DNA of 64,000 nucleotides from Dehalococcoidia bacterium (GTDB taxonomy: Bacteria > Chloroflexota > Dehalococcoidia > Plut-88900): positions 384,001-448,000 of the forward strand of contig CBDFLQ010000005.1 of assembly GCA_965249275.1 (NCBI GenBank), given 5' to 3'. The notes below the pieces were generated by a model. That model was not told the origin of the DNA. It saw nothing but the letters and a program-made list of their open reading frames with translations, and ran no database searches. Positions 1 through 64,000 of this stretch are shown piece by piece; positions within the stretch are counted from its first letter, which is position 1; each line of letters starts with the position of its first letter. Both the position numbers and the translations under genes were made by a program.

Positions 1-2
1 TC

Positions 3-173
3 GCATCAGGAGTGAACACCACCACTGTCACTAACTTCGCTACACCTCTATGGGCACTACAATTTGGTGACTGGTTATGGGAGAGAACGGGGGGCGAAAA
101 CATCACCCCAGAGACAGCACAGGCTCAACGGCAAGAATGGTCTCAGAACTTGGCAATCATTCCCACCGTCTAG
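3..173 (+). CDS. 3' end of a hypothetical ORF (partial), convergent with the IS1595 transposase; possible passenger gene
   Basis: Frame 3 is open from the window edge to TAG at 171-173 (...ATPLWALQFGDWLWERTGG...IIPTV*); the other + frames close early. Confidence 0.35.
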   Translation, partial: ASGVNTTTVTNFATPLWALQFGDWLWERTGGENITPETAQAQRQEWSQNLAIIPTV

Positions 174-188
174 CCATCCATACGGTAA

Positions 189-1106
189 CTACACATTGGT
201 AATTAAGTCGTCGTAGGTTAGTCGCTTGCCGTGCGTTCCCTTGATCAACCTCTTCATCTGGTCAAGGGTATCCATGGGCCGGTCGTTGTGCCGCCCAGCG
301 AACTCGGTGGCATAGCGGCTCAAGTGTTTGGGAGAGACATGGTGGTAAGTACCCATAATCCCCCGCTTGAGCATGGCCCAGTGGCTCTCGATGCTGTTGG
401 TCGTAACCTCACCCCTAACGTACTCCCCGGTGGCATGATCAACCGCTTCGTGCTTCAAGGGAATACCCCTGTAGGAGAGGTGTCCATCACTGTGCAAGGT
501 AGCGTCCGGTTCAACGTTGTCGAGAACGAATCCTTGGAGAATGGGTTTCTTCGTAGAGGGAAGCACCTCGGCCTTGATCTGATTAGTTGGCTTATCCAAG
601 AGCCCCGCCACGATGGCCTTACCTTTAGGCCCTCTCCCCATGCCTCTCCACTTCCCGCCAACGTAGGTCTCATCCACCTCGACAGGCCCTCCGAAGAGTC
701 CCTGCTCTGACTCCCACGCCTTCCGTATCCTGTGCGCCAAGTGCCAAGCTGATTTTTGGGTAATGTTGAGGTCCCGATGCAATTTCATCGAGGAAACGCC
801 CTTGAGGTTCGTGGTCATGAGGTAAATGGCGATACCCCACTTGGAGAGAGGAAGGTTGGAACCGTGCATGACGGTGCCAGTTTTGACGGAAAATTCCAGC
901 TGGCAGTAGGTGCAGTGTAAGGGCTTTACCTTGCGGTTGGGGCGACGGGTGATCTCCATGCCGCCACAGCGGGGGCATGATATACCGCTGGGCCAACGAG
1001 ACTCGATGAATAACTGCTCAGCCTTTTCCTCGGTGGAGAATAATTTAGTGACCTCCAGAAGGGACAAACCCTTCCGATAATGCTTACCTGGGGCGTTCCG
1101 TGCCAT
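189..1106 (-). CDS. IS1595-family (ISXO2-like) DDE transposase
   Basis: Zn ribbon CPRC...CTYC; KGVSSMKLHRDL HTH; VEVDETY, LHSDG and NSIES motifs; YHHVSPKHLSRY..EF.GRHN tail; ATG at 1106 with AGGAG RBS (the 1250 start is an over-extension). Confidence 0.95.
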   Translation of the reverse strand: MARNAPGKHYRKGLSLLEVTKLFSTEEKAEQLFIESRWPSGISCPRCGGMEITRRPNRKVKPLHCTYCQLEFSVKTGTVMHGSNLPLSKWGIAIYLMTTNLKGVSSMKLHRDLNITQKSAWHLAHRIRKAWESEQGLFGGPVEVDETYVGGKWRGMGRGPKGKAIVAGLLDKPTNQIKAEVLPSTKKPILQGFVLDNVEPDATLHSDGHLSYRGIPLKHEAVDHATGEYVRGEVTTNSIESHWAMLKRGIMGTYHHVSPKHLSRYATEFAGRHNDRPMDTLDQMKRLIKGTHGKRLTYDDLITNV

Positions 1107-1146
1107 GCGCTGATCTCCTACTTCGGCTATCCTTGTTGACATAACT

Positions 1147-1175
1147 ATTATAACACATCTCCTAATTTGTGTAAA
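1147..1175 (-). promoter_or_regulatory. sigma70-type promoter for the transposase
   Basis: Minus strand TTTACA-N17-TATAAT, preceded by TG (extended -10), about 40 nt upstream of ATG 1106. Confidence 0.75.
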
Positions 1176-1220
1176 CAATGCCCAAGCAATGGAGAAAACA
1201 TGGAAAATACTGCTAAAACT

Positions 1221-1250
1221 TGGACACAATTTCAGTGGAAATAGTATCAT
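1221..1250 (+). promoter_or_regulatory. Divergent sigma70-type promoter for the ncRNA array
   Basis: TGGACA(1221-1226)-N18-TATCAT(1245-1250); predicted start at about 1256-1257 coincides with the first base of the first RNA stem. Confidence 0.55.
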
Positions 1251-1256
1251 ACGGAG

Positions 1257-1410
1257 GGCAGGGTACGCAAGGAATTTATGGCACCAGGAGGCACCAATGG
1301 TCCCCTATCGGGGAATGAAACTCAGCCGGCTCCACTTTGAATAGACGTTCTGCAAAAACGTCGTGGGGTTGGCTACAAGAAGGACATTTTAGACCCTTGC
1401 ATACCCTGCC
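1257..1410 (+). ncRNA. Structured ncRNA unit 1 (long closing stem, bubble/multiloop, inner stem)
   Basis: GGCAGGGTACGCAAGG (1257-1272) pairs with CCTTGCATACCCTGCC (1395-1410), 15/16; inner AGCCGGCTCCAC/GTGGGGTTGGCT 12 bp with G-U pairs; hairpins TCCCC-TATC-GGGGA and GACGTT/AACGTC. Confidence 0.65.
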
Positions 1411-1419
1411 AATACAACG

Positions 1420-1516
1420 TGAGAGGACATGCCTGTTGGTGCAGGCCAGAATTTGCCAAACTCTTGAGAACGTTGGCATATCCAACGTTGCGGTTCGATT
1501 CCGATCCTCTCCGCCA
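1420..1516 (+). tRNA. Non-canonical tRNA-like RNA (9/3 allo-tRNA-type fold), anticodon GCC, long variable arm
   Basis: Acceptor TGAGAGGAC/ATCCTCTCC then G-CCA; D arm GCCTGT-TGGT-GCAGGC; anticodon arm AGAAT-TTGCCAA-ACTCT; variable arm AACGTTGG-CATAT-CCAACGTT; T arm CGG-TTCGATT-CCG. Confidence 0.8.
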
Positions 1517-1542
1517 TCAAATAATTTGTATTATCATATAGA

Positions 1543-1660
1543 TGAGGGGAGTAGTGGTAATCCGGTAGACTCTCGATGTTCCCAACATCGGCATTGCTTA
1601 GGTAGTGTGTGTCAGACGCTGGCACAGAGTTTTTACAGAGGAACCATCTACTCTCCTTCA
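1543..1660 (+). ncRNA. Structured ncRNA unit 3: long stem capped by a four-way junction
   Basis: Outer TGAGGGGAGTAGTGGT/ACCATCTACTCTCCTTCA; GACTCT/AGAGTT closes three abutting 7-bp hairpins CGATGTT/AACATCG, GCATTGC/GTAGTGT and GTGTCAG/CTGGCAC. Confidence 0.7.
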
Positions 1661-1673
1661 AGATTATACATGT

Positions 1674-1743
1674 CGCAGTCCCTGGCTGTGTGACAGGAAC
1701 GCCTTGGTACCAGCGTTGGGCTTTCAACCTGACTGCGCCTCCA
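1674..1743 (+). ncRNA. Structured ncRNA unit 4: small cloverleaf ending in CCA
   Basis: CGCAGTC/GACTGCG 7-bp closing stem; abutting arms CCTG/CAGG, AACGC/GCGTT and GGG-CTTTCAA-CCT; 3' tail CCTCCA. Confidence 0.5.
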
Positions 1744-1760
1744 TATCTCCTCAATTTGAA

Positions 1761-1874
1761 TGGGAAACAAGATGGACGACCAGACATATGTCACTGTTGG
1801 AGGTTTGGCAAGACCTCCTTGATGAATTAGCGCTCGTGTTCAGCGTCGCTTCATATCTGGTCGTCCATCTCCCA
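1761..1874 (+). ncRNA. Structured ncRNA unit 5: long closing stem with internal hairpins
   Basis: AGATGGACGACCAGA (1770-1784) pairs with TCTGGTCGTCCATCT (1856-1870), perfect 15 bp; flanking TGGG/CCCA; internal GGAGGTTT/AGACCTCC and GCGCT/AGCGT. Confidence 0.65.
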
Positions 1875-1904
1875 CTGCTTGATGCCTTATTGTATATAAT
1901 TCCC

Positions 1905-2800
1905 TATTCTTTTATACGAAGAGCACTAATTTCATATTTAATACTCAATACATGCCTTACTCCAAAGAGCACATGGAGAAATTTTACTCCCACATCGATA
2001 AAGACGGCAGAAAGTACAGCACTGACAATTTGAGAAGCCCTGCACCCAGACCTAATTTGACTTACGAGTACAAGGGATACAAACCTCACCCCAATGGGTG
2101 GACAGTGTCACTTGAGAGAATGAAGCGACTCGACGCAGAGGGGCGTCTTCATTTTCCGAAAAAGAAGGACGGTCGAATCCGCATAAAGAAATTCCTTGAT
2201 GAAATGCCCGGCGTGCCTATGGGCAATATATGGGATGACATCAGACCTATCTCATCTCACTCTGAAGAACGCCTAGGCTACCCTACCCAGAAACCCTTGG
2301 CCCTGCTAGAACGCGTAATTAGGGCATCCACCAACGAGGGCGATCTAGTTTTGGACCCCTTTGCGGGTTGCGCCACGGCCTGTGTCGCAGCGGAGAAACT
2401 GAAACGGCAGTGGATCGGCATTGACGTGAGCGACCTTGCAGTCAAGCACGTCTTGGAGCGCATCCAGGATGGTTACAACCAGGGCGACTTCCCGGATATC
2501 CTTGAAACAGGGTTCCATCCCGACAAGGTGGATCACTTAGTTATCAGTGGGGAGGCACGCGCCCCGCGCTACCAAGACCGCAAGCCGGAGCTATACGTAC
2601 ACCAGAACGGCAGGTGTGCGGGCTGCCACCTCGAACTCCCGGAGCGCCTTCTGGCCGTGGACCATATTAAGCCGAGATCCAAGGGGGGCGCCGACGCTAT
2701 CGAAAACCTTCAACTCCTCTGCACTGACTGCAACTCCCGCAAAGGCAACCGGGACATGAAATACCTGTTGGAGTCCCTAAAGAGGGACGGAATAATTTAG
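1905..2800 (+). pseudogene. 5'-truncated N4/N6 DNA methyltransferase (beta class) fused to a C-terminal HNH endonuclease
   Basis: GYPTQKPLALLERVI, LVLDPFAGCAT and WIGID present but no DPPY/DPPF catalytic motif; the frame upstream of ATG 1952 reads FFYTKSTNFIFNTQY up to the IS end; C-terminal CAGC..VDHIKPRSKGG....NLQLLCTDCNSRKG. Confidence 0.8.
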
Positions 2801-2818
2801 AGGCGAGGGCTTTCCAAT

Positions 2819-3757
2819 ATGACCATAGACATTCACAACCACATCTGGACCCGGGAGTATCTTTCCGACCACTGGTGGGATATTTACGCAAACTTTTTCT
2901 CTAGCTATATCACCGACTCCCCATTCTCGGGGACGCCGGAGGAGATAGACCGGAACCTGTTTGCCAAATGCTTTGATCCCGACGGCTCGGAGTGCATAGT
3001 GGAGATGGATGAGGCGGGGATAGACGTGGCCGTGGTCACGGCCATCGACGGGTCATGCGCGCTGGGGGAGGCGCCCAAGTCGATAGAGGAGCAGAACCGG
3101 GAGCTCGCCGACATCTGCGCCGCCTACCCGGAACGCTACATCTTCTTCTCGTGCATCGACCCACGGGCCCCGGGGGCGCTGGAGTTCGTCGAGCGCTCCG
3201 TCGAGGAGTGGAATGCCAAGGGATTCAAGTTTCACCCCAACATGAGTGGGCTGTATCCGTGGCACGAGGCGGCATACCCGATCTACGAACGGCTCCAGGC
3301 TCTCGGGCTTCCCGTCTTGTTTCACACGGGCCAGATGTTCGAGCCTCTCGATCCCAAGTTCAGCCAGCCAAAGGAGCTCATCCAAGTCCTCACCGACTTT
3401 CCGGATTTGAAAGTCATTGCCGCTCATCTCGGCATTGCGTCATGGCGGGAGTTGATTGAAGTGGCGCGGGACAGGCCGAACCTGGTGACAGACTTCTCGG
3501 CGTTCCAGCATGAGGCGGCCAACAACTATGGGAGGTTCTGCATCGTGCTCAGACGGGTGATCGATGGCCTGGGCGTCGATCGCGTCCTATTCGGGTGCGA
3601 CGGCCCAGTGTGGACTCGATGGTATTCCCGCAAGTGGTGGGTAGACCTTGTGAGAAACATGCCTGACAACCCCACGGAGAAGGCGTCGTTTACTCATGAA
3701 GAGGTCGAGGCCATGCTTCACGGCAACGCGGTTCGGGTGTTGGGGCTCGGGGCCTGA
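2819..3757 (+). CDS. Amidohydrolase_2 family metal-dependent hydrolase
   Basis: IDIHNH, KGFKFHP, LFHTG, IAAHLG, RVLFGCDGP, MLHGNA motifs. Confidence 0.9.
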   Translation: MTIDIHNHIWTREYLSDHWWDIYANFFSSYITDSPFSGTPEEIDRNLFAKCFDPDGSECIVEMDEAGIDVAVVTAIDGSCALGEAPKSIEEQNRELADICAAYPERYIFFSCIDPRAPGALEFVERSVEEWNAKGFKFHPNMSGLYPWHEAAYPIYERLQALGLPVLFHTGQMFEPLDPKFSQPKELIQVLTDFPDLKVIAAHLGIASWRELIEVARDRPNLVTDFSAFQHEAANNYGRFCIVLRRVIDGLGVDRVLFGCDGPVWTRWYSRKWWVDLVRNMPDNPTEKASFTHEEVEAMLHGNAVRVLGLGA

Positions 3758-3869
3758 CACTGCAACCCCCACCCCAGCCCTGGATTCCTGCCTCCGCAGG
3801 AATGACGGCATAACGTGCGTTTCGCGTCGAGGCCATGCTGCACGGCAACGCGGTCCGGGTGTTGGGGCT
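3704..3869 (+). repeat. 44-bp direct repeat of the amidohydrolase 3' end, separated by a REP-like palindrome
   Basis: 3704-3747 vs 3826-3869 with 2 synonymous mismatches; TGGATTCCTGCCTCCGCAGGAATGAC at 3781-3806 lies between them. Confidence 0.85.
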
Positions 3870-4095
3870 GAAATCGTAGGCTTCTCTTACGCCCACGCGC
3901 CCTTCGGCCCGCTCGACCCTTCGAGAGCCTCCCGCTTCGGCGGATCTGCGACAGGATGAGCGGCGGGAGTGGTGAAACGGGGCAAATACGAGCGGTGGGA
4001 GTGTGAGATGGGGTCAGAGTGATTCTTCTCCTTTGTTGCCCGTTTACGCTATACGTATTACACTGGCCCGACACCAATCAGGGAGACCGAATGCC

Positions 4096-4671
4096 ATGAC
4101 GACCAAGCAACGAGCCACCTATGCCAGTATGGAGACCAGCACCCCCGAGGACTGGGCAATCATCAAAACCCATGGGTCCCAGCGGCGGGACAAGGTCTAT
4201 AACTCCCTGATGGCTATGTTGAAACAGATGGAGCTATCCGACGACGGCGGGCCTGTCACGGGCCTCGAGCACTCCCTGCAGTCGGCCACACGGGCATACG
4301 AGGACGGCGCCGACGATGAGACCGTCTTCATCGCACTGTTCCATGACATCGGGCAGATCGTTTCGCAGGACAATCACTCGGAGGTCGCTGCGGCCATTCT
4401 CAGGCCCTACATCTCGAAGAAGAACCACTGGATCGTCCAGCATCACGGGGAGTTCCAGGGCTACTACTTCTGGCACCACGTGGGCAAGGACCGCAACGCC
4501 CGGGACAAGTACCGGGACAATCCCTACTACCAAGCATGCGTCGACTGGTGCCACAAGTACGACCAGAACGCTTTCGACGCGAACTACCCGACCAAGCCAC
4601 TGGAGTTCTTCGAACCCATCGTGGAGAGGGTAATGTCCCGGGGGCCCTGGCAGGCGTACGAGACTGCGTAG
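4096..4671 (+). CDS. HD-domain metalloprotein (phosphohydrolase or PhnZ/TmpB-like oxygenase)
   Basis: LEHSLQSATRA, ALFHDIG, NHSEVAAAILRPY, HHGEFQGYY, YDQNAFD; GGGAGA RBS. Confidence 0.85.
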   Translation: MTTKQRATYASMETSTPEDWAIIKTHGSQRRDKVYNSLMAMLKQMELSDDGGPVTGLEHSLQSATRAYEDGADDETVFIALFHDIGQIVSQDNHSEVAAAILRPYISKKNHWIVQHHGEFQGYYFWHHVGKDRNARDKYRDNPYYQACVDWCHKYDQNAFDANYPTKPLEFFEPIVERVMSRGPWQAYETA

Positions 4672-4812
4672 CCCCTCCTCCACTCATACTTCGAGAGCCT
4701 CAGCACGAGCGGCCCCACGCCCCCATCAATACTTCAACTGGCCCCTGTGTCCGCTGGAGGTCTATCCTCGACAGTATGAGCGGCCCCACATCCCTCCCTT
4801 AATTGGCGGGGG

Positions 4813-6075
4813 TCAACATGAGGGGCGTTGTGCCACCTCTGAGCCTCCCGGCATCACTGACCGGAATATCCCCGGCAATGTCCTTATACGCTCGCGGTCT
4901 ACGGCGAGGATTCCGACACTGAGGGCGACGTAGAGGGCGGCGAAGGCGAAGCGTGCTTCGTTGGAGCCTAAGAAGGCGAGAGATGTGAAGAGTTCTCCAA
5001 CAAGCTGCAACACCAGTTGCGCGGTGAACAGCACGAATAGAGCGATAGCTCCTCTCAGCGAGATTGACAACTTCAGAATCAGTACTATCGCGAATAGTGA
5101 CTGAGCCGCAGTCAAGAACACTTCTATCGCCTGCTGATTGTTCATCGCCAGCCCAACCACCTCCCACACCGATTGAGACTCAATCCAAGATATGTTGTAA
5201 GCAGTGGGCAGCGTAGCCACTAGCAGGGTCCACTGGTTCACCTTCGAGGACACCAGGATCCCAATCCCGTCCTCCCCTCTGTTCCTTAGCACGAATATGG
5301 CCGCGAGGAGCATCTCGGGGGCCTCCGAGGCCATAGGTGCGACCCACTGGATGAGCAGGAACTCACTAAGGCCGAGGCTGTGACCTGTCTCTTTAAGGCT
5401 TTCGACGAAAGGTTCGGCAACTATCAGAATTGTCCCTGCGGCTACGACAAATAAAGCTAATACCACGGTGCGGCGCTTTGCCGTAGGCAGTGCCCCTATC
5501 AGAGCCGAGGGGCCAACCAGCTCCGCCTCCACCACTTCCGACTTGAAGTTGGTCCAAACGAAGAGGCAGAAGAGGGCGCCGAGGACGAGGGTGTCGGCGA
5601 GGTGAAGCTGGCCCCTGAGAACGATAGTGAATGCGTACAGGGTGGCAATGAGCAGGATGGCCAGGGCAGGAGAGGCCCCGCCGCCGATGGACAGAGCCCT
5701 CTTGCGGGTCTTGAACCAGTAAATAAATACAACGAGGCTCCAGCCGATGCCAATGAGGAGTCGGTTGGCGCCGGTCATGTTGGCCGTGGCGAGGTTGGCG
5801 TTATCGGGGATGTAGGCGGCGGTCCAGGCCAGATAGACGTCGATGGCGTATTCGGGGAGGACGGCGACGATGGCGAGGACGGAGATGGCGAGGGCCTTGG
5901 GGATGTCGATCTCGGCGACTTCGGAGGCCCAGGACAAGAGGAATGCACTCCCGATTATGGCCAGCCCGAACAATGAAGCGGCTGCAACGTCCGGGAGGTG
6001 CGCCCCAGAGCTCCAAATAGCGAGGCCGGGGACTGTCGCGCCGATGGCAATCGGGATCCAGATGGCCTGTTTCAT
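4813..6075 (-). CDS. CaCA-family Na+/Ca2+(H+) antiporter
   Basis: About 12 TM segments; alpha repeats AVLPEYAID..ANMTGANR and ASEAPE..SSKVNQWT. Confidence 0.85.
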   Translation of the reverse strand: MKQAIWIPIAIGATVPGLAIWSSGAHLPDVAAASLFGLAIIGSAFLLSWASEVAEIDIPKALAISVLAIVAVLPEYAIDVYLAWTAAYIPDNANLATANMTGANRLLIGIGWSLVVFIYWFKTRKRALSIGGGASPALAILLIATLYAFTIVLRGQLHLADTLVLGALFCLFVWTNFKSEVVEAELVGPSALIGALPTAKRRTVVLALFVVAAGTILIVAEPFVESLKETGHSLGLSEFLLIQWVAPMASEAPEMLLAAIFVLRNRGEDGIGILVSSKVNQWTLLVATLPTAYNISWIESQSVWEVVGLAMNNQQAIEVFLTAAQSLFAIVLILKLSISLRGAIALFVLFTAQLVLQLVGELFTSLAFLGSNEARFAFAALYVALSVGILAVDRERIRTLPGIFRSVMPGGSEVAQRPSC

Positions 6076-6159
6076 GGGGTGTGGGGGGTCGGGGGTGGGG
6101 GACTTGACATTATTTGAGTTTAAGGTAGCTGAAGTTCCGAGGGACTGATAGCACTTCCA

Positions 6160-7032
6160 TTACCGACGGTTAATCGCATGCTTCTTATCACACAACTGCA
6201 CTTGGCAAAAGCGATTATCGTCAGATTTAACACCTCCCCACTCGCCGAGTATGGGGAATTCCTTGAACCCGCGGCTTTCCATGTGGTCCTTAACCGCTTT
6301 GCGGACTTCCCGATTTTGAGTCTGAAGCGGATCGATGTAGTGATGGATGAGGTTGGTAAGCGTCGCGTGCATCAAATCCGTGGGTTCAACACTTACGAGT
6401 ACGGAAGCGATTCCATCTGAATACTCGGCGTGGGAAGGCTGATCTGAGTAAACAAAAGGCGTTTCCGCTTGCTCTCTGAGCGACCTTGGCATTGATATAT
6501 GTTCTCCTGGCTCTGGATGCGTGCCAAGAATCGGCTCACTGCCCTTGGTCGGCCTTCCGGCTGCCAAGGTTGGATGCCAGAGTAGCAGTAGTTTTAGTGC
6601 ACATTGATGAGCTGCTTCCTTGGATATCGTTACATCCAGAAGACGGCCATCTCGGCCTGAGAATGCAGCTGTTACATCCTCCAAAATCCATCGGTTGCCG
6701 TCTGTTAGGGCACCGTAGAAGAGCTTTTGGTCCCAGGTGTATTTGAAAACTTGATCTTGATGGGCTTCCAGTGGCTCGTTCAGTCGCTTGGCCTCAATGA
6801 AAGCCCTCGGTTTGCCGTCCAAGCCAAGTAGAGCGTAGTCGGCCCTGCCATTACCCGCCTGATATTCAGGAGTTACCAATGCGGGGTCTGAGGCATCCCA
6901 GCCGAGCGCGTTCAGTACAGGGTCAATAAGTGCAAGGCGCGTCCGATATTCGTTCTGGCTGAGGGTGTTGCCGTGCTCGCGAATACGTCCTTGAACGGTT
7001 TGGATTGCGGTTACGAGGTCGTCCAGCAACAT
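6160..7032 (-). CDS. HsdR N-terminal-like PD-(D/E)xK nuclease domain protein
   Basis: NEYRTR..LIDPVLNALGWD, PEY, ADYAL, FIEAKR, LTDGNRW; unrelated C-terminus; lower GC. Confidence 0.8.
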   Translation of the reverse strand: MLLDDLVTAIQTVQGRIREHGNTLSQNEYRTRLALIDPVLNALGWDASDPALVTPEYQAGNGRADYALLGLDGKPRAFIEAKRLNEPLEAHQDQVFKYTWDQKLFYGALTDGNRWILEDVTAAFSGRDGRLLDVTISKEAAHQCALKLLLLWHPTLAAGRPTKGSEPILGTHPEPGEHISMPRSLREQAETPFVYSDQPSHAEYSDGIASVLVSVEPTDLMHATLTNLIHHYIDPLQTQNREVRKAVKDHMESRGFKEFPILGEWGGVKSDDNRFCQVQLCDKKHAINRR

Positions 7033-7058
7033 TATCTTGTTTTCACTCTTACCGTTTT

Positions 7059-7122
7059 CACCCTCACCCCCTCGGGGGACTCGGGGCAGGCTCTAGCCCT
7101 CTCCCATCGAGGGAGAGGGGAC
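7059..7122 (+). repeat. REP-like palindromic repeat (CCCTCACC...CCCTCTCCC-N5-GGGAGAGGG family)
   Basis: Related copies at about 15319-15524, 38454-38493 and inverted at about 47985-48072. Confidence 0.75.
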
Positions 7123-7216
7123 AGGATTCCTCCGCGAGGTGCCTGGGAGGATTGCGCAAAGGTATTATCGAAGGAGAAGGCACCGGGTTTCAAGAGCACT
7201 CCCGATCATGTACGCC

Positions 7217-7348
7217 CTAGCCGGTCAGGACTACCAGGGTTATCAGGAGGGCGATTTGGGTTGCGCCCATTGCCACTATTGCCAGAAACTGCCAGTCAAA
7301 CCGGCCATTGATTTCGCGTAGCCCGGCGGACAGCCTCTGGATGCCCAC
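7217..7348 (-). CDS. Small membrane protein (43 aa), not in the ORF track
   Basis: GTG 10 nt after the greA stop with GAGG RBS; MGIQRLSAGLREINGRFDWQFLAIVAMGATQIALLITLVVLTG*. Confidence 0.5.
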   Translation of the reverse strand: MGIQRLSAGLREINGRFDWQFLAIVAMGATQIALLITLVVLTG

Positions 7349-7358
7349 GGCCCGCCTC

Positions 7359-8159
7359 TCAGGACACGATTTCCAGTATCTTGAATTTCATCGCGCCAGC
7401 GGGGGCTACGACAACCACCTCATCCCCATTCGACCTGCCGAGCATCGCCTTGCCCACGGGGGAAGCTATGGATATCCTGCCCTCGGAGATCTTGGCTTCG
7501 CTGGGCGAGACCAGCTTGTACTGGACCTTGTTGCCGTTAGTCAGGTTCTCCAGTGCGACGGTGCGTCCTATGGCCACCCTGGAGTCTGCGCTCCGAATAT
7601 GGTCTTCGTTCAGCAGCTCCGCCGTTCGAACTAACGCTTCCAGCTCCAGGATCCGGGACTCTACCCGGCCCTGGTCTTCTCTAGCGGCATCCAGGGGAGC
7701 GTTCTCCCGGAAGTCCTTGTCCGCTGCAGCCTTCATTATCGCCTCGGCGAGGGCGCCCCGCCTCGACTTCAGCTCCTTAAGCTCGGTCTGGATCCTTTCG
7801 AAGCCTTCGGCGGTAAGCTGGGAGACTACCCGTGCGCGCTTCGGCCCTTCTTTGGAGGTGGTCTGGGACTTCCTGACCCTAAAACTTGGGGCAAGGCTTA
7901 TGCGGAAGGTGCCCTGCTTGTGGGCGAAATTCAAAAAAGCCCGCACGTGAGGCGAGCTTTCCGTTGCTGCCATTTTGCTCAGGTCCTGGGCATAACGCTC
8001 GACTTCCTGACCCGTGACGTTCACTGCCGGCCGGTCTTTGCCGCACCACCTCACAAATTTTGCCACGGCGGGTTCAATCTTCATGCGTTTCTTTTGCGTG
8101 AGGGTCTCAAGGTATTGGGTTGCCAGGTCATCAAGGGTCAGATCGGTCACACTATCCAT
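7359..8159 (-). CDS. greA: Transcription elongation factor GreA with about 110-aa N-terminal extension
   Basis: LTAEGFE..ELKELK, DFRENAPLDAAREDQ, ISIASPVGKAMLG, APAG. Confidence 0.92.
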   Translation of the reverse strand: MDSVTDLTLDDLATQYLETLTQKKRMKIEPAVAKFVRWCGKDRPAVNVTGQEVERYAQDLSKMAATESSPHVRAFLNFAHKQGTFRISLAPSFRVRKSQTTSKEGPKRARVVSQLTAEGFERIQTELKELKSRRGALAEAIMKAAADKDFRENAPLDAAREDQGRVESRILELEALVRTAELLNEDHIRSADSRVAIGRTVALENLTNGNKVQYKLVSPSEAKISEGRISIASPVGKAMLGRSNGDEVVVVAPAGAMKFKILEIVS

Positions 8160-8412
8160 TCTCAGTTCCCGCTCGCGTTGCTAAAGAAGGTCTACAATGA
8201 AGATCGTTCAAATCCACCTGCCAGAATAGCGGCCCACCCCTACCAACGCTTCACAAACTCAGCCGTACAGGGTCGGCTGCCAGGCTAACCACTTTCAAAC
8301 AAGTATATTACAGGCGAACAACCGGCACAAACGGACTCGTCTTCGACACTGTCCGTCTTTCATAATATAATGGCTTTGGAGGCATACAGGCGTACCGGGA
8401 AAGCCGCATGAC

Positions 8413-10356
8413 ATGAGAAGCAGTTTTATCTATCTCATCATAATCGTCGCGATCGTCGCGATTGTCTTCACGCTCTTCCAGCCATCCTACGGCACGGAGG
8501 ACATTGATCTGTCCGACGTCATATCCATGGCCAAGAGCAATCAGATCAAGGAGATAGAGGTCGACGGGGACAAGCTGACCATCACGGCTCTGGACAATCA
8601 GCGCTACGAGTCCCGAAAAGAGCCCGGCTCCAGCATAGTCGATACTCTGACTGACAACGGCGTCGATATCAGCGCCGGACCCAGCATCCGGGTCAAGGAG
8701 AGGAGCCAGCTCAGCAGCCTCTTCGGGCTCTTCCTCAATTTCCTGCCCCTGATCTTCTTTGGCGCGGTGCTTCTCTTCCTGCTCCGCCAGGCGCAAGGCG
8801 GCAGCAACCAGGCCATGGGCTTCGGCAGGAGCCGAGCCCGTATGTTTGTAGGCAGCAAGACGACCATCACGTTCATGGACGTCGCCGGTGTGGAGGAGGC
8901 GAAGCAGGACCTCCAGGAAGTAGTGGAGTTCCTCCGATTCCCAGAGAAGTTCGCTGCCCTCGGGGCAAAGGTGCCGAGGGGAGTACTGCTGGTCGGGTCC
9001 CCGGGCACGGGCAAGACCCTTCTGAGCCGAGCCGTTGCCGGAGAAGCGGGTGTCCCGTTCTTCTCCATAAGCGGCAGCGAATTTGTCGAGATGTTCGTCG
9101 GAGTGGGTGCATCCCGGGTGCGGGACCTGTTCGACCAGGCCAAGCGCAACGCTCCGTGCATAATATTTGTAGATGAGATAGACGCCGTGGGCCGACACCG
9201 GGGCGCGGGTCTCGGGGGTGGGCACGACGAGCGGGAGCAGACCCTCAACCAGATACTGGTCGAGATGGACGGCTTTGATTCGTCGACCAATGTCATAGTG
9301 CTGGCCGCCACCAACCGCCCCGACATCCTGGACCCCGCCCTGCTGCGTCCTGGCCGCTTCGACCGGCGCGTCGTCCTAGACCTGCCCGATATCAACGGCA
9401 GACGGGAAATCCTAACCGTTCACTCCAAAGGCAAGCCAATGGCCGATGACGTGGACCTTGAAGTGCTGGCCAAGCAGACCCCAGGTTTCAGCGGCGCCGA
9501 CCTTGCCAACCTGCTCAACGAGGCCGCTATCCTTGCAGCCCGCCACTCTCAGAAGACCATCACAACCCGGCAGGTCGAAGAGGCCATAGACCGGGTTATC
9601 GCAGGCCCGGAGCGCAGGAGCCGCCTTATCAGTGTCAAGGAGAAGGCAATCACCGCCTACCACGAGGTCGGGCACGCATTGGTGGCCCGAATGTTGGAGC
9701 ACTCCGACACCGTTCATAAAGTCTCTATCGTGGCTCGGGGTGGGATGGGGGGATACACGCGGCTCCTTCCCTCCGAAGACCGCTACCTCTACAGCCGCTC
9801 CCAGTTCAAGGCCATGTTGGCCACGGCACTCGGGGGGCGGGTCGCCGAGGATCTGACCTTCAACGAGATCACTACGGGCGCCTCCAACGATTTGGAACAC
9901 GCCACCAAGCTGGCCCGGCGCATGGTCACCGAGTACGGAATGAGCGACACCCTCGGGCCCCGGACTTTCGGGCACAAGGAAGAGCTGGTATTCCTGGGCA
10001 AAGAGCTGTCCGACTCGCGCAACTACAGTGAAAAGATCGCTGTCAGCATCGACCAGGAGATCCAGGACCTGATCCAATTTGCTGAGAACACCGCCCGCGA
10101 CATCCTTATCGCCAACAAGCTCAAGCTGGGCCAGCTAGCCGAGTACGTCATGCAAGTCGAGACCCTGGACGGAGACGACCTTGCCGCTGCCTTCGATGCG
10201 GATGCAACGGCTGATCTCACGGTTGTCGTGCCTGCGGTGGTGGCTGCCAAAGCCCCTCCGCCTGCCGTCGAGCCCGAGAAGGACACACCGGCGCCGGAAC
10301 AGCGCGCTCCCGCCTCGGACACCCCGTCCCTGGAGCCGGAGGCGGGCCGGACTTAG
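8413..10356 (+). CDS. ftsH: ATP-dependent zinc metalloprotease FtsH
   Basis: Two N-terminal TMs, [31 protein letters not shown]. Confidence 0.98.
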
Positions 10357-10383
10357 GCGTCCGCCCATCCCTCCGTTTCTGTT

Positions 10384-10596
10384 CTACGCATCCTGAAACT
10401 CTCGCCAGTCGATTCCCAACTGCCTAATTGCTGAGCGCAGTGTTCCCATTTTCAGGTCTCGTCCTCCCCAGTCCGGCAGTGGGGCATTTTTTCGTGTTTC
10501 AGGGTTGAACCATCTTCTATGAGAACCTCCGCTTCTAGTCGGGACTTCGTGGCATCCCAGACTCGACAGCTTGCGGGTGACCTCCCGGTATCTCAC
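10384..10596 (-). CDS. hicA: HicA-family toxin
   Basis: 70 aa; GGSHRRW and DLKMGTLRSAIRQLGI; overlaps the upstream antitoxin by 4 nt. Confidence 0.85.
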   Translation of the reverse strand: MRYREVTRKLSSLGCHEVPTRSGGSHRRWFNPETRKNAPLPDWGGRDLKMGTLRSAIRQLGIDWREFQDA

Positions 10597-10844
10597 GGCG
10601 CGGGAACGGTTATGACAGCCTCAATGGATAGCGAGCCGTTGGTCTCGTCCACCTGAATAATCGGCGGCAAGGCGCGCCCCTCGTCCTCGTAGATCTCCAA
10701 AACGACCGCAAAGGCGTCCTCTGCGTTGGCTAAACATTCCGGGATAGTCTCGCCTTCAGTAATAAGCTCCGGGAGCAGGGGAGAGGTAACTGTATATCCT
10801 CCTTCAGGCTGAGGCTCCAGTACCAGAGGTATTCTCGCTATCAT
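10593..10844 (-). CDS. hicB: HicB-family antitoxin
   Basis: EGGYTVTSPLLPELITEGETIPECLANAEDA; GGAG RBS. Confidence 0.85.
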   Translation of the reverse strand: MIARIPLVLEPQPEGGYTVTSPLLPELITEGETIPECLANAEDAFAVVLEIYEDEGRALPPIIQVDETNGSLSIEAVITVPAP

Positions 10845-11067
10845 GGGGCAACTCCAAGAGCGGAGCAGATCACTTCTGCCGATTTTGAGGTTGTCATATT
10901 TTCAAACACCGGACGCACGGATTTCATTCGTCCATGCTGGAGAAAAAGAGTAGGTCTTCAGTAAAGCTATCCGAACCCCCTCACGCTGTCAAACTCCCCA
11001 CCCCGGATACCCCGTCTCTGGAGCCGGAAGCGGGTCGGACTTAGGATTCGGTCTCGGTGAGAGGGGG

Positions 11068-13662
11068 CTAGGGAGTGACCTCGTACTCCAGCTCCACGAG
11101 CTTTCGGCCCTCGTTGTAGACGTGGAGCCGGTATTCCCCAGGCGCCCAGAGATCCGATGGTGATTGCCCTACTTGCAACCACCATGACCATAAGCTGCCG
11201 TTGTGTCGGGCGTCTGCAGTGAACGTCACGGTGCGGCGCCCGAATTCAAATCCGTCTTCGTAGTAGTGCACCAGCTCCAGGGGGACCTCCGTATTCGAAC
11301 CGACGTTATAGTCCCAGCGTAGCAGGAGCCAGAGGTAGTCGTCCACGGCCTCGGCGGAGATGCTGGTTAATGGCGTTCCTTCCTGAGTTGCGGACAAGTA
11401 AGCCGTGTGGATGCGTCCGTTGATGGTGCGGAGAATGGGATTGGTTCGGCCGATCTCTTGGTCGGAAGGGGCATAGGGTTCGGTTCCGTCATACCAGCGG
11501 GCGGCTATTGTCTCGACTATGGAAACATCTTCATCCTCATCGCCCTTAAAGGCAGTCCTGACGTGCTCTATCCCGACCTCCGTGTCATCCTGCATCTCAA
11601 CCTCGTCTTCGATTTGAGAGAGCAGATAGAGGTCTCGCAACCCTTCTCGGAAGCTGTCTTCGTCCAGATTGCGGTACAGGTCTACGAAGAGGCGTTCGCC
11701 CAGCGCATAGTTGCAGGTGAATGCACTGTCAGTGCCATCCTCGCTTGTGACGTCCAAGTTTTCCAATTCGGCGATAGTGCGCACATAGCCACAGGGGTCA
11801 TTGGTAACCTCTATAGACCCACCGGTACGAGCGTTTTCGGAGGTGGATGCCATGAAATCCGAGGCACCTTCGTCAACCCAATTGCTGTTGCCGCTCCAAT
11901 AGTAATGGGCTACTTCGTGAGCAACTAGCGAGCCGGCAAACTCCGCCTCATGACTTCCGTCATCGACATCGTATTTGGGCAGGGTGACGATATGCGTACC
12001 GTAGTAGTTGCCACCGAACGTTGGGGTTACAGCATCACCGACGAGCCAACCAACATAGTTGGTAGGAAAGGGGACACCCATGAACTCCTCGGCATGGAGT
12101 ACGGAGTGTTCCAGCAGTTCCATGCTTCGGTCTGCGCCTGGGCCTGTGCGGATGATGGCAAGGTCGGTCTCCCCGGCCAGGGGCAATTCGATGACGCGCT
12201 CTTCCAAGGTGACCTGATCAGGATCGAGCAGGGTATCGATTAGTATCGGGTTGGTGTCGCTAACTCCGTAGAGAGAGGCGACAATCTTGGCCCAGTCGTC
12301 GGTGATGCCGTCGCTGAGGGTCGGGTGGGAGAGGACGCGCTGGTAATCAGCTTGTCTAAACCACGCCATATCGACAAGGGATTCCAGGGCCGATACATCT
12401 GGCGGTTCAAGGGTTTCTAGGAAGGGCATGTCGACAATGCGCGATGCCTGCCCCTCGTTCTTATGCGAGAGATATGAGAGTTCTTCAAGCGCCTGTGCCT
12501 CCTGCTCCCCTATGCCCTCCTGGACCCATTCCAAGGCAACGACTGACAAAGCGACCTCTGCATCATTGAAGCCGCTGAACCAGTCAATCGCTTCAGCCTC
12601 TACGCCCGTAATGCCATCCTGCACCCAGCCCAACTCAACGACTGACGACGCAAGCCCTGCGTCGTCATTAGCGATGTAGGACAACTCTTGGATCGTCTTG
12701 ACTTCTATCTCTTCAATGCCATCCTGCACCCAGCTCAGGGCCACGACTGATGACGCAACCTCCTCATCACCAAAATTGTTCATCCAGCGAACTGCTTCAG
12801 CCTCCAAGTCTTCAATACCGTCATGCATCCAATCCAAATCGACGATGGATGAAACGACTGGACGGCTTGTCACTGCGATATACAACAAGTCCTGGATCAC
12901 CTCTGACTCTCTGGCATCAAGGCCATCTATAACCCAAGGCAATGATTTGATCTCCCTTGCCAAAGCAGGGCTGCCCTGGTCCAGCCAACGGGAGTTTACA
13001 AATCCATTCCAGACGGCCGCGGAGAACGGTGTGGGCGAAGGCGTAGGGCTAGGTGTGGGCGATGGGTCCGGGGCCGGAGTAGGCACGGGTGTTGGTGTGG
13101 GCGAGGGGGTAGGGCTAGGCGTGGGCGAGGGGGTAGGGCTAGGCGTGGGCGAGGGGGTAGGGCTAGGCGTGGGCGAGGGGGTAGGGCTAGGCGTGGGCGA
13201 GGGGGTAGGGCTAGGCGTGGGCGAGGGGGTAGGGCTAGGCGTGGGCGAGGGGGTAGGGCTAGGCGTGGGCGGCGGGGTAGGGCTAGGCGTGGGCGAGGGG
13301 GTAGGGCTAGGCGTGGGCGGCGGGATAGGGCTAAGCGTAGGCGAGGGAGTGGGGCTAGGTGTGGGCGAGGGTGTCGGGATTGGCGTGGGTGAGAGTGTCG
13401 GGCTCGGTGTAGGTACCGGCTCAGGGGTGGGTGCGGGGACGGGTGTCGGCGTGGGATTGGGCGTAGATATCGGGATGGACGTAGGTTCGGGTGTAGAAGC
13501 CGAGGTCGGGCCAGCTTGCACCGTGGCTTCAGTGATTGGCGTCGCCATGGCCGTCGGGGGTAGGGTTTGGGGGATGGTGGGCACGGGAGTGGGCAGCGTA
13601 CTTCGACATCCCATCAAAGCCACAAAGCTGATAAGAATCAATATCGATATATACAGTTTCAT
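11068..13662 (-). CDS. Lipoprotein with Pro/Thr/Ser linker, internal WxxDG repeats and a gluzincin metallopeptidase domain
   Basis: Lipobox LMGC; (SPTP)n linker; five roughly 35-aa repeats ([35 protein letters not shown]); [17 protein letters not shown]. Confidence 0.85.
13097..13312 (+). repeat. 24-bp tandem repeat encoding SPTPSPTP
   Basis: GTGGGCGAGGGGGTAGGGCTAGGC in 7 exact copies (13097-13264), one variant, one exact copy, degenerate flanks. Confidence 0.95.
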
Positions 13663-13671
13663 ATTCCTCCC

Positions 13672-14508
13672 TCAACCTCGCGAGAACAAGCCCCTAGTTC
13701 GCGAGACTCCTGCCATACCCGTGAGTATCAGGAACCCCGCAACGAACCCGCCGATGTGCGCCCAGTAGGCCACTCCCTGCGAGAACTCGCCGCCCAGGGA
13801 GATGAACCCGCTGAAGAACTGGATGATCACCCATATACCGATGAGCATCCACGCGGGTATCGCTACCACGGTGATCAGAATCATGAAGACCACCGTTTGT
13901 ATCCGGGAGTGGGGGAAGAGGACAAGATAGCCACCCAACACACCCGCTATCGCTCCGCTGGCCCCGATGGTCGGTATTGCGGAGTCCATGTCTATGGCCA
14001 CCTGTGCCGCAGAGGCGAACAGCCCCGATATCAGATAGAACGCCAGGAACTTGACGCGGCCCATTCGGGCCTCCAAGTTATTTCCAAACACCCAGAGGAA
14101 GAGCATGTTCCCTATAAGGTGCATCCAGCCGCCGTGCATGAACATGGAGGTGAAGAGGGTTACCCAGGGGCCCGGGCCGCCATCGTAGACGTTTCGAATG
14201 TCCGTGAACTGCACCGTCCCGTCATTACCGATCCTCAGCGCGTGCCGGGCCAACGTCCCCGACACCCCCTCCACATCCAGCACAGACCTATCGCCTTGCT
14301 CCAACAGCGCCGTCACCTGCTCCCCCAGGTCTCCCCGCCCCGTGAGCTCGTATGGAAGAACGCCATAGTTGTTGTAGAAACGGGACAACCCGAAATCGTC
14401 CAGCAGCAGGATTTGATAAAGGAAGACGAGGATGCACACGGCCATGATGGCCACGTTTACTACGGGGATGCCCTGTCTGGGGTGATCGCGGTCTGATATG
14501 GGGAACAT
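13672..14508 (-). CDS. Rhomboid-family intramembrane serine protease
   Basis: FTSMFMHGGWMHLIGNMLFL, GASGA, AYWAHIGGF. Confidence 0.95.
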   Translation of the reverse strand: MFPISDRDHPRQGIPVVNVAIMAVCILVFLYQILLLDDFGLSRFYNNYGVLPYELTGRGDLGEQVTALLEQGDRSVLDVEGVSGTLARHALRIGNDGTVQFTDIRNVYDGGPGPWVTLFTSMFMHGGWMHLIGNMLFLWVFGNNLEARMGRVKFLAFYLISGLFASAAQVAIDMDSAIPTIGASGAIAGVLGGYLVLFPHSRIQTVVFMILITVVAIPAWMLIGIWVIIQFFSGFISLGGEFSQGVAYWAHIGGFVAGFLILTGMAGVSRTRGLFSRG

Positions 14509-14622
14509 TGATGTAGTAGAGGGTCCGGGCTTTCTCGGATGGTCTGATGACTACATTAGAGAGTCGGATTTGGGCTGTCAATCGAGCCACGGGACCTGCG
14601 CCAAGTGATAGAATAAGCCGCC

Positions 14623-15276
14623 ATGCCGACCCAACCAATCGAGGCCGTCATATTCGACATGGACGGCGTACTGGCAGACAGCGAACCCCTATATCACCTC
14701 TCCATGAACCAGGTGCTGCAGGCACACGGACACTCCCTGACCGACGAGGACAACCGTATCATCCTGGGCACGACGGTCATACACACCTGGCAGTGGCTCA
14801 AGGACCGCTTCGAGCTCGACGGGGAACTTGAAGAATGGATTGGGGTATATGACCGGATAATCCTGAAGAACCTCAAGGAAAATGTCGAGCCGTCTCCGGG
14901 GCTCTATGACCTTCTCGACACGCTCAAGTCCCGTGACCTGCCCATAGGGCTCGCCTCTTCCTCCCAGGCCAACTGGGTCGATACCGTGCTCACGACGCTC
15001 GACGTCAAGGACAGGTTCAGCGTCGTAGTCTCGGGCGACATGGTTACCAACGGCAAGCCCGCCCCCGAGATCTTCCTGAAGGCGGCGGGTGATCTCGGGG
15101 CTGAGCCTTCGCGGTGTCTTGTTTTTGAAGACTCGCCGCACGGGATTCAGGCTGGGAAGGCCGCAGGGATGACGGTGGTGGCGGTGTTGACCGACCTGAC
15201 TCGGGACCTGGACCTCTCGCTGGCCGACCGAAGGATCGAGTCTCTGTCGGACTTCGATTTCTCGCTGTTGGGGTGA
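14623..15276 (+). CDS. HAD-family phosphatase (beta-PGM/Gph-like)
   Basis: FDMDGVLADSE, ASSS, GKPAPEIF, FEDSPHG. Confidence 0.92.
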   Translation: MPTQPIEAVIFDMDGVLADSEPLYHLSMNQVLQAHGHSLTDEDNRIILGTTVIHTWQWLKDRFELDGELEEWIGVYDRIILKNLKENVEPSPGLYDLLDTLKSRDLPIGLASSSQANWVDTVLTTLDVKDRFSVVVSGDMVTNGKPAPEIFLKAAGDLGAEPSRCLVFEDSPHGIQAGKAAGMTVVAVLTDLTRDLDLSLADRRIESLSDFDFSLLG

Positions 15277-15388
15277 CTCCTGCCTAACTAGTACGTAAAA
15301 TTCTGGCAAGTTATGAGTCACCCTCACTCTCCTCGGCGAGTCTTTGACACTAGCCCTCTCACGCCTCGGCGCATCTACGACCCATCGA

Positions 15389-15508
15389 GAGACATTTGCG
15401 TAACTCCCAGAGCGGGACCGAATTGGCTAGCTTTTTCATTCTAAACAATCGTGAATTCCCGACCCTGGATTCCCGTTTTCACGGGAAAGACGGTTATGCA
15501 GAGGTCTC
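15389..15508. mobile_element. 120-bp MITE with IS5-like ends inserted into a REP-like repeat
   Basis: TIRs GAGACATTTGCGTAAC and GTTATGCAGAGGTCTC, flanked on both sides by ATCGA (15384-15388, 15509-15513). Confidence 0.75.
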
Positions 15509-15648
15509 ATCGAGGTAGAGGGGATCGGACATCCCCCCGCTCATACTTAGACGTACTCAGCACGAGCGACCCCTCCCCATCAGGGCAAATTGACGGTCAA
15601 TAGCGGCGCCCGCTACACTACGGCCACTTTCCTTGTGAGGATAAAACC

Positions 15649-16818
15649 ATGACCGAACCGACTCCCAAGACCCTCCTCGGCCCTGGCCCTAGCAACGTAC
15701 ATCCCCGCGTCTACTCCGCTATGTCGGGGCCCGTGCTGTCTCACATGGACCCCGACTTCTGGGCCATCATGGACGAAACCGTAGAGCTTCTGCGGGAAGT
15801 CTTCCAGACGGGCAACGGCCTGACGCTTCCCATATCGGGTAGCGGGTCTGCCGGGATGGAAGCCGCCTTATTTAACTCCCTCGAGCCGGGCGACACCGTG
15901 GTAGTCGGTGTAGCGGGGTTCTTTGCTTCCCGAATCGTCGAGATCGCGCAGCGCTGCGATGCCCATGTAGTCCCCGTCGAGGCTGAGTGGGGTAAGGCTG
16001 TTTCCGCCGCTGCCGTCGAGGAAGCCCTGGCCGCTCATCCAGAGACGAAGGTAGTGGCGCTGGTACATTGCGAAACGTCCACAGGAGTATTGCAGCCCCT
16101 GGAGGAGATCGGGCAGCTGGCTCGGGCCCACGGGGCACTGTTCCTAGTCGACAGTGTCGCCTCCCTCGGCGGGCAACGACTCCCGGTCGACGAACTGGGA
16201 ATCGACATCTGCTACAGCGGCAGTCAGAAGAGCCTGAGCTGCCCTCCGGGTCTCGCGCCCATCACCATGAGCCCTCGCGCTGTCGAAGCCATGAAATCGC
16301 GCAAGACCCCTTGCAGAAGCTGGTACCTTGACCTGTCCATGCTGGACGAGTACTGGATCAGCGGCCGGAAATATCATCACACCGCCCCCGCATCCATGAT
16401 CTACGCGTTGCGGGAGTCGCTCCGAATCCTGGTCGAAGAGGGACTGGAGAACAGTTTCGCACGGCACCAGTTGAACGCCGATGCACTACGGGCAGGTGTC
16501 GATGCCATGGGCCTGTCCATCGTGGCCGACGAAGAAGTACGCTCCAACACCGTGAACGGCGTCCGCATGCCCGATGGGGTGGATGCCAACGCCGTACGCA
16601 TGGCCTTGCTGAAGGAACACAACATCGAGACAGGGGGCGGACTCGGGCCGTTCGCGGGGAAAGTGGTAAGGGTCGGGCTGATGGGCTATTCGTCGCAGGA
16701 AACGAACGTACTCTTAGTACTCTCGGCCTTGGGACGGGTGCTAAACGGCTTGGGCTACGAGGTTGCGGCCTCGGCGGGAGTGGGTGCGGCGAGTCGGGTG
16801 TACGGCGGAGCGTCCTAG
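15649..16818 (+). CDS. Alanine/serine--glyoxylate aminotransferase (class V PLP)
   Basis: LLGPGPS, SGSGSAGME, VHCETSTG, VDSVASLGG, SGSQKSLSCPPG, YHHTAP; upstream TTGACG-N18-TACACT. Confidence 0.92.
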   Translation: MTEPTPKTLLGPGPSNVHPRVYSAMSGPVLSHMDPDFWAIMDETVELLREVFQTGNGLTLPISGSGSAGMEAALFNSLEPGDTVVVGVAGFFASRIVEIAQRCDAHVVPVEAEWGKAVSAAAVEEALAAHPETKVVALVHCETSTGVLQPLEEIGQLARAHGALFLVDSVASLGGQRLPVDELGIDICYSGSQKSLSCPPGLAPITMSPRAVEAMKSRKTPCRSWYLDLSMLDEYWISGRKYHHTAPASMIYALRESLRILVEEGLENSFARHQLNADALRAGVDAMGLSIVADEEVRSNTVNGVRMPDGVDANAVRMALLKEHNIETGGGLGPFAGKVVRVGLMGYSSQETNVLLVLSALGRVLNGLGYEVAASAGVGAASRVYGGAS

Positions 16819-18137
16819 CCCGACTTCTCTTCCTGCCGGTACGCCTGGTCCAGCAGTTCAACCACGTGGTAAGACCGCGTCGTCTGGCCGTTCTTTCGCA
16901 ACCCCAAGTCGAGCTGCAGCATGCATCCGGGGTTGGCCGTGGTAACGAAGTCCGCATCAACTTCCATCACATCCCGCATCTTGCTGTCCAGAATCTGCAT
17001 CGAGAGATCGGGGTTGACGATGTTGTAGATGCCCGCCGCTCCGCAGCACTTGTCGGAGTTGCGCATCTCAGAAAACTCCACGCCGGGAATCGAAGACAGC
17101 AGCTTGCGCGGAGCCTCCTTTATTCTCTGGGCGTGGGCCAGATGGCACGAGTCCTGGTAGGTGACCCGCTTCTTGAAACCCGTCTGGGGGGGGACGAGGG
17201 GGAGGGCGGCGAGGAACTCGTTGACGTCCTTGACCTTTGAAGTGAACGTCTTAGCTTTCTCGGAGTACCGAGCATCGTGCTCCAGGAGCTCATCGTACTC
17301 CTTCAGCATGGCCCCGCACCCCGCTGCATTGACGACCACGGTGTCGGCGCTTTCAAAGGCGTCGATGTTCTTTCGGGCCATCTGCCGCGCCGCCTTCCGT
17401 TCGCCGCTGTGTACATTCAAAGCGCCACAGCAGCCTTGCGCACCCGGTATGTCGACCATACACCCGTTTTTGGAGAGAACATTCACCGTGGCCAGGTTCA
17501 CGGGCCCGAACACCAAGGGCATTATGCACCCCGAGAACAGCGCAACTCTTTGCTTCTGTTCTCCTTCTGCCGCCACACTCTTCGCTCTTCCACGGGGATA
17601 CGGGCTTAAGGCCAGCTTTGGCATCATAGATTCCATCTGTGAGAGGCGGGAGGGCAGCAGCGACAGTATCCGGGACTTCCGTACCAGCCATTGCACTCCC
17701 GATGCCTGATAGAGCGCTAGCATCTGAAAGGCCAAGCCGAGTCTGCGCTTGTGAGGAAACATGTGCCTGAAGACGAAGTTCTTGACAGTCCTTTCGATGA
17801 AGGGCTGGGAGGTCTGTTCCTGGATGCGGGCCCGGGTCTCGGTCATCAGGCTCCCGAAGGGCACCCCGGAAGGGCACGCTGCCTCGCAGGCGCGGCACAG
17901 GAGGCAAAGGTCCATGTGCTCCACCAGCTTGTCCGTGTACCCGAATCGACCCTCGGCCACCGCTTTCATAAGGGCAAGTCTGCCCCTTGGAGACTCGGTT
18001 TCCAGGCCGAGCTCCAGGTAAGTGGGGCATTCGTTCAGGCACAGGCCGCAGTGGACGCATCGGTAAAGCTCATCAGCGGTTACTCCGCCTACCGACAGGT
18101 CAAGGAGGTCAATTACCGATTGGTCTGCCCTCACCAA
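16815..18137 (-). CDS. glcF: Glycolate dehydrogenase Fe-S subunit
   Basis: CVHCGLCLNECPTY, CLLCRACEAACPSGV, two CCG domains, TYQDSCHL. Confidence 0.88.
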   Translation of the reverse strand: MVRADQSVIDLLDLSVGGVTADELYRCVHCGLCLNECPTYLELGLETESPRGRLALMKAVAEGRFGYTDKLVEHMDLCLLCRACEAACPSGVPFGSLMTETRARIQEQTSQPFIERTVKNFVFRHMFPHKRRLGLAFQMLALYQASGVQWLVRKSRILSLLPSRLSQMESMMPKLALSPYPRGRAKSVAAEGEQKQRVALFSGCIMPLVFGPVNLATVNVLSKNGCMVDIPGAQGCCGALNVHSGERKAARQMARKNIDAFESADTVVVNAAGCGAMLKEYDELLEHDARYSEKAKTFTSKVKDVNEFLAALPLVPPQTGFKKRVTYQDSCHLAHAQRIKEAPRKLLSSIPGVEFSEMRNSDKCCGAAGIYNIVNPDLSMQILDSKMRDVMEVDADFVTTANPGCMLQLDLGLRKNGQTTRSYHVVELLDQAYRQEEKSG

Positions 18138-18141
18138 AGTC

Positions 18142-19449
18142 CTATATTCCCTTCACAAATCTGCCAGGGTTCAGTGTCCCGTTCGGGTCGAACTGCTCTT
18201 TAATCCGCTTCATCAGGTCGACCTGGGGCCCTTCGAAGCCCCACACGTCGATACGTTCCTTCAATTGTGCCGGGCAGACCTCGACGACGCAATGGCCGTT
18301 CAGCGCCCCGGTTATCTCCCGCATTCTCTTCACCCGGGTCTCAATCTCATCAATGGAGAGGCCCTCGTCCCACCAGTACCCGTAGACGACTCCGTTGACC
18401 ATGTTACAGGAAACCGCCCAGTTCTCGCCGGAAATCTGCTTAATGCGGTTCACGAGGGTCACGGCGTCGGAGGGCAGGCAGGTGGCCTTGATTATCATAG
18501 TTGCGGGGGACACGGGGCGTCGTCCCGCGTCCCGGACTCTCTGCCACACCTCTGCTGTTCCCTCGGCGTCCTTTCGGGTCACTCGCCAGCCATTCGAATC
18601 GCATAACTCTACGACGCTCCGGGCTTGACGCTCAACCGCGTCACTCATACCGCCTATCTGCAACACCACCGAGTATCCATCCGAAACCCCCACCCCCTCC
18701 CCACCGATTAGCTGAAGGGCCACGGGGGTTACACCGGCTTCGCGCAGACCCTTCACAAAGGCTCCGGCCTCCAGGGGGGTCTTGCACGTAACGACTTGGG
18801 TGCAGGTTTCCTTGAACAGCGGGGCCAGCTTGAAAGCCGCCTCCACGATGATGCCCAGGGTCCCCAACGCCCCGGTGTACAGCTTGTTCATGTCGTACCC
18901 CGAGACGTTCTTGACCACCTTACCGCCGCCCTTGGTCACGTCGCCGTTCGGGTTCACGACCTTTATGCCGATCAGCCTGTCTCTGATCGCGCCGAATTGC
19001 GCCCTAATCGGGCCGCTGGAGTTGGCAGAAAGGATACCTCCGATGGTCGCTCTGTCCGGCAGGGGCGGGTCGAGGGGCAAGAACTGGCCATTTTCCCCCA
19101 ACTCTTCCTGCAAAGACGCAAGGGTTATCCCCGCTTCTACTACCACCGTGAGGTCTGAGGGCTCGTAATCCAGGACCCGGTTCAGCCTTGAGGTGCTGAT
19201 AACGAGATCGTTGCCACGAGGCCGGTTGCCCAGCCCCATCGCCGTTCCTCCACCCCAGGGCACGACCACCTTCCCATCCCGGTCCGCCGCCGAGAGGAGA
19301 TTGCTCAACTCCTCGATGGTGTTGGGAAAGACGACCGCTTCCGGCTCTAGGCCATCCACAGCGTATCCTTTGACACCCTGCCCGTGAGTTATTTTACGGT
19401 TGCGGGGAATCCGGTCGATCTCCCATTGCAGGGTGTGGGGAATGGCCAT
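18142..19449 (-). CDS. glcE: Glycolate dehydrogenase FAD-binding subunit
   Basis: ATIGGILSANSSGP, GGKVVKNVSGYDM, FDPNGTLNPGR. Confidence 0.85.
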   Translation of the reverse strand: MAIPHTLQWEIDRIPRNRKITHGQGVKGYAVDGLEPEAVVFPNTIEELSNLLSAADRDGKVVVPWGGGTAMGLGNRPRGNDLVISTSRLNRVLDYEPSDLTVVVEAGITLASLQEELGENGQFLPLDPPLPDRATIGGILSANSSGPIRAQFGAIRDRLIGIKVVNPNGDVTKGGGKVVKNVSGYDMNKLYTGALGTLGIIVEAAFKLAPLFKETCTQVVTCKTPLEAGAFVKGLREAGVTPVALQLIGGEGVGVSDGYSVVLQIGGMSDAVERQARSVVELCDSNGWRVTRKDAEGTAEVWQRVRDAGRRPVSPATMIIKATCLPSDAVTLVNRIKQISGENWAVSCNMVNGVVYGYWWDEGLSIDEIETRVKRMREITGALNGHCVVEVCPAQLKERIDVWGFEGPQVDLMKRIKEQFDPNGTLNPGRFVKGI

Positions 19450-19479
19450 GACGCTCTAACGCAGGGTGTCGGGCTCGGC

Positions 19480-20394
19480 CTACGACCCGGACAGCCAATC
19501 CTTGAGCACCTGGATGTGGTCCGGGGTGGTACCGCAACACCCACCTATGATCCGCGCTCCTTGCCCGCGCCACTCCCTGGCGTATTCGAGGTACTGCGCA
19601 GGGTTCAGGGCGTGGTCCCTGCTTCTTGGGCTGCCGTGGCCGGGGAAATGGGCATACGCGCCGAACGTTCCCGCCCAATTCTTTTTGACTATTTCCAACC
19701 CGGGCCCGGTTTCGCCCACGGCGGTGTGCATCACAAACACAGCATCGATGTCTTTGTCCTTGATGGCGTCCATGGCTTCCTGAAGGGACACTCCCCCGCT
19801 TTTGCCCTCAATTCCAAGATACAGTTCGCCTTCAACCGGGACCACGGAGTATCCGATCCAGACTGGAAGCCCCAACTCCTTAGCGACATCGATCACAGCC
19901 AGGGCATCCGATATCCGAATCAGCATCTCCCCTACCGCGACGTCAGGGCCGCCCTTGGCCAGCTCGCCAAGCTGCTCACGGTAAGTTTCCACCGCTTTTT
20001 CGTAGGGCACCGGAATACTGGCTTCCAGTTTGGGGGACATGGTAGATACGGAAGCTGCAATGACAACCGAGTCCTCCGCGCCGGCGTTCTTCCTGGCCTG
20101 CACGGCCATGTCGATTGCCGACTTGTTGGCCTCGGCGACCTTGTGCTCGAGCCCGCCGGCAGCCAGCATGTCTCGGCCCGTGGAGAAGGAGTTGGTGATA
20201 ATAACTTCGGCGCCCGCTTTTATGTATTCCTCGTGGACTTCCCTGACCACCTCAGGGTGGGTGATCATCGGGCCACCCGACCATACTTTGGGGCTGGATA
20301 TTCCTCTTCTTTCGAACTCCGATCCCATCCCGCCGTCTATCAACACCGTTTCACCGGCCGCAAGCCGGGCCTGCATCTTTTCAAAGTTGTTCAT
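19480..20394 (-). CDS. Homocysteine S-methyltransferase family protein
   Basis: IDGGMGSE, HEEYIKAGAEVIITNSF, IIGGCCGTTPDHI. Confidence 0.88.
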   Translation of the reverse strand: MNNFEKMQARLAAGETVLIDGGMGSEFERRGISSPKVWSGGPMITHPEVVREVHEEYIKAGAEVIITNSFSTGRDMLAAGGLEHKVAEANKSAIDMAVQARKNAGAEDSVVIAASVSTMSPKLEASIPVPYEKAVETYREQLGELAKGGPDVAVGEMLIRISDALAVIDVAKELGLPVWIGYSVVPVEGELYLGIEGKSGGVSLQEAMDAIKDKDIDAVFVMHTAVGETGPGLEIVKKNWAGTFGAYAHFPGHGSPRSRDHALNPAQYLEYAREWRGQGARIIGGCCGTTPDHIQVLKDWLSGS

Positions 20395-20439
20395 GTTCGC
20401 TTTCCTTGCAAAGTGCTTTAGTAGTTTAAGTCATGGCCT

Positions 20440-21882
20440 CTAGACATACATCCCCGAAACCTGGGGCACGGGTCTATGAAGCGCCGACTCTTGATGCGAA
20501 GGCGCTTCGTCGGGGAAGATCTTGCCAGGATTGAAGGTTGCCTTAGGGTTGAAGGCTGCTCGCAGGCGTTTCATGGCATCCATGTCCTCCTGGGTGAAGG
20601 CCCAGGGCATGTACATCTGCTTCTCCACTCCTATGCCATGTTCGCCCGTCAGCGCGCCTCCTACGTCGATGCAAGCCCTCATCACCTCTCCGCCCGCTTG
20701 TATCACTCTCTCCTTGACCCCCGCCTCGTGCTCGTCGAAAAGGATTATCGGGTGCAGGTTGCCGTCCCCGGCATGGAATACGTTGCCGGCCAGGACCTGG
20801 TAACGGCTGAATATCTCCTCTATTTTCTTCATCACTTCCGGCAGCTTGCTGCGGGGGACCACTCCGTCCACTATGTAATAGTTGGGGGCCACGCTTCCCA
20901 GGGCCCCGAAGGCGCTCTTACGCCCGGCCCACAGCCTTTCCCGCTCGGCGGGATCGTCGGCGGCGCGCACCAGGGTAGCTTTGTTGGCCTTGCAGATTTC
21001 CTCAATGGCCGAGGCTTCCTCCCTTGTCGACTCTTCCAGCCCCTCCACCTCTATGAGAAGCACGGCCCCGGCGTCCATTGGGAACCCTGCCTTTATCACC
21101 TTCTCCACGGCCCGGATTACCACGTCATCTATCATCTCAAGGGCTGCAGGAATTATGCCCGCCCCTATCACTGCCGAGACCGTGTTCGTTGCGTCGATAG
21201 GGTCGTCGTAGACTGCCAGCAGGGTCTTGACCGACTCGGGCTTGGCCATGAGCCGGACTATCACCTTGGTGACCACCACGAATGTCCCTTCTGATCCAAC
21301 GATGGCTCCCGTCAGGTCGTAACCCGGCACATCCCGCACCTTGCTCCCAACCCACATGAGGTCGCCGTTGTGCAGCACTACCTCAAGGCCCAAAACGTGG
21401 TTGGTCGTCACACCATAGGAGAGGCAATGAGGCCCTCCCGCATTCTCAGACACGTTTCCGCCGATGGTGCACGCCTTCTGACTGGAAGGGTCGGGGGCGT
21501 AGTAGAGCCCGAACTGGCTCACGGCAGCGCTCAGGTCCACGTTCACGAGGCCAGGCTCCACCACCGCAACGAGGTTCTCCGTATCGACCTCCAGGACTTT
21601 CTTCAGCCGGGTCAGCGGCAGAAGGAGACCGCCGGTCGAGGCCAGGGCGCCGCCGCTTATGCTGGTGCCCGCGCCCCGGGGCACGATGGGTATTCCCTCC
21701 CGGTGAGCGATTTTGACTGTTTTAGCCACTTCCTCGGCGGAGCCGGGTACGACCACTACTTCCGGATAGCCGGTTGCCTGGGAGCCGTCATATTCGAAGA
21801 CAATCAGGTCCTCGGGGGCGTACAGGACGTACCGCTCCCCTACCACACCGATGAGCTCTTCGATTATTTTCTGCGGGATCAT
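20440..21882 (-). CDS. glcD: Glycolate dehydrogenase FAD-linked subunit
   Basis: PRGAGT, YAPDPSSQ, NAGGPHCL.YGVT, HAGDGNLHP, GEHGIG. Confidence 0.9.
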   Translation of the reverse strand: MIPQKIIEELIGVVGERYVLYAPEDLIVFEYDGSQATGYPEVVVVPGSAEEVAKTVKIAHREGIPIVPRGAGTSISGGALASTGGLLLPLTRLKKVLEVDTENLVAVVEPGLVNVDLSAAVSQFGLYYAPDPSSQKACTIGGNVSENAGGPHCLSYGVTTNHVLGLEVVLHNGDLMWVGSKVRDVPGYDLTGAIVGSEGTFVVVTKVIVRLMAKPESVKTLLAVYDDPIDATNTVSAVIGAGIIPAALEMIDDVVIRAVEKVIKAGFPMDAGAVLLIEVEGLEESTREEASAIEEICKANKATLVRAADDPAERERLWAGRKSAFGALGSVAPNYYIVDGVVPRSKLPEVMKKIEEIFSRYQVLAGNVFHAGDGNLHPIILFDEHEAGVKERVIQAGGEVMRACIDVGGALTGEHGIGVEKQMYMPWAFTQEDMDAMKRLRAAFNPKATFNPGKIFPDEAPSHQESALHRPVPQVSGMYV

Positions 21883-21972
21883 TTCGTCTGTTCCCTAGAA
21901 GTTGGCTCGTGCCCTAAGGGGCAAGGGCCTCAAGATTTCTAACAATCCTACCACCTGATGTATTATTAGGAC

Positions 21973-22074
21973 ATGGCAGAAGAACCGAGAGAAAACAGGG
22001 AGCCGTCTGCGCGCCCTAAACCGCCCAGCCCATTCGTACCTATGCAGAAGGGCTTCCCGCCTAAGAAGAAATAG
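21973..22074 (+). CDS. Putative 33-aa Pro/charged peptide
   Basis: AGGA just upstream of ATG; MAEEPRENREPSARPKPPSPFVPMQKGFPPKKK*; overlaps the 3' end of the convergent ORF. Confidence 0.35.
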   Translation: MAEEPRENREPSARPKPPSPFVPMQKGFPPKKK

Positions 22075-22567
22075 GAAATGCTGCTCTGGTAAAAATCCAG
22101 ACTAGCAGAAATATTATTTCAAGCGCTGCTGCGGGAAGCGCCAATATGAACGCGGTGCCCTTGCTATCCAAGTGACGACGGTTATCATCCCACGCTGTTT
22201 GTACCCATTCGTAAATCTCCAACTTGAATGTATCTGCATCGAAATCCCAGTAAAATTTTCGAAGCAAGCCAGGACTTAATGTAGCCAAGGCATTGAAGTC
22301 CCTTGCTCGAAAACCTTGATACACCCAGAACCCCACCCACAGGAAAGCCCCTACTCCCAGATACAAAAACCAATTAGGCCAATAATGCCAAATCGTCAAT
22401 CCAGGTTCTCCTGGAACAATAGGCAAAAGGCCTACAACAATAATCGACACCGCAAGGGTGCCGATCAGTTTTGTGTCAATTGAAGAGGCCTCCCGACTTG
22501 ACGAGTCCAAAGCCTTGATCGCCAAGTTGTAAGCCGAATTTAGCGTCTTCGGTTCTACTGAACTCAT
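22061..22567 (-). CDS. Hypothetical 3-TM membrane protein
   Basis: 168 aa, GAGG RBS, two adjacent TMs plus a C-terminal TM, lower GC than neighbours. Confidence 0.7.
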   Translation of the reverse strand: MSSVEPKTLNSAYNLAIKALDSSSREASSIDTKLIGTLAVSIIVVGLLPIVPGEPGLTIWHYWPNWFLYLGVGAFLWVGFWVYQGFRARDFNALATLSPGLLRKFYWDFDADTFKLEIYEWVQTAWDDNRRHLDSKGTAFILALPAAALEIIFLLVWIFTRAAFPISS

Positions 22568-22657
22568 CCAGCCTCTAAGAGTTAACGTCCGTAGCGTATC
22601 AATCTAATTCGGGGCTTAGTCTATCACCCCACCCCTTCACCGACTATAATCCCCTTC

Positions 22658-23797
22658 ATGAAAATCGTCGTTGCGCCCCAGGCGTTCAAGGGGAGCCTCG
22701 GGGTGTTCCAGGTCTCCAATGCAATAGTCGCCGGCGTCCGTCGCGTCTTCCCCGATGCCGAAGTCCTCATCTCTGCTATGGCCGACGGCGGGGACGGCAC
22801 ACTTGAAGTCCTCATGCGAGGCACGGGCGGACGCACTTACGAGGACACTGTCACTGGGCCCCTCGGCGAGCCCGTCAAGGCCCTCTGGGGAGTACTGGGC
22901 AGCACTGATACCGCCGTCGTGGAGATGGCCAACGCCTCCGGGCTGGCCCTCGTCCCCAGGGACAGGCGCGACCCCCTAATTACGACAACTTACGGCACAG
23001 GAGAACTGATCCGACGAGCCCTCGACAACGGCTACCGCAAGTTCATCCTTGGTGTCGGGGGGAGCGCCACTTGCGACGGCGGTGCAGGCGTCGCCAAGGC
23101 CCTGGGCGTGAGGTTCCTGGATGAGTCCGGGGCCGAGCTTCCCTTTGGGGGTGGTCCCATGGCCCGGCTCGCAAAAATCGACGTCTCGGGTATCGATCCA
23201 CGGGCCATCGAGTCCATCTTCCAAGTCGCCACCGACGTCACCAATCCGCTCTGCGGCCCAGAGGGTACCGCTGCCATTTACGGCCCTCAGAAGGGAGCAA
23301 CTCCCACCATAATCGACCAGCTGGACGCCGCAATGGGAAACTTCGCAGACGTGGTGCGCCGGGACTTCGGCATCGACCAGAGGGACGATCCGGGGGCCGG
23401 AGCGGCGGGAGGGCTCGCCTACGGCATGAAGGTGTTCTTCCCGACAGAGCTCAGGGCGGGTGTAGAGGTGGTGGCCGACGCCGTCAAGTTCGTCGAGCAG
23501 CTTGAGGGCGCGGACCTGGTCATCACCGGCGAGGGGCAGATCGACGGGCAGTCATCCTACGGGAAGACGATCATGGGCGTCGCCTCAAGGGCCAAGGGAC
23601 TCAATATCCCGGTCATAGCCCTCGCAGGCAGCCTCGCTCCCGAGTACCGCTCCATCTACGAGCAGGGTGTTACTTCGGTTATGAGCATCGCGCCCGGTCC
23701 GATCGCTCTTGACGCCGCGATCCACGACGCCGATGCCCTCCTCACCGAGGCCACCGAGAGATCGCTCCGCATGGTGTCTATCGGAATGGGCCTCTGA
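22658..23797 (+). CDS. glxK: Glycerate kinase (GlxK/GarK family)
   Basis: APQAFKGSL, MADGGDGT, GGSATCDGG, GPQKGA, GAGAAGG, ITGEGQID. Confidence 0.92.
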   Translation: MKIVVAPQAFKGSLGVFQVSNAIVAGVRRVFPDAEVLISAMADGGDGTLEVLMRGTGGRTYEDTVTGPLGEPVKALWGVLGSTDTAVVEMANASGLALVPRDRRDPLITTTYGTGELIRRALDNGYRKFILGVGGSATCDGGAGVAKALGVRFLDESGAELPFGGGPMARLAKIDVSGIDPRAIESIFQVATDVTNPLCGPEGTAAIYGPQKGATPTIIDQLDAAMGNFADVVRRDFGIDQRDDPGAGAAGGLAYGMKVFFPTELRAGVEVVADAVKFVEQLEGADLVITGEGQIDGQSSYGKTIMGVASRAKGLNIPVIALAGSLAPEYRSIYEQGVTSVMSIAPGPIALDAAIHDADALLTEATERSLRMVSIGMGL

Positions 23798-23838
23798 GCC
23801 ACATTCAGACCAATAAGATCACGAAAATGGGGGCCTAG

Positions 23839-24540
23839 TTGGAAAATGTCACCGGCCCGGACGCCGAACTCAGGGGCTGCAAGTTCCCGGTCTTGGACAA
23901 GGGCTACGTTCACCTCCTCGACTACATAGGCGGCGACGAGCGGATCCTGGACGCGGCCCGGGTATCGACCGGCGCGAAGTCGGACCCCGAACGTGACCGC
24001 CGCCTCATCTTCTTCCTTATGGAGAACAAGCACGGCACTCCCTTCGAGCATGTTGTGTTCCAGTTCGTTATCAAGTGCCCCATATTTGTCGCACGTCAAT
24101 GGCTCCGTCACCGCATAGCCAGCTACAACGAGCGCTCGGCGCGCTACCGCATCTTCAAAGAAGAGTTCTATGTCCCATCCCTCGAGGACCTTCCCGGCAT
24201 CTTCGACGACGAAGACCTGAAGGAATACGAGGAGATGATGCACAGCGAGCACGAGTTCTATGAGCGTATGCTGGAGAAAGCCAAGCCTTTCAAGGAGCAT
24301 CGCAAGCGCACCAGGGAAGTGTTCCGGGGAGTGCTGGGTACGGCCTACTACACGGAGTTTTACTGGACGCTCAACTTCCGTGCACTTATGAACTTCCTGG
24401 AGTTACGGCTGGGAGAAGGCGCGCAGCCTGAGATCCGCGCCTACGCCCTAGCCATCGAGAAGATTGCCCAACGCGTCGCTCCTCTGGCATTCGAGGCCTT
24501 TGACGAGTTTTTCCTCAAGCCCGCAAGGGTCCATGGCTAG
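23839..24540 (+). CDS. thyX: FAD-dependent thymidylate synthase
   Basis: HGTPFEH, PIFVARQWLRHRIASYNERSARY, AQPEIR. Confidence 0.95.
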   Translation: MENVTGPDAELRGCKFPVLDKGYVHLLDYIGGDERILDAARVSTGAKSDPERDRRLIFFLMENKHGTPFEHVVFQFVIKCPIFVARQWLRHRIASYNERSARYRIFKEEFYVPSLEDLPGIFDDEDLKEYEEMMHSEHEFYERMLEKAKPFKEHRKRTREVFRGVLGTAYYTEFYWTLNFRALMNFLELRLGEGAQPEIRAYALAIEKIAQRVAPLAFEAFDEFFLKPARVHG

Positions 24541-25165
24541 CTCACCGCGACTTCCCGGCCTTTGCCTTGTCACCGATTCCTCGGTAGCTCTTCATGCGCC
24601 TTTAGAAGAAGTGGTGGCCGAGGCGGTGTCGGGTGGGGTGGGGATGGTGCAAGTCAGGGAGAAATCCCTGTCTACGGGCGAGCTCTGCGAACTTGCAGCG
24701 AAGCTGCGTCTAGTCACAAGGGGCAAGGCGCTTCTCATGGTTAACGACCGAGTTGACGTGGCCCTCGCCGTCGAAGCGGACGGTGTTCACCTTCCCTCCG
24801 AATCTCTGCCTGCCTGTTTCGTGAACAAGCTTGGTGGAGGGAGGCTGTTGGTTGGCAGGTCTGTGCACAGTGTTGAGGAGGCCCTGGTTGCCGAGAGCGA
24901 TGGCGCTGACTATCTAATACTCGGGACAATCTACGGCACTGCCTCCCATCCCGGCCGCCCGCCGTCGGGACCCGGGTTGATAGAGGCAGTCAAGACTCGG
25001 GTACGTACGCACGTCTATGCCATCGGCGGGATCAATGCCTCCAATGCTGGGGAGGTGATGAGCGCTGGGGCGGACGGCGTTGCCGTCATACGCTCAATTC
25101 TGGGAGCGCCCGATCCTCGCACTGCAGCTAGGGAGATTGCGGAGATAGTTGAAGGCCACAGATAA
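24533..25165 (+). CDS. thiE: Thiamine phosphate synthase (ThiE/TenI family)
   Basis: VQVREK, VNDRVDVA, DGVHL, GRSVHS, AIGGI; ATG overlaps the thyX end. Confidence 0.8.
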   Translation: MASSPRLPGLCLVTDSSVALHAPLEEVVAEAVSGGVGMVQVREKSLSTGELCELAAKLRLVTRGKALLMVNDRVDVALAVEADGVHLPSESLPACFVNKLGGGRLLVGRSVHSVEEALVAESDGADYLILGTIYGTASHPGRPPSGPGLIEAVKTRVRTHVYAIGGINASNAGEVMSAGADGVAVIRSILGAPDPRTAAREIAEIVEGHR

Positions 25166-25186
25166 ACTTTGGAAGAGAGGTCCCGG

Positions 25187-25954
25187 ATGCTCGATTTATC
25201 GGATAGTCACACACATTTGGAGGACTATGGGCCGCAGCTCCCGGAGGTCGTGCAACGGGCGCGGGATGTCGGGGTCAGGCGGATCATCACTGCCGGAAGC
25301 TCTCTGGAATCTTCCAGGGCCGCCGTACAGATAGCCGAGGAGTATCCCGACATCTATGCAGGTGTCGGCATTCATCCCCACGCCGCCCACCTAAACATCA
25401 CCGAGGCCACCTTCGATGAGCTTCGCAGTCTGGCCAAGTCCAGCGAGAAAGTGCTCATGATCTGCGAACCGGGTCTGGACTATTTCAAGAGCAAGGCGCC
25501 CAGGGAGGTGCAGCAGGACGTCTTCCGCCAGCACCTGCGCCTGGCCCGGGACCTGAGCCTGCCTGTCGTGTTCCACAGCCGGGAGGCCTATTGGGACTGC
25601 CTACGCATTCTTAAGGAGGAGCGGGTCTACGAGGTCGGGGCTATAATGCACTACTTCGTGGCCGACCAGCGAATCGCCGAGGAGTGCATGGACATGGGAA
25701 TCTATGTTTCCTTTTCGAAGACGCTCCTCAGCCTCCACCACCTCCATCCCATCGCCAAGTCCCTGCCCCTTGAGTACATGGTCATCGAGACCGACTCTTT
25801 CCCCCAGCCATGGAGAAAGAAGAACCCGTTGGAACCTGCCCAGCTGCTGCGCGTCGCCGAGAAGATCGCCGAGCTGCGCGGCATAACCGTCGAGGAAGTG
25901 GCCCGTCATACGACGGCCAACCTAAAGTACGTGGTCGGGGCTAAGTTACTATAG
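25187..25954 (+). CDS. TatD-family hydrolase
   Basis: DSHTHL, GIHPH, E.GLDY, HSREA, ETDS. Confidence 0.88.
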   Translation: MLDLSDSHTHLEDYGPQLPEVVQRARDVGVRRIITAGSSLESSRAAVQIAEEYPDIYAGVGIHPHAAHLNITEATFDELRSLAKSSEKVLMICEPGLDYFKSKAPREVQQDVFRQHLRLARDLSLPVVFHSREAYWDCLRILKEERVYEVGAIMHYFVADQRIAEECMDMGIYVSFSKTLLSLHHLHPIAKSLPLEYMVIETDSFPQPWRKKNPLEPAQLLRVAEKIAELRGITVEEVARHTTANLKYVVGAKLL

Positions 25955-26798
25955 GTGTGTCGTCCCGATTGGCCCACTCACCCATTGAACCGTCGTAGTT
26001 GCTGACGTTCTCGTAGCCGAGGAGTCGGAGGGCAAACATTACGTGCGCCGCACGTATTCCGCCTTGTCAGTAGGTGACTACCTTCTTTTCGGGAGTGATC
26101 CCCGCCGACTCGTAAAGCTGCCTTAGCTCTCTGGGCGGCAGGAAAGTCCTGAACTCGTCATCGGTGACGGCTTTCGTCCACTCGATATGGGTGGTGTCGG
26201 GTATGTGACCGCCGCGCTTGTTGCCCCGGGTCAGGACGCCCGTGTATTCGGCGTCGGTGCGGACGTCCAGGGTAACCCATGCAGAATCGTTGAGCCGATC
26301 CTTCAACTGGTCGAGGGTGCAGTTGTAGTCAGGCAGCAGGTTTGACGAAAATGTCGCAGGCCCGTGGGGAGACATAGGCTTGCCGCTGTGATACAGAGAC
26401 AGGGGCACGGCCTCGACGGGTCGACCCTCGCTTATCCATTTGTTCCAGCCACCGTTGAGCACCCGTACCTTCTCGTGACCGTGCATTCTCAATAGCCACC
26501 AGAGACGGCCGGCGTAGAGGCCACCCCAATCGTCGTAGGCGATCACGTCGTGCTCATCGCCGATGCCGACTGCGCTCATTGCCTCGGCGAACCGGTCGGG
26601 GCCCATGACCAGAACTCTGTTGTCCGGGTCCTTGAAGTAGTCGCGGTTCAGACCCATCGAGCCGGGGATGTGGGCTCGTTTATAGGCGTCGATAGGACCC
26701 ATGTCAACGATCCTCAGATTGGGATCATCCAGGTGCTCTGCGAGCCACTCTGTCTCGACCAGTAGGTCGGGCCTGTCGTGCTTGTTGTCGTTAGTCAT
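25941..26798 (-). CDS. Tandem-domain rhodanese/sulfurtransferase, selenoprotein (Sec at TGA 26067-26069)
   Basis: After VVTY-TGA the frame continues QGGIRAAHVMFALRLLGYENVSNYDGSMGEWANRDDTPIVT* (rhodanese C-terminal signature); TGA sits at the catalytic Cys position; hairpin follows. Confidence 0.88.
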
Positions 26799-26814
26799 GG
26801 TGTGTCCTGTCTAT

Positions 26815-27174
26815 TCAACTCCCGCCGACTGCGTTTTCGAGCGCCGCAACATCGTAGCCCACCACGGGCGTCGACCCACCTACGACTATCGGCCTCTTTA
26901 GCAGTGCCGGTTCCTGGGTCATGAGGTCCAGCTTCTCGGCGTCAGAGAGGGCGTCGATGTCCAGGCCCAGCTTCTTCACTGCCCTGCTCTTGCGGGAGAA
27001 GAGCTTGTCCATCGGGATGAGCTCAAGCAAACCTTCGATCTCTTCCCGAGACAAAGGTTCCTTGAAGATATCCCTCTCTATGTGGTCGATCTCCTTCTGC
27101 GAAAGAAACTCTTTCGCTCTTCTGCAGGAAGTTCAGGAGCGTTTTGTGTACAGAGTGATCTCGGGTGCAGGCAT
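26815..27174 (-). CDS. ArsC/Spx-family thioredoxin-fold selenoprotein (UxxC; Sec at TGA 27133-27135)
   Basis: AGGAGGAG RBS; MPAPEITLYTKRS-U-TSCRRAKEFL...LLKRPIV; hairpin GCGAAAGA-GTT-TCTTTCGC downstream of the TGA. Confidence 0.88.
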
Positions 27175-27263
27175 AATCTCCTCCTGATGCATATGATGCG
27201 GTTTATGAGGCCATTCTACGCGGCCCCTTCCCTCTAAGTCCAGAAGCCCATTCTCCCCCCAAA

Positions 27264-27292
27264 TTGACACTCCCACCACCCGACTATAGAAT
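27264..27292 (+). promoter_or_regulatory. sigma70-type promoter of the thiolase operon
   Basis: TTGACA-N17-TAGAAT. Confidence 0.7.
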
Positions 27293-27391
27293 AAGGGCCG
27301 CTTTCCGGGGGAATATTATCAACTTCGTTGCCTATGGACTGGGACACGCGCCCCTGTCATGGCACACCCCGTTAGTTACAGGAGGTCGATA

Positions 27392-28537
27392 ATGGCAGAT
27401 CTGTCCCGTATGGCCGCGATCGTCGGAGTGGATGAGTCCGACGAAATAGGCAAAGTACCCAACAAGTCCCGTCTCCAGCATGGCTCGGAGGCCGCCTTCA
27501 ACGCCCTGGACGACGCCGGTCTTTCTCTCTCGGATGTCGACGGTCTATTCGTCGCCGGCCCGTCCCCCTATAACATGGCCGAGTACATGGGCTTCACCCC
27601 CAAGTACACTGACGGCACCAACGTCGGCGGCTCCTCTTTCGTCATCTACGTGGAGCACGCCCTTGCCGCGATCAGTGCAGGGCTTATCGACGTAGCCCTC
27701 ATCGTGCACGGCGAAGCGGGACGGAGCACTCGGGCCTACGCGGGGGACGACCCCAACATGCCCATCGCACAGTATGAACACCCCTACGGCCTGGTCATCG
27801 AGCCTCACGCTTACTCCCTGGCCTGCACGCGCTACATGCACGAGTTCGGCGAGGAGCGCACTCGCAACGCCCTGGCAGAGATAGCCGTGTCTACCCGTAA
27901 GTGGGCGCAGCTCAACCCCAAGGCCTACATGCAGGACCCGATGTCCATCCAGGACTACCACGACTCCCGCTGGATATCCTGGCCCTTCCACCTCCCCGAC
28001 TGCTGCCTCGTCACCGATGGCGGCGGCGCAACGGTCATCACTTCGGCGGCGGTGGCCAAGAGCACTAAGAAGAGTCCCGTCTGGATCCTCGGGGCAGCCG
28101 AAGGTCACGACCACGGCGAGGGCATCCTGCAGCAGAATGACCTCGCTTCGACTATAGCCAGGGAGACCGGGCCTCGGGCCCTGGAGATGGCGGGTCTCAA
28201 ACACTCCGACATCGACCTCGCCATGATCTACGACTCTTTCACCTATACGGTCCTCATCACCCTCGAGTCCCTCGGCTTCTGCGGAAGGGGCGAGGGCCCC
28301 GACTTCGTCGCTAACCAGCGCACAGCTCCCGGCGGCGACTTCCCAATGAACACCAACGGCGGCGGACTTTCCTACTGCCACACCGGCATGTACGGCATGT
28401 TCCTCCTGCTGGAGGCCACGCGGCAGCTGAGAGGCGAGTGCGGAGATCGGCAAGTCGCGGGCGCCAAGACCAGCTTGGTCAACGGCACGGGCGGCACCCT
28501 GTCCTCCACCGGCACCATTGTCCTGGCCTCCGACTAG
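27392..28537 (+). CDS. SCP-x/Ltp2-like thiolase-fold protein, copy 1
   Basis: GTNVGGSS, DCCLVTDGG, MIYDSFT, NTNGGGLSYCH; AGGAGG RBS. Confidence 0.9.
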   Translation: MADLSRMAAIVGVDESDEIGKVPNKSRLQHGSEAAFNALDDAGLSLSDVDGLFVAGPSPYNMAEYMGFTPKYTDGTNVGGSSFVIYVEHALAAISAGLIDVALIVHGEAGRSTRAYAGDDPNMPIAQYEHPYGLVIEPHAYSLACTRYMHEFGEERTRNALAEIAVSTRKWAQLNPKAYMQDPMSIQDYHDSRWISWPFHLPDCCLVTDGGGATVITSAAVAKSTKKSPVWILGAAEGHDHGEGILQQNDLASTIARETGPRALEMAGLKHSDIDLAMIYDSFTYTVLITLESLGFCGRGEGPDFVANQRTAPGGDFPMNTNGGGLSYCHTGMYGMFLLLEATRQLRGECGDRQVAGAKTSLVNGTGGTLSSTGTIVLASD

Positions 28538-28575
28538 CAGGAACCGGCGAGCTACTTCGTAAGAGGAGAATAAAT

Positions 28576-28986
28576 ATGGCAGACTACAACCTTCCCGTCC
28601 CCGTTCCCCAGCCAGAGTCCGACTTCTACTGGGAGAAGGCCAAGGCCCACGAGCTGTGGTTCCGCAAGTGCAACGCCTGTGACAAGGCCTACTTCTACCC
28701 CCGGGACTTCTGCCCCACCTGTCACACCAAGGACGTTTCCTGGACGCAGAGCAGCGGCAAGGGCTCCATATACGCCTTCACCATCGTGCATCGGTCCCCG
28801 CCCCCGTTCCGCGAAGTGTGCCCTTACGTGGCCGCCCTTGTGGAGCTTGAAGACGGCGTACGAATCCCAACGAACATCGTTATCGACGACCCGACTCCCG
28901 AGAACGTCTCTATAGGGATGGCCGTAGAGATCGTCTTCGACGACATAACCGACGAGATCTCGCTGCCCAAGTTCAAGCCTGCCTAG
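28576..28986 (+). CDS. DUF35 Zn-ribbon/OB-fold protein (thiolase partner)
   Basis: CNAC..FYPRDFCPTC, SGKGSIYAFT, VELEDG, IGMAVE; GAGGAG RBS. Confidence 0.9.
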   Translation: MADYNLPVPVPQPESDFYWEKAKAHELWFRKCNACDKAYFYPRDFCPTCHTKDVSWTQSSGKGSIYAFTIVHRSPPPFREVCPYVAALVELEDGVRIPTNIVIDDPTPENVSIGMAVEIVFDDITDEISLPKFKPA

Positions 28987-29052
28987 CTCCCGCTGCCGGT
29001 TCCTTCTTGGAGTAGCGCAAACGGGGGCCCATCGAGGCCTGGGAGGTGTGAG

Positions 29053-29376
29053 ATGGCGACTCCGCCGTGGAAACGTAAGGCCAAGCGCATGGCTCGCGCC
29101 GGTAAGTCCATCTCGAAAATCGCAAAAGAGGTGGAGGTAGACTATTCGGATGTGTGGGGCTACGTGCGCAATGTCCAAGGCACTGAATTTGCTAGCTGGC
29201 AGGGCGCAAAGCGGATAGTAAATAACCGCCTCAAGGATCTTGTCGATGAAGAGGACCCGGGACAAAGAGAACATCTGACGAAAGATGTGATCCAATGCGT
29301 GAATTATCTATACAAAGAAGCAAGGCGTTTGAGTCGCAAGATTGAGGGTGCCAATAAGGCATCTGACCAAAAGTAG
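29053..29376 (+). CDS. Hypothetical protein with possible N-terminal HTH
   Basis: GGAGG RBS; AGKSISKIAKEVEVDYSDVWGYV. Confidence 0.65.
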   Translation: MATPPWKRKAKRMARAGKSISKIAKEVEVDYSDVWGYVRNVQGTEFASWQGAKRIVNNRLKDLVDEEDPGQREHLTKDVIQCVNYLYKEARRLSRKIEGANKASDQK

Positions 29377-29400
29377 CAGGCACAACTGAGGAGGTCCTTA

Positions 29401-30546
29401 ATGGCTGACCTTTCGAGAAAAGCCGCTATCGTCGGTGTGGACGAGTCGAACGAGATAGGCCGCGTCGCCAACAAATCACGCATGCAGCTCGGCTCTGAGG
29501 CTGCGTTCAATGCCCTTGACGACGCCGGGCTATCACTCTCGGATGTTGATGGACTGTTCATTGCTGGCCCATCTCCCTACTCGATGGCCGAGTACATGGG
29601 TTTCACTCCCAAGTACACGGACGGGACCAACGTGGGAGGCTCCTCCTTCATCATCCACGTAGAGCACGCCCTGTCCGCCATCAACTCCGGCCTCATGGAC
29701 GTGGCTATCATAATCCACGGAGAGGCGGGCCGAAGCACCCGGGCCTATCCGGGAGACGACCCCAACATGTCCGGGGCGCAGTACGAGGATCCCTACGGTT
29801 TCGTCATCGCGCCCCACGGCTATGCTACAGCCTGCTCCCGATACATGAACGAGTTCGGTGAGGACCGGACCCGAAACGCTTTGGCAGAGATCGCAGTCGC
29901 TACCCGGAAGTGGGCGCAGCTCAACCCCAAGGCCTTCATACAGGACCCCATGTCCTTCGAGGACTACCACGACTCCCGCTGGATTTCCTGGCCGTTCCAC
30001 CTCTTCGACTGCTGTCTCGTTACCGACGGCGGCGGCGCTACAGTCATCACCTCCGCGGCTGTGGCCAAGAACACCAAGAAGAAGCCCGTCTGGATCTTAG
30101 GTTCTGCAGAGGGGCACGATCACGGAGACGGCATTGGACAGCAGGCGGACCTCTGCTCGACCATCGCCCGGGAGACCGGGCCGCGAGCCCTTTCCATGGC
30201 AGGCCTCACCCACTCCGACATCGACCTCGCCATGATCTACGACTCCTTCACGTACACCGTCCTCATCACCCTGGAGTCTCTCGGCTTCTGCGGCCGGGGC
30301 GAGGGCCCCGATTTCGTTGCCAACCAGCGCACGGCTCCCGGCGGCGATTTCCCCATGAACACCAACGGAGGCGGGCTCTCCTACTGCCACACCGGCATGT
30401 ACGGCATGTTCCTGCTTCTGGAAGCAACCCGGCAGCTGAGGGGCGAGTGCGGAGACCGACAGGTGCCGAACGCCAAGACCTGCCTGGTCAACGGCACGGG
30501 AGGCACCCTATCCTCCACCGGCACCCTGGTGTTGGCCACCGACTAG
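29401..30546 (+). CDS. SCP-x/Ltp2-like thiolase-fold protein, copy 2
   Basis: Close paralog of 27392-28537 with the same motifs. Confidence 0.9.
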   Translation: MADLSRKAAIVGVDESNEIGRVANKSRMQLGSEAAFNALDDAGLSLSDVDGLFIAGPSPYSMAEYMGFTPKYTDGTNVGGSSFIIHVEHALSAINSGLMDVAIIIHGEAGRSTRAYPGDDPNMSGAQYEDPYGFVIAPHGYATACSRYMNEFGEDRTRNALAEIAVATRKWAQLNPKAFIQDPMSFEDYHDSRWISWPFHLFDCCLVTDGGGATVITSAAVAKNTKKKPVWILGSAEGHDHGDGIGQQADLCSTIARETGPRALSMAGLTHSDIDLAMIYDSFTYTVLITLESLGFCGRGEGPDFVANQRTAPGGDFPMNTNGGGLSYCHTGMYGMFLLLEATRQLRGECGDRQVPNAKTCLVNGTGGTLSSTGTLVLATD

Positions 30547-30564
30547 CCTTTCCTACGAAAACAG

Positions 30565-30601
30565 AAACAGGGGAGTGCTCTAGAGCACTCCCCTGTTTTT
30601 T
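30565..30601. terminator. Bidirectional intrinsic terminator
   Basis: AAACAGGGGAGTGCTC-TA-GAGCACTCCCCTGTTT plus T tract, between convergent genes. Confidence 0.85.
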
Positions 30602-30696
30602 ATATCGGAATATTCGTGGTTAGTTCAGGGAAAATCGGAGAATCAAGAGGTTCGGTGAATAGAGGGCGGGCCAACAGTGAAAACTGTCGTTCCCAT

Positions 30697-30906
30697 CTAA
30701 TCGATCAAACCTTGAATGAAGACCGCCAGCGTGGTGGCAATGGCTACGGAACTGATGACCATACCTACCATCCACCTAATTATGCGAGGCTCGATTTGGC
30801 CAATATCAGCCCTTAGGCGTGACTCAAGACGCGCGAGGTCTTCTTTGGTAGCAAGAGAGTCCAGACGTCCCTCAATATAGCTAACCCGCTCTTCAATAGT
30901 CATCAT
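30697..30906 (-). CDS. Small coiled-coil protein with C-terminal TM (DUF1640-like)
   Basis: LATKEDLARLESRL then IRWMVGMVISSVAIATTLAVF. Confidence 0.7.
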   Translation of the reverse strand: MMTIEERVSYIEGRLDSLATKEDLARLESRLRADIGQIEPRIIRWMVGMVISSVAIATTLAVFIQGLID

Positions 30907-31008
30907 TTTGTATTAGCTTGTGGCCGAGAATATAATCACCCTATAGCACATAAGCCCCACCCGTCAACTCTCTCGTTTGTTATGTCCAGACTTTCGTCGG
31001 CGCCCGGG

Positions 31009-31701
31009 TCAGTTCAGGGAGAATCGGGGGCGCTCCGAGGAGTCGTCCTTACGGCTGCCTCGAGCCTCTTTCTTCCTTCTCTCCGACAAGAAGAGCTCCA
31101 GGCTCAGGTTGGTGGACTGAAGGAGTTTTAGTTCTTCCTCCAGCCGCACTGTAGCGGACGAGGTCTCCAGAAGACCCTGCTTCTCACGCGTCCCGGTCAT
31201 CAGCTCCGCAGCAACGGTGTAAGACAGTCTCTCCGGGTCTTCATCCAGGTCAACCGTACCTTCTCCCATGCCTCGCAAGGAGGCCAACAGCGACCTGTAG
31301 GTCTTGAAGTGGCCCACCACCCGCGTGGTCAGCTCCTCGGGCGCCGACTCCTCCGTCCTCTCCAGCACCTCGATGCTTCCAACCATGTACGGCGTTATCT
31401 GTTGGATGTCTACGATGCGGAAGACCTCTTCTCCGACTGCGCTCACGAGCATACGGCCGCCGCCCTGCGGGACCACGTCCATGATTCTGGCAACCGTACC
31501 TATCTCAAAGGGCACGGCCGCTCCCCCCACTTCCTTCCCGGACTTGATCAGCACTACCCCGAATGTCATGTCCCCTTCCAGGCACTTGTTCATCATCTGC
31601 TTGTACCGCTCTTCGAATACTCGGAGAGGCAGTGACATGCCGGGATAGAGGACCACGTTGAGGGGGAATAGAGGCAGGTCTCGAGGACCGGAGTCGGGCA
31701 T
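31009..31701 (-). CDS. Stand-alone Lon N-terminal (substrate-binding) domain protein
   Basis: LPLFPLNVVLYPGMSLPLRVFEERYKQM, FGVVLI, IGTVARI. Confidence 0.9.
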   Translation of the reverse strand: MPDSGPRDLPLFPLNVVLYPGMSLPLRVFEERYKQMMNKCLEGDMTFGVVLIKSGKEVGGAAVPFEIGTVARIMDVVPQGGGRMLVSAVGEEVFRIVDIQQITPYMVGSIEVLERTEESAPEELTTRVVGHFKTYRSLLASLRGMGEGTVDLDEDPERLSYTVAAELMTGTREKQGLLETSSATVRLEEELKLLQSTNLSLELFLSERRKKEARGSRKDDSSERPRFSLN

Positions 31702-31704
31702 AAG

Positions 31705-32181
31705 CTATCCCTGGGCCGCGGAGTCTGAGGTCTCGCGCTCCGGCATTCGCTTGCTGATCTCGCCTTCTATGAAGGAGAAGTCCTCTTCGGAGAACAGGTG
31801 GACGTTGCCCTGAAAGGCCAGATGCCAGTGCTGCGGAGGCCATCTCTTCACGTATTCCAGGTGCGGTACTATCGTCTTGGCGTCCACGTACGTTCCCGGT
31901 TCGAGGATCAGCTCGGGCTTGATGCCGAACCGGAAGGGGTACTCCTCGCCCTTCTTCTTGCTGTTCCAGATCGGGGCGTGATCTTCGTAGTAGGGCGACG
32001 TTATGGTCGCCGTTCCGCCGAACTGCTGCACGCCGGTCAGGTAATAGAGTACCCGGTCCCCGGGCTCCATCTTCTCCGCCTTCTTCCGGTGCCGGCTCTT
32101 GATCCCCTGTACCAGGAATCCGAGCTCTCGAGAAATCTCGAAGTTCTCCGCTGAGCTAACGATCATCCAGTATTTGGGCAT
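31705..32181 (-). CDS. EVE domain protein
   Basis: KYWMIVSS.ENF, MEPGDRVLYY, YPFRF. Confidence 0.85.
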   Translation of the reverse strand: MPKYWMIVSSAENFEISRELGFLVQGIKSRHRKKAEKMEPGDRVLYYLTGVQQFGGTATITSPYYEDHAPIWNSKKKGEEYPFRFGIKPELILEPGTYVDAKTIVPHLEYVKRWPPQHWHLAFQGNVHLFSEEDFSFIEGEISKRMPERETSDSAAQG

Positions 32182-32218
32182 TTTCGAATACTCCCTTCGG
32201 GCAGTCAGATCAGGCGGG

Positions 32219-33259
32219 CTAGCCGCCTATGTGGTACATCTCCACCTTTTTGGCCCGGCTCCCGGACAACGAGGCCCGATCCTCCGAATACCGGTCCGCC
32301 CTGTGGGCCCAGATACCTTTTATGATATCGGTGAGGTCGGCGTCGCTGGCGCCGGCCCGCAGGGGGCCACGTAAATCGTCGCCCTTCGAAGCGAACAGGC
32401 AGGTGTACACCTTCCCCTCCGCCGAGATGCGGGACCGGGTGCAATCGCCGCAGAACGGGTTGCTCACCGAGGATATAACCCCGATCTCGCCCTTGCCGTC
32501 GGCGTACCCGTAGCGGTCCGCCACCTCGCCCCGGTAGCTCTTGTCCACGGGCTCCAGGGGCATCTCACGGTCGATTATCCCGATGATTTCCTGGGCGGTT
32601 ACCACCTGATCGGAGCGCCACTGGTTCAGGTTGCCCACGTCCATAAACTCGATGAAGCGGAGGATGTGCCCCATATCTTTGACGCGCCTGGTGAGGTCGA
32701 CAATTGTGTGCTCGTTGACCCCCTTCTGGACGACGACGTTGATCTTGATGGGGGCTAGGCCCGCTTCCTCGGCGGCCCGGATACCCTCCAGCACTCGTCC
32801 GGTACCGAAGCCTCGGCCATTCATTTGTCCGAAGATATTGTCGTCCAGAGTGTGCAGGCTAACCGTGACCCGTTTCAAGCCCGCGTCCCGGAGCTGCTGG
32901 GCCTTCTTGGCCAGCAGGAAACCGTTGGTGGTCAGGGCCAGGTCTCCCAGTCCTTCTATCGAAGCCAGCTGAGCCACCAAGACTTCGAGCTGATCTCGGA
33001 GGAGGGGCTCGCCGCCGGTAAGCCGTATTTTGCGGACACCCAGGCCGACGAAGAGTCGGGCCACGCGGCTGATCTCTTCGAAGGTAAGAATGTCGTCTTT
33101 CGGGAGGAACCGGTACCGCTCGCCGAAAATCTCCGCGGGCATGCAGAAGGTACACCTGAAGTTGCACCTGTCGGTGACCGAGATACGCAGGTCTCGCAAC
33201 GGCCTCCCGAAGAGGTCGAGAATCCCGTCTGCCTGCTCTGTGGAAGTGTCTTTACTCAT
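32219..33259 (-). CDS. moaA: GTP 3',8-cyclase MoaA
   Basis: LRISVTDRCNFRCTFCMP, FCGDCTRSRIS..G..YTCLF, C-terminal IGG; start uncertain (33259 or 33298). Confidence 0.95.
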   Translation of the reverse strand: MSKDTSTEQADGILDLFGRPLRDLRISVTDRCNFRCTFCMPAEIFGERYRFLPKDDILTFEEISRVARLFVGLGVRKIRLTGGEPLLRDQLEVLVAQLASIEGLGDLALTTNGFLLAKKAQQLRDAGLKRVTVSLHTLDDNIFGQMNGRGFGTGRVLEGIRAAEEAGLAPIKINVVVQKGVNEHTIVDLTRRVKDMGHILRFIEFMDVGNLNQWRSDQVVTAQEIIGIIDREMPLEPVDKSYRGEVADRYGYADGKGEIGVISSVSNPFCGDCTRSRISAEGKVYTCLFASKGDDLRGPLRAGASDADLTDIIKGIWAHRADRYSEDRASLSGSRAKKVEMYHIGG

Positions 33260-33508
33260 GCGCTGGAAATGGCTATACCACCCCTCCCCAATCCCCATTT
33301 TACCCCCGAGGGTCGGGGGTGTACAAATTGAGGAACTAGCGTATCAATTTAATTTATCGTGAGGAATCTTGAAGGAATGGATTTAGCGCACTTGTGTAAC
33401 ACATATTTGACATATCCTGATCCCTAACTCAATATTGGATCCACATCCCCCCGCAAAGAGGCCCAACTGCGCCTTCTCCTAATCCCTTTAGTCCTCGCTC
33501 TTCTTTCC

Positions 33509-33985
33509 GTGCCGCTTGCCTGCCGTGACACCGGCTCGGTAGAGATAGTATTGCCCACCCCGGGATCCAATTCCGGGATTGTTGTATACGTCACCGGTGA
33601 AGTGAACAATCCAGGTCTTCAGATCCTTCCCCCGGGCCAGAACCGGCTTCTCCACGCGATAGATGCCGCGGGCGGATTCACTGAAAACGCCGACCAGGCC
33701 AGCATCAATGGCGCACTCATCATCTCCGATCAGGAGCACATTCGCGTTCTCCCCGTTCCCGGCAACACCCCGTCATATAACATCCCCGGCACGCTCGTAG
33801 ACTTGAACGCCGCCTCCTCCGAAGAGCTGCAGACCTTGCCGGGAATTGGGCCTGGGAGGGCTGACGCCATCATCGACCATCGGGAGAGTCACGGCCATTT
33901 CACTCGCATCGAGGACATCCTTGAGGTGTCGGGCATTGGGGAGAAGACGTTCGAGTCGATCCAGCACTTAATCAGGGTACGATAA
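33509..33985 (+). CDS. comEA: Competence DNA receptor ComEA
   Basis: SLBB VYVTGEVNNPG; HhH VDLNAASSEELQTLPGIG and VSGIGEKT; true start may lie upstream. Confidence 0.88.
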   Translation: MPLACRDTGSVEIVLPTPGSNSGIVVYVTGEVNNPGLQILPPGQNRLLHAIDAAGGFTENADQASINGALIISDQEHIRVLPVPGNTPSYNIPGTLVDLNAASSEELQTLPGIGPGRADAIIDHRESHGHFTRIEDILEVSGIGEKTFESIQHLIRVR

Positions 33986-34013
33986 GCCTTCGTATGCCTG
34001 ATCCAGGCTGCCC

Positions 34014-36485
34014 ATGACCCTCGTTTACATCAGCGGGGCTCTGGTTGCGGGCATACTTGCCGGGTCGAAGATTGACCTACTGCCCTGGCCCTTCTTCATC
34101 GCCGCGAGTCTCGTCCTGATTGCGGGCCTTCTCCTCAGAGCGCAGCCAAGAATCATCTATTTGTTCCTGCTCGCTGCGCTGCTCGTAGGCATAGGTCGGG
34201 GCGCGATTGCGCCAGTCTTCGGACCTCCCGAGCAACTCCAGGCCCTCGCTGATTCCTCCGCCATCGTGGTTTCCGGTGTAGTCGTCGACTACCCGGAGTC
34301 ACGAGGCGCCCTCACCCAGTTCCGCTTCTCCATTCAGCGTTACCGCGCCGACGGAGGCTGGGTGGAGGCTTCGGGTCTTCTGCTGGTTAGGGCCAAGCCC
34401 TCCATCCCAATGATCGAGGAGCGGAGCCCTCCCTTCTTTCGCTACGGCGACACCCTGGTCCTAAAGGGGCATCTCGAGCAACCCCCCGTCTTGGAGGAAT
34501 TCGACTGGCGGGAACGTCTCGCACGCGAGGGTGTCCACTACCTCATGCTCCGCCCGGAGGTCGAATTGACTGGTGGTGGAGGGGGTGTGCGTGCCCTCGG
34601 GTGGGTCTACCGAGTGCGGGAGGAGATGGCAGCGTCCCTTGGTAGATCTCTGCCGGAGCCCAGGGCCTCTCTGGCCCAGGCACTGCTGCTCGGTATACGG
34701 GACGGCCTTTCCTCGGAGCTTAGGGAGGACTTTGCCAAGACCGGCACCACTCATCTGTTAGCCATCTCGGGGCTTCACGTGAGCATTCTGGTGGGGTTGG
34801 TGAGTCTAGGCAGTGCCGCTCTACTGGGCAGAAGGGGGCAGATCTACATCGTCATACCCCTGCTTTTCGTGTGGGTTTACGCTGTGCTTACGGGATTCTC
34901 ACCACCGGTGGTCCGAGCGGCCATTATGGCAAGCCTCTACCTGTGGGCCATATTGCTGGGCCGCCAGCGAAGCGGCTTGACTGCACTCTCAGCGGCCGCG
35001 GCGTTAATGGTCACGGTTGATCCCGACCTGCTCGAAGAGGTGTCCTTCCAACTCAGCTTCGTGGCTATGGCCGGTCTGCTTCTGCTAGGCCCGTGGTTCC
35101 GGGCCGGGGGCCTGAGGCTTGTGGCTCGATACTGGGAGCCCGAAGGGGTTGCCGGAGGCGTCGTGAAGTTTTTAGTCGAGGCTTCGGCCATCTCCCTGGC
35201 AGTCATCCTCGCCACCTTCCCTATCATCGGCTTCAACTTCCAGTTCCTTTCGCCCGTTGGTCTGCCGGCCACCGTCCCTGTTCTGCCCGCCCTGCCCTTT
35301 GTCCTTGTCTCCTCTCTCGCAGTGGCCGTTGCTGGTATATTCTCGGAGACTGCGGGACAGATCCTGGCATGGGGAACCTGGCCGTGGCTTTCGTGGATGA
35401 CGGGGGTGATCCGGGCGTTCGCCTGGGTGCCGGGGTTGAAGGTCGACGTCGGGCCCGCCGACCTCTATTTCACGCTGTTCTATTATGCCTTCTTACTCTG
35501 CCTCCTATGGTGGGCGCGGCGGATGTGTCCTCGCGCCCTGGTCCAATCCGAGCTGCCCGAATTCCCGACACTGCGCGCCACCGCCAGCCCAGGCCTCTCG
35601 GCCCTTTTCCGTCAAAAGCGCACTGTCTTCCTCGCCCTTGTCATCATCCTTACTATCGGCGTCTTCTCCGTGGCCGCGGTCCGGCCCACCGAAAGGCTAA
35701 GGGTGACCATCCTCGACGTAGGCCAAGGTGAGTCGATACTCATCCAGGGCCCCGACCGTCTCACCGTGCTGGTAGACGGCGGCCCGAACCCCGCTACCCT
35801 GGTTCTCGAACTGGGACAGCGTTTGCCGCACTGGCAGCATTCGGTTGACCTGATAGTGCTCACGCACCCCGATTCTGACCATCTCTCGGGGCTGATGGGC
35901 CTCCTGGAAAGGTACGACGTCGATCACGTCATCCAATGCGGGGCAGGCTGTACCACAGCGGGAAACGAAGCCGACCTTCTCTCCTGGACGGCCCTTCTGG
36001 GGCGGAGCGGAATCTCACCGCTGGAGGCCGAGGCCGGGACTCGGGTGCTGCTCGGGGAGGACATAGGCCTTCAGGTCCTGCACCCTCCGCCGCGGCCGTT
36101 AGCCGGGACAAGCGCGGATTCCAACAACAACTCGGTGGTGCTCAGACTGGAGTACGGGGACGTCAGCTTCCTGCTCACGGGGGACATCGAGGCCTTCGCC
36201 GAAAGCTACCTGTTGAGACAGGGTGTCCCTTTATCCAGCAGTGTGATGACTGCGCCGCACCACGGCAGCCGATCTTCCTCCACCCCCGAGTTCATAGCCG
36301 CCGTCGACCCTCAACTGGTTGTCATATCCGCTGGCCTCGACAACCGGTACGGGCATCCACACCCCGAGACCCTCGTCACGCTGGCTCAGCATGTTTCGGC
36401 GGAACGTATTCTGATTACGTCGGAGGTCGGGGGTATTCAGATAGAGACCGATGGCACGCGCCTCTGGCTCACGACGGAGAAATAG
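34014..36485 (+). CDS. comEC: DNA uptake channel ComEC/Rec2
   Basis: GTTHLLAISGLHV, SFQLSF, LDVGQG, THPDSDH, NNNSVV, HHGS, YGHPH. Confidence 0.95.
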   Translation: MTLVYISGALVAGILAGSKIDLLPWPFFIAASLVLIAGLLLRAQPRIIYLFLLAALLVGIGRGAIAPVFGPPEQLQALADSSAIVVSGVVVDYPESRGALTQFRFSIQRYRADGGWVEASGLLLVRAKPSIPMIEERSPPFFRYGDTLVLKGHLEQPPVLEEFDWRERLAREGVHYLMLRPEVELTGGGGGVRALGWVYRVREEMAASLGRSLPEPRASLAQALLLGIRDGLSSELREDFAKTGTTHLLAISGLHVSILVGLVSLGSAALLGRRGQIYIVIPLLFVWVYAVLTGFSPPVVRAAIMASLYLWAILLGRQRSGLTALSAAAALMVTVDPDLLEEVSFQLSFVAMAGLLLLGPWFRAGGLRLVARYWEPEGVAGGVVKFLVEASAISLAVILATFPIIGFNFQFLSPVGLPATVPVLPALPFVLVSSLAVAVAGIFSETAGQILAWGTWPWLSWMTGVIRAFAWVPGLKVDVGPADLYFTLFYYAFLLCLLWWARRMCPRALVQSELPEFPTLRATASPGLSALFRQKRTVFLALVIILTIGVFSVAAVRPTERLRVTILDVGQGESILIQGPDRLTVLVDGGPNPATLVLELGQRLPHWQHSVDLIVLTHPDSDHLSGLMGLLERYDVDHVIQCGAGCTTAGNEADLLSWTALLGRSGISPLEAEAGTRVLLGEDIGLQVLHPPPRPLAGTSADSNNNSVVLRLEYGDVSFLLTGDIEAFAESYLLRQGVPLSSSVMTAPHHGSRSSSTPEFIAAVDPQLVVISAGLDNRYGHPHPETLVTLAQHVSAERILITSEVGGIQIETDGTRLWLTTEK

Positions 36486-36488
36486 ACC

Positions 36489-37421
36489 CTACCTGAACCG
36501 AGGCAGTACCGTTTCGGCGAACTTTTCGTAGTCGGCCTTTACCTCTGTCAGGGGGCGGGCTGCGTTTAGCACGAAGTGGGTTACCCCAACCTTCATGTGG
36601 TCTTCGATGGTCTGGACGCAGTCGTCGGGAGTTCCGACCAGGATGGCCCGGGGGTCGGGGAGGTGGGGCTCAAAGCCGTACCGCTGGGCGAGAGTTGTCC
36701 TCACCGTCTCCAGAGCGCTCTCTCGGCTTTCGCCCATAGCGAAATATAGGTGCACTGCCTTCGTTATCCTGGAGGTATCAGTTCCGTACTTGTCGGCGTA
36801 GCTTTCTATGCGGTCCCACAGCCGGACGTATTCCTGCACACCCGGGTTGCTAGGCACAAACCCCTGGCACCATCTCGCCGCCCGACGCAATACGCCTTCA
36901 GCCTCGCCACCCGCCCATAGCGGCGGGTGCGGCTTCTGTACGGGAACCGGGCCCATCTCGATGTCTTCGAAGGAGTGGAACCGGCCCTTATGGCTTACGG
37001 GCTTCGCTGTCCACAGCTTGGTCATTATCTCCAGCATCTCGTCGGTAATGGCCCCCCGCTGCCGAGGGTCGACGCCGCATACTGAAAACGCATCCATCCG
37101 GGAATTCGATGACCCGCCTACCCCCACCCCCAGCACAACCCGGCCCTCGGAGAGAAAGTCCAGGGTCGCCGTCTCCTTGGCCAGGATGGCCGGGTTCCTC
37201 AGCGGCGCGAGCACGACGCACGTCCCAACCGTCAGCTGCTTGGTGTGCTGCACGAACGCGCCCAAAGCCAACATGATGTCTAGGGCCGGCATCTCGTTTA
37301 CCAGGCCCTCGGTGACCCACAGAGAGTCGTAGCCCGCGTCCTCGATGGCATGGGCGAACTCGGGTATCGGGACCACGGGATGCAGTCTGCTGTAGATTAC
37401 ACCGAACTTGGGGTCGGGCAT
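36489..37421 (-). CDS. Luciferase-like (LLM) flavin/F420-dependent oxidoreductase
   Basis: GYDSLWV, LAKETATLDFLSEGR, PVQKPHPPLW. Confidence 0.9.
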   Translation of the reverse strand: MPDPKFGVIYSRLHPVVPIPEFAHAIEDAGYDSLWVTEGLVNEMPALDIMLALGAFVQHTKQLTVGTCVVLAPLRNPAILAKETATLDFLSEGRVVLGVGVGGSSNSRMDAFSVCGVDPRQRGAITDEMLEIMTKLWTAKPVSHKGRFHSFEDIEMGPVPVQKPHPPLWAGGEAEGVLRRAARWCQGFVPSNPGVQEYVRLWDRIESYADKYGTDTSRITKAVHLYFAMGESRESALETVRTTLAQRYGFEPHLPDPRAILVGTPDDCVQTIEDHMKVGVTHFVLNAARPLTEVKADYEKFAETVLPRFR

Positions 37422-37451
37422 TTACGTCTCCTGTAACTCTTTAGCCCCTGG

Positions 37452-38372
37452 CTATTTGAACCGGGGCATTATCTCCGTGGCGAATATCTCAATTTGACTC
37501 ATGTACTCGGGCCTTTTGCACACTGGGTTGAACGCAAAGTGTTCAATGCCGCACGAGATGAACCGCTCCATGGCCCTCAGGCAGTCGTCGACCGTCCCGA
37601 TGGCCGCCTGATGAGGCAGCACTTGCATTGAGCGTCCGGTACGGTTGCTCATGTCTTCCGAGGCCAGCGCCGACGCCTCAGCCTCGCTGTCCGCAACCCT
37701 GAAGTACAGGTGCATTGCCCGGGTCACGGACCCGGGGTCTCGGCCAAACTCTTCGGCGTAGCGTTCTATCTTTATCATCGCCCGATGGTACACCGCAGGG
37801 CTGCATACGGCCGGCATGAACCCATTCCCAAAGCGTCCCGTTCGCCTAAGCGCCCCTTCCGAGTGACCACCCACCCAGATAGGGGGTCCGGGTCTCTGCA
37901 CGGGCTTTGGTTCCATGTACATGTCCTCGAACTCGTAGAACCTGCCCTTGTGGCTGAACGGCTCGTCCGACCAGAGGCCAGCCATAATCTGCAGGGCCTC
38001 GTCGGTGCGGGCTCCCCGCTGGCGGGAGTCAACGCCCGCGGCCTCGAATGCGCGGGTGGCAGTCGGGCCTGCGCCGACGCCAAAGATGATCCGGCCCTCG
38101 GACATGTAGTCGAGCGTCGCTACCTCCTTCGCCAGGATAGCGGGGTGTCTGTGCGGCACGACTACCACGCAGGTGCCGAGCATAATGTCCTGGGTATGTT
38201 CAACGAAGGCCCCGAGGGTCGGGAAGCAGTCTAGGGCGTGCTCTCGGGTGATCATGGTGTCGGGGATCCAGATGGAGTCGAAGTCCATCTGCACTGTCGT
38301 ATCGGCAAATTCCTTTACGCTGACCAACTCGTGTATGCGGCTGTAGAGCGGGCCAAACTTCACTTCTGCCAT
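37452..38372 (-). CDS. Luciferase-like (LLM) flavin/F420-dependent oxidoreductase
   Basis: FDSIWIPD, LAKEVATLDYMSEGR, KPVQRPGPPIWVGG. Confidence 0.9.
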   Translation of the reverse strand: MAEVKFGPLYSRIHELVSVKEFADTTVQMDFDSIWIPDTMITREHALDCFPTLGAFVEHTQDIMLGTCVVVVPHRHPAILAKEVATLDYMSEGRIIFGVGAGPTATRAFEAAGVDSRQRGARTDEALQIMAGLWSDEPFSHKGRFYEFEDMYMEPKPVQRPGPPIWVGGHSEGALRRTGRFGNGFMPAVCSPAVYHRAMIKIERYAEEFGRDPGSVTRAMHLYFRVADSEAEASALASEDMSNRTGRSMQVLPHQAAIGTVDDCLRAMERFISCGIEHFAFNPVCKRPEYMSQIEIFATEIMPRFK

Positions 38373-38499
38373 CAAATATTCCGTTCCTTCAAAAGTTCCC
38401 TCTGGCTAGATGTGGCCTATGTATAACTACTCTGTAGAGGTGCGAAACACTTTCACCCTCACCCTAGCCCTCTCCCTCGATGGGAGAGGGGACTGGCCC

Positions 38500-39800
38500 G
38501 GTACAGACCGGGCAGAAAGGTAACACATAAACCGGGGACATGGGTAACACATCGTGGGATTGTATTAGGCAATCCCAGAGGAGGAAGATGTGTTGCCTTG
38601 GAAAGACACGAGCATAGAATCGGAGCGGTTGCAGTTCATCGAGCGTCACACTGCGGGAGAGGAGACTATTGCTGAGCTGTGCCGCCGGTCCGGGATCAGC
38701 CGCAAGACGGGCTACAAGATAATCGGCCGATACGAGGCGTATGGTGAGGACGGTCTACTTGACCTAAGCCGGGCTCCTCACAGCCATCCCAACGCCACTT
38801 CCATAGAGGTGGCTAAGCGTATCATCGAGGCGAAGCGCACCCATCCCACATGGGGCCCGAAGAAGATCGTCGCCTGGTTGCATTCCATCGAGCCCTACGT
38901 GCCCTGGCCTTCCTCCAGTACTGCGGGCGCCATACTGGACCGTGTGGGTCTGGTGAGGCGGCGCAAGCGGCGGCGCAGGGCTACACGCTGGGGCGAGCCC
39001 TTCGCCCACGCCCGGCACCCCAATGACGTGTGGGCCATCGACCTGAAGGGCTGGTTCCGCACGGATGACGGAATGCGGATAGACCCCCTTACAGCCCAGG
39101 ACGCCATGTCCCGCTACTTACTGGTATGCGACCCTCTCGACCGCCCTGCCGGCCCGGAAGTCAAGCGCTCTCTGGAGAGAACCTTCCGAGAGTACGGCAT
39201 CCCTCGGGCCATACGCACCGACAATGGTCCGCCCTTCGCCAGTGTGGGTCTGGGCAGCCTCTCACCACTCTCAGCATGGTGGGTCAAGCTCGGGATCGTA
39301 CCCGAACGCATAGAGCCCGGTCACCCCGAACAGAATGGACGCATCGAGCGCCTTCACCGGACCCTCAAGGCCGAGACCGCAACACCTCCAAAGGCCAACT
39401 GGAGACGACAACGCAGAGCCCTCGAACGCTTCAGACACACCTACAACTTCGAGAGGCCACATGAGGCCCTGGGGCAGCAACCACCAAGCCGGCTGTACAC
39501 GCCCTCGATCAGACCCTATCCCACACGTATCAGCTCGCCCGAGTACAACGCCGGTGTCACCGTACGTAGTGTCCGCAGCAACGGACAGATCAAGTGGAAG
39601 GGAGATATGCTCTACGTGAGCGAGTCCCTCAAGGGCGAACCCATCGGCCTGGTCCAGATAGACGAACGAACCTGGTCCATACAGTTCGGGCCACTCATCA
39701 TCGGACTCCTTGATGACCCCACCAGAAGGGTCGACAAAACCCCAGTCAAAGTGTTACCTATGTCCTCGGTCTAACTGTTACCCATGTCCCCGGTCGTACA
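38500..39800 (+). mobile_element. IS481-family insertion sequence
   Basis: Ends GGTACAGACCGGG..GGTAACA and TGTTACCCATGTCCCCGGTCGTACA, each with two tandem copies of an ACCGGGGACATGGGTAACA-like motif; GCCC on both flanks. Confidence 0.88.
38590..39774 (+). CDS. IS481-family transposase
   Basis: HTH LCRRSGISRKTGYK, WAIDLKG, RTDNGPPF, QNGRIERLHRTLK, RPHEAL. Confidence 0.95.
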   Translation: MLPWKDTSIESERLQFIERHTAGEETIAELCRRSGISRKTGYKIIGRYEAYGEDGLLDLSRAPHSHPNATSIEVAKRIIEAKRTHPTWGPKKIVAWLHSIEPYVPWPSSSTAGAILDRVGLVRRRKRRRRATRWGEPFAHARHPNDVWAIDLKGWFRTDDGMRIDPLTAQDAMSRYLLVCDPLDRPAGPEVKRSLERTFREYGIPRAIRTDNGPPFASVGLGSLSPLSAWWVKLGIVPERIEPGHPEQNGRIERLHRTLKAETATPPKANWRRQRRALERFRHTYNFERPHEALGQQPPSRLYTPSIRPYPTRISSPEYNAGVTVRSVRSNGQIKWKGDMLYVSESLKGEPIGLVQIDERTWSIQFGPLIIGLLDDPTRRVDKTPVKVLPMSSV

Positions 39801-39856
39801 GCCCTCCCATCCGCCTCCCGGAATAGATATGCGCAGACGGGATGTTGCTCTGAATT

Positions 39857-40993
39857 TTAGACCCGATGATACCCGAACACTTCTTTTTTGACCTCCTCCA
39901 CACTGCGACGGGCGAACTCCCGTACTTTCTCCCTGTCCCCTTCCTCCAACCTGGGCCCCGACGCATCTCTCAGTGTCTCAATTCCTGATCTCTCTCTGTA
40001 AGAATCCGGTGTTTCCTGTGGCCATTCCCGGCCCAGCATGACGCCGTAGGCCAGTGCCCAGCACCGGGCCACGGCCTCCACATCATACCCCCCTCCCCCG
40101 AGGGCCAACCACCGCCCCGGCTGTCCGGCGAGACCGGCCAGAGTCTCCACTGCCTTGGTGAAACCTTGTGTCGATATCAGCAGGTGCCCCAGTATGTCCG
40201 AGTGGTAGGTGTCGATGCCCAGTTGGGTTACAAGCACATCCGGTTCGAAGGCGCGGACCAGGGGTGGGACTATCTGCCCGAAGGCGTCCAGATAGATTTC
40301 ATCGTCGGTGTAGGGGGCCAGGGGCAGGTTCACCGCGTAGCCGGTCCCGGCCCCCGTGCCTGTCTCATTGGGGTACCCGGTCCCGGGAAATATGAACCTC
40401 CCAGACTCGTGGACCGAGATGGTCAGCACTGCATCGGTGTCGTAGAAGGCGTTCTGTACGCCGTCCCCGTGGTGAACGTCGATGTCCACGTAAGCGACCT
40501 TCATCCCCCGATCCACCATCCGCTTGATGGCGACTACTGCGTCGTTGAACACGCAGAACCCGGAGGTGTTTCCCGCAGCCGCATGATGCAGACCCCCTCC
40601 CGGGTTGAAAGCAGCGTCCACCTCTCCATCCAGAATCATGTCCGCCGCCAACAGGGAACCCCCGACCACCAATGTCCCCGCATCGAACATTCCCGGATAG
40701 GTCGGGTTGTCCCCGTACTGGCTGAAGTTGTAGCGGCCCGGGTCGACCAGCATTCGCCCCTCCCCGAAGGCCTTGACCGCGGCCACGTAGTCGGGGGTGT
40801 GGAACGTCTGGACTTCTTCATCGGTGGCGTGACGCGGGTCGACGAGTCTGCCGTTCTCCACCTGGAAGGCCCCGCACTCCTCCAGGAGCTCGTAGGTATA
40901 GCGCAGGCGGACCGGTTTGAAGACGTGGTCCTCCCGCAGAACGTGCCGCGACATGGAGTCCCGATATATGAAAGCGCCGCGCCTTTCCGTCAT
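39857..40993 (-). CDS. acuC: AcuC/histone-deacetylase-family protein deacetylase
   Basis: GGGLHHA, GFCVFND, DIDVHHGDG, FPGTG, GGGGY. Confidence 0.9.
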   Translation of the reverse strand: MTERRGAFIYRDSMSRHVLREDHVFKPVRLRYTYELLEECGAFQVENGRLVDPRHATDEEVQTFHTPDYVAAVKAFGEGRMLVDPGRYNFSQYGDNPTYPGMFDAGTLVVGGSLLAADMILDGEVDAAFNPGGGLHHAAAGNTSGFCVFNDAVVAIKRMVDRGMKVAYVDIDVHHGDGVQNAFYDTDAVLTISVHESGRFIFPGTGYPNETGTGAGTGYAVNLPLAPYTDDEIYLDAFGQIVPPLVRAFEPDVLVTQLGIDTYHSDILGHLLISTQGFTKAVETLAGLAGQPGRWLALGGGGYDVEAVARCWALAYGVMLGREWPQETPDSYRERSGIETLRDASGPRLEEGDREKVREFARRSVEEVKKEVFGYHRV

Positions 40994-41758
40994 TTAGACC
41001 TCCATCTCCAAGTCTTCGTGCGCCGCCTCTATCTTGATACCCAACCCTTGTGATGCTGTCTTGAGGTCTTCTCTGATCTCCATCTCATACCGGGGGTTCA
41101 AGTGGACCGCCCACACTGTCGGAACTCCGCCGTTGCTTTCCTCGATTTTCCCCAGCTCGGCGGCCAGGAGACCAGGAGTTAAATGGTTCCGAGCCCGGGC
41201 CTCGGTCTCCATCCGGTCCGGATACGACGTCTCAATGAAACATACGTCAGGCGAGACCGCATCCCACCCATCCGAGAAGCCGGGGCCCGTGTCTCCGCTG
41301 TAGAAAAACCGTCGGCCGTCGGGGCTTGTCACCTGGAACCCGTACGTCGGGGGGCCGTGGGGGACTCGGATCGGCAAAACAGAGAAGTCTCCCACGACAT
41401 TCTCAAGTCCCGGTTCAATGGGGTTAAAGCGGAGGGAAGGGGCGTTGGCAGGGATGCTGGTGTGGTCGGGGTAAATAGAGCCGTTTACGAGGTTCGCTGA
41501 AAGGCTGTCCAGCACCTCGGGACAAGCGTACACGTCCGTAGTCGACCCACGGGTGTTCAGGCCGAAGGTGAGCAGGTCTCGGCAGTGATCGAAGTGATGG
41601 TGGGTAATCAGAATCGCCGCCACCGACTCCTGTTCCTCCAAGGTCAAGCCTGACGTAAGACTCCCCGCATCGACGGCCAAGACACCGTCTATCAGGAACG
41701 ACGTGAGCCTCGTGTCCCGGGTCTCCAGTTGGTGCGCTCCCAGGACTCTAACCCTCAT
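40994..41758 (-). CDS. MBL-fold metallohydrolase (class II phosphodiesterase-like)
   Basis: VDAG, THHHFDH, YSGDTG, HLTP. Confidence 0.85.
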   Translation of the reverse strand: MRVRVLGAHQLETRDTRLTSFLIDGVLAVDAGSLTSGLTLEEQESVAAILITHHHFDHCRDLLTFGLNTRGSTTDVYACPEVLDSLSANLVNGSIYPDHTSIPANAPSLRFNPIEPGLENVVGDFSVLPIRVPHGPPTYGFQVTSPDGRRFFYSGDTGPGFSDGWDAVSPDVCFIETSYPDRMETEARARNHLTPGLLAAELGKIEESNGGVPTVWAVHLNPRYEMEIREDLKTASQGLGIKIEAAHEDLEMEV

Positions 41759-41761
41759 GTC

Positions 41762-44056
41762 TCATTCTGCCAGCAGCGCCTCCAGAATGTACCGCGCCGC
41801 GGTCTTGTCCAGGGGCTCGTTGTTGTTGCCGCACTTCGGCGATTGTATACAGCTGGGGCAGCCATACTTGCACGGACACCCTTCCAAGGCGTCGAGGGTG
41901 GCCCTCCAGAGCTCCCGTATGAGCTCGAAACCCTTCTCAGTTATCCCCACCCCGCCCGGATGCCCGTCGTAGATGAATATCTGCGGTTTGCCCGTGTCCA
42001 TGTGCATGGGTGTCGAGAGCCCGCCGATGTCCGCTCGGTCACACATGGCGAACATGGGCAGCAGTCCGATAGCGGCGTGCTCCGCTGCGTGCAGCCCCCC
42101 TGGGAAGTCGACGTGGTCTCTCATTATCCGGTCTTGGGCCCATATCGGGATGTCGAACCACAGGGCCTGCGTGTGATAGGTCTGGGACGGCAGGTCCAGG
42201 ATTTCCTCGCCCAGGAACTCTTCCGTTATCCTTTTCTTTTTCTTGTACCCCCATATGGTGTTGGACACCTCCACCCAGCCCCGATACACAGCCACCCCTG
42301 CAGATCGCTTCGCCTCTTCCACCTGCACAATGCGGAGATCGGTGACGTGGTTGGTCTGCGTGTAGTAGTCAACGTCGGTTGGCCTGACGAAGACCAGTGT
42401 GGCGTCCATGTCCAGCTCCGTCACCAAGAACGATTCTCCCTGGTGGAGGTAAACGGCGCCGGGATGAGCTTGCGAAAACGCCGTGCCCTCGTCCACGGTC
42501 TCGATCACCCGGCCCGACCCCTCCAACACCACCTGGTAGTTGCGCCTGGATGCGGAGCGGATGTTCACCCCTTCCGCCGGATAGTCTATCTCCGGTGTTA
42601 AATGCAATCTCCCCTTGACCTGCTTCAACGACCCTTCCTCTTCCAGCCGACGCATATTCTCCTTCATCCCCTCCCCAAATAGCTCCACGTCCGACGGGGA
42701 CAGAGGCCATTCATAGGCGGCACACAAAAGGTGAGGTTCCAGTATGTACGGGTTCGACGGCGCCACCAGCGCGTGCTCGTGGGCCTTGTCGAAGAAGTCT
42801 GATGGGTTGCGCATGAAATATTGGTCAAGCGGATTGGCCTGCCCGATCATGACCGTAAGCGAACCTCCGCCTCGACGCCCGCTCCGTCCCGCCTGCTGCC
42901 ACGCGCTGGCTATGGTGCCCGGATATCCAGTCAGGATAGTCGCGTCCAGGTCCCCGATGTCCACTCCAAGCTCCAGGGCATTTGTGGTACAGACCCCCAG
43001 AAGCTCCCCGTCTATCAGGCCCCGCTCTATGCGCCGCCGATCCTCCGCGAGATACCCCGCCCGATAGGGGCTTATGCGCTGCCCCAGCTCCGGCAACGTC
43101 CTATCGAAGTTCTCCTTGGAGTACATGTAGATAAGCTCCGCGACACGCCTGGTCCGGGCGAAGGCCAATGTCCTGATCCCCCGGGCCACGAGGCGGGTGA
43201 ACAGGAAGGTGGCCTCGGTAGTCGTGCTGCGGCGCGCGCTGCGGGCTTCGTCGATAATCGGCGGGTTCCAGAACGTGAACGTCTTGTTGCCGCTCGGTGA
43301 CCCGTCTTCCGACACGACCTCGAAATCCCTTCCGACAAGGGCCTCGGCGTGCTCCTTTGGGTTCGCTATTGTCGCCGAGCACAGTATGAATTGCGGTGAA
43401 GACCCGTACAGCCGACACACCCTCCGCAGCCGCCGCAGTATGTTCGCCACGTGAGACCCGAACACCCCCCTGTACACGTGCGCCTCGTCGAGAACGACAT
43501 ATTTGAGCCGGCTCAGCATCCGGCTCCAGTTCTTGTGATTGGGGAGCATGCCGAAGTGGAGCATGTCCGGGTTGGTGAGCACTATCTGCGCTGACCTCCT
43601 GATCCGCCCTCGTTCCTCGGTCGGCGTGTCTCCGTCGAAGGTGCTGACCGTGATCTTGCCAAGTCCACGGTCGGCCTGCAACAGCTCATTTAGCGCCCGC
43701 CACTGGTCCTGGGCCAGGGCCTTGGTGGGGAACAGATATAGCGCGGCCGTCCCCCTATCCTCCAGGATATGATTCACGACGGCCGCGTTATAGATAAGGC
43801 TCTTGCCGCTGGCAGCGGGTGTAGCGACCATGACGTTAGCGCCCTCGGACAGAGCGCCCAGGGCTCGGGCCTGGTGGGAGAAGAGGGTTCCCAGCTTCAA
43901 CGCCGAAAGCGCTCGTTCCAAGGCGGGCTTGAACTTGGCCCTGGCCCCGCTATAGGAGCCTTCCTTATGAGGAATAGCCTCTACGTGGACTATCTGTCCA
44001 TCGTAGTCGGGGTGCCTTTTTATTGTTGATAGTACGTCAGAGGTGTCCAACTGCAA
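41762..44056 (-). CDS. SF2 DEAH-box helicase with DUF1998 (YprA/MrfA/SftH-like)
   Basis: ASGKS, FPTKALAQDQ, DEAH, SAT, QQAGRSGRR, C-terminal CPCKYGCPSC. Confidence 0.93.
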   Translation of the reverse strand: MQLDTSDVLSTIKRHPDYDGQIVHVEAIPHKEGSYSGARAKFKPALERALSALKLGTLFSHQARALGALSEGANVMVATPAASGKSLIYNAAVVNHILEDRGTAALYLFPTKALAQDQWRALNELLQADRGLGKITVSTFDGDTPTEERGRIRRSAQIVLTNPDMLHFGMLPNHKNWSRMLSRLKYVVLDEAHVYRGVFGSHVANILRRLRRVCRLYGSSPQFILCSATIANPKEHAEALVGRDFEVVSEDGSPSGNKTFTFWNPPIIDEARSARRSTTTEATFLFTRLVARGIRTLAFARTRRVAELIYMYSKENFDRTLPELGQRISPYRAGYLAEDRRRIERGLIDGELLGVCTTNALELGVDIGDLDATILTGYPGTIASAWQQAGRSGRRGGGSLTVMIGQANPLDQYFMRNPSDFFDKAHEHALVAPSNPYILEPHLLCAAYEWPLSPSDVELFGEGMKENMRRLEEEGSLKQVKGRLHLTPEIDYPAEGVNIRSASRRNYQVVLEGSGRVIETVDEGTAFSQAHPGAVYLHQGESFLVTELDMDATLVFVRPTDVDYYTQTNHVTDLRIVQVEEAKRSAGVAVYRGWVEVSNTIWGYKKKKRITEEFLGEEILDLPSQTYHTQALWFDIPIWAQDRIMRDHVDFPGGLHAAEHAAIGLLPMFAMCDRADIGGLSTPMHMDTGKPQIFIYDGHPGGVGITEKGFELIRELWRATLDALEGCPCKYGCPSCIQSPKCGNNNEPLDKTAARYILEALLAE

Positions 44057-44073
44057 TCACCGGGGCCGGAGGG

Positions 44074-44370
44074 CTAGAACACCTCCAGCAGCTCCGTTTG
44101 GTAGTCCAGCACCTCGGCATCGTGACTTATAGCTTCGATGAAGCTCAGGACCCGGTACAGCACGTCGTTGACGAATGCGGCGTCGTTGCCCACGAAGCTG
44201 AACCCGATTGTAGCCGACTGCCACCGTTCCTGGTCGTCCACTTCCGCTATGGAGATGTTGAACTTGTTTTGCGCCCGCGCCATCAGAGACTTGATTATCC
44301 GTCTCTTCCCCTTCAGGGACCCGTTCTCCGGCAGCCGGAGCCGTATAAGACAAACGCCTGTCTTCATCAT
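44074..44370 (-). CDS. DUF503 (YlxP-like) protein
   Basis: SLKGKRRIIKSL, KFNISIAEVD..WQ. Confidence 0.88.
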   Translation of the reverse strand: MMKTGVCLIRLRLPENGSLKGKRRIIKSLMARAQNKFNISIAEVDDQERWQSATIGFSFVGNDAAFVNDVLYRVLSFIEAISHDAEVLDYQTELLEVF

Positions 44371-44372
44371 TG

Positions 44373-44500
44373 AGGATGTCTCATAAGTCCGTTCAACACA
44401 GAACGATTGGATGTATTTGACCAATGCAACGGATGCCGTACGCACGAATCTAGGTTGCAAAAAGCGAAAATAGGATGCACGGCAACTTTTGAGACAGTCT
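44373..44500. mobile_element. Possible 128-bp MITE
   Basis: Imperfect TIRs AGGATGTCTCATAAGT vs reverse complement AGACTGTCTCAAAAGT (13/16). Confidence 0.45.
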
Positions 44501-44599
44501 TAGTTGGGAAAATGTAGGGCATATGTGGTTGAGTGTCTGCCAATTTACCATAACTAGCCCTTCTACCCTAGTGCGAGCGTCTATAACGGCTCTCTTCGT

Positions 44600-45328
44600 T
44601 TACCCGAAATCCAAGCTATATAGATATTCACCGACTACAGTAAACAGGATTACGTAACCTACGACGCTAGCTAAGGCGTAAACCAATGGCATGAGATGCC
44701 TGCGCTCAAGTAAAAGCGATCCCGTCTGATAGCCCCGGTGGTTTGGTGTCCTGCTTGGTCCGGTATAAAGACCTACGAAAGGCTCATCCGCCATATATTG
44801 GCGCTCCCGAGCGATCAGATTGGTCAATGAAATTATCCAAGCGAAGCTCATTAGCCCACATGCAACGGCTAATATGAAATATCTCGGGTTTATATATTCA
44901 TCGGGTTCGCCTATTAGTGCGACAACGATTAAGTAAAGACCTATTGTTGATATAGGACCAAACAGCCAGGCTAGATACAAAATTACGTAGCCTAATTGAA
45001 CTAGGCTGGGTGGGAATCGCTTTCCTTTCGCGACCGCCATCATATGTAACCAGGGAAGCAGGAAGGTCGCGGAATAGATCGCACCGGCCAAGAAATAAGT
45101 ACTGGGGTTTAAGCCCCGGCTACGCGTCATTTTCCGCGACACAAGAGCAGCCAAGGGAGCAAATGCCAAACCGATACCGGCTATGAGCGACATGACATTA
45201 GCAACTATGAAGAAGAAAATGAATAAGACGATTAAGGCGAGAGAAACGAACATAGCAATGCCGAACACCACCGCGAAAGTGATTACCACACAAATGAATC
45301 TGTGCAAGTCTTCTCGCTCTACCCACAT
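44600..45328 (-). CDS. Hypothetical multi-pass membrane protein
   Basis: 242 aa, about 6 hydrophobic segments, lower GC, AAGGA RBS. Confidence 0.7.
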   Translation of the reverse strand: MWVEREDLHRFICVVITFAVVFGIAMFVSLALIVLFIFFFIVANVMSLIAGIGLAFAPLAALVSRKMTRSRGLNPSTYFLAGAIYSATFLLPWLHMMAVAKGKRFPPSLVQLGYVILYLAWLFGPISTIGLYLIVVALIGEPDEYINPRYFILAVACGLMSFAWIISLTNLIARERQYMADEPFVGLYTGPSRTPNHRGYQTGSLLLERRHLMPLVYALASVVGYVILFTVVGEYLYSLDFG

Positions 45329-45470
45329 TTGCCAGTTCCTTGCGTTAATGTTCGGTTAAGAGATACCAGCTGTAGATAAATGCTCTCACTCGAAATCGGC
45401 CGCAGATGCGTTATCATTAGGAGCAGGTAATTTCGGAGACCCGACTAGGGCAGAAGAGAGGGATATCCCC

Positions 45471-46487
45471 TCAGAGCATCACGATTATGATACCACTCAT
45501 GGTTACCAGGATTCCGACGCCCGCCCGCCAGTTCAACCTCTCTCGGAGCACGATCATGGAAAGAGGGGCAAGTATCAGCAGCTGGACGTTGAAGATCACC
45601 ATAGTCACTGCCGCTCCCGCCTCCTTGAGGGCCACGAACATGAACGTAGTGCCGAGACCCAGGCTCAGGCTTCCCGAAAGGATCCCGAGCCCCACGTTCA
45701 CTCGATTGAGCCTCGGGCCCCTGGGGCGCAGGCCCCGTGTATGCACGCCGGGCCCTGCCGGGCGAGGGTGATGGGTCTCGGGAGTGGGATGATAGGCGAC
45801 GTTGGGTTGGGCGATTCGCCGTTCCCGCCTGTGCCCGGAAACTTCCGCCGTCAATTTCTGCCCTTGCTGCATCCCCAGTGCCGTAACCAGGAACGCCGCT
45901 ATTACGACCATCCTCGCAGCGTTTCCGGTCACCGCGTCGACGTCCCTCAGCCCCTCCCGCATAAGCCCGACCCCCAACACCCATAGAGATACGATGAACA
46001 CGAGGGTCAAAAACTTGCGGGGTTTCAGGAGATTCTTCGCCGGATCCACCGAGGACGACCCTGTCTGGCCCAGCAGGTAAATCCCGCCGACTACGAATCC
46101 CGTACCCAACAGGGTAAGCAGGGTAACTTCTTCGTCCAGTAACAGGGCGCCTGCCCCCACCATGAGCAAAGTATTCACCGCCTGCGCCATCGTGCTTGTT
46201 TTCGCCACGTCCACGGTGCGAAGGAATTTGAGGAACAACGTGTCCCCGATAAGGGTGGTAACCAACCCTCCCATCACTATGAGGCCCAATCCTCCGTAGT
46301 CGACGGAGGGTAGGCCGGCGGGGGCTCCGGAGGCGAAGAACAGGATGACCAGGAACGTAGCTGCTCCCATGGTCCGCGTAGCGTTCAGCGACACTACAGG
46401 CATACGTCGGGTCAGGTACTTGTTCAGCACGCTGCTGCAGGCAACGGTCGCCGCGGCCAGCAGAGCCATTATTTCACCTAATCCCAA
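45471..46487 (-). CDS. DMT/EamA-family transporter with basic insertion
   Basis: Two EamA repeats (LLDEEVT, VLRERLNW); about 45-aa Arg/His/Pro-rich loop in repeat 2. Confidence 0.85.
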   Translation of the reverse strand: MGLGEIMALLAAATVACSSVLNKYLTRRMPVVSLNATRTMGAATFLVILFFASGAPAGLPSVDYGGLGLIVMGGLVTTLIGDTLFLKFLRTVDVAKTSTMAQAVNTLLMVGAGALLLDEEVTLLTLLGTGFVVGGIYLLGQTGSSSVDPAKNLLKPRKFLTLVFIVSLWVLGVGLMREGLRDVDAVTGNAARMVVIAAFLVTALGMQQGQKLTAEVSGHRRERRIAQPNVAYHPTPETHHPRPAGPGVHTRGLRPRGPRLNRVNVGLGILSGSLSLGLGTTFMFVALKEAGAAVTMVIFNVQLLILAPLSMIVLRERLNWRAGVGILVTMSGIIIVML

Positions 46488-46509
46488 ACGCCAACCCCTC
46501 CCAAGACCC

Positions 46510-47904
46510 TCACAGCACTACCAGCACTACGCCAACGGCGGTCGCCGCTATACCCATTATGGTCTTCCAGCCCAGCCTTTCCCTCAACAACAGCGACGAC
46601 AACAGAATGATCCATAGCAACTGGGTGCTCATCAATGTCGATGTAACCGCAAGCCCAACCCGGTCAAGGGCTACCAGCATTAGAAGACTTGCCACTCCCA
46701 TCGAGAGGGCACCGTTAATAACCGGGAACAAGAGCGGCAGGTAGCTCCTCCCCCCGAGTTTCACCACCCTGACCCTCGCGGTACCGATGAGCGGCCCCCC
46801 ACCTCCGAATATCGGCCCCAATCCAATACGCACCTGTTCGTCGGGAGGGTGCAGGGCAATCTCGACACGCTGCAGCCCCGCCCAATGTCCAGTCCATCGG
46901 GCCGCCGCGACCTCGGGCATCGCGGTCAGGGTGGCCTCGGGAGCGTAGGATCCAGGCAGGTCTATCCTGTACCTCAAACCCCCTCTCCCTCTGCGCCTCT
47001 CCACCTGCTCGAAGGCGCCTCCAATCTCCCGGATGTTCGCCCCTAACTTATCCAGCTGATCCCAGTAGACGGGCGGCCTGATACGGGCTGGGATTCGGCG
47101 CATTGCAGGCTGACGCGGGGCCCGGCGTCGGGCCCAGTAGGGAACGTGGAGCAGCCTGGGCATACGGAACAGGTGGCTCATAGGACTAGGACGTTGCTGT
47201 GCCCTTCTGCGCCGACGCGCCGCAAGGCTCTTGGGAGACCTGCTTGGGACACGGGTGTCGCTGCCAAGGAGGAAGTCCATGTCGTATGTGGCCATCATTG
47301 AGAGCAACAATACCACCGGGGCCAGCCTCACGGCATTCGCTATCACCGAACCCACTTCGTCCACGGCAATCTTCTGCAGGGCCGTACTCCCGACAAACGT
47401 GGCTACGATAAATAGCATGAAGAGCATCCCCTTCGGCCCCAGGAATCGGGCCTGGGAGGCTTCCACTTGACGCCTCTGGGAGAAGGTAAGGGCATACATC
47501 CCTATCACTATGGCCGCAATGCCAGCCAGCCTCATCAGAGACGAATCTTCTCCCAGCAGAGTGAAGCCAATCAGCACTGCCAGCAGGGTCTGCAACCCGC
47601 TGGTAAGAGGAGTAACTTTGCTCACGTCCACCGACGCCAGAAATCGGAAGTAAAGCGGCATCCCTATGCACAGCCCCAGGACGGACCCGGCAACGGCCAA
47701 TGCCAGATAGGCCACCGGGGTGTCGGGCAGCTTGGACGCCTCCCCCATGACGAACATCAGCAACAGGGCGAACAGAGCGCCACCCGCGGCCGAAAGCGAG
47801 GACAGGGGCAGGGGCCTGAACCTCCGGGTCATCAACTTGTCGACCACCGCCGTCATCGAAAAGATGAGGGCGGACAGCAGAGCGGCCAGCTCTCCCACCG
47901 GCAT
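46510..47904 (-). CDS. DMT/EamA-family transporter with large Arg-rich insertion
   Basis: Two EamA repeats (LLGEDSS, LLRERLGW); about 170-aa soluble insertion in repeat 2. Confidence 0.8.
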   Translation of the reverse strand: MPVGELAALLSALIFSMTAVVDKLMTRRFRPLPLSSLSAAGGALFALLLMFVMGEASKLPDTPVAYLALAVAGSVLGLCIGMPLYFRFLASVDVSKVTPLTSGLQTLLAVLIGFTLLGEDSSLMRLAGIAAIVIGMYALTFSQRRQVEASQARFLGPKGMLFMLFIVATFVGSTALQKIAVDEVGSVIANAVRLAPVVLLLSMMATYDMDFLLGSDTRVPSRSPKSLAARRRRRAQQRPSPMSHLFRMPRLLHVPYWARRRAPRQPAMRRIPARIRPPVYWDQLDKLGANIREIGGAFEQVERRRGRGGLRYRIDLPGSYAPEATLTAMPEVAAARWTGHWAGLQRVEIALHPPDEQVRIGLGPIFGGGGPLIGTARVRVVKLGGRSYLPLLFPVINGALSMGVASLLMLVALDRVGLAVTSTLMSTQLLWIILLSSLLLRERLGWKTIMGIAATAVGVVLVVL

Positions 47905-48281
47905 TCCGGTCAGCCTTTCTCCGGTCCGCTATTGCCTCTGCCGATGAGACCTTCGGGCGCCTCGGGTCCCGAGGGCTGGGAGTAGGGCCTGACCTCTCTC
48001 CCTCGATGGGTCGTAGATGCGCCGAGGCGTGAGAGGGCCAGAGCCATAGGCTCGCCGAGGGGAGTGAGGGTGATCACGTTTCCAGTCTCACCTATGTGCA
48101 AGGACGTTTTGGGACTCCTGTCTCTGCCATCTGCTTACCTTCATGACCATCTTAAGCGCGAGCAACGATAGTCCCACCACCCCACGTTTACAAGGGTTTT
48201 TTGAGCGGGTTTCAAACCTGAAATCCTGCACACTCGGGGCCCGGGACGCCCTTCTATCACTACTGGATGTATCCCGAAGTC

Positions 48282-48310
48282 TTGACACCGCCAAATCATG
48301 AACATATACT
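48282..48310 (+). promoter_or_regulatory. rRNA promoter
   Basis: TTGACA-N17-TATACT about 190 nt upstream of 23S. Confidence 0.8.
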
Positions 48311-48498
48311 TTCCGTTACACCTCGGAAGGAACAGGTATAGCCGGGTAGGTCCGGCCAACGCCCAATTGACGTACTGACAATCAATAACAACTTGATGAG
48401 TACTCTAGAGCGGCTTGAGGAACATCGGGCCGCTTGTTTGTCTGAGGAGCACATTAAAAACTGAATAGAGAAGAACGTTCTGTCCGGGTCTTAATGTA

Positions 48499-51632
<3,134 letters not shown>

Positions 51633-51707
51633 TGCATTATGACACGTGCAGAACGTTCTAATTCTCTATTCAACACAGCGGATCGGGCTCATACCCACCG
51701 CATATGA

Positions 51708-51782
51708 CGCGGGGTGGAGCAGTGGCAGCTCGTCGGGCTCATAACCCGAAGGTCGTTGGTTCGAATCCAACCCCCGCTACCA
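51708..51782 (+). tRNA. Initiator tRNA-fMet (CAT)
   Basis: Cloverleaf with C1:A72 mismatch, GGG/CCC anticodon stem, loop CTCATAA, TTCGAAT, encoded CCA. Confidence 0.96.
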
Positions 51783-51791
51783 AAGACAGAA

Positions 51792-51825
51792 AAAGGCCCC
51801 CGATTGCTCAGGGGGCCTTTCCTTT
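51792..51825 (+). terminator. Intrinsic terminator after tRNA-fMet
   Basis: AAAGGCCCCC-N9-GGGGGCCTTT CCTTT. Confidence 0.75.
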
Positions 51826-51855
51826 AGCCAAGGATGACATTTGTGTCCGTATATC

Positions 51856-52065
51856 TCATTTTCCCCTTAGCTCTTGTGCAGTCCCTCCGGCCTTGGCATC
51901 CTTGGCGCTTCGTTCAATCTCATCAAAGCGTTCGGGCCTCCTGGATGGCTTCACAGAGCCATAAGCAGACTCCAAACTGAAGGAGGCTGCAGCAAGTCTC
52001 CCTTCGGCAGGGATGGTCGTCTGGTCCTCCTGTGTGGCTTTTGCAACGATCTTTCTCATTTGCAT
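51856..52065 (-). CDS. Small orphan protein, possibly a degenerate AbrB/MazE-type antitoxin
   Basis: AGGG RBS; AKATQEDQTTIPAE resembles the AbrB T..GQ.TIP motif; SLESAYGSVKP tail. Confidence 0.4.
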   Translation of the reverse strand: MQMRKIVAKATQEDQTTIPAEGRLAAASFSLESAYGSVKPSRRPERFDEIERSAKDAKAGGTAQELRGK

Positions 52066-52134
52066 ACCCTAATTATCTAGCATTGATTCAATGCAAGGTC
52101 ATTATAACTTTGGTTACTAGAACCTCAGGCACAC

Positions 52135-52178
52135 AACCCGAAGGTCGTTGGTTCGAATCCAACCCCCGCTACCAAAGA
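52135..52178 (+). repeat. Exact 44-bp duplication of the tRNA-fMet 3' half (att-like)
   Basis: Identical to 51743-51786; followed by a related terminator hairpin at 52182-52222. Confidence 0.9.
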
Positions 52179-52270
52179 AATAAAAAGGAAGGCCCCCGAG
52201 CAATCGGAGGCCTTTCCTTTTTCAGTCCCAAGCCCTGTTTTCATTGAGCTGTAGGGCTATAATCCCCCAC

Positions 52271-52960
52271 ATGAACACCCCCGATACCAAGGTGGTTAAG
52301 GACCGCTACCGCCGCCTCGCCTCCGATTACGATAACGCCATGAGCTTCCTCGACCGCGTCCGAGCCGCCGCCTTCGAACACCTCGACCTCAAGCCAGGCG
52401 AATCTGTCCTTGACCTCGGCTGTGGCACCGGCATCAGCTTTGAACGGCTTCATCGGGACGTCGGGCCGCAGGGACGCATCATCGGGGTGGAATTCAGCCC
52501 CGATATGCTCGAGATGGCCCGCCGGAGGGTCGAGCTCAACGGCTGGCGCAACGTGACCCTCATCGAGGGCGATGCCAACACCGTCGACATCCCCGGCCCC
52601 CTCGATGCAGCACTGGCCTTCTTCGTTCCCGAGATCCTCAATTCGCCCGTCGCCGTTCGCCAAGCCCTGGACTCGCTTTCTCCCGGCGGCAGACTTGTAG
52701 CATCCGGCGTGAGGCACGCCCGCGGTCCCCTGGGTCCGCTGTTCAATTTCTATTTCCAGGCGAGGTTCAGAACCTGGCGATGGGTGGGCGTCAGGCGCGT
52801 CATCCACAGGATGCTCGGCAGAGGCCAGCCGTATGCCGTCCTGGAAGCCTCCGCCCCCAACCTGGAGCGCTGGGACTATATGCTCGGCTGCGCCTACGTG
52901 GCACGGGCAACCAGGGAGTCCCAAACCTCTGGGCACGCGCGACCTCAGTCGAACGCATAG
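52271..52960 (+). CDS. Class I SAM-dependent methyltransferase, copy 1
   Basis: VLDLGCGTG, IIGVEFSPDML, IEGDA. Confidence 0.9.
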   Translation: MNTPDTKVVKDRYRRLASDYDNAMSFLDRVRAAAFEHLDLKPGESVLDLGCGTGISFERLHRDVGPQGRIIGVEFSPDMLEMARRRVELNGWRNVTLIEGDANTVDIPGPLDAALAFFVPEILNSPVAVRQALDSLSPGGRLVASGVRHARGPLGPLFNFYFQARFRTWRWVGVRRVIHRMLGRGQPYAVLEASAPNLERWDYMLGCAYVARATRESQTSGHARPQSNA

Positions 52961-53008
52961 CCGGACGCTCCCGGCGATCTGAATTTGGGACAACGTATAA
53001 TCGCCCAT

Positions 53009-53668
53009 ATGAACACCTACGACGCCCAAGCCCAGAAAGACCGCTACAGACGCCACGCCGCCGAATACGACAAGGGGAAGCGTTTTTCGGATCGCATCCG
53101 CCACCACGCCATCCGACGCCTGGACCTCAAGCCCGGCGAGTCCGTTCTTGATCTCGGCTGCGGCACGGGCCTCAGCTTCGAAATGCTTCAGCAGGGTGTC
53201 GGGCCACAGGGAAGGATTATCGGGGTTGAGCTCAGCCCGGAGATGCTTGAGATAGCACAGGAGAAGGTCGAGCGGAACGGCTGGGAGAACGTGACCCTCA
53301 TCCAGGGCGACGCCCAGACAGTGGAAGTCCCCGGCCCCCTGGATGCTGTCCTTGCCTTCTTCGTGCCAGAGATCCTCATCTCCCCGCCTGCTGTCACCCG
53401 TGTTATCGACGCATTGGCGCCCGGAGGCCGGCTTGTCAACGGTGGAGTGAAGCACGCCCAGGGGCTCTTGGGCCCGCTATTCAACCTCTATTTCCAGGTG
53501 CGGTTCAGGACATGGCGATGGGTCGGGGTGAGGGGATCGATGAAAAGGGTCTTCGCCAAGGGCCAACCCTATGACGGGCTGGGAAAGGTCGTGCTCAGGC
53601 TGGAGCGTCAGGACTACATGCTCGGGTGTGCGTATATTGCGCGGACGGTGAAGGGCCAGACTTGCTGA
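53009..53668 (+). CDS. Class I SAM-dependent methyltransferase, copy 2
   Basis: VLDLGCGTG, IIGVELSPEML; close paralog of copy 1. Confidence 0.9.
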   Translation: MNTYDAQAQKDRYRRHAAEYDKGKRFSDRIRHHAIRRLDLKPGESVLDLGCGTGLSFEMLQQGVGPQGRIIGVELSPEMLEIAQEKVERNGWENVTLIQGDAQTVEVPGPLDAVLAFFVPEILISPPAVTRVIDALAPGGRLVNGGVKHAQGLLGPLFNLYFQVRFRTWRWVGVRGSMKRVFAKGQPYDGLGKVVLRLERQDYMLGCAYIARTVKGQTC

Positions 53669-53671
53669 CCC

Positions 53672-54052
53672 CTACGCACGGAACCTGAGAGCCCTAGCTA
53701 CCCGTCTCTGTTGCGCGTCCAACGTGATGAACGTCACTACTTGGGGGTCAGCCGCTATGTGAAGCGCTGTGGCCAGATGCCACAAGTCTGCACCCCGAAC
53801 GTAACCCGCTTCCAATACCTTTGAAATTTCGAGGGTTAGAGGACGGTCAGGCATAACCCATCTGATGCCTGACAGGATCTGGGCATCATATCTTCTTCCC
53901 GTTCTAAGATACGCCGCGCGGACCTCGGCCTCGAGTAGATTAGATGACCGAAGATCGGAGAACTGCTCCATGTGTCGCTCAGAGTCAGCCTGACCAGCTT
54001 CCCCAAATGCGACCGCAACAATAACCGAAGAGTCTACATAGGCAGTAGTCAT
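53672..54052 (-). CDS. PIN-domain (VapC-like) toxin
   Basis: AYVDSS, LEAEV, RGADLWHLATA, ITLD. Confidence 0.85.
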   Translation of the reverse strand: MTTAYVDSSVIVAVAFGEAGQADSERHMEQFSDLRSSNLLEAEVRAAYLRTGRRYDAQILSGIRWVMPDRPLTLEISKVLEAGYVRGADLWHLATALHIAADPQVVTFITLDAQQRRVARALRFRA

Positions 54053-54324
54053 CAGTCCCTTTCAGCTAGGAACCGCTCCAATGCCCCCGGGATGTATTCT
54101 CCGCCCTTGAACGGAACCCTTTTCTGGCGTGGGCCCACCAGTACTCCGCGACGCTCCAGCTCCCGGTCTCTCTCCTCTTGGGTTTGTTTACGCGTCTCTA
54201 GAGGCCGGATTTCGGCCACCGGCTCACCGCGGTACGACACCGTTACCGTCTTTCCTTCCCGCACCTGACGCATGACTTCAGAGAATCGGGCCTTGGCTTC
54301 GTATGTTGTGTATGTGATACCCAT
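54052..54324 (-). CDS. Phd/YefM-family antitoxin
   Basis: EAKARFSEVMRQVREG.TVTVSYRGEPVA; stop overlaps the toxin start. Confidence 0.88.
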   Translation of the reverse strand: MGITYTTYEAKARFSEVMRQVREGKTVTVSYRGEPVAEIRPLETRKQTQEERDRELERRGVLVGPRQKRVPFKGGEYIPGALERFLAERD

Positions 54325-54352
54325 AGTTGCAATTATAACTGGTCAGACTAGT

Positions 54353-55576
54353 CTATTCAATTACACTTTCGGATTTCTTCCCCCGCAACACCACCCCACC
54401 CCCCTCCAACTCCCCAATCTTCTCCTCCGAATAGCCCATGCTTCTCAGCACATGTTCTGTGTGCTCACCCAGCATCGGGGCCCTCTCCCCCACCCCACCC
54501 GGCCTCCCACTCAACTTCACGGGAGTGTCGATCATCCGCGTTCTCCCGACCCCCGGATAGTCCACCTCAGCCATAAATCCGTTCGCCTCGATCTGCGGGC
54601 TGTCGAAGACATCCTTTGCGCCGAGTACCGGGGCGCATGGGACGTCGTGCTCCTCCAGCACCTGCAGCCACTCACTCATCGGGCGTGTCGAGAACACACC
54701 TGCCAACACCTGGAACAGCACACTGCCGTTTTTTATCCGGCCCAGGGGTGTCGAGAATCGAGGGTCATCCAGAACGTGCGTTATCTCTAATGCTTCGCAG
54801 AGGCCGCGGAACTCCTTGTCACTGATGACCACTATGTTCACCCATTCCCCGTCGGAGCACTCATATGGCAGATAGAGGGGCTGGTTGGCATAGTCCTCCC
54901 CCGACTCCCCACCCGACTCCACCTCCGAGTCGGCTCTCACCAAATCCACCGCCTGCATCGCCATCGACATGTGGAGCAGCGACGTGCTGACTTCCTGTCC
55001 TTCCCCCGTCTTCTCCCTGTGCATCAGCGCCAGCGCTATGCCGTAGCACATCGCCCAGGGCGCTGACATGTCCGCCGCCCAAATGCCCGCATTCCTCGGG
55101 ATGCCCTCGGGCCCCGACCGCCGCATCATCCCCGAAAGCGCCTGGAATATCCGGTCGTAGCCCCGTTTCTCAGCATACGGGCCCCGGTCCCCGTACGCTC
55201 CAACCCTCGCGTACACCAGCTCGTTATTCACGGCCCGCAGGCTTTCGTAGTCGTAGCCCAGGCGTCGGGCGACTGGAGGACGGAAGTTCGCTATCAGGAC
55301 ATCCGACCGTTCGACGAGAGCGTAGACAATCTCCTTACCCTCGGGCTTGGAGATGTCGACGGCTACGCCCTTCTTCCCCCGGCCCACCACCGGCCAGGAC
55401 CGGCTCTCGCCGTTGGGGAGGGGAGGACTGCTGAAGGTGCGTCGGGCCTGGTCGCCCCACGGGGGCTCGACCTTGATGACATCCGCGCCCTGATCGGCCA
55501 GGTACGCCCCGATCAGCGGCGCAGCCCACATGGACGCAATGTCCAGGACTTTTATTCCTTCAAGCACTCCTGGCAT
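54353..55576 (-). CDS. CaiB/BaiF family III CoA-transferase
   Basis: LADQGADVIKVEPP.GD, ANFRP, GYD, APMLGEHT. Confidence 0.92.
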   Translation of the reverse strand: MPGVLEGIKVLDIASMWAAPLIGAYLADQGADVIKVEPPWGDQARRTFSSPPLPNGESRSWPVVGRGKKGVAVDISKPEGKEIVYALVERSDVLIANFRPPVARRLGYDYESLRAVNNELVYARVGAYGDRGPYAEKRGYDRIFQALSGMMRRSGPEGIPRNAGIWAADMSAPWAMCYGIALALMHREKTGEGQEVSTSLLHMSMAMQAVDLVRADSEVESGGESGEDYANQPLYLPYECSDGEWVNIVVISDKEFRGLCEALEITHVLDDPRFSTPLGRIKNGSVLFQVLAGVFSTRPMSEWLQVLEEHDVPCAPVLGAKDVFDSPQIEANGFMAEVDYPGVGRTRMIDTPVKLSGRPGGVGERAPMLGEHTEHVLRSMGYSEEKIGELEGGGVVLRGKKSESVIE

Positions 55577-55599
55577 CGTGGTATCCCTAAGCCGAGCCC

Positions 55600-57126
55600 C
55601 TACTCGGCATTGTTATACACATAGAACGGTTTGCCCTGTCCGGGTTCCCAGGCCTCGTAGAAGCGTTTGATGTAGGGCTTCAGCTCCTCGGCGGTGCGCC
55701 GCCGAGAACGGGCCTCTTCCGACAGGGGCCTGGCCAGTTCACCCTTCAGGCTCTGCATCATGCGCTTCTCGTCGACGCTGATGATCCGGCTCCCTTCCAC
55801 CATTACTCGACCGTCTATCATCACCGTGTCCACGTCGGACCCCTTCGCCTTATACACCAGGGCATCGACTATCGGGGATTCCGGGTCCAGGTAGGGCTCG
55901 GTGATGCTGCCCAGCCTTATCGTTATCAGGTCGGCCTTCTTCCTCGGCTCCAGGGCCCCGACATCATCAAACATCGTGGCCCGGGCCCCGCCCAACGTGG
56001 CCATGCTGACTATCCGGTCGGCGGTTAGGGTCGGGGAATTCACTCCGGGGTTCCGGTGCAAACGGTGGGCCAGGCGCATTTCCTGGAGAAAGTCCTCATC
56101 CTCGTTCAGCGATGTGCTGTCCGTGCCGAGTGCCAGGTTGAGGCCCCGTGCCGCCATCTCCGCCACGGGTGCAATGCCAGTCCTCAGTCTCAAGTTCGAG
56201 CTCGGGTTTGTACAGACGTGCACGCCCCGCTCCTTGACCAGATCCAAATCCTCCCCGGTCAACCAGACTGCGTGGGCCAACGACACGTCGGGGCCGAGGA
56301 ATCCCAGGTCGTCCAGGTGCGCCAGTGCCGTCTTACCATAGATCTTGAGCCCGATGAGCTTCTCGTAAACGCTCTCCACCAGGTGGATGTGCAGTCCCGT
56401 CCCCAGTCTCGTAGCGGTCGCTCTCATTCTCTCCAGAAGCGCGTCCGAGCACCAATGAGCGTTCGCCGGAGAGAGCATGACCCGCACGAACTCGTCGTCG
56501 TGGTGTCTGGCGTGGAGGGACTCGGAGAGCGCTATGTAGTCGTCGTCACTGATATGCTCGTCGTCCAGGACCTCCTTGGCCCGCGCCGCGAGGTCGGTGG
56601 GCAAACGGCTCAGAAACACCGACTCGTCCTCGGCGATGATGCGGTATTGGCTCTCCACGTACACCGAGAAGTTGACCCTCATCCCAGCGTCGGCGAAGGC
56701 GGTGAGAGCTTTTTCGCAGTCCTCCGGTGTCTCCGCCGCAGCCCCGGGGCTCAGGTTGAACATAACCGTCGTCACCCCGGATCGAAGCATCTTCATGCAC
56801 GCGTACAGCGTGTCCAAGTACATGTCGACAGATTTGCGGCCCCAAGAGTCGGCCATCCAGTATTCCAGATGGTCGTCCAGGCTGCCCTTCATCAGGGGGC
56901 TGACCCCCTTGCCGTGATGGTGCGCATTGATCAGGCCGGGCATCACCAGGAAATCATCCCCGCCCAATACCGGGGCATCCGGGTGCTTTTGGCTAAGCTC
57001 CTGAAAGGACCCGACCTCCTGGATCACTCCATCCCGTTGATATATCGCACCGCCTTGCAACACACCGGTCTCGTGCCCCGAGGCACGGGTAATGAGATAT
57101 CTTCCGTGGACTATGGATGAAGTCAT
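55600..57126 (-). CDS. Amidohydrolase_1 (AtzA/MtaD-like deaminase family)
   Basis: MPGLINAHHH, HIHLVE, AHAVW, NPSSNLRL, LGTDS; ATG 57126 with GAGGAG RBS (the 57714 start overlaps the next gene). Confidence 0.88.
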   Translation of the reverse strand: MTSSIVHGRYLITRASGHETGVLQGGAIYQRDGVIQEVGSFQELSQKHPDAPVLGGDDFLVMPGLINAHHHGKGVSPLMKGSLDDHLEYWMADSWGRKSVDMYLDTLYACMKMLRSGVTTVMFNLSPGAAAETPEDCEKALTAFADAGMRVNFSVYVESQYRIIAEDESVFLSRLPTDLAARAKEVLDDEHISDDDYIALSESLHARHHDDEFVRVMLSPANAHWCSDALLERMRATATRLGTGLHIHLVESVYEKLIGLKIYGKTALAHLDDLGFLGPDVSLAHAVWLTGEDLDLVKERGVHVCTNPSSNLRLRTGIAPVAEMAARGLNLALGTDSTSLNEDEDFLQEMRLAHRLHRNPGVNSPTLTADRIVSMATLGGARATMFDDVGALEPRKKADLITIRLGSITEPYLDPESPIVDALVYKAKGSDVDTVMIDGRVMVEGSRIISVDEKRMMQSLKGELARPLSEEARSRRRTAEELKPYIKRFYEAWEPGQGKPFYVYNNAE

Positions 57127-57285
57127 GGGCTGTCTCCTCACCGCACTGGCAAGCTGAAAACAGGATAGCATACACCCCGGCCCCTGCCGCCCGGCTTGAC
57201 ACTTCATCCGGCCCGTCCGTACCATTTCCTCGGCAGGCCTTTGGTTTAACCCTTCGGAGGCCCGCTTTGTAAAAGGAGAACCGTC

Positions 57286-58920
57286 TTGGTTATTGCAGCA
57301 GGCCAAAGAAAATTCAACGTCATCCGCAGCTACGTCGACACCAAGGCCCCGGCGTTCCAGGAGAACAGGGCCCACCAGATCGGCCTGTTGGAGCAGCTGA
57401 GGGAACGGCTGGAGATCGTAAGGAAGGGTGGGCCTGAGTCCTCCGTCGCCCGACATAAGGGCCGAGGCAAGATGACCGCCCGCGAGCGCATCGAAAAGCT
57501 TGTCGATCACGACAGTCCCTTCCTCGAGTTCAGTCCCCTTGCCGCCTGGGAGATGTACGACGGCGTTGCCCACTCCGCGGGTATTGTCACGGGCATCGGC
57601 ATGGTCAGCGGACGCGAGTGCATGATCATGGCCAATGACGCCACGGTTAAGGCCGGCGCCTACTACCCCCTCACCGTAAAGAAACACCTCCGCGCGCAGG
57701 AGATCGCCCAGCAAAACCGGCTCCCCTGTATCTACCTGGTCGACTCCGCAGGCGCATTTCTACCCCTCCAGGCCGACGTCTTCCCCGACAAGGAACACTT
57801 TGGCCGGGTCTTCTACAACGAATCGGTAATGTCCTCCCAGGGCATCGCGCAGATTGCCGTGGTCATGGGCTTCTGCACCGCCGGCGGCGCCTACGTTCCC
57901 GCCATCGCCGACGAGTCGATAATAGTGAAGGGCACGGGATCCATATTTATCGGGGGGCCGGCCCTCGTGAAGGCCGCCACCGGCGAAGAGGTTACCGTCG
58001 AGGAGCTGGGCGGGGCCGACGTCCACACCCGGATCTCAGGTGTCTCCGACCACTACGCCGCCAACGACGAAGAGGCCATCGCCATCACGCGGGAAATCGT
58101 ATCCGGCATCCCCGTAAAGAAAGAGCTGCCCTGGGAGCTCACCCCACCCCGCCCACCCGCCTACGATCCCCAAGAGCTGTACGGCCTCCTCCCCAAGGAC
58201 CTCCGAACCTTCATCGACACCCGAGAGATCATCGCACGCCTGGTCGATGGCTCCGAGTTCCAGGAGTTCAAGGCCCTCTACGGCGAATCCCTTGTCTGCG
58301 GTTTCGGCCGAGTCATGGGCTACCCCATAGGCATCGTCGCAAACAACGGCATCCTCTTCTCCGAGTCCTCCCAGAAGGGCGCCCACTTCGTAGAGCTTTG
58401 CTGCCAGCGCAAGGTGCCCCTGCTGTTCATGCAGAACATCACCGGCTTCATGGTAGGCAAGGAGTACGAAAACCGTGGCCTGGCAAAAGACGGGGCGAAG
58501 CTGGTCATGGCCGTCTCCAATGCCCAGGTCCCAAAGTTCACCCTGATTTTCGGGGGGTCTTTTGGGGCGGGGAACTTCGGCATGTGCGGCCGGGCCTACA
58601 ACTCCCGGCAGCTATGGATGTGGCCCAACGCCCGCATCTCCGTGATGGGGGGTCGGGAGGCGGCCAACGTCCTTCTTACCCTTCGCGTCGACAACCTGAA
58701 GGTCAAGGGCGAGTCCATGACCCAGCAGGAGCAGGACAAGTTCAAGGCTCCCATCCTGGAACGCTACGAGGCTGAGGGCAGCCCCTACTACTCCACCGCC
58801 CGCCTCTGGGACGACGGCATCATCGACCCCGTCGACACCCGCATGGTCCTGGCCCTCGGCATCTCCGCCGCTCTCAACGCCCCGGTTCCCGAAACGCGCT
58901 TCGGCGTCTTCAGAATGTGA
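57286..58920 (+). CDS. Methylcrotonyl-CoA-type carboxylase, carboxyltransferase subunit
   Basis: [43 protein letters not shown]. Confidence 0.92.
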
Positions 58921-58942
58921 CCCCAACCCGAAAGTAACTCTC

Positions 58943-60961
58943 ATGTTTGACAAAGTTCTCATAGCCAACCGGGGCGAGATCGCCGTTCGGGTGATGCGCA
59001 CCTGCCGAGACATGGGCATCTCCACCGTCGCCGTCTACTCCGACGCCGACAAGGACGCCCTGCACGTCCGCTTCGCCGACGAGGCCGTGCGCATCGGCCC
59101 GGGACCCGCCACCGACAGCTACCTGAATATAGATGCCGTGGTATCCGCTGCCCTCAGCGTCGGGGCGCAGGCAGTTCACCCCGGCTACGGCTTCCTCTCC
59201 GAAAACGCCAGTTTCGCCGAGGCCTGTGCCGCCGCCGGTATAGTGTTCATCGGCCCGTCCCCTCACATCCTGCGCCTCCTGGGAGACAAGTCGGAGGCGA
59301 AGAAGCGTGCCCAGCAGGCCGGTGTGCCCGTGGTGCCAGGCTTCTACGTGGAGGGGCTCGAGCCCGAAGCCATAGAGCAAAAGGCCGGGGAGATCGGTTA
59401 TCCCGTCCTCATTAAGGCCGCTTTCGGGGGTGGGGGGCGGGGAATGCGCACCGTATCGGAGGCCGGCGAGCTTACGGAGGCCATGGAAGGCGCACGACGG
59501 GAGGCCATGTCTTCTTTCGGGAACGACACCGTAATCCTCGAAAAGCACATCGTTCGGCCTCGGCACATTGAGGTTCAGATCATCGGCGATTCCCACGGCA
59601 ACCTGCTGAGCCTCGGAGAGCGTGAGTGCTCCGTCCAACGCCGCTTCCAGAAGGTTATCGAAGAGACACCCTCGGTGGCCGTCACCCCAGAGATTCGAGA
59701 GGGCCTCGAAAGCTCCGCCCTCGCCCTGGCTTCCGCCGTAAACTACACCAACGCCGGTACAGTCGAGTTCCTCCTTGATGCCGACGGCAATTTCTACTTC
59801 CTTGAGGTAAACCCCCGGCTCCAGGTCGAGCACCCGGTCACCGAGTGGGTAACCGGCCTGGACCTCGTTCGGTTGCAGCTGCTCGCCGCCGCGGGAGAGC
59901 ATTTGCCTATCGACAAATCGGCTGTCCAATCCCGTGGTCACGCCATCGAGGCCCGGGTCTACGCAGAAGATCCCGGAGCGGGCTACCTGCCCGGCGCGGG
60001 CCCCTTGCTCCGCTTTTCGCCGCCCTCTCTGCCCTGGGTACGCCACGACGTCGGTGTGTACCAGGGTTTTGAGGTACCCGTTTTCTACGACTCCCTTCTC
60101 GCCAAGATCGCCGTATACGGAGAGGACCGGGGCCAAGCCATACGCCGCCTCCGCGAGACCCTCGACGCCTATGTCGTGTCCGGCGTCCCGACCAACCTGC
60201 AAATGCTCCGTGTCATCGCCCAGGACCCTGACTTCAATGCGGGGGCCATAGACACCGAGTACGTCGGGCGGCAGATCGAACCCGTCCTTATCCCTTCAGA
60301 TGAGCTTCCCGTCCAAGCCCTCGCTTCCGCCATAGCCCACGAGCTTGTTTCCTCAGGGTTGGCAGGTTATGAGTCGGGGGAAGAGGTACCGGAGGCCGGT
60401 GACGTCTGGAGAAGGCCCGGGCCCTGGCGGATGGGTCGGCTCGACATGTCCTATGCTTTCACCCATGCGGGAAGCGGTGTCTCTGCGACGGTCACCAATA
60501 AGCCCGGCTCAACGGCCTGGGCCGTTCACACTCTCGACCACGACTTCGAGCTAGTCCTATCCCCCACTCCCAGGGGCGGCACCCAAGCCACTATCGAAGA
60601 GGAAACTTGGGCCGTAGAAGTCACGCCCACAGATGGCGGCTTCCTGGTGCACTACGCCAACTCCGACTATCTGCTGAGCAGGTCAAGCCAAGTCTACACG
60701 GGACAGGCCGGGGGTCTGGCCGCGGGTCCCGGGTCCGAGACCGGGATAAAAGCGCCGCTTCCCGGCGTCGTTGCCAAGGTCCGGGTGCAGGAAGGTGATG
60801 AGGTCACGGCGCGCCAGACTCTCATTGTTCTGGAGGCCATGAAGATGGAGCATTTGATCACCGCCCCCTACGACGGCGTCGTAGCGAAAATCTCCTGCGA
60901 GGCCGGCATGCAGGTGACCAAGGGCGCTGTGCTTCTGGAGATGGAACCTGCCGGCTCCTAG
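58943..60961 (+). CDS. Acyl-CoA carboxylase alpha subunit (biotin carboxylase plus BCCP)
   Basis: ANRGEIA, HPGYGFLSEN, GGGGRGMR, RLQVEHPVTE, EAMKM. Confidence 0.93.
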   Translation: MFDKVLIANRGEIAVRVMRTCRDMGISTVAVYSDADKDALHVRFADEAVRIGPGPATDSYLNIDAVVSAALSVGAQAVHPGYGFLSENASFAEACAAAGIVFIGPSPHILRLLGDKSEAKKRAQQAGVPVVPGFYVEGLEPEAIEQKAGEIGYPVLIKAAFGGGGRGMRTVSEAGELTEAMEGARREAMSSFGNDTVILEKHIVRPRHIEVQIIGDSHGNLLSLGERECSVQRRFQKVIEETPSVAVTPEIREGLESSALALASAVNYTNAGTVEFLLDADGNFYFLEVNPRLQVEHPVTEWVTGLDLVRLQLLAAAGEHLPIDKSAVQSRGHAIEARVYAEDPGAGYLPGAGPLLRFSPPSLPWVRHDVGVYQGFEVPVFYDSLLAKIAVYGEDRGQAIRRLRETLDAYVVSGVPTNLQMLRVIAQDPDFNAGAIDTEYVGRQIEPVLIPSDELPVQALASAIAHELVSSGLAGYESGEEVPEAGDVWRRPGPWRMGRLDMSYAFTHAGSGVSATVTNKPGSTAWAVHTLDHDFELVLSPTPRGGTQATIEEETWAVEVTPTDGGFLVHYANSDYLLSRSSQVYTGQAGGLAAGPGSETGIKAPLPGVVAKVRVQEGDEVTARQTLIVLEAMKMEHLITAPYDGVVAKISCEAGMQVTKGAVLLEMEPAGS

Positions 60962-61770
60962 TGGGTCATGAATCCGCCGCCGTCCATGTTTATGGACTGT
61001 CCGTGAATCCAGGATGAGGCTTTCGTGCACAGGTAGGCCACGAACTCTCCGACTTCTTCGTCGGATCCGTTCCTGCGTATCGGCGTCTCCATCGCCATCC
61101 TGTCCAGCCAGTCCCCGACCTTCAGGTGGTCCAGCCGTGAGGTGTCCACCCAGCCGGGACAGACGCAGTTGACGTTGACATTGTATTGTCCCAGCTCCCG
61201 GGCCAACGTCTGAGTCATCCCCACTTGCGCGAAGTTGGCGGCGCAGTACGCCAGCGTGTCTTCACCCCCCGACTTCCCCGCCACCGATGCCACGTTGACG
61301 ATCTTGCCACCCTGCCCCTGGGCAATCAGCACTTTAGCTACGGCCTTGGTGCAGAGATAGGTGCCTCGGATCTTGATATCGACTACCTTCTGGAAGATAT
61401 CGTCATGCAGCTCGATGGTCGGGACACGGTCCGGGCCGCGGGCGAAGGCAGCATTGTTAATCAGGATGTCGACGCGGCCCAACTCCTTGACGGTTTTCTC
61501 GACCATTTCCGCCACATCGTCGGCATTGGCCACGTCCACGACCAGCGGGAGGGCCCGACGCCCCAGGGCGCGTACCTGCTCCGCCGTGCTCTCGATATCC
61601 TTCCACCCGACGGCCTTCTCGGCTTCGGGATAGCGGGAGGGGTCTCGGCCCGTGCCTGTAGGCACCACGTCGGCGCCCAACTCTGCCAGGGCCACCGCGG
61701 CCGCTCTGCCTATACCCCGCAACCTGCCCGCGCCGGTAACTATCGCTACTTTGCCATCAAGCTCACCCAC
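60958..61770 (-). CDS. Short-chain dehydrogenase/reductase
   Basis: TGAG..RGIG, INNA, NVAS, VNCVCPG; YxxxK appears as YCAAN. Confidence 0.9.
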   Translation of the reverse strand: MGELDGKVAIVTGAGRLRGIGRAAAVALAELGADVVPTGTGRDPSRYPEAEKAVGWKDIESTAEQVRALGRRALPLVVDVANADDVAEMVEKTVKELGRVDILINNAAFARGPDRVPTIELHDDIFQKVVDIKIRGTYLCTKAVAKVLIAQGQGGKIVNVASVAGKSGGEDTLAYCAANFAQVGMTQTLARELGQYNVNVNCVCPGWVDTSRLDHLKVGDWLDRMAMETPIRRNGSDEEVGEFVAYLCTKASSWIHGQSINMDGGGFMTH

Positions 61771-61809
61771 GGTCGGCTCCTTCCGTTACCTGCCTGTGCC
61801 AATCCCCGT

Positions 61810-62931
61810 CTAGATCTCCAACCCGTACATCCGCACACAATTGTCCCACAATATCCGGCGCTTGGTCTCCTCAGAAAAGCCAGTCCCGAGAAACGCTTCC
61901 ACGGCCTTGGGATACTTGGAATCCTTGTGTGGATAGTCGGTTGAGAATACCACGTTCCCCTCCAGCCCCGACCCTTCGATGAAGCGGGCCGGCTCTTCGT
62001 CGGCCTCCACCGAGACCCAGCACTGCCGCAGGAAGTACTCCGTCGGTTCCAGCGTGAGTTCCGGGGACTCGTGCCTGCCGACAAGCTCGTAGTGTTCATC
62101 CAGCCGCCACAGCATCCACGGAGTCCATGAGCAGTTGCCCTCAAGGAACCCGACTCGCAGTTTAGGGAACCGTGCCAAAACCCCGCCCCCCACCATGCTC
62201 ACGAGGGCCAGCATCATCTCCATCGGGTGAGTGCATGTGTGGTGCATCAGCCAACTGTCTTCGAGGAATTGATCGCCTGTCTGTGGGACACTGGCATCCG
62301 ACCCTTCATGGAAGCCTAAGGGGACGTTCAGGTCTTCGATCTCGGCCCAAAGGGGATCGTAGCAGGTGTCGTACCAGTTGCGCCCGTTGACCACGTTCGG
62401 CCGCATGAACACGGCCTTGAAGCCCATCTCCATGACCGAGCGCCGAGCTTCTTCAACTGCACTTCCCACGTCGAAGGGAGAGACCATCCCCGCCCCGAGC
62501 ATCCGGGCGCGGTCCGCAGCGCAGAAGTCGAATAGCCAATCGTTGTAGGCCACGGCAATGGCCGATGCCAGCGCCGGGTCCATCCCGTCAACGGCCAGGG
62601 CGTAGAGCCCGCGGCTTGGATAGAGGATGGCCAAATCCAGGCCCTCGCTGTCCATTGCTCTTCGCTGGGAAGGGCCGTCCCAGCCATTGGCAAGACCGTC
62701 GGCGTAGCTGGCGAGCCAGTTTGGGTCGTCCGCCAACTCTATCTCCCACTGGGCCTCGGCGGCCATCTCTCGACCCTCGACCCGCATCACGAGGTCACCG
62801 CGGTGGCGAGGGACTGACTTGGGAGATCGGTCGGAGTACGCGGGGTCGATGTAGCGCTCCCAAAGGTCGGTCGGCTCCATGACGTGCATATCGGAGTCGA
62901 TTATGCGGAAGCCGTTCTTAGACATGCCCAC
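61810..62931 (-). CDS. Amidohydrolase_2 family protein
   Basis: IDSDMHVMEP, AYNDW, GFHEG, FLEGN, FSTDYPH. Confidence 0.9.
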   Translation of the reverse strand: MGMSKNGFRIIDSDMHVMEPTDLWERYIDPAYSDRSPKSVPRHRGDLVMRVEGREMAAEAQWEIELADDPNWLASYADGLANGWDGPSQRRAMDSEGLDLAILYPSRGLYALAVDGMDPALASAIAVAYNDWLFDFCAADRARMLGAGMVSPFDVGSAVEEARRSVMEMGFKAVFMRPNVVNGRNWYDTCYDPLWAEIEDLNVPLGFHEGSDASVPQTGDQFLEDSWLMHHTCTHPMEMMLALVSMVGGGVLARFPKLRVGFLEGNCSWTPWMLWRLDEHYELVGRHESPELTLEPTEYFLRQCWVSVEADEEPARFIEGSGLEGNVVFSTDYPHKDSKYPKAVEAFLGTGFSEETKRRILWDNCVRMYGLEI

Positions 62932-62999
62932 CCCCTCCAGCGTTTCCCCGCCATTCTACTACATCCCTAGTTTCAACCTACCGTGTTAAGCTAGGCGCC

Positions 63000-64000
63000 A
63001 TGTTTTCGCCAAGGGGTCAACATTACGGCTGGACCCTACTGGGCATGTTCGCCTTTAACTACTCCATGGTCGTCATCGCCATCGAGACTATAGGCTTCCT
63101 GCTTCCGCAGATGTCCGACGAACTCGACCTCTCCCTAACCGAGCAGGGCTGGCTCAGTGCCTCCGTCATGTTCAGTAACCTCATCTTCGAGGTGCCCTCC
63201 AACTGGTTCTTCTCCCGTTTCCGCCCCTGGCGCTCCTCCGTCGTGTCCTTCGCCGCCGCCGCCATCTTTGTCGGCTTCAACGGGATAGCCCCGACCCTTG
63301 CCATTCTCTTCATAGCCCGGGTGAGCCTGGGAATGACCTACCTGAGCACCCAGGCATCCCGCACCATACTCGTCATCCACTGGATTCCGAGCCGCCAATT
63401 TGGTATGGCCAACGGCGTCCTATTCAGCATCCTGGAAACGGTCATCGGCGTCGGATTCATCGTGGTTCCCGCCATACTCTGGCTGGTCGGGGATTGGCGA
63501 GAAACTCTCTACATCTGGGCAATAGTCTGTGGTGTCGGCGCAGCCCTATGGTTCTTATGGGGCCGGGACCGGCCCAGCGCCGAGCTGCCTCAGCCCACAG
63601 GCGGGGAAGCCGGCACCCCCCTGACCGTCATATTCCGCTACAAGGAGCCTTGGATACTCGGGGCGGGGGTGGCGGGCATTACCGGGGCTCGGTCCGCCTA
63701 CGCCACTTTCTGGCCTACCTACCTGGACGATACATACGGGACGGCCCTTGTCACCGTAGGCCTCATCCTGGGTATCGCCAGCATGATCAAGGGCCCCATG
63801 ATCCTGGGAGTGACCCTCTCCTCAACCATCGCCGCCCGCACTCCTTACCTTCTCGTGGCATGCGGCCTGGCAATGTCCGCCAGCTCTTTCGGCATGCTGT
63901 TCAGCGGGACGGTGCCCCTCCAGTTTCTCTCGGGCATTATCAACGGAATGGCGATGTGCTTCATCCCCGCGATGCTTACCGTGATCTACCGGCTCCCCGG
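63000..64000 (+). CDS. MFS transporter (partial, runs off the window)
   Basis: Frame from ATG 63000 reads MFSPRGQHYGWTLLGMFAF...GFLLPQMSDELDLSLTEQGWL..., with multiple TM segments. Confidence 0.8.
   Translation, partial: MFSPRGQHYGWTLLGMFAFNYSMVVIAIETIGFLLPQMSDELDLSLTEQGWLSASVMFSNLIFEVPSNWFFSRFRPWRSSVVSFAAAAIFVGFNGIAPTLAILFIARVSLGMTYLSTQASRTILVIHWIPSRQFGMANGVLFSILETVIGVGFIVVPAILWLVGDWRETLYIWAIVCGVGAALWFLWGRDRPSAELPQPTGGEAGTPLTVIFRYKEPWILGAGVAGITGARSAYATFWPTYLDDTYGTALVTVGLILGIASMIKGPMILGVTLSSTIAARTPYLLVACGLAMSASSFGMLFSGTVPLQFLSGIINGMAMCFIPAMLTVIYRLP

Follow-up and report, generated by a model that had tools for sequence, protein, structure and literature searches.

An IS1595-family transposon from a Dehalococcoidia bacterium with a non-coding arm of candidate tRNA-like and structured RNA genes

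A 3.8-kb transposon of the IS1595 family carries in its right arm (positions 1221-1904 of the window, the 64,000-nucleotide stretch of contig CBDFLQ010000005.1 analysed here) a non-coding cargo that probably consists of RNA genes arranged head to tail on the + strand, with a putative role as tRNA mimics or decoys. We give this reading a probability of roughly 0.55. As judged from sequence, three of the five folded units (units 2, 3 and 4) behave like RNA genes. Unit 2 appears to belong with the tRNA look-alikes of the 8/4 allo-tRNA type. Unit 3 is a conserved four-way-junction (cloverleaf-shaped) RNA of a new two-member family that is not in Rfam, and unit 4, also conserved, is a tRNA-like RNA of 72 nt with an N-CCA end. 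From their predicted folds, units 1 and 5 may also be RNAs. Coordinates are collected in Table 1.

Table 1. Features of the transposon's right end and its surroundings, in window positions.
Feature	Positions	Strand	Remarks
Predicted membrane-protein ORF, 181 aa (L003:7628-8173), 3' end	3-173	+	cargo of the same transposon; remainder left of the window
Transposase, IS1595 family, 305 aa	189-1106	-	DDE_Tnp_IS1595 (PF12762) 1.8e-30; Zn_ribbon_IS1595 (PF12760) 3.5e-08; NCBIfam transpos_IS1595 (NF033547) 3.5e-50
Promoter-like site of the transposase, TTTACA-17-TATAAT	1147-1175	-	11 of 12 matches; TG ahead of the -10
Outward promoter-like site, TGGACA-18-TATCAT	1221-1250	+	10 of 12 matches; diverges from the transposase promoter
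Unit 1, 154-nt module	1257-1410		16-bp closing stem, three inner hairpins; orphan
Unit 2, 8/4 allo-tRNA-like gene	1420-1516	+	Ser-type acceptor and body; anticodon loop UUGCCAA (GCC); G73 at 1513; CCA at 1514-1516
Unit 3, 118-nt RNA	1543-1660	+	long closing stem with AA bulge, then inner stem, then three abutting 7-bp hairpins
Unit 4, 72-nt tRNA-like RNA	1672-1743	+	9-bp acceptor-like stem with three short hairpins; CCA end preceded by one unpaired base
Unit 5, 114-nt module	1761-1874		near-perfect closing stem abutting the inverted repeat; orphan
Right terminal inverted repeat	1872-1904		33 nt, 91% complementary to L003:6105-6137 (= G000:C5:382105-382137)
Target-site duplication, 8 bp, TATTCTTT	1905-1912		second copy at L003:6097-6104; read directly from the flanks
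DNA methylase-HNH gene, C-terminal part, interrupted	1913-2800	+	N6_N4_Mtase profile positions 132-216 of 221, plus HNH

Boundaries, coding content and overall fold of the transposon arm

Membership of the IS1595 family is supported both by the transposase, in which Pfam and NCBIfam profiles identify an ISXO2/IS1595-type DDE domain with an N-terminal zinc ribbon, and by the ends, which are terminal inverted repeats flanked by a short target duplication. Related elements share the outer 16 nt of the inverted repeat at their ends, and a target duplication of 8 bp is typical of the family. The insertion splits a DNA methylase-HNH gene whose N-terminal half lies at L003:5547-6104 (N6_N4_Mtase profile 1-94), and excision in silico restores the methylase-HNH frame, in-frame, over 484 aa. 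Contigs of three other samples begin to match at exactly 1905, with at least 99% identity over 638-896 nt, and then continue into unmatched sequence. The transposon is a recent arrival in this gene. The initial annotation had placed an IS1595 transposase beside the array, suspected an IS end and described the stretch as non-coding and transposon-borne; all three statements were confirmed, with the end now fixed at 1904 and the whole stretch lying within the inverted repeats.

The transposon also carries a membrane-protein ORF without any Pfam, NCBIfam or PADLOC family, and a DUF2188 ORF that matches PADLOC PDC-S16 (5e-32), a defence candidate. The cassette itself was found as a single copy in one genome only; a blastn comparison with plasmids and phages gave no match, and in a metagenome scan with the transposase none of 167 pattern matches was confirmed. 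Positions 1411-1880 are covered to some depth, at a likeness of at least 80%, by contigs of samples X9 and X4, and positions 1223-1410 had no cover in four sequencing runs. No vestigial inner inverted repeat was found beside the transposase promoter.

The absence of a credible ORF from the arm, as noted initially, was borne out. ORFs of 118, 132 and 142 aa, the three largest in 1221-1904, are present, but none matches a Pfam family; the 132-aa (- strand) and 118-aa (+ strand) ORFs had no homologues among candidates from a 5.8-billion-protein set with lengths of 0.55-1.75 times the query, and the substitutions that separate units 3 and 4 from their homologues are compensatory in stems. We consider the chance that a protein-coding gene spans the region to be practically negligible.

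A promoter scan recovered the outward promoter-like site of the initial annotation, and its spacing places a predicted start at about 1257, which is the first base, and the first paired base, of unit 1. The global minimum free energy (MFE) structure of 1251-1910 likewise returned the five self-closing units at the coordinates first given. The expectation that they would fold better than shuffled sequence held for units 1, 3 and 5, which beat all 200 shuffles (z -5.1, -5.5 and -5.75), but not for unit 4 (z -0.6), and only modestly for unit 2 (z -2.1). When 3195 GC-corrected windows of the 64 kb were ranked by stability, unit 5 came first and unit 3 third; these units have about 50% GC, versus 59% for the whole window. 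Two other very stable stretches correspond to an intrinsic terminator after a gene (around 30560) and to the inside of a 764-aa ORF (around 43681). A wealth of G-U imperfections on the + strand had been taken as a sign of selection on RNA; this argument failed for the arm as a whole, as the global fold of 1251-1910 contains 17 G-U pairs on + versus 24 on - (-240.2 versus -235.6 kcal/mol), and clear strand specificity is seen in unit 3 only. An Rfam 15 search gave a sub-threshold match for unit 2 only, the other listed matches having E values of at least 2.9, and units 1, 3, 4 and 5 match no Rfam family at the gathering score. No direct-repeat family was found inside the cassette, whose five units do not resemble one another.

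The five folded units

Unit 2 scores 34.6 bits (E 7e-5) with the tRNA-Sec model RF01852, which is below the gathering score of 47. Allo-tRNAs (Mukai et al. 2017) are characterised by a 12-bp acceptor branch arranged as 8/4 or 9/3, a long D stem with tetraloop, long V and anticodon stems, and the Ser-identity discriminator G73 or U73 together with an anticodon that is mostly not that of Ser. Unit 2 shares with them the likeness to tRNA-Sec, its own anticodon being GCC in place of UCA, and the discriminator G73 (G1513) followed by CCA in combination with a non-Ser anticodon. Pairs are formed at 7 of 8 positions of the acceptor stem, 6 of 6 of the D stem (with the tetraloop UGGU), 4 of 6 of the anticodon stem, 8 of 8 of the V stem and 3 of 4 of the T stem. 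The acceptor branch, assigned to the 8/4 register by homology, forms 10 of 12 pairs, and the stems hold three mismatches, with a U·C mismatch at 1:72. Over its length the unit is colinear with the 8/4 allo-tRNAs of G251 (58% identity) and G286 (49%), which are borne by related IS1595 elements. Its closest host tRNAs are tRNA-Ser (67%), and its 3' end, CCUCUCCGCCA, is that of the host tRNA-Ser genes; the anticodon loop is identical to that of the host tRNA-Gly(GCC). As a canonical tRNA the unit was rejected: ARAGORN reported no tRNA in window positions 1-6000, nor at lowered stringency across the stretch of units 2-4, and RF00005 had no match in 1000-2100 at E values up to 10. The tRNA-like character first ascribed to this unit stands as a likeness to tRNA-Sec that falls short of the gathering score and of detection by ARAGORN. 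Because of the three mismatches, the score below that threshold and the miss by ARAGORN, unit 2 may be a pseudogene. Since RF01852 found matches in every one of 150 genomes of the class, on true tRNA-Sec as well as on Ser and Leu tRNAs, the model is unusable for counting allo-tRNAs.

Unit 3 has an MFE of -52.4 kcal/mol on + and -34.8 on -, a loss of 17.6 kcal/mol on the other strand. A homologue in another genus (G011:C1:647830-647947; 58.4 bits, E 1e-10, 69% identical) stands alone directly behind its own promoter, TGT-TATAAT as read from the sequence, and takes the same shape when folded alone (z -9.55). Five pairs are compensatory between the two, in a two-sequence comparison with a weak shuffle control (56 of 500 shuffles reach the observed covariation), and 94.7% of the cells are paired versus 38-48% when the alignment is slid. 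A covariance model of the unit (R1), run over 60 relatives and 150 class genomes (overlapping samples), matched G011 only. A metagenome scan with the unit-3 motif gave 13 stretches, none of them confirmed by R1, and a scan of viral contigs gave no match. A terminator-like hairpin with a U-run within the unit could stop a polycistronic transcript. The hairpin loops measure 3-4 nt and contain no T-loop. Bacterial Y RNA (YrlA) was considered as an identity for unit 3 and rejected: the Ro protein (TROVE, PF05731) was found in none of three genomes (G000, G005 and G011), with control genomes positive, and the T-loop module is missing.

Unit 4 is better bounded as in Table 1, which gives it the 9-bp stem; one of its short hairpins has the palindromic loop UGGUACCA. 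It has a match in one other species, G005, at 88% identity by BLAST and 83% across 72 aligned columns. Four pairs are compensatory and account for 8 of the 12 differing columns, again in a comparison of two sequences with a weak shuffle control (40 of 500 reach the observed value); pairing is 95.2% versus 29-43% when slid. Of the alignments behind the covariation of units 3 and 4, one (A4) had been fitted to the model. A scan of genome contigs with the unit-4 motif found one match only (L040, a Dehalococcoidia bacterium MAG), in a setting like that of the G005 match, and viral contigs gave none. Some 100 nt separate the G005 homologue from a DS11-like CBS anti-phage gene, which scores 215 bits against a cut-off of 260 and whose product has a putative HEPN-like motif, RxxxxH, at its C-terminus. 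As a conserved partner of unit 4 this gene was rejected: in the fetched loci of 11 other DS11-like genomes, nhmmer found no unit-4-like sequence, and the DS11 query used found no DS11-like gene in the host genome.

Units 1 and 5 fold about equally well on both strands, unit 1 with -64.0 kcal/mol on + versus -68.2 (z -6.2) on -, and unit 5 with -50.8 versus -49.4 (z -6.0). Their models (R3 and R2) had no match in 190 other genomes (40 relatives and 150 of the class, overlapping sets). In 38 related loci, R3 found nothing and R2 gave short partial matches only (best E 0.0055); R3 also found nothing in the 11 genomes of the order besides the host, all of which are already among the relatives. Given the lack of relatives and the near-equal folding of both strands, the RNA status of these two units rests on thermodynamics, so that of the five structured RNAs first proposed, units 2, 3 and 4 resemble RNA genes and units 1 and 5 remain orphans.

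Such hairpins could also be palindromes that act as DNA, serving as subterminal transposase-binding or secondary-structure sites, insulators or terminators. The even or better folding of units 1 and 5 on the - strand fits this explanation, as do their closing stems, which are pure Watson-Crick without G-U pairs, and the position of unit 5 next to the inverted repeat. An 8-mer of the unit 5 stem, TGGACGAC, recurs near the left end of the transposon, which is a post hoc observation. In G008, a module of 105 nt closed by a stem lies some 60 nt from the inverted repeat of a related element. Against it, unit 3 loses much of its stability on the opposite strand, the T-loop and CCA ends of units 2 and 4 are meaningful on + only, and eight compact relatives, in which the inverted repeat lies directly beside the promoter, transpose without such modules. 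We regard a role in DNA as quite improbable; it explains at most units 1 and 5, and unit 5, if not an RNA, could be such a feature.

Irregular tRNAs of the left arm and of related elements, and the possible role of the cassette

The left arm of the transposon, outside the window, holds two irregular type-II tRNAs of 89 nt with A73-CCA and the anticodons GCC and UGC. None of the other tRNA genes among the 44 that ARAGORN reports for the genome is irregular, and the closest host relatives of the two are tRNA-Leu (72-75%). CCA is encoded by 12 of 12 host tRNA genes extracted (of 44), as it is by units 2 and 4. Irregular tRNAs were also found in at least three related IS1595 elements bounded by repeats: an 8/4 allo-tRNA(GCG) in G251, an 8/4 allo-tRNA(GAU) in G286 and a 100-nt Ser-like tRNA(GAG) in G037. 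In G290, a Leu-like tRNA(CUC) lies about 900 nt from the transposase.

In the mechanism we propose, a single transcript starting at about 1257 would be processed to individual stable RNAs. RNase P or Z and RNase III would act at the long closing and acceptor-like stems, as they do in tRNA and rRNA precursors. The non-canonical tRNAs and tRNA mimics would then act on the tRNA-handling machinery of the host and not as ordinary decoders. As decoys or spare substrates, they may occupy tRNA-directed nucleases or enzymes in a conflict between mobile element and host defence; alternatively, they may mis-decode Gly and Ala codons at a low level. This role on the tRNA machinery is suggested by genomic context. 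The idea of tRNA mimics, already raised in the initial annotation, gains such support from the defence-candidate gene on the element and from the DS11-like gene beside the G005 homologue of unit 4.

In a stricter version of decoding, unit 2 and the left-arm tRNAs would be translating suppressors, charged with Ser or Leu and inserting these residues at Gly (GGC/GGU) or Ala (GCA) codons, with the other units as accessories. Neither SerRS nor LeuRS recognises its tRNAs by the anticodon, and the long V arm, G73 and encoded CCA of unit 2 are compatible with charging, as are the Leu-like body and A73-CCA of the left-arm tRNAs. Insertion of Ser in E. coli has been reported for allo-tRNAs whose anticodons are not those of Ser (Mukai et al., PMC5389517; review PMC7609411). 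On the other side stand the U·C at 1:72 and the incomplete T and anticodon stems of unit 2, the lack of anticodon-arm geometry in units 1, 3, 4 and 5, and the cost expected of constitutive Gly/Ala mis-decoding; Mukai et al. (PMC5389517) also report that variants of allo-tRNA(UAU) with destabilised structure did not function in translation. Translational suppression as the main function is, in our judgement, improbable.

The arm could also be captured intergenic DNA, in which decaying small-RNA and tRNA genes lie among chance palindromes and are carried passively without present function. Elsewhere, units 3 and 4 have homologues that stand alone as genes, which fits piecemeal capture. Decay would also suit the three mismatches and sub-threshold scores of unit 2, the single-copy state of the cassette, the orphan units 1 and 5 and the weak fold of unit 4; Mukai et al. 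(PMC5389517) describe an allo-tRNA pseudogene overlapping a transposon-related ORF. Yet units 3 and 4 are structurally complete in comparison with homologues at 69% and 83% identity, with most of the differences in unit 4 compensatory. Units 5 and 3 are among the most stable windows, a property that decay would erode. The outward promoter is a good one with its start placed on the first paired base, and irregular tRNAs recur in at least three other repeat-bounded elements. Passive carriage is unlikely in our view.

Returning to an array of RNA genes acting as tRNA mimics or decoys, a wider proposal may be stated, which we hold as tentative and doubtful. IS1595 transposons of this Dehalococcoidia lineage would be vehicles for RNA-only payloads, in which mis-charging tRNAs of Ser/Leu type bearing anticodons for Gly or Ala are joined by a mini tRNA mimic and by new structured RNAs. 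All would be cut from one transcript, and they would neutralise tRNA-targeting defence nucleases or recode Gly and Ala codons of the host. To our knowledge, RNA-based tools for conflicts over translation have so far been described mainly for phages. If a decoy or recoding role is true, a simple DDE transposon can spread such tools; if the RNAs counter nucleases, the cassette would be an RNA-based anti-defence module on a transposon.

Comparison with known systems

Guide RNAs encoded by insertion sequences are known as the bridge RNA of IS110 and the omega RNA of IS200/IS605, and the present cassette resembles them as structured non-coding RNA in the non-coding end of an IS, beside the transposase promoter. 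RNAs that direct or regulate transposition in this manner are nevertheless disfavoured and very improbable here. The longest match of the cassette to the inverted repeats or to the empty target is 7 nt, which is at chance level: 167 of 200 and 193 of 200 shuffled targets do as well. In addition, the transposase belongs to another class, a DDE enzyme with a zinc ribbon, compact relatives do without the cassette, modules occur as stand-alone genes elsewhere, and no Rfam family was matched. An RNA array of a type III toxin-antitoxin system was also rejected, as the cassette contains neither tandem direct repeats nor an ORF with a family.

The tRNA region of phage T4 is a tRNA cluster co-transcribed with the small stable species 1 and 2 RNAs. 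The likeness lies in a mobile element that carries a tRNA array together with tRNA-sized stable RNAs, which in T4 are released by tRNA-processing enzymes; unlike T4, with its mostly canonical decoders, the present element is a DDE transposon with non-canonical tRNAs.

IS1595-family elements known as transporter IS carry passenger genes (Siguier, Gagnevin and Chandler 2009, as cited in PMC3129680). Our element shares with them a single transposase, terminal inverted repeats and cargo between the repeats that is unrelated to transposition. The passengers described are protein genes, whereas here one arm is RNA-only and the element holds at least three tRNA-like genes. A literature search found no report of IS1595 elements with tRNA passengers, as judged by titles and the beginnings of abstracts. 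Irregular tRNAs and allo-tRNAs have so far been known mainly from metagenomic fragments, and their link with mobile elements was a guess until now; the present transposon and at least three related elements hold them within defined boundaries. The cassette, with its promoter, five modules and inverted repeats, is a concrete clonable unit, and two candidate RNA families new to Rfam come from it, namely the four-way-junction RNA of 118 nt and the mini tRNA-like RNA of 72 nt that ends in N-CCA.

Unit 2 resembles the 8/4 allo-tRNAs in its tRNA-Sec-like score, 6-bp D stem with tetraloop, 8-bp V stem, G73, non-Ser anticodon and 8/4 register. It differs from them in the incomplete acceptor branch and anticodon stem, in being missed by ARAGORN and in its taxonomic class: PMC5389517 and PMC7609411 report allo-tRNAs from Clostridia, Proteobacteria and Acidobacteria, and the present genes extend the type to Dehalococcoidia.

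The closest precedent of the cassette as a whole is the set of polycistrons, combining allo-tRNA-like sequences with further irregular tRNAs, that Mukai et al. 2017 (PMC5389517) described from soil metatranscriptomes assigned to Acidobacteria; the initial view that the arrangement fits no described system went too far. Both arrangements place several non-canonical tRNA-like genes head to tail, some with destabilised stems. In both, at least one member resembles tRNA-Sec: its D stem is long and capped by a tetraloop, its V arm is also long, and its anticodon is non-cognate. Unlike those polycistrons, for which no transposon boundaries were defined, the present array includes three modules of five (1, 3 and 5) without tRNA features and lies within a repeat-bounded IS1595 transposon of a Dehalococcoidia-type genome. 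A mobile RNA cassette of this kind is unusual, but not unprecedented.

Boundaries and content of the transposon

The non-coding stretch at window 1221-1904 makes up one arm, the right one, of an IS1595-family transposon (3800 bp) recently inserted into a methylase-HNH gene, as indicated by terminal repeats, a flanking duplication, a restored reading frame and contigs of other samples. A search of the source genome found this stretch in a single copy, together with an inverted match of its last 33 nt (1872-1904) about 3.8 kb leftward, beyond the window. The two 33-nt inverted-repeat arms (6105-6137 and 9872-9904 of L003, the locus around the element at contig positions 376001-388000, whose numbering exceeds that of the window by 8000) show 91% complementarity and are both flanked by TATTCTTT. 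The N-terminal part of the methylase (profile positions 1-94) stops exactly at the left arm, and in silico excision of the element with one duplication copy yielded an unbroken methylase-HNH frame of 484 aa. The end at 1904, which the initial annotation had called putative, is thus correct. The methylase C-part showed 3, 9 and 2 differences over 638, 896 and 677 nt to contigs of three other sequenced samples (X4, X7 and X9, respectively); in all three the match begins at exactly 1905, and 442 to 1108 further letters are unlike window 1-1904. Compared on the methylase C-part side only, these contigs would look like the empty site.

Features of the element and its insertion site (window coordinates unless L003 is named)
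Feature	Position	Strand	Evidence or remark
IS1595-family transposase, 305 aa	189-1106	-	DDE_Tnp_IS1595 and Zn_ribbon_IS1595 domains, NCBIfam IS1595 model
Transposase promoter-like site, TTTACA-17-TATAAT	1175-1147	-	promoter scan
Outward promoter-like site, TGGACA-18-TATCAT	1221-1250	+	promoter scan
Unit 1	1257-1410
Unit 2	1420-1516
Unit 3	1543-1660
Unit 4	1672-1743		redrawn boundaries
Unit 5	1761-1874
Methylase-HNH C-part ORF	1952-2800	+	N6_N4 DNA methylase profile positions 132-216 of 221 only, plus HNH nuclease domain
133-aa ORF	left arm, outside window		no known family
Irregular tRNA-like gene, anticodon GCC (Gly)	L003:6659-6747 (about -1341..-1253)
75-aa DUF2188 ORF	L003:6758-6985	-	PADLOC defence candidate PDC-S16 over full length, E 5e-32
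Small ORF, ~48 aa	just upstream of DUF2188 ORF		IPDTFE(D/N) motif
Second irregular tRNA, anticodon UGC (Ala)	L003:7323-7411 (about -677..-589)
181-aa membrane ORF	left arm

The right arm contains no credible ORF, as initially annotated: none of its three largest ORFs has a Pfam family, and the 132-aa (-) and 118-aa (+) ORFs lack homologues among proteins of 0.55-1.75 times the query length. The outward promoter proposed at the same time was recovered on the + strand; the scan gave 3 sites vs 1.7 ± 1.3 in shuffled sequences and by itself is weak evidence.

Irregular tRNA genes in the element and its relatives

Transposase homologues (at most 61% identity) were present in 84 of 301 genomes of the class, the source genome included. 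Among 29 related loci, searched for the repeat with five or fewer mismatches, eight were compact, the conserved end GGGAATTATATAC... adjoining the promoter at only 40-100 nt from the start on its upstream side, four carried cargo between repeat and transposase start, and 17 gave no repeat. Repeat-bounded elements of three other genomes (G251, G286 and G037) contain irregular tRNAs; irregular tRNA genes are therefore a recurrent payload of this IS1595 group. In G290 an irregular tRNA lies ~900 nt from the transposase, where no repeat was found, and the G008 element has protein cargo instead. Units 1, 3, 4 and 5 are peculiar to the present copy among the IS1595 elements examined. The 2.9-kb G251 element (L036:4838-7759) comprises a complete methylase-HNH gene, of the same kind as the one broken here, an 8/4 allo-tRNA(GCG) and the transposase. 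Methylase-HNH homologues adjoin the transposase in six of the 29 loci (L010/L036, L019, L024, L026, L030 and L031). The PDTFE motif of the left arm is shared with the G008 element (tblastn E 1e-4) and, by eye, with that of G251.

Both left-arm tRNAs are of type II and 89 nt long; they have a Leu-like body, nearest to host tRNA-Leu (72-75%), an anticodon stem of 6 bp and A73-CCA. They are the only irregular tRNAs among the genome's 44, which also include its own normal tRNA-Gly(GCC) and tRNA-Ala(UGC).

ARAGORN found no tRNA at unit 2, even at lowered stringency. The Rfam tRNA-Sec model matches 1421-1511 end to end (34.6 bits, E 7e-5) without reaching the gathering score of 47. Unit 2 is also colinear with the 8/4 tRNAs of the G251 and G286 elements (58% and 49% identity; 62% between those two), so that the early impression of one clearly tRNA-like unit is borne out. 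The tRNAs of these two elements are clean 8/4 molecules whose V arms are long; they have G73 and the anticodons GCG (G251) and GAU (G286), and belong to the allo-tRNA type described by Mukai et al. (2017, PMC5389517), among which GCG is a predominant anticodon. In the stem register taken from this alignment, seven of the eight acceptor pairs of unit 2 form (U·C at 1:72), the 6-bp D stem bears the tetraloop UGGU and the V stem has 8 bp. The anticodon stem forms 4 of 6 pairs below the 7-nt loop UUGCCAA, and the T stem 3 of 4 below the loop UUCGAUU; the discriminator is G1513, and CCA is encoded. Unit 2 shares the 3' end CCUCUCCGCCA with the tRNA-Ser genes of the host, which come closest to it among the host tRNAs (67%), and its anticodon loop is identical to that of host tRNA-Gly(GCC). 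Unit 2 is thus an allo-tRNA-like gene of the Ser type that combines a Gly anticodon with three stem defects. Mukai et al. (2017, PMC5389517) describe this kind as inactive in translation, with a suspected link to transposable elements.

Structured modules of the right arm

The five folded units initially delineated were reproduced with the same coordinates by the minimum-energy fold of 1251-1910 as a single molecule. Folded singly, units 1, 3 and 5 had z-scores (fold energy against shuffled sequences) of -5.1, -5.5 and -5.75 and outdid all 200 shuffles; stability beyond shuffles was modest for unit 2 (z -2.1, six shuffles equally good) and did not extend to unit 4 (z -0.6). The proposal that stem imperfections are G-U on the + strand fails overall, with 17 G-U pairs in the + fold vs 24 in the - fold. 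The arm folds at -240.2 (+) and -235.6 (-) kcal/mol; only unit 3 is strongly + specific (-52.4 vs -34.8), unit 1 folds better on the - strand (-68.2 vs -64.0) and unit 5 about equally on both. When all 64 kb were scanned with GC correction (3195 windows of 116 nt), units 5 and 3 ranked first and third, ahead of all 23S rRNA windows; their windows have ~50% GC vs a mean of 59%. Two other very stable places in the MFE scan are ordinary, one (30560-30600) an intrinsic terminator behind a 381-aa ORF and one (~43681-43800) inside a 764-aa ORF. Within 48499-51779, the 23S rRNA match spans 3136 nt vs a 2925-position model, the 23S possibly containing insertions, and a tRNA follows at 51708-51779; 5S rRNA gave no match in the window.

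The covariance model R1, built from unit 3 only, matched over its full length in G011, a genome of a different genus in the family (58.4 bits, E 1e-10), with no further match in 60 relatives or 150 class genomes; Rfam contains nothing resembling unit 3. The two copies are 69% identical, with five pairs changed on both sides and 94.7% of cells pairing vs 38-48% when slid; the covariation score was reached by 56 of 500 shuffles, and the alignment was fitted to the model. Folded alone, the G011 copy takes the unit 3 shape (z -9.55), in which a long closing stem interrupted by an AA bulge leads to an inner stem and three hairpins that abut one another. A terminator-like hairpin with U-run within unit 3 is conserved in G011. 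Read from the sequence, the G011 homologue begins ~7 nt after TGT-TATAAT, and a TATTAT/TATCAT element stands at the same distance ahead of unit 3. A Y RNA is unlikely, no Ro (TROVE) gene being found in G000 (the source genome), G005 or G011. Near the G011 homologue lie an IS1-like DDE transposase fragment (1.9e-06; L042:2399-2800, -) and a membrane ORF of 161 aa that matches PycTM weakly (E 0.004; L042:1809-2294, -).

The only BLAST match of the arm in 60 relatives (65 nt, 88%) covers unit 4 and lies in G005, of the same genus. Redrawn, unit 4 is closed by a 9-bp stem and contains three short hairpins; the loop of one of them, 10 nt long, includes the palindrome UGGUACCA. The 3' end is one unpaired base followed by CCA. 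Twelve of 72 columns differ between the copies, eight of them in four compensatory pairs, and 95.2% of cells pair vs 29-43% with slid partners; the covariation was reached by 40 of 500 shuffles, a weak control with two sequences only. The G005 homologue stands alone, with no transposase within its locus, and an exact motif scan of one genome from each of 185,579 species found only the same kind of place. Between a tRNA-Met gene and this homologue, convergent with the RNA and ~100 nt away, is a gene for a CBS-domain protein (L004:284-1399, +) resembling NCBIfam DS11_antiphage (215 bits, cut-off 260). In the other 11 genomes that have a DS11-like gene, the loci examined contain no such RNA, so this adjacency is not conserved.

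Neither model R3 of unit 1 nor model R2 of unit 5 gave a relative in the 40 related genomes, the 150 genomes of the class or the 38 related loci searched with each. Both units fold equally well on the - strand and have pure Watson-Crick closing stems; from thermodynamics and position they are candidate RNAs. Unit 5 touches the inverted repeat, and a DNA-level role is a live alternative for it. The G008 element (same genus) has a stem-closed module of ~105 nt (L009:3736-3840; z -3.5 on +, -4.9 on -) ~60 nt inside its inverted repeat, which R2 does not match.

Proposed working and comparison with described systems

The analysis establishes the transposon and its limits, shows its arm to be non-coding and to have a good outward promoter, and identifies one allo-tRNA-like gene and two conserved small structured RNAs. 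One transcript would start at ~1257 and be processed to individual RNAs. A long helix or an acceptor-like stem with CCA closes every module as a putative processing feature; RNase P, RNase Z and RNase III use such helices or acceptor stems on tRNA and rRNA precursors. The hairpin and U-run of unit 3 and the -10-like element ahead of it suggest that some modules may also have their own transcription. The Gly GCC loop occurs on two different scaffolds of one element; taken with the defence-candidate gene on the element and the DS11-like gene by the unit 4 homologue, this points to possible mimicry of tRNAs where mobile elements and defence systems are in conflict. Guide-RNA roles for the arm are disfavoured.

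Transporter IS is the established name for IS1595 elements that carry passenger genes (as cited in PMC3129680); judging by titles and abstract beginnings, no report of tRNA cargo in IS1595 elements was found. The closest described system is that of Mukai et al. (2017, PMC5389517), polycistrons of allo-tRNA-like and other irregular tRNAs, which come from soil metatranscriptomes and are loosely tied to toxin-antitoxin systems and transposable elements. New relative to those are the defined IS1595 boundaries, the recurrence over several elements and the non-tRNA structured modules in the same arm. The host lineage is also new, being Dehalococcoidia, whereas allo-tRNAs were reported from Clostridia, Proteobacteria and Acidobacteria (PMC5389517, PMC7609411). 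Two structured modules of the arm, with covariation from sequence pairs, would define small new RNA families.

Follow-up and report, generated by a model that had tools for sequence, protein, structure and literature searches.

What is a tRNA-like gene that joins a glycine anticodon to a serine-like body, what carries it, and could it alter decoding in its host? Such a gene, here called t3, lies in the window that we analysed, a 64-kb stretch of a Chloroflexota genome (an assembly of 2.9 Mb in 7 contigs, 87% complete). Allo-tRNAs were described in 2017, with their role in the host and their spread left open and a link to mobile elements merely noted; the allo-tRNAs themselves, their varied anticodons and a loose association with transposons and toxin-antitoxin systems are already published (PMC5389517, PMC7609411, PMC7590224). 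The present locus provides a clean case, in which an allo-tRNA lies within exact transposon ends, beside two tRNAs expected to misread Gly and Ala codons.

t3 has the fold of an allo-tRNA

The initial annotation had set out t3 arm by arm, and every arm that it listed is present in sequence and fold (Table 1). The acceptor stacks nine positions, seven of them Watson-Crick pairs (G1421-A1427 with U1505-C1511) flanked by non-standard U1420.C1512 (U1.C72) and C1428.A1504 (C9.A); with a T stem of 3 bp (CGG/CCG, 1491-1493 with 1501-1503) this gives an acceptor/T branch of 12 layers, two of the nine acceptor positions being non-standard. An AU linker leads from the acceptor to a D stem of 6 pairs (1431-1436 with 1441-1446, the last U.G) closed by the tetraloop UGGU, and the variable arm has 8 pairs (1469-1476 with 1482-1489) around a 5-nt loop, CAUAU. 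The anticodon loop is UUGCCAA; U33, A37, the GG of the D loop and the T loop UUCGAUU are canonical. The anticodon stem (1448-1452 with 1460-1464) has five positions and four pairs, and its A1451.C1461 mismatch was missing from the earlier list. A.C mismatches, of which t3 has two, can form a wobble pair when protonated. RNAfold recovered the acceptor, D, variable and T helices unaided, and the anticodon stem was absent from its minimum-free-energy fold. Because support from folding energy is weak (z = -2.13; 6 of 200 shuffles fold equally well), the case for t3 rests on model scores.

Table 1. Features of the t3 locus; positions are those of the window unless marked L031 or C5
Feature	Position	Strand	Basis
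t3, allo-tRNA-like gene	1420..1516	+	sequence, fold, RF01852 34.6 bits, model R3 71.1 bits
t3 acceptor	1420-1428 / 1504-1512	+	sequence and fold
t3 D arm	1431-1446	+	sequence and fold
t3 anticodon arm	1448-1464, GCC = 1455-1457	+	sequence
t3 variable arm	1469-1489	+	sequence and fold
t3 T arm	1491-1503	+	sequence and fold
t3 3' end	G73 = 1513, CCA = 1514-1516	+	sequence
ORF181 (passenger), C-terminal end	1..173 (whole = L031 9628-10173)	+	no family match
IS1595-family transposase, Zn ribbon and DDE_Tnp_IS1595	189..1106, longest ORF to 1250	-	Pfam PF12762 E 2.3e-30, PF12760 E 4e-08
Sigma-70-like promoter match, TGGACA-18-TATCAT, 10/12	1221..1250	+	170 nt upstream of t3, divergent from transposase
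Putative 5' leader closed by 16-nt inverted repeat	1257..1410 (1257-1272 with 1395-1410)	+	94% complementary
Terminator-like hairpin and T run	1608..1636	+	~90 nt past t3 CCA
Left terminal inverted repeat	L031 8105-8137 = C5:382105-382137, outside window	.	pair with right repeat
Right terminal inverted repeat	1872..1904	.	33 nt, 91% complementary to left copy
Target-site duplication TATTCTTT, 8 bp	1905..1912, other copy L031 8097-8104	.	sequence
N6/N4 DNA methylase-HNH gene, 3' part	1913..2800, ORF called from 1952	+	Pfam; frame open from 1913

Standard tools pass t3 over. At default settings ARAGORN called only a tRNA-Met in the 64-kb window, and t3 was called only at -ps85, a setting too noisy for use; Rfam at curated cut-offs matched only 23S rRNA and the tRNA-Met in the window, leaving t3 unmatched. 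In a permissive Rfam scan of 351 nt, in which the best alone was kept of overlapping matches from the same clan, t3 matched tRNA-Sec (RF01852) at 34.6 bits (E 2.4e-5; gathering cut-off 47), and no canonical-tRNA (RF00005) match outscored tRNA-Sec over t3. We then compared these values with model R3, a covariance model made from 18 other allo-like sequences with t3 left out, which scored t3 at 71.1 bits (E 2.6e-13) in a search across the whole window, where its runner-up was the ordinary tRNA-Met at 32.6 bits. The comparison set was gathered within this analysis and does not include the published Mukai 2017 sequences, though it holds soil-metagenome UAU types that fit the Mukai 2017 description. 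The initial annotation had allowed that a canonical tRNA or tRNA-Sec model might fit the sequence better; the allo model fits it better than either.

The 18 sequences, aligned without t3, also show that the arms are held in common. Of the alignment cells at modelled pairs, 91.7% are paired against 66.4% after shuffling (none of 500 shuffles reached the observed value) and 42-56% in shifted registers, and both partners have changed in 25 of 31 pairs, figures to be read with the bias of an alignment fitted to the model's own structure. Pairing is closest in the acceptor and T arm (97-98%), followed by the anticodon stem (88%) and the D stem (81.5%). A set of five sequences that includes t3 gave 91.4% of cells paired, with both sides changing in 20 of 31 pairs. 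Judged from this alignment, the 18 relatives hold the allo fold through compensatory changes, and the D, variable and T arms, whose loss among homologs would have told against the proposed identity, are kept with covariation. With its tRNA-Sec-like D arm, long variable arm, 12-layer branch, 3-bp T stem, G73 and CCA, t3 truly belongs among the allo-tRNAs.

The name 9/3 needs more care. The R3 consensus of the relatives is 8/4, in which the C at position 9 of t3 is an insertion, and t3 has an A where the fourth T-stem pair requires C. Either reading leaves a non-canonical layer between 8 and 3 (C9.A or G.A), and the 2-nt AU linker favours 9/3; because neither the ninth acceptor layer nor the fourth T-stem layer is a standard pair, "9/3" is ambiguous for t3.

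Two other identities were rejected. Canonical tRNA-Gly has a 7/5 cloverleaf and a short variable loop, and E. coli GlyRS elements are U73, C2:G71 and G3:C70; t3 has G73, G2:C71 and A3:U70, in contrast to the U73 and C2:G71 of the host tRNA-Gly(GCC), and drew neither an ARAGORN call nor a better RF00005 match. True tRNA-Sec is rejected by the score below cut-off, by an anticodon GCC rather than UCA, and by 12 layers instead of 13.

These features bear on the idea that t3 is the selenocysteine tRNA of the host, or a recoding variant of it. tRNA-Sec is the best Rfam match of t3, and the host has SelA (452.6 bits) and SelB while no canonical tRNA-Sec, and no match to the selC region of a neighbour, was found in its assembly. 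Across the family, SelA occurs in 12 of 12 genomes and tRNA-Sec in 10 of 12, the latter scoring ~66 bits against the 34.6 of t3 and differing from it in sequence; because the assembly is 87% complete, the selC of the host is probably just unassembled. Taken with the anticodon and the layer count, this makes a selenocysteine role very improbable.

Relatives carry varied anticodons on a conserved body

t3 is a single-copy gene: the 131-nt region around it has no close DNA copy in its own genome, and against 60 relatives it gave short T-arm matches only. Because close DNA copies were lacking, we built a single-sequence covariance model from t3 and searched 151 related genomes. The 15 top loci examined comprised 3 tRNA-Sec, 10 tRNA-Ser and 2 allo-like genes, one an 8/4 form with anticodon CAA in a genome of the same genus (G003), the other a 9/3-like form with anticodon GAG in a genome of the same family (G010). 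Later search rounds added a second G010 gene (UAA), a gene in G286 (GAU), and three allo-like genes from another class of the same phylum (UGG, UAG and GAU). Across t3 and these relatives the anticodon thus varies (GCC, CAA, GAG, UAA, GAU, UGG, UAG) on a conserved body, and none of the relatives found shares GCC.

A search with a pattern shared in the 3' part matched 24 metagenome contigs. Among them were at least four allo-tRNAs with anticodon UAU, the most abundant allo-tRNA type according to Mukai et al. (PMC5389517), and phage-like tRNA arrays carrying 8/4 tRNA-Ser. A transposase fragment adjoins a UAU allo-tRNA in 1 of the 24 contigs, many of which are short.

t3 is cargo of an IS1595-family transposon

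t3 is carried by a 3,800-bp transposon of the IS1595 family, whose ends are 33-nt inverted repeats (91% complementary) flanked by the two copies of an 8-bp target duplication, TATTCTTT. It sits 388 bp inside the right end and, lying within the element ends, is therefore cargo. The element inserted into a DNA methylase-HNH gene and split it: the 5' part (L031 7547-8104) covers positions 1-94 of the methylase Pfam profile and the 3' part, which continues the frame at 1913, covers 132-216 plus HNH; removal of the element and one repeat copy restores a single open frame of 186 + 296 codons. The insertion looks recent, because the two copies of the target duplication agree perfectly and the frame of the split gene is still open. 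Contigs aligned to the locus agree with the assembly, and a 220-nt contig of a second study carries t1, described below, without a difference.

The element reads, from its left repeat, ORF133 (-), t1 (+), a DUF2188 protein (-), a small ORF (-), t2 (+), ORF181 (+), the transposase (-), t3 (+) and the right repeat. The likely transposase start is the ATG ending at 1106, upstream of which lies a promoter-like site (1175-1147, -); relatives of the transposase align from residue ~45-53 onward, and the nearest named one is from a Tepidiformaceae (Chloroflexota) MAG, which by itself makes a Chloroflexota host probable. The DUF2188 protein matches the defence candidate PDC-S16, and the passengers ORF133, ORF68 and ORF181 gave no match to any Pfam or PADLOC family. 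The N-terminal part of ORF181 looks hydrophobic by eye.

Candidate expression signals flank t3 (Table 1). The promoter match at 1221-1250 is a lead, not evidence, because the number of promoter-like sites in the element resembles that in shuffles (5 vs 3.2 +/- 2.1); terminator-like sites likewise do not differ significantly (2 vs 4.0 +/- 2.4). The inverted repeat that closes the putative 5' leader corresponds to L031 11257-11272 / 11395-11410.

Two further tRNAs join foreign anticodons to Leu-type bodies

In the whole genome, ARAGORN called two 89-nt tRNAs within the element, t1 as "Gly(GCC)" and t2 as "Ala(UGC)"; both lie just outside the window and were missed by the initial annotation. Both belong to class II, end in A73-CCA, and have a 3-bp D stem and full pairing in every stem; they score 47.8 and 47.2 bits, respectively, as Rfam tRNA. 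They are Leu-type, with identities of 72-75% to host tRNA-Leu genes, and the D arm of t2 is almost wholly common with that of host tRNA-Leu(GAG). AlaRS needs G3:U70, which is thus missing in t2, where the pair is C3:G70; neither gene has U73. The host retains a normal tRNA-Gly(GCC) and a normal tRNA-Ala(UGC). t1, t2 and t3 therefore each join the body of an anticodon-blind synthetase to a foreign anticodon. Compared with plasmids the element gave one match, 89 nt to t2, and compared with phages it gave none.

Sister transposons carry other tRNAs

Within the class, 36 of 401 genomes had matches to the DNA of the element, nearly always in the transposase segment. We took 40 such places and sought the end motif GGGAATTATATAC together with matching 8-bp repeats, which delimited 24 insertions, representing 23 distinct elements of this IS group, 1.4-4.2 kb in length. 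Five of these 23 repeat- and duplication-bounded elements hold a tRNA-like gene by default ARAGORN: the t3 element; a 2,776-bp G286 element, which occurs twice with identical sequence at separate sites (duplications TATCTTTA and AAATGCAA) and carries an 8/4 allo-tRNA(GAU); one in G290, flanked by the duplication TTTTATTT and holding a Leu-type tRNA(CUC); one with an odd 76-nt "Ala(GGC)" gene that has U73; and one with an Arg-like gene that has an 8-nt anticodon loop. In G002, the 260-bp t2 segment is absent from a related element, which adjoins a Ser-type tRNA with anticodon UAA; cargo is thus gained and lost.

Approached from the allo-like genes, an IS1595-family transposase accompanies 4 of 8 distinct genome loci, either in a containing element or within 250 bp (t3, G286, G432 and the second G010 gene). 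No target duplication was found for the G432 element, and the other four loci (G003, G010a, G465 and G513) have no IS1595 transposase within ~8-9 kb. A transposase search of genome contigs returned 3 loci, none with a tRNA, and one of metagenome contigs returned no matches. The guess that IS1595 elements are a vehicle for allo-tRNAs is strongly supported by the placement of t3 inside repeat and duplication ends and by the transposases at 4 of the 8 allo-like loci.

The recurrence also invites a broader proposal, which we regard as rather doubtful: that the IS1595 group with ends GGGAATTATATAC and 8-bp duplications serves genomes of probable Chloroflexota as a dedicated vehicle of class-II tRNAs with mismatched body and anticodon, whether allo-tRNAs of Ser type or tRNAs of Leu type, and that the t3 element is an active three-gene mistranslation cassette. 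It would place Ser or Leu at Gly codons and Leu at Ala codons, and would be selected because low-level misreading benefits the element, through an addiction or toxin function or through proteome diversification under stress. Were this so, the allo-tRNA could even be convertible to a selenocysteine carrier in the SelA-positive host.

What t3 may do in its host

The most likely reading, in our view, although we put it slightly short of an even chance, is that t3 is a weakly active, mobile Ser-type missense tRNA, with putative expression and charging. Expression, processing, serylation and decoding, which we infer, would run as follows. A promoter of its own would drive t3; cleavage by RNase P would fall just before U1420, where the 12-layer rule and the GCCA end agree in placing it; the single SerRS of the host would charge t3 via the 8-bp variable arm and Ser-like acceptor, leaving the anticodon unread; and the product would read GGC and GGU as Ser at a low level, in competition with the host tRNA-Gly(GCC).

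Several features are compatible with serylation. Positions 2-7 of the acceptor and the 3' CCUCUCC-G-CCA of t3, which includes positions 66-73, are identical to those of host tRNA-Ser(GGA) and tRNA-Ser(CGA), a match that fits Ser identity, and G2:C71, A3:U70, G73 and CCA are Ser-type acceptor features; all 17 host tRNAs inspected, out of 44 ARAGORN calls, end in encoded CCA. The host genome has one SerRS N-domain match, and one LeuRS plus a weaker match in a 942-aa frame; no dedicated SerRS or LeuRS paralogue was found in it. Against activity count three non-standard layers: U1.C72, C9.A or G.A, and the A.C of the anticodon stem. Its single copy, the lack of a relative with its anticodon, and promoter and terminator matches no commoner than in shuffles count against it too. 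A 1:72 mismatch weakens EF-Tu use, as known from initiator tRNA. Efficient activity would be very harmful, because GGC and GGU make up 25,727 of 505,158 codons (5.1%) in long host ORFs, and the ORFs of the transposon show no avoidance of them (32 of 65 Gly codons, vs 56% in the host). In allo-tRNAs the SerRS elements are a G73 or U73 together with the long variable arm. Both 8/4 and 9/3 forms have been shown to place Ser at Leu codons in E. coli, where none of six stem-destabilised allo-tRNA(UAU) species gave suppression (Mukai 2017, PMC5389517).

t3 could instead be a stable tRNA-like RNA that works outside decoding and serves the transposon or an interaction with the host, which we consider possible but on the unlikely side. 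As a mimic that stays uncharged or is poorly delivered, it might bind SerRS or SelA; it might act as a decoy for toxins that target tRNAs; or it might be a signal for processing or regulation beside the divergent transposase promoter. Such roles agree with the pattern of conservation, in which the acceptor and T arm are the best-kept parts and the anticodon and D stems are looser, and with poor anticodon stems or odd loops in the transposon-borne t3 and in G003, G002, L140 and L144 (8-nt loop); anticodon stems are, however, fully paired in t1, t2 and the G286 and G290 tRNAs. The host has both SelA and SelB, and published work describes the long D stem of allo-tRNAs as a site to which SelA binds (PMC7590224); roles outside translation, tied to transposons and toxin-antitoxin systems, have been put forward by Mukai et al. 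(PMC5389517). The PDC-S16 match of the DUF2188 protein points the same way, but no partner protein is identifiable within the element, and the canonical anticodon loop (U33, A37), CCA and Ser-like acceptor suit a working tRNA, whereas it is not obvious why a mimic should need every one.

It is less probable still, and we think it unlikely, that t3 is a decaying hitch-hiker, a once-active 8/4 allo-tRNA now carried without function. Its disabling changes would be G1 to U, the extra C at position 9, the loss of the fourth T-stem pair and the anticodon-stem A.C, exactly the positions at which t3 deviates from the 8/4 consensus of its relatives. That t3 falls under the Rfam tRNA-Sec cut-off and is missed by ARAGORN accords with decay, as do the cargo turnover seen in the G002 element and a published allo-tRNA pseudogene that overlaps a transposon-related ORF (PMC5389517). 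Yet 27 of 31 modelled pairs of t3 are standard, its conserved loop motifs are all intact, and the insertion seems to be recent. The two A.C mismatches, able to wobble when protonated, also tell against decay. A U1.C top layer may occur in the G010 relative as well, though this depends on the alignment and the energy fold of that gene differs; because of this possible sharing, U1.C may be a feature, not damage.

Weighing these accounts, we retain the weakly active missense tRNA as the preferred reading. Together with sister transposons in other genomes that bear other mismatched tRNAs, the locus suggests that tRNAs capable of misreading the code travel by transposon. Should only a part of them be active, transposons would carry ready-made codon-misreading devices between bacteria, with consequences for how genetic codes drift and for the less visible costs of insertion sequences. 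The genes also form a compact natural set of putatively SerRS- and LeuRS-dependent tRNA scaffolds with defined ends, testable in E. coli.

Comparison with known systems

IS1595 subgroups with passenger genes include ISNha5, ISSod11 and ISNwi1. The carrier of t3 resembles the family in its Zn ribbon and DDE_Tnp_IS1595 domains, inverted repeats, 8-bp duplication and length above 2 kb with passengers (PMC8101967), and differs from described elements in that its passengers are tRNA genes. Our literature searches returned no paper on tRNA cargo in the IS1595 family, and none, as judged from titles and abstracts, that links natural mistranslating tRNAs with transposases. Within the literature compared, we did not find precedents for carriage proven within transposon ends, a Chloroflexota host, GCC on an allo body, a three-tRNA mismatched cassette, or Leu-type mismatched tRNAs as transposon passengers.

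t3 is like the (9/3) and (8/4) allo-tRNAs of Mukai 2017, for example the (9/3) allo-tRNA(UAA) of Silvibacterium bohemicum, in its 12-layer branch with long acceptor and short T stem, its tRNA-Sec-like long D stem and tetraloop, its long variable arm and G73, its non-Ser anticodon on a Ser-type body, and its mobile context, mobile and toxin-antitoxin links having been noted there (PMC5389517). It is unlike them in its non-canonical acceptor/T layer, U1.C72 top and anticodon-stem mismatch. The 9/3 set in the compared parts of that paper has only Arg (AGA/AGG), Leu and UAA, in contrast to the GCC of t3, whereas the 8/4 set spans 35 codons, which may include those of GCC; the hosts named there are Clostridia, Proteobacteria and Acidobacteria (PMC5389517).

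The allo-tRNA(UAU) pseudogene of Edaphobacter strain C40 likewise combines disrupted pairs with a transposon gene alongside, and it overlaps a transposon-related ORF (PMC5389517). t3 is clear of the transposase ORF: it has the promoter region of that gene on one side and the right inverted repeat on the other, within proven transposon ends and with two further tRNAs alongside. With bacterial tRNA-Sec (RF01852), t3 shares the 6-bp D stem, 4-nt loop, AU linker (common also to the family's own tRNA-Sec), long variable arm and G73; it departs from tRNA-Sec in layer count, anticodon and sub-threshold score, and is unrelated to the family selC.

The nearest functional analogue is the dual-identity tRNA-ProX of Streptomyces with its ProRSx, natural bacterial tRNAs in which body identity and anticodon are discordant and which mistranslate sense codons (PMC11415595). 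tRNA-ProX has a dedicated synthetase paralogue, whereas the host of t3 shows one SerRS and one LeuRS (PMC11415595 for the former); t1, t2 and t3 differ further in having class-II Ser and Leu bodies, which belong to anticodon-blind synthetases, and in that their genes ride a transposon.

Co-cargo and surroundings of the t3 transposon

The IS1595-family transposon that carries the allo-tRNA-like gene t3 also carries two further tRNAs, t1 and t2, both just upstream of the window, and a passenger DUF2188 protein, which PADLOC matches to the phage-defence candidate PDC-S16 (E 5e-32). Coordinates in L031, the locus spanning the transposon and the window start, equal window coordinates plus 10,000. 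Just downstream of each of t2 and t3, the opposite strand carries a promoter-like site (L031 9462-9433(-) and 11560-11533(-), respectively); transcripts predicted from these sequences would run antisense to the two genes, and the count of such sites is not above that in shuffles.

Elsewhere in L031, a HigB-like toxin and HTH antitoxin pair (4296-4920) lies between recA (1304-2344) and recX (4928-5566). Further into the window, a 23S rRNA is followed by tRNA-Met (48499-51782); 5S rRNA gave zero matches at Rfam cut-offs across the whole window.

Related elements in the host, source sample and other genomes

Elsewhere on host contig C5, a Val-Arg-Leu-Val tRNA cluster (C5:102489-102900) adjoins a related but fragmentary IS1595 transposase (C5:103106-103330; 44% identity, one internal TAG). 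In the source sample, short contigs fuse the opening ~13-17 nt of the left repeat with the final ~13-17 nt of the right repeat, with 15 other letters intervening in one case; possible explanations are an excision footprint or a tiny derivative of hairpin or MITE-like form.

Sister IS1595 elements carrying tRNA genes occur in other genomes, and those of G286 and G290 are flanked by perfect 8-bp duplications. Arg-like tRNA-like genes also adjoin IS1595 transposases in G374 and G356: the anticodon loop of the G374 gene is 8 nt long (GACG), and the G356 gene combines the anticodon ACC with a broken anticodon stem.

Features of the transposon, its relatives and the selenocysteine system
Feature	Genome	Coordinates	Strand	Details
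t1	host	L031 8659-8747 = C5:382659-382747		Leu-type class-II tRNA, 89 nt; anticodon Gly GCC; A73-CCA; Rfam tRNA 47.8 bits
t2	host	L031 9323-9411 = C5:383323-383411		Leu-type class-II tRNA, 89 nt; anticodon Ala UGC; A73-CCA; Rfam tRNA 47.2 bits
DUF2188 passenger	host	L031 8758-8985	-	E 4.8e-21
Left/right repeat junctions	short contigs	L031 8117/11892 and 8121/11888
IS1595 element	G286	L120 4070-6845; L121 4083-6858		8/4 allo-tRNA(GAU); two identical copies
IS1595 element	G290	L060 7385-10441		Leu-type tRNA(CUC)
IS1595 element	G432	L185 56-2725		allo-tRNA(UGG)
Arg-like tRNA-like gene	G374	L144 2502-2575	-	adjoins IS1595 transposase
Arg-like tRNA-like gene	G356	L151 5363-5439	-	adjoins IS1595 transposase
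SelA	host (G000)	C7:972781-973860
SelB	host (G000)	C6:242184-242312
tRNA-Sec-like gene	G128	L161 1501-1597	-	97 nt; Cys GCA anticodon; U73

Selenocysteine machinery

The host encodes selenocysteine machinery (SelA and SelB). Canonical tRNA-Sec was found in 10 of 12 family genomes and was not found in the host's 87%-complete assembly. The tRNA-Sec-like gene of G128 resembles selC* tRNA-Cys or recoded tRNA-Sec types described in the literature.

Follow-up and report, generated by a model that had tools for sequence, protein, structure and literature searches.

A predicted four-way-junction RNA, very rare and uncatalogued, on mobile DNA of Dehalococcoidia

The 64-kb stretch of a Dehalococcoidia bacterium genome (G000) analysed here, called the window and used for all positions unless stated otherwise, appears to hold a genuine, very rare, and uncatalogued structured RNA motif on mobile DNA. 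Its predicted gene occupies 1543-1660 on the plus strand and would specify an RNA of about 115 nt (115-118 nt, depending on the ends), with transcription, ends, and strand deduced from the sequence alone. In the proposed molecule, the 5′ and 3′ ends would pair in a long helix that carries an AA bulge and ends in a perfect four-way junction with three hairpins. The assignment draws on the minimum-free-energy (MFE) fold, on a relative found with a covariance model, and on metagenomic variants. The family is very rare, with representatives in two genera of a single Dehalococcoidia order and two variants from metagenomes, and in G000 a 3.8-kb IS1595-family transposon carries the RNA as cargo. There is about an even chance that it is a stand-alone small RNA selected for its shape, probably binding protein, and linked to mobile DNA.

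Fold and strand of the RNA

The plus strand at 1543-1660 folds with an MFE of -52.4 kcal/mol (z -5.46), and 0 of 200 shuffled sequences folded equally well. When MFE was corrected for base composition by linear regression on G+C over 8518 windows of 118 nt, taken on both strands of the 64-kb window at a step of 15, 1543-1660 ranked first among the 8518. On the strength of this z-score and this rank, the fold is not attributable to chance. At its base lies the outer closing stem (1544-1558/1643-1658), in which U1647 is bulged. This is followed by the AA bulge (1559-1560), a short helix (1561-1563/1640-1642), and a 1x3 internal loop, which separates the short helix from a further one (1565-1567/1634-1636) that ends in a UU bulge. 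The AA bulge falls within a conserved block, GGUAAUCC (1556-1563), which faces GGAACC (1640-1645) of a second conserved block, GAGGAACC (1638-1645). Above these elements, the junction-closing helix pairs GACUCU with AGAGUU (1568-1573/1626-1631). Taken as a whole, the junction-closing region pairs 1565-1573 with 1626-1636, and its 3′ strand includes a run of five U residues (U5, 1630-1634). Three arms of 7 bp each then complete the fold, namely H1 (1574-1590, loop CCC), H2 (1591-1608, loop UUAG), and H3 (1609-1625, loop ACG), which abut with zero unpaired junction bases in the G000 MFE fold. A first-pass annotation of this DNA had proposed exactly these three linker-free hairpins, closed by GACTCT/AGAGTT, and the MFE fold reproduced them base for base, along with the interrupted stem that had been placed beneath the junction.

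Two of the arms had also been said to need G-U pairs, and the fold to be strand-specific as a result. Three of the seven pairs of H2 and one pair of H3 are indeed G-U, as are 7 of the 48 pairs across the whole G000 fold. The minus strand reaches only -34.8 kcal/mol (z -2.49) and loses the junction, in agreement with the claim of strand specificity.

Searches of known families point to a distinct motif that has no name, as the first-pass annotation had suggested. Rfam 15 (4227 models) returned no credible plus-strand match over 1543-1660 at E<=10, either in a 6-kb or in a 521-nt scan, and thus no described motif was matched. Matches at 10-15 bits to IS605-orfB-II (on the minus strand), HOTTIP_4, and Six3os1_3 were rejected as being at chance level. 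A nearby match of the Rfam tRNA clan belongs to the neighbouring gene at 1421-1511 and not to the four-way-junction RNA. ARAGORN likewise called no tRNA at 1543-1660, its only call in the 64-kb window being a tRNA-Met at 51708. The relative described below, whose locus also gave no Rfam match, keeps the fold.

A relative in a second genus and metagenomic variants

The four-way-junction RNA was missed by BLAST of 1400-1900 against G000 and 60 relatives (61 genomes in all), which returned only tRNA T-loop matches and, in genome G005, a neighbouring element of the transposon (module B, below). A covariance model built from the single G000 sequence and its MFE structure (R1) gave a full-length match of 118 nt (58.4 bits, E 1e-10) in G011, a genome of another genus in the same family. 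In total, 2 of 151 genomes were matched, G000 included. The flanking DNA and the neighbour proteins of the two loci are unrelated. Folded on its own, the G011 copy has a z-score of -9.29 on the plus strand vs -4.75 on the minus strand, where the junction is lost. Its fold has the long outer stem, the AA bulge of GGUAAUCC opposite GAGGAACC, and a 9-bp closing helix. Its arms, again without linkers, are of 6, 5, and 6 bp with loops of 5-6 nt: H1 keeps 6 bp with one U-A to U-G change, and H2 has 5 bp with a 5-nt loop. The three zero-linker arms are therefore borne out by a homolog folded alone. The equal arms of 7 bp emphasised by the first-pass annotation describe the G000 copy and do not extend to G011. 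What characterises the family is a long bulged stem topped by a perfect four-way junction, and not arms of an equal 7 bp.

Pairing was compared in a model-based alignment of two distinct sequences (G000 and G011, 48 pairs), an alignment that is itself fitted to the structure. Paired cells amounted to 94.7%, vs 38-48% when partners were shifted by 1-3 columns. Between the two sequences, five pairs have changed on both sides in a compensatory manner (three in the outer stem and two in the junction-closing helix), seven have changed on one side, and five are lost in G011. Since there are only two distinct full sequences, a shuffle control was not significant, the observed values being reached by 21 and 56 of 500 shuffles. 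With two sequences and an alignment fitted to the structure, the pair counts are supportive rather than conclusive. At paired positions, G-U outnumbers A-C by 13:2, although the G000 share (7:0) holds by construction and G011 alone gives 6:2. A structure-blind MAFFT alignment submitted to RNAalifold recovered 31 pairs (outer stem, closing helix, and H3) and mis-registered H1 and H2. The case for conservation of the fold accordingly draws on the model-based alignment and on the two sequences as folded singly and independently, not on the MAFFT alignment.

A covariance model made from both sequences (R2) extended the search. Within the order, it matched G000 and G011 and none of the other 10 of 12 genomes. 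In the class sample, 3 of 151 genomes were matched, the third being G121 at E 0.37, which was rejected as a chance match in GC-rich, coding-looking DNA with a z-score of -0.82. In the phylum sample, G000 was alone among 151 genomes. The covariance-model search proposed for this element thus yielded one full-length relative and nothing beyond it in the class and phylum samples. An exact pattern of three conserved blocks (GGTAATCC..GTTTTTNNNGAGGAACC) occurred in one stretch among 185,579 species genomes (L019), identical to the G011 copy. Neither this pattern nor a second one occurred in viral contigs (0 and 0), and distant blastn of 1250-1905 found no match in phage and plasmid collections. Four pattern stretches in metagenome contigs were set aside as chance, since none was matched by the model and their folds are unrelated; three of the four are one sequence.

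Contigs from two other samples and studies carry copies that are ~93% identical. The X4 contig covers 1552-1905, and the X5 and X6 contigs, from one sample, cover 1410-1757 and 1879-1905. Their substitutions were placed by hand on the G000 MFE pair map, the variant sequences themselves not being rebuilt. Counted this way over X4 and X5/X6, six substitution events keep pairing and three break pairs. Among those that keep it, 1569 A>G, which both variants share, turns an A-U into a G-U pair, 1603 U>C and 1654 U>C turn G-U into G-C in X4 (the former strengthening an H2 pair), and 1619 C>U turns G-C into G-U in X5/X6. H2, the weakest-looking arm, also contains a compensatory change in X5/X6, where 1595 U>C and 1604 A>G replace U-A by C-G. 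On the opposite side, X4 loses the H2 pair next to the junction through 1608 U>A and the H3 pair next to the loop through 1615 G>C combined with 1619 C>U (the latter pair is not retained in G011 either), and 1652 U>C leaves an A-C mismatch in the outer stem of X5/X6, which also has an extra U inserted there. Both variants lack the bulged U1647, and the H1 loop takes single-base insertions in both. The conserved blocks GGUAAUCC and GAGGAACC, identical in G000 and G011, are unchanged in X4 and X5/X6. The junction without linkers recurs in G011 as had been claimed for G000, but the X4 variant loses a pair beside it. These comparisons suggest that the shape is retained, whereas drift affects the length of the arms, the sequence of the loops, and even the absence of linkers. 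In X4, the four-way-junction RNA has diverged by ~10% vs ~3% for the adjoining module B.

The carrier transposon and its RNA array

The transposase gene of the carrier lies at 189-1106 on the minus strand (the start codon is uncertain, with the ORF open to 1250) and matches the Pfam families DDE_Tnp_IS1595 (2.3e-30) and Zn_ribbon_IS1595 (4e-08). A promoter-like site of its own runs from 1175 to 1147 on the minus strand. The right terminal inverted repeat (1880-1904, minus strand) is perfect over 25 nt, with likeness running to 1872 (33 nt). This 25-nt repeat exists in exactly two copies in G000, in inverted orientation (G000:C5:382105-382129 and 385880-385904, the latter being window 1880-1904), and is present in 1 of 401 class genomes, which is G000 itself. 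An 8-bp target-site duplication, TATTCTTT, follows at 1905-1912, and its twin lies beyond the window, directly adjoining the left repeat on its outer side. Duplications of 8 bp are typical of the IS1595 family. Outside the element, at 1952-2800 on the plus strand, lies the C-terminal half of an interrupted N6/N4 DNA methylase-HNH gene (positions 132-216 of 221 in the Pfam N6_N4_Mtase profile, plus HNH). On the left side of the transposon, at L016:11547-12122, is the N-terminal half, which matches profile positions 1-94 of 221. From the terminal repeats, the TATTCTTT duplication, and the two gene halves on either side, it follows that the transposon inserted into the methylase-HNH gene of its host. 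Similarity to the X4, X5, and X6 contigs stops at 1905 in each case, beyond which the contigs run on into different sequence, and thus the right end of the transposon is a mobile boundary.

The transposon carries further cargo in the form of ORFs of 133 aa, 68 aa, and 181 aa, the last with a hydrophobic N-terminal part. A cargo DUF2188 protein matches the PADLOC candidate PDC-S16 (5e-32), and NCBIfam gave nothing useful on the neighbouring small ORFs. Siguier, Gagnevin and Chandler reportedly described IS1595-family insertion sequences with passenger genes in 2009. The carrier resembles IS1595 insertion sequences in its DDE_Tnp_IS1595 transposase with zinc ribbon, its terminal repeats, its 8-bp duplication, and its possession of passenger genes, but differs from them in that its cargo is largely non-coding, with three tRNA-like genes and at least four folded RNA modules. 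No account of the RNA or of such cargo was found in published work on IS1595 elements with tRNA or passenger genes or on structured RNAs of Dehalococcoidia.

The right-hand 680 nt of the transposon form a gene-free array of RNA modules that reads toward the transposon end, in the order promoter-like site, module S0, tRNA-like gene, four-way-junction RNA, module B, and hairpin C. At its head, TGGACA-18-TATCAT (1221-1250, plus strand) has 10 of 12 promoter matches. Module S0 (1257-1410, plus strand, z -4.79) has a 15-bp closing stem around three hairpins, and a piece ~96% identical to it occurs in the X4 contig. The irregular tRNA-like gene (1421-1512, plus strand), 30 nt upstream of the four-way-junction RNA, has a GCC anticodon, a long variable arm, and a D arm like that of tRNA-Sec, with a 6-bp stem and a 4-nt loop. 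It scores 34.6 bits with the Rfam tRNA-Sec model, under the gathering score of 47, and is missed by ARAGORN. By eye, its acceptor and T stems are of 7 bp and 3-4 bp with mismatches, where the allo-tRNA criterion is 8/4 or 9/3. In X5/X6, as placed by hand, 1472 G>A and 1486 C>U compensate each other within the variable arm, and an A-C mismatch of the anticodon stem is restored to a pair by 1451 A>G; together, these changes suggest that the tRNA-like gene is under structural selection. Two further genes of the transposon, of 89 nt each, are labelled 'tRNA-Gly(GCC)' and 'tRNA-Ala(UGC)' and have long variable arms. Of the three irregular tRNA-like genes, the two with GCC score with the tRNA-Sec model only, below threshold, and the one with UGC has a class-II body. 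The carrier transposon and the adjoining irregular tRNA-like gene, judged here to be the most important context of the RNA, had been missed by the first-pass annotation.

Downstream, module B (1674-1745, plus strand) is a small branched fold of highly conserved sequence, with few changes in X4 and X5/X6. Its match in G005 is 88% identical over 65 nt and 94% over 52 nt, and both its closing stem and one of its arms have changed in a compensatory manner. The long hairpin C (1770-1870, plus strand, z -4.98) is present or absent depending on the variant, the X5/X6 contigs skipping 1758-1878 and hence lacking it. In the same contigs, S0 is replaced by another tRNA 3′ end. Lone modules are also found, with module B standing between convergent genes in G005 and the four-way-junction RNA standing beside IS remnants in G011. 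The modules of the array thus appear to move independently of one another.

Expression, alternative readings, and possible role

For synthesis, the RNA would be made from its own -10-type promoter or, in G000, released by tRNA-type processing of the array transcript. A -10-like box, TATCAT, lies at 1532-1537 on the plus strand, with 8 nt separating it from the GGGG of the outer stem. In G011, TGtTATAAT likewise stands 8 nt before the stem, and X4 reads TAACAT in this place. No -35 box was found on the plus strand in G000 or G011, and the evidence for a plus-strand promoter upstream of the RNA is weak. A plus-strand transcript is nevertheless favoured by the G-U bias and by how the two strands score when folded in each genome. 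At the G011 locus, the upstream gene encodes an aminotransferase (relatives only 65-71% identical) and is divergent, so that a plus-strand RNA would there need a promoter of its own. Downstream of that copy lie a 38-codon ORF, a convergent gene for a membrane protein, and then IS1/IS3-type fragments.

The element would, on an unlikely reading, be a relic or inactive miniature transposon, made of MITE-like palindromic DNA, with the outer stem as its terminal inverted repeats and the fold as a by-product. The outer stem could pass for a pair of imperfect inverted repeats, the ends pairing as those of bacterial MITEs do, and AT-rich boxes flank it on both sides in both copies (ATTATCAT and ATTATACAT in G000; TTATAAT and TTATAAT in G011), each of which lies in or beside mobile DNA. 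However, these boxes are alike between the genomes and therefore seem to belong to the unit and not to be target duplications, of which there is no clear instance, and the G011 copy is not enclosed by inverted repeats. With models R1 and R2, G000 and G011 have a single copy each and the remaining 10 genomes of the order have none, where a MITE would be expected in multiple copies. The internal arms stay paired by way of one-sided as well as compensatory changes, a property for which a MITE would have no need, and the mismatches are biased to G-U on one strand.

It is rather improbable that the element is a cis-acting 3′ module of the tRNA-like transcript, in which H3 and U5 would terminate or attenuate transcription and the remainder would serve as a protective trailer. 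This reading accommodates the start of the element 30 nt past a tRNA-like gene in G000 and X5/X6, as well as the terminator-like scores of H3 with GAGUUUUU in G000 or with AGGGUUUUU in G011, the U5 run being invariant. In G011, however, no tRNA or tRNA-like gene precedes the copy, and the upstream gene points away from it. The U-run begins 4 nt past H3 and is itself paired within the conserved junction-closing helix. Moreover, the outer stem has its 3′ strand beyond the U-run, and this strand covaries with its 5′ partner, which argues that the full-length RNA is selected.

Quite improbable, too, is a function of the minus strand or of both strands, as a leader or as a sense/antisense pair that would control the aminotransferase gene in G011 and the transposase gene in G000. 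On the minus strand of G011, TTGTCA-16-TATAAT (11 of 12 matches) is the best sigma-70-like site; it would start just outside the element and read into it toward the aminotransferase gene, whose start is ~250 nt on. A TATAAT at the matching position of G000 (1666-1671, minus strand), just 3′ of the four-way-junction RNA, also faces into the element. The G011 minus strand still folds well (z -4.75), and the reverse strand of that copy scores 28.5 bits with the covariance model. Yet the minus fold is much weaker than the plus fold and has no junction in either genome, and the 13:2 ratio of G-U to A-C is a property of the plus strand. In addition, the G000 transcript would have to cross the antisense of the tRNA-like gene and S0 to reach a transposase gene that has its own promoter-like site, and the two genes reached are unrelated.

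A signal acting as single-stranded DNA, e.g., a strand-specific recombination or priming site in transfer, is very improbable. DNA parameters give the same plus-strand architecture, though a weaker one (z -2.98 in G000 and -7.34 in G011); G-T pairs are tolerated in folded single-stranded DNA, and the element is tied to mobile DNA. Against this, the G000 value is of modest significance, phage and plasmid collections contain no match, and no gene for a relaxase, a rolling-circle Rep, or an integron integrase lies beside either copy. IS1595 transposases, for their part, are DDE enzymes that act on double-stranded ends.

Bacterial Y RNAs of the YrlA type have a long bulged stem of paired 5′ and 3′ ends, a multi-branched domain on top, and tRNA-like T and D loops. 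That the RNA is a degenerate tRNA-like or Y-RNA-like molecule is scarcely credible, despite its paired-end bulged stem, its multi-branched top closed by paired ends as a four-way junction, and the irregular tRNA genes in its array, since its loops of 3-6 nt include no T-loop, D-loop, or anticodon-loop signature, ARAGORN and the Rfam tRNA and Y RNA models do not match it, and no TROVE/Ro gene (PF05731) was found in the 87%-complete G000 genome by a search to which control genomes respond. The tRNA shape once suggested for it is accordingly not supported, and the branched nucleic-acid mimic proposed beside it is wholly speculative.

As a stand-alone RNA selected for its shape, the molecule would act in trans, most probably as a protein-binding scaffold or decoy serving mobile DNA. 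A protein-binding role in trans is likelier than that of a base-pairing sRNA or a cis regulator, since the shape and the helical blocks are kept and the loops are not, and no downstream gene is common to the loci. The two loci share no protein gene that would directly support the protein-binding step. A cis regulator is further disfavoured by the different downstream contexts, these being module B and the transposon end in G000 and the 38-codon ORF and membrane-protein gene in G011. Four-way junctions are known from riboswitch aptamers of the SAM-I, NiCo, and cobalamin classes. The RNA resembles these in size, in its closing helix and four-way junction, and in having an internal hairpin with a U-run, but differs from them in that no Rfam model matched at E<=10, no junction or loop nucleotides are conserved, and the downstream genes are unrelated, in which it also departs from what a riboswitch or leader would show.

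A bolder proposal, to which only a low probability is given, is that the array is a mobile RNA-only cargo operon of irregular tRNAs and RNAs conserved in shape. The four-way-junction RNA, as one of its effectors, would imitate a Holliday junction or a tRNA core and titrate a protein of the host or of a rival that binds junctions or tRNA, for example a recombination enzyme or a nuclease used in defence. If true, this would amount to a new class of transposon-borne RNA effectors. Short of that, the RNA would, if expressed, add a very rare orphan family of structured RNAs with an unusually clean architecture. The transposon context outweighs the RNA itself in importance, as it presents a DDE transposon with a largely non-coding cargo of RNA modules that appear to recombine independently. 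The lone module B in G005 and the lone four-way-junction RNA in G011 suggest that RNA genes serve as accessory functions that are mobile.

Allo-tRNA-like and other irregular tRNAs have been described in polycistrons near toxin-antitoxin systems and transposon genes (Mukai et al., 2017; PMC5389517). The present locus resembles the arrays described there in that the RNA lies in an array with three irregular tRNA-like genes with long variable arms, all inside a transposon. It differs from them, as far as the section on irregular-tRNA arrays describes them, in that the four-way-junction RNA has no tRNA features and occurs free of tRNA genes in G011, and that section does not mention companion RNAs of this kind (Mukai et al., 2017; PMC5389517). 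The locus thus offers a concrete case for the question of what arrays of irregular and allo-tRNAs do, and its modules are small enough for probing, pull-down, and structure work.

The host transposon and its cargo

The four-way-junction RNA (window 1543-1660, forward strand) lies in the right-hand array of a complete 3.8-kb IS1595-family transposon, which occupies positions 382105-385904 of contig C5 in the window's own genome (G000:C5), extending in the window up to 1904 and corresponding to 12105-15904 of L016, the stretch of that genome holding the part left of the window. Perfect terminal repeats of 25 bp bound the transposon, which has inserted into an N6/N4 methylase-HNH gene with an 8-bp duplication (TATTCTTT). 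Non-coding RNA makes up much of its cargo. The transposon also encodes a 75-aa DUF2188 protein (L016 12758-12985, minus strand) with a full-length match (5e-32) to PDC-S16, a candidate for phage defence in PADLOC.

Irregular tRNA-like genes

Irregular tRNA-like genes occur at three places (L016 12659-12747, L016 13323-13411, and window 1421-1512), each with a long variable arm. Two carry a GCC anticodon and resemble tRNA-Sec at scores below threshold, and the third, with a UGC anticodon, scores 47.2 bits, above the Rfam threshold for tRNA. Since these class-II bodies bear Gly and Ala anticodons, their sequences suggest allo-tRNA-like or mistranslating tRNAs. Downstream of the UGC gene, still within the transposon, lies a further strongly folding non-coding stretch (L016 13475-13620; z -3.96).

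Folded modules beside the four-way junction

Module S0 (window 1257-1410; fold z -4.79) consists of a 15-bp closing stem enclosing three hairpins, and its start coincides with the point at which transcription from the promoter-like site at 1221-1250 would begin. Module B (window 1674-1745) is a small branched fold; neither module has a match in Rfam. The counterpart of module B in another species of the genus (G005; L004 1514-1565, minus strand) is 88% identical over 65 nt in one search and 94% over 52 nt in another, with compensatory changes in the closing stem and one arm and a gene context unrelated to that in the window. A 121-nt long-hairpin segment (1758-1878; z -4.98) occurs in the window and one metagenomic variant and is precisely missing from another, and may be a small insertion adjoining the transposon end.

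Other folds and a promoter-like site

Once corrected for GC content, the folding energies of other 118-nt segments also fall about 3 sd below the trend of the window, at about 22366-22483 and 38416-38533 (minus strand) and about 43696-43813 and 49756-49873 (forward strand). Immediately outside the relative of the four-way-junction RNA in genome G011, a near-consensus sigma-70-like promoter (TTGTCA-16-TATAAT; L018 1621-1648, minus strand) is predicted to direct transcription through this copy toward an aminotransferase gene.
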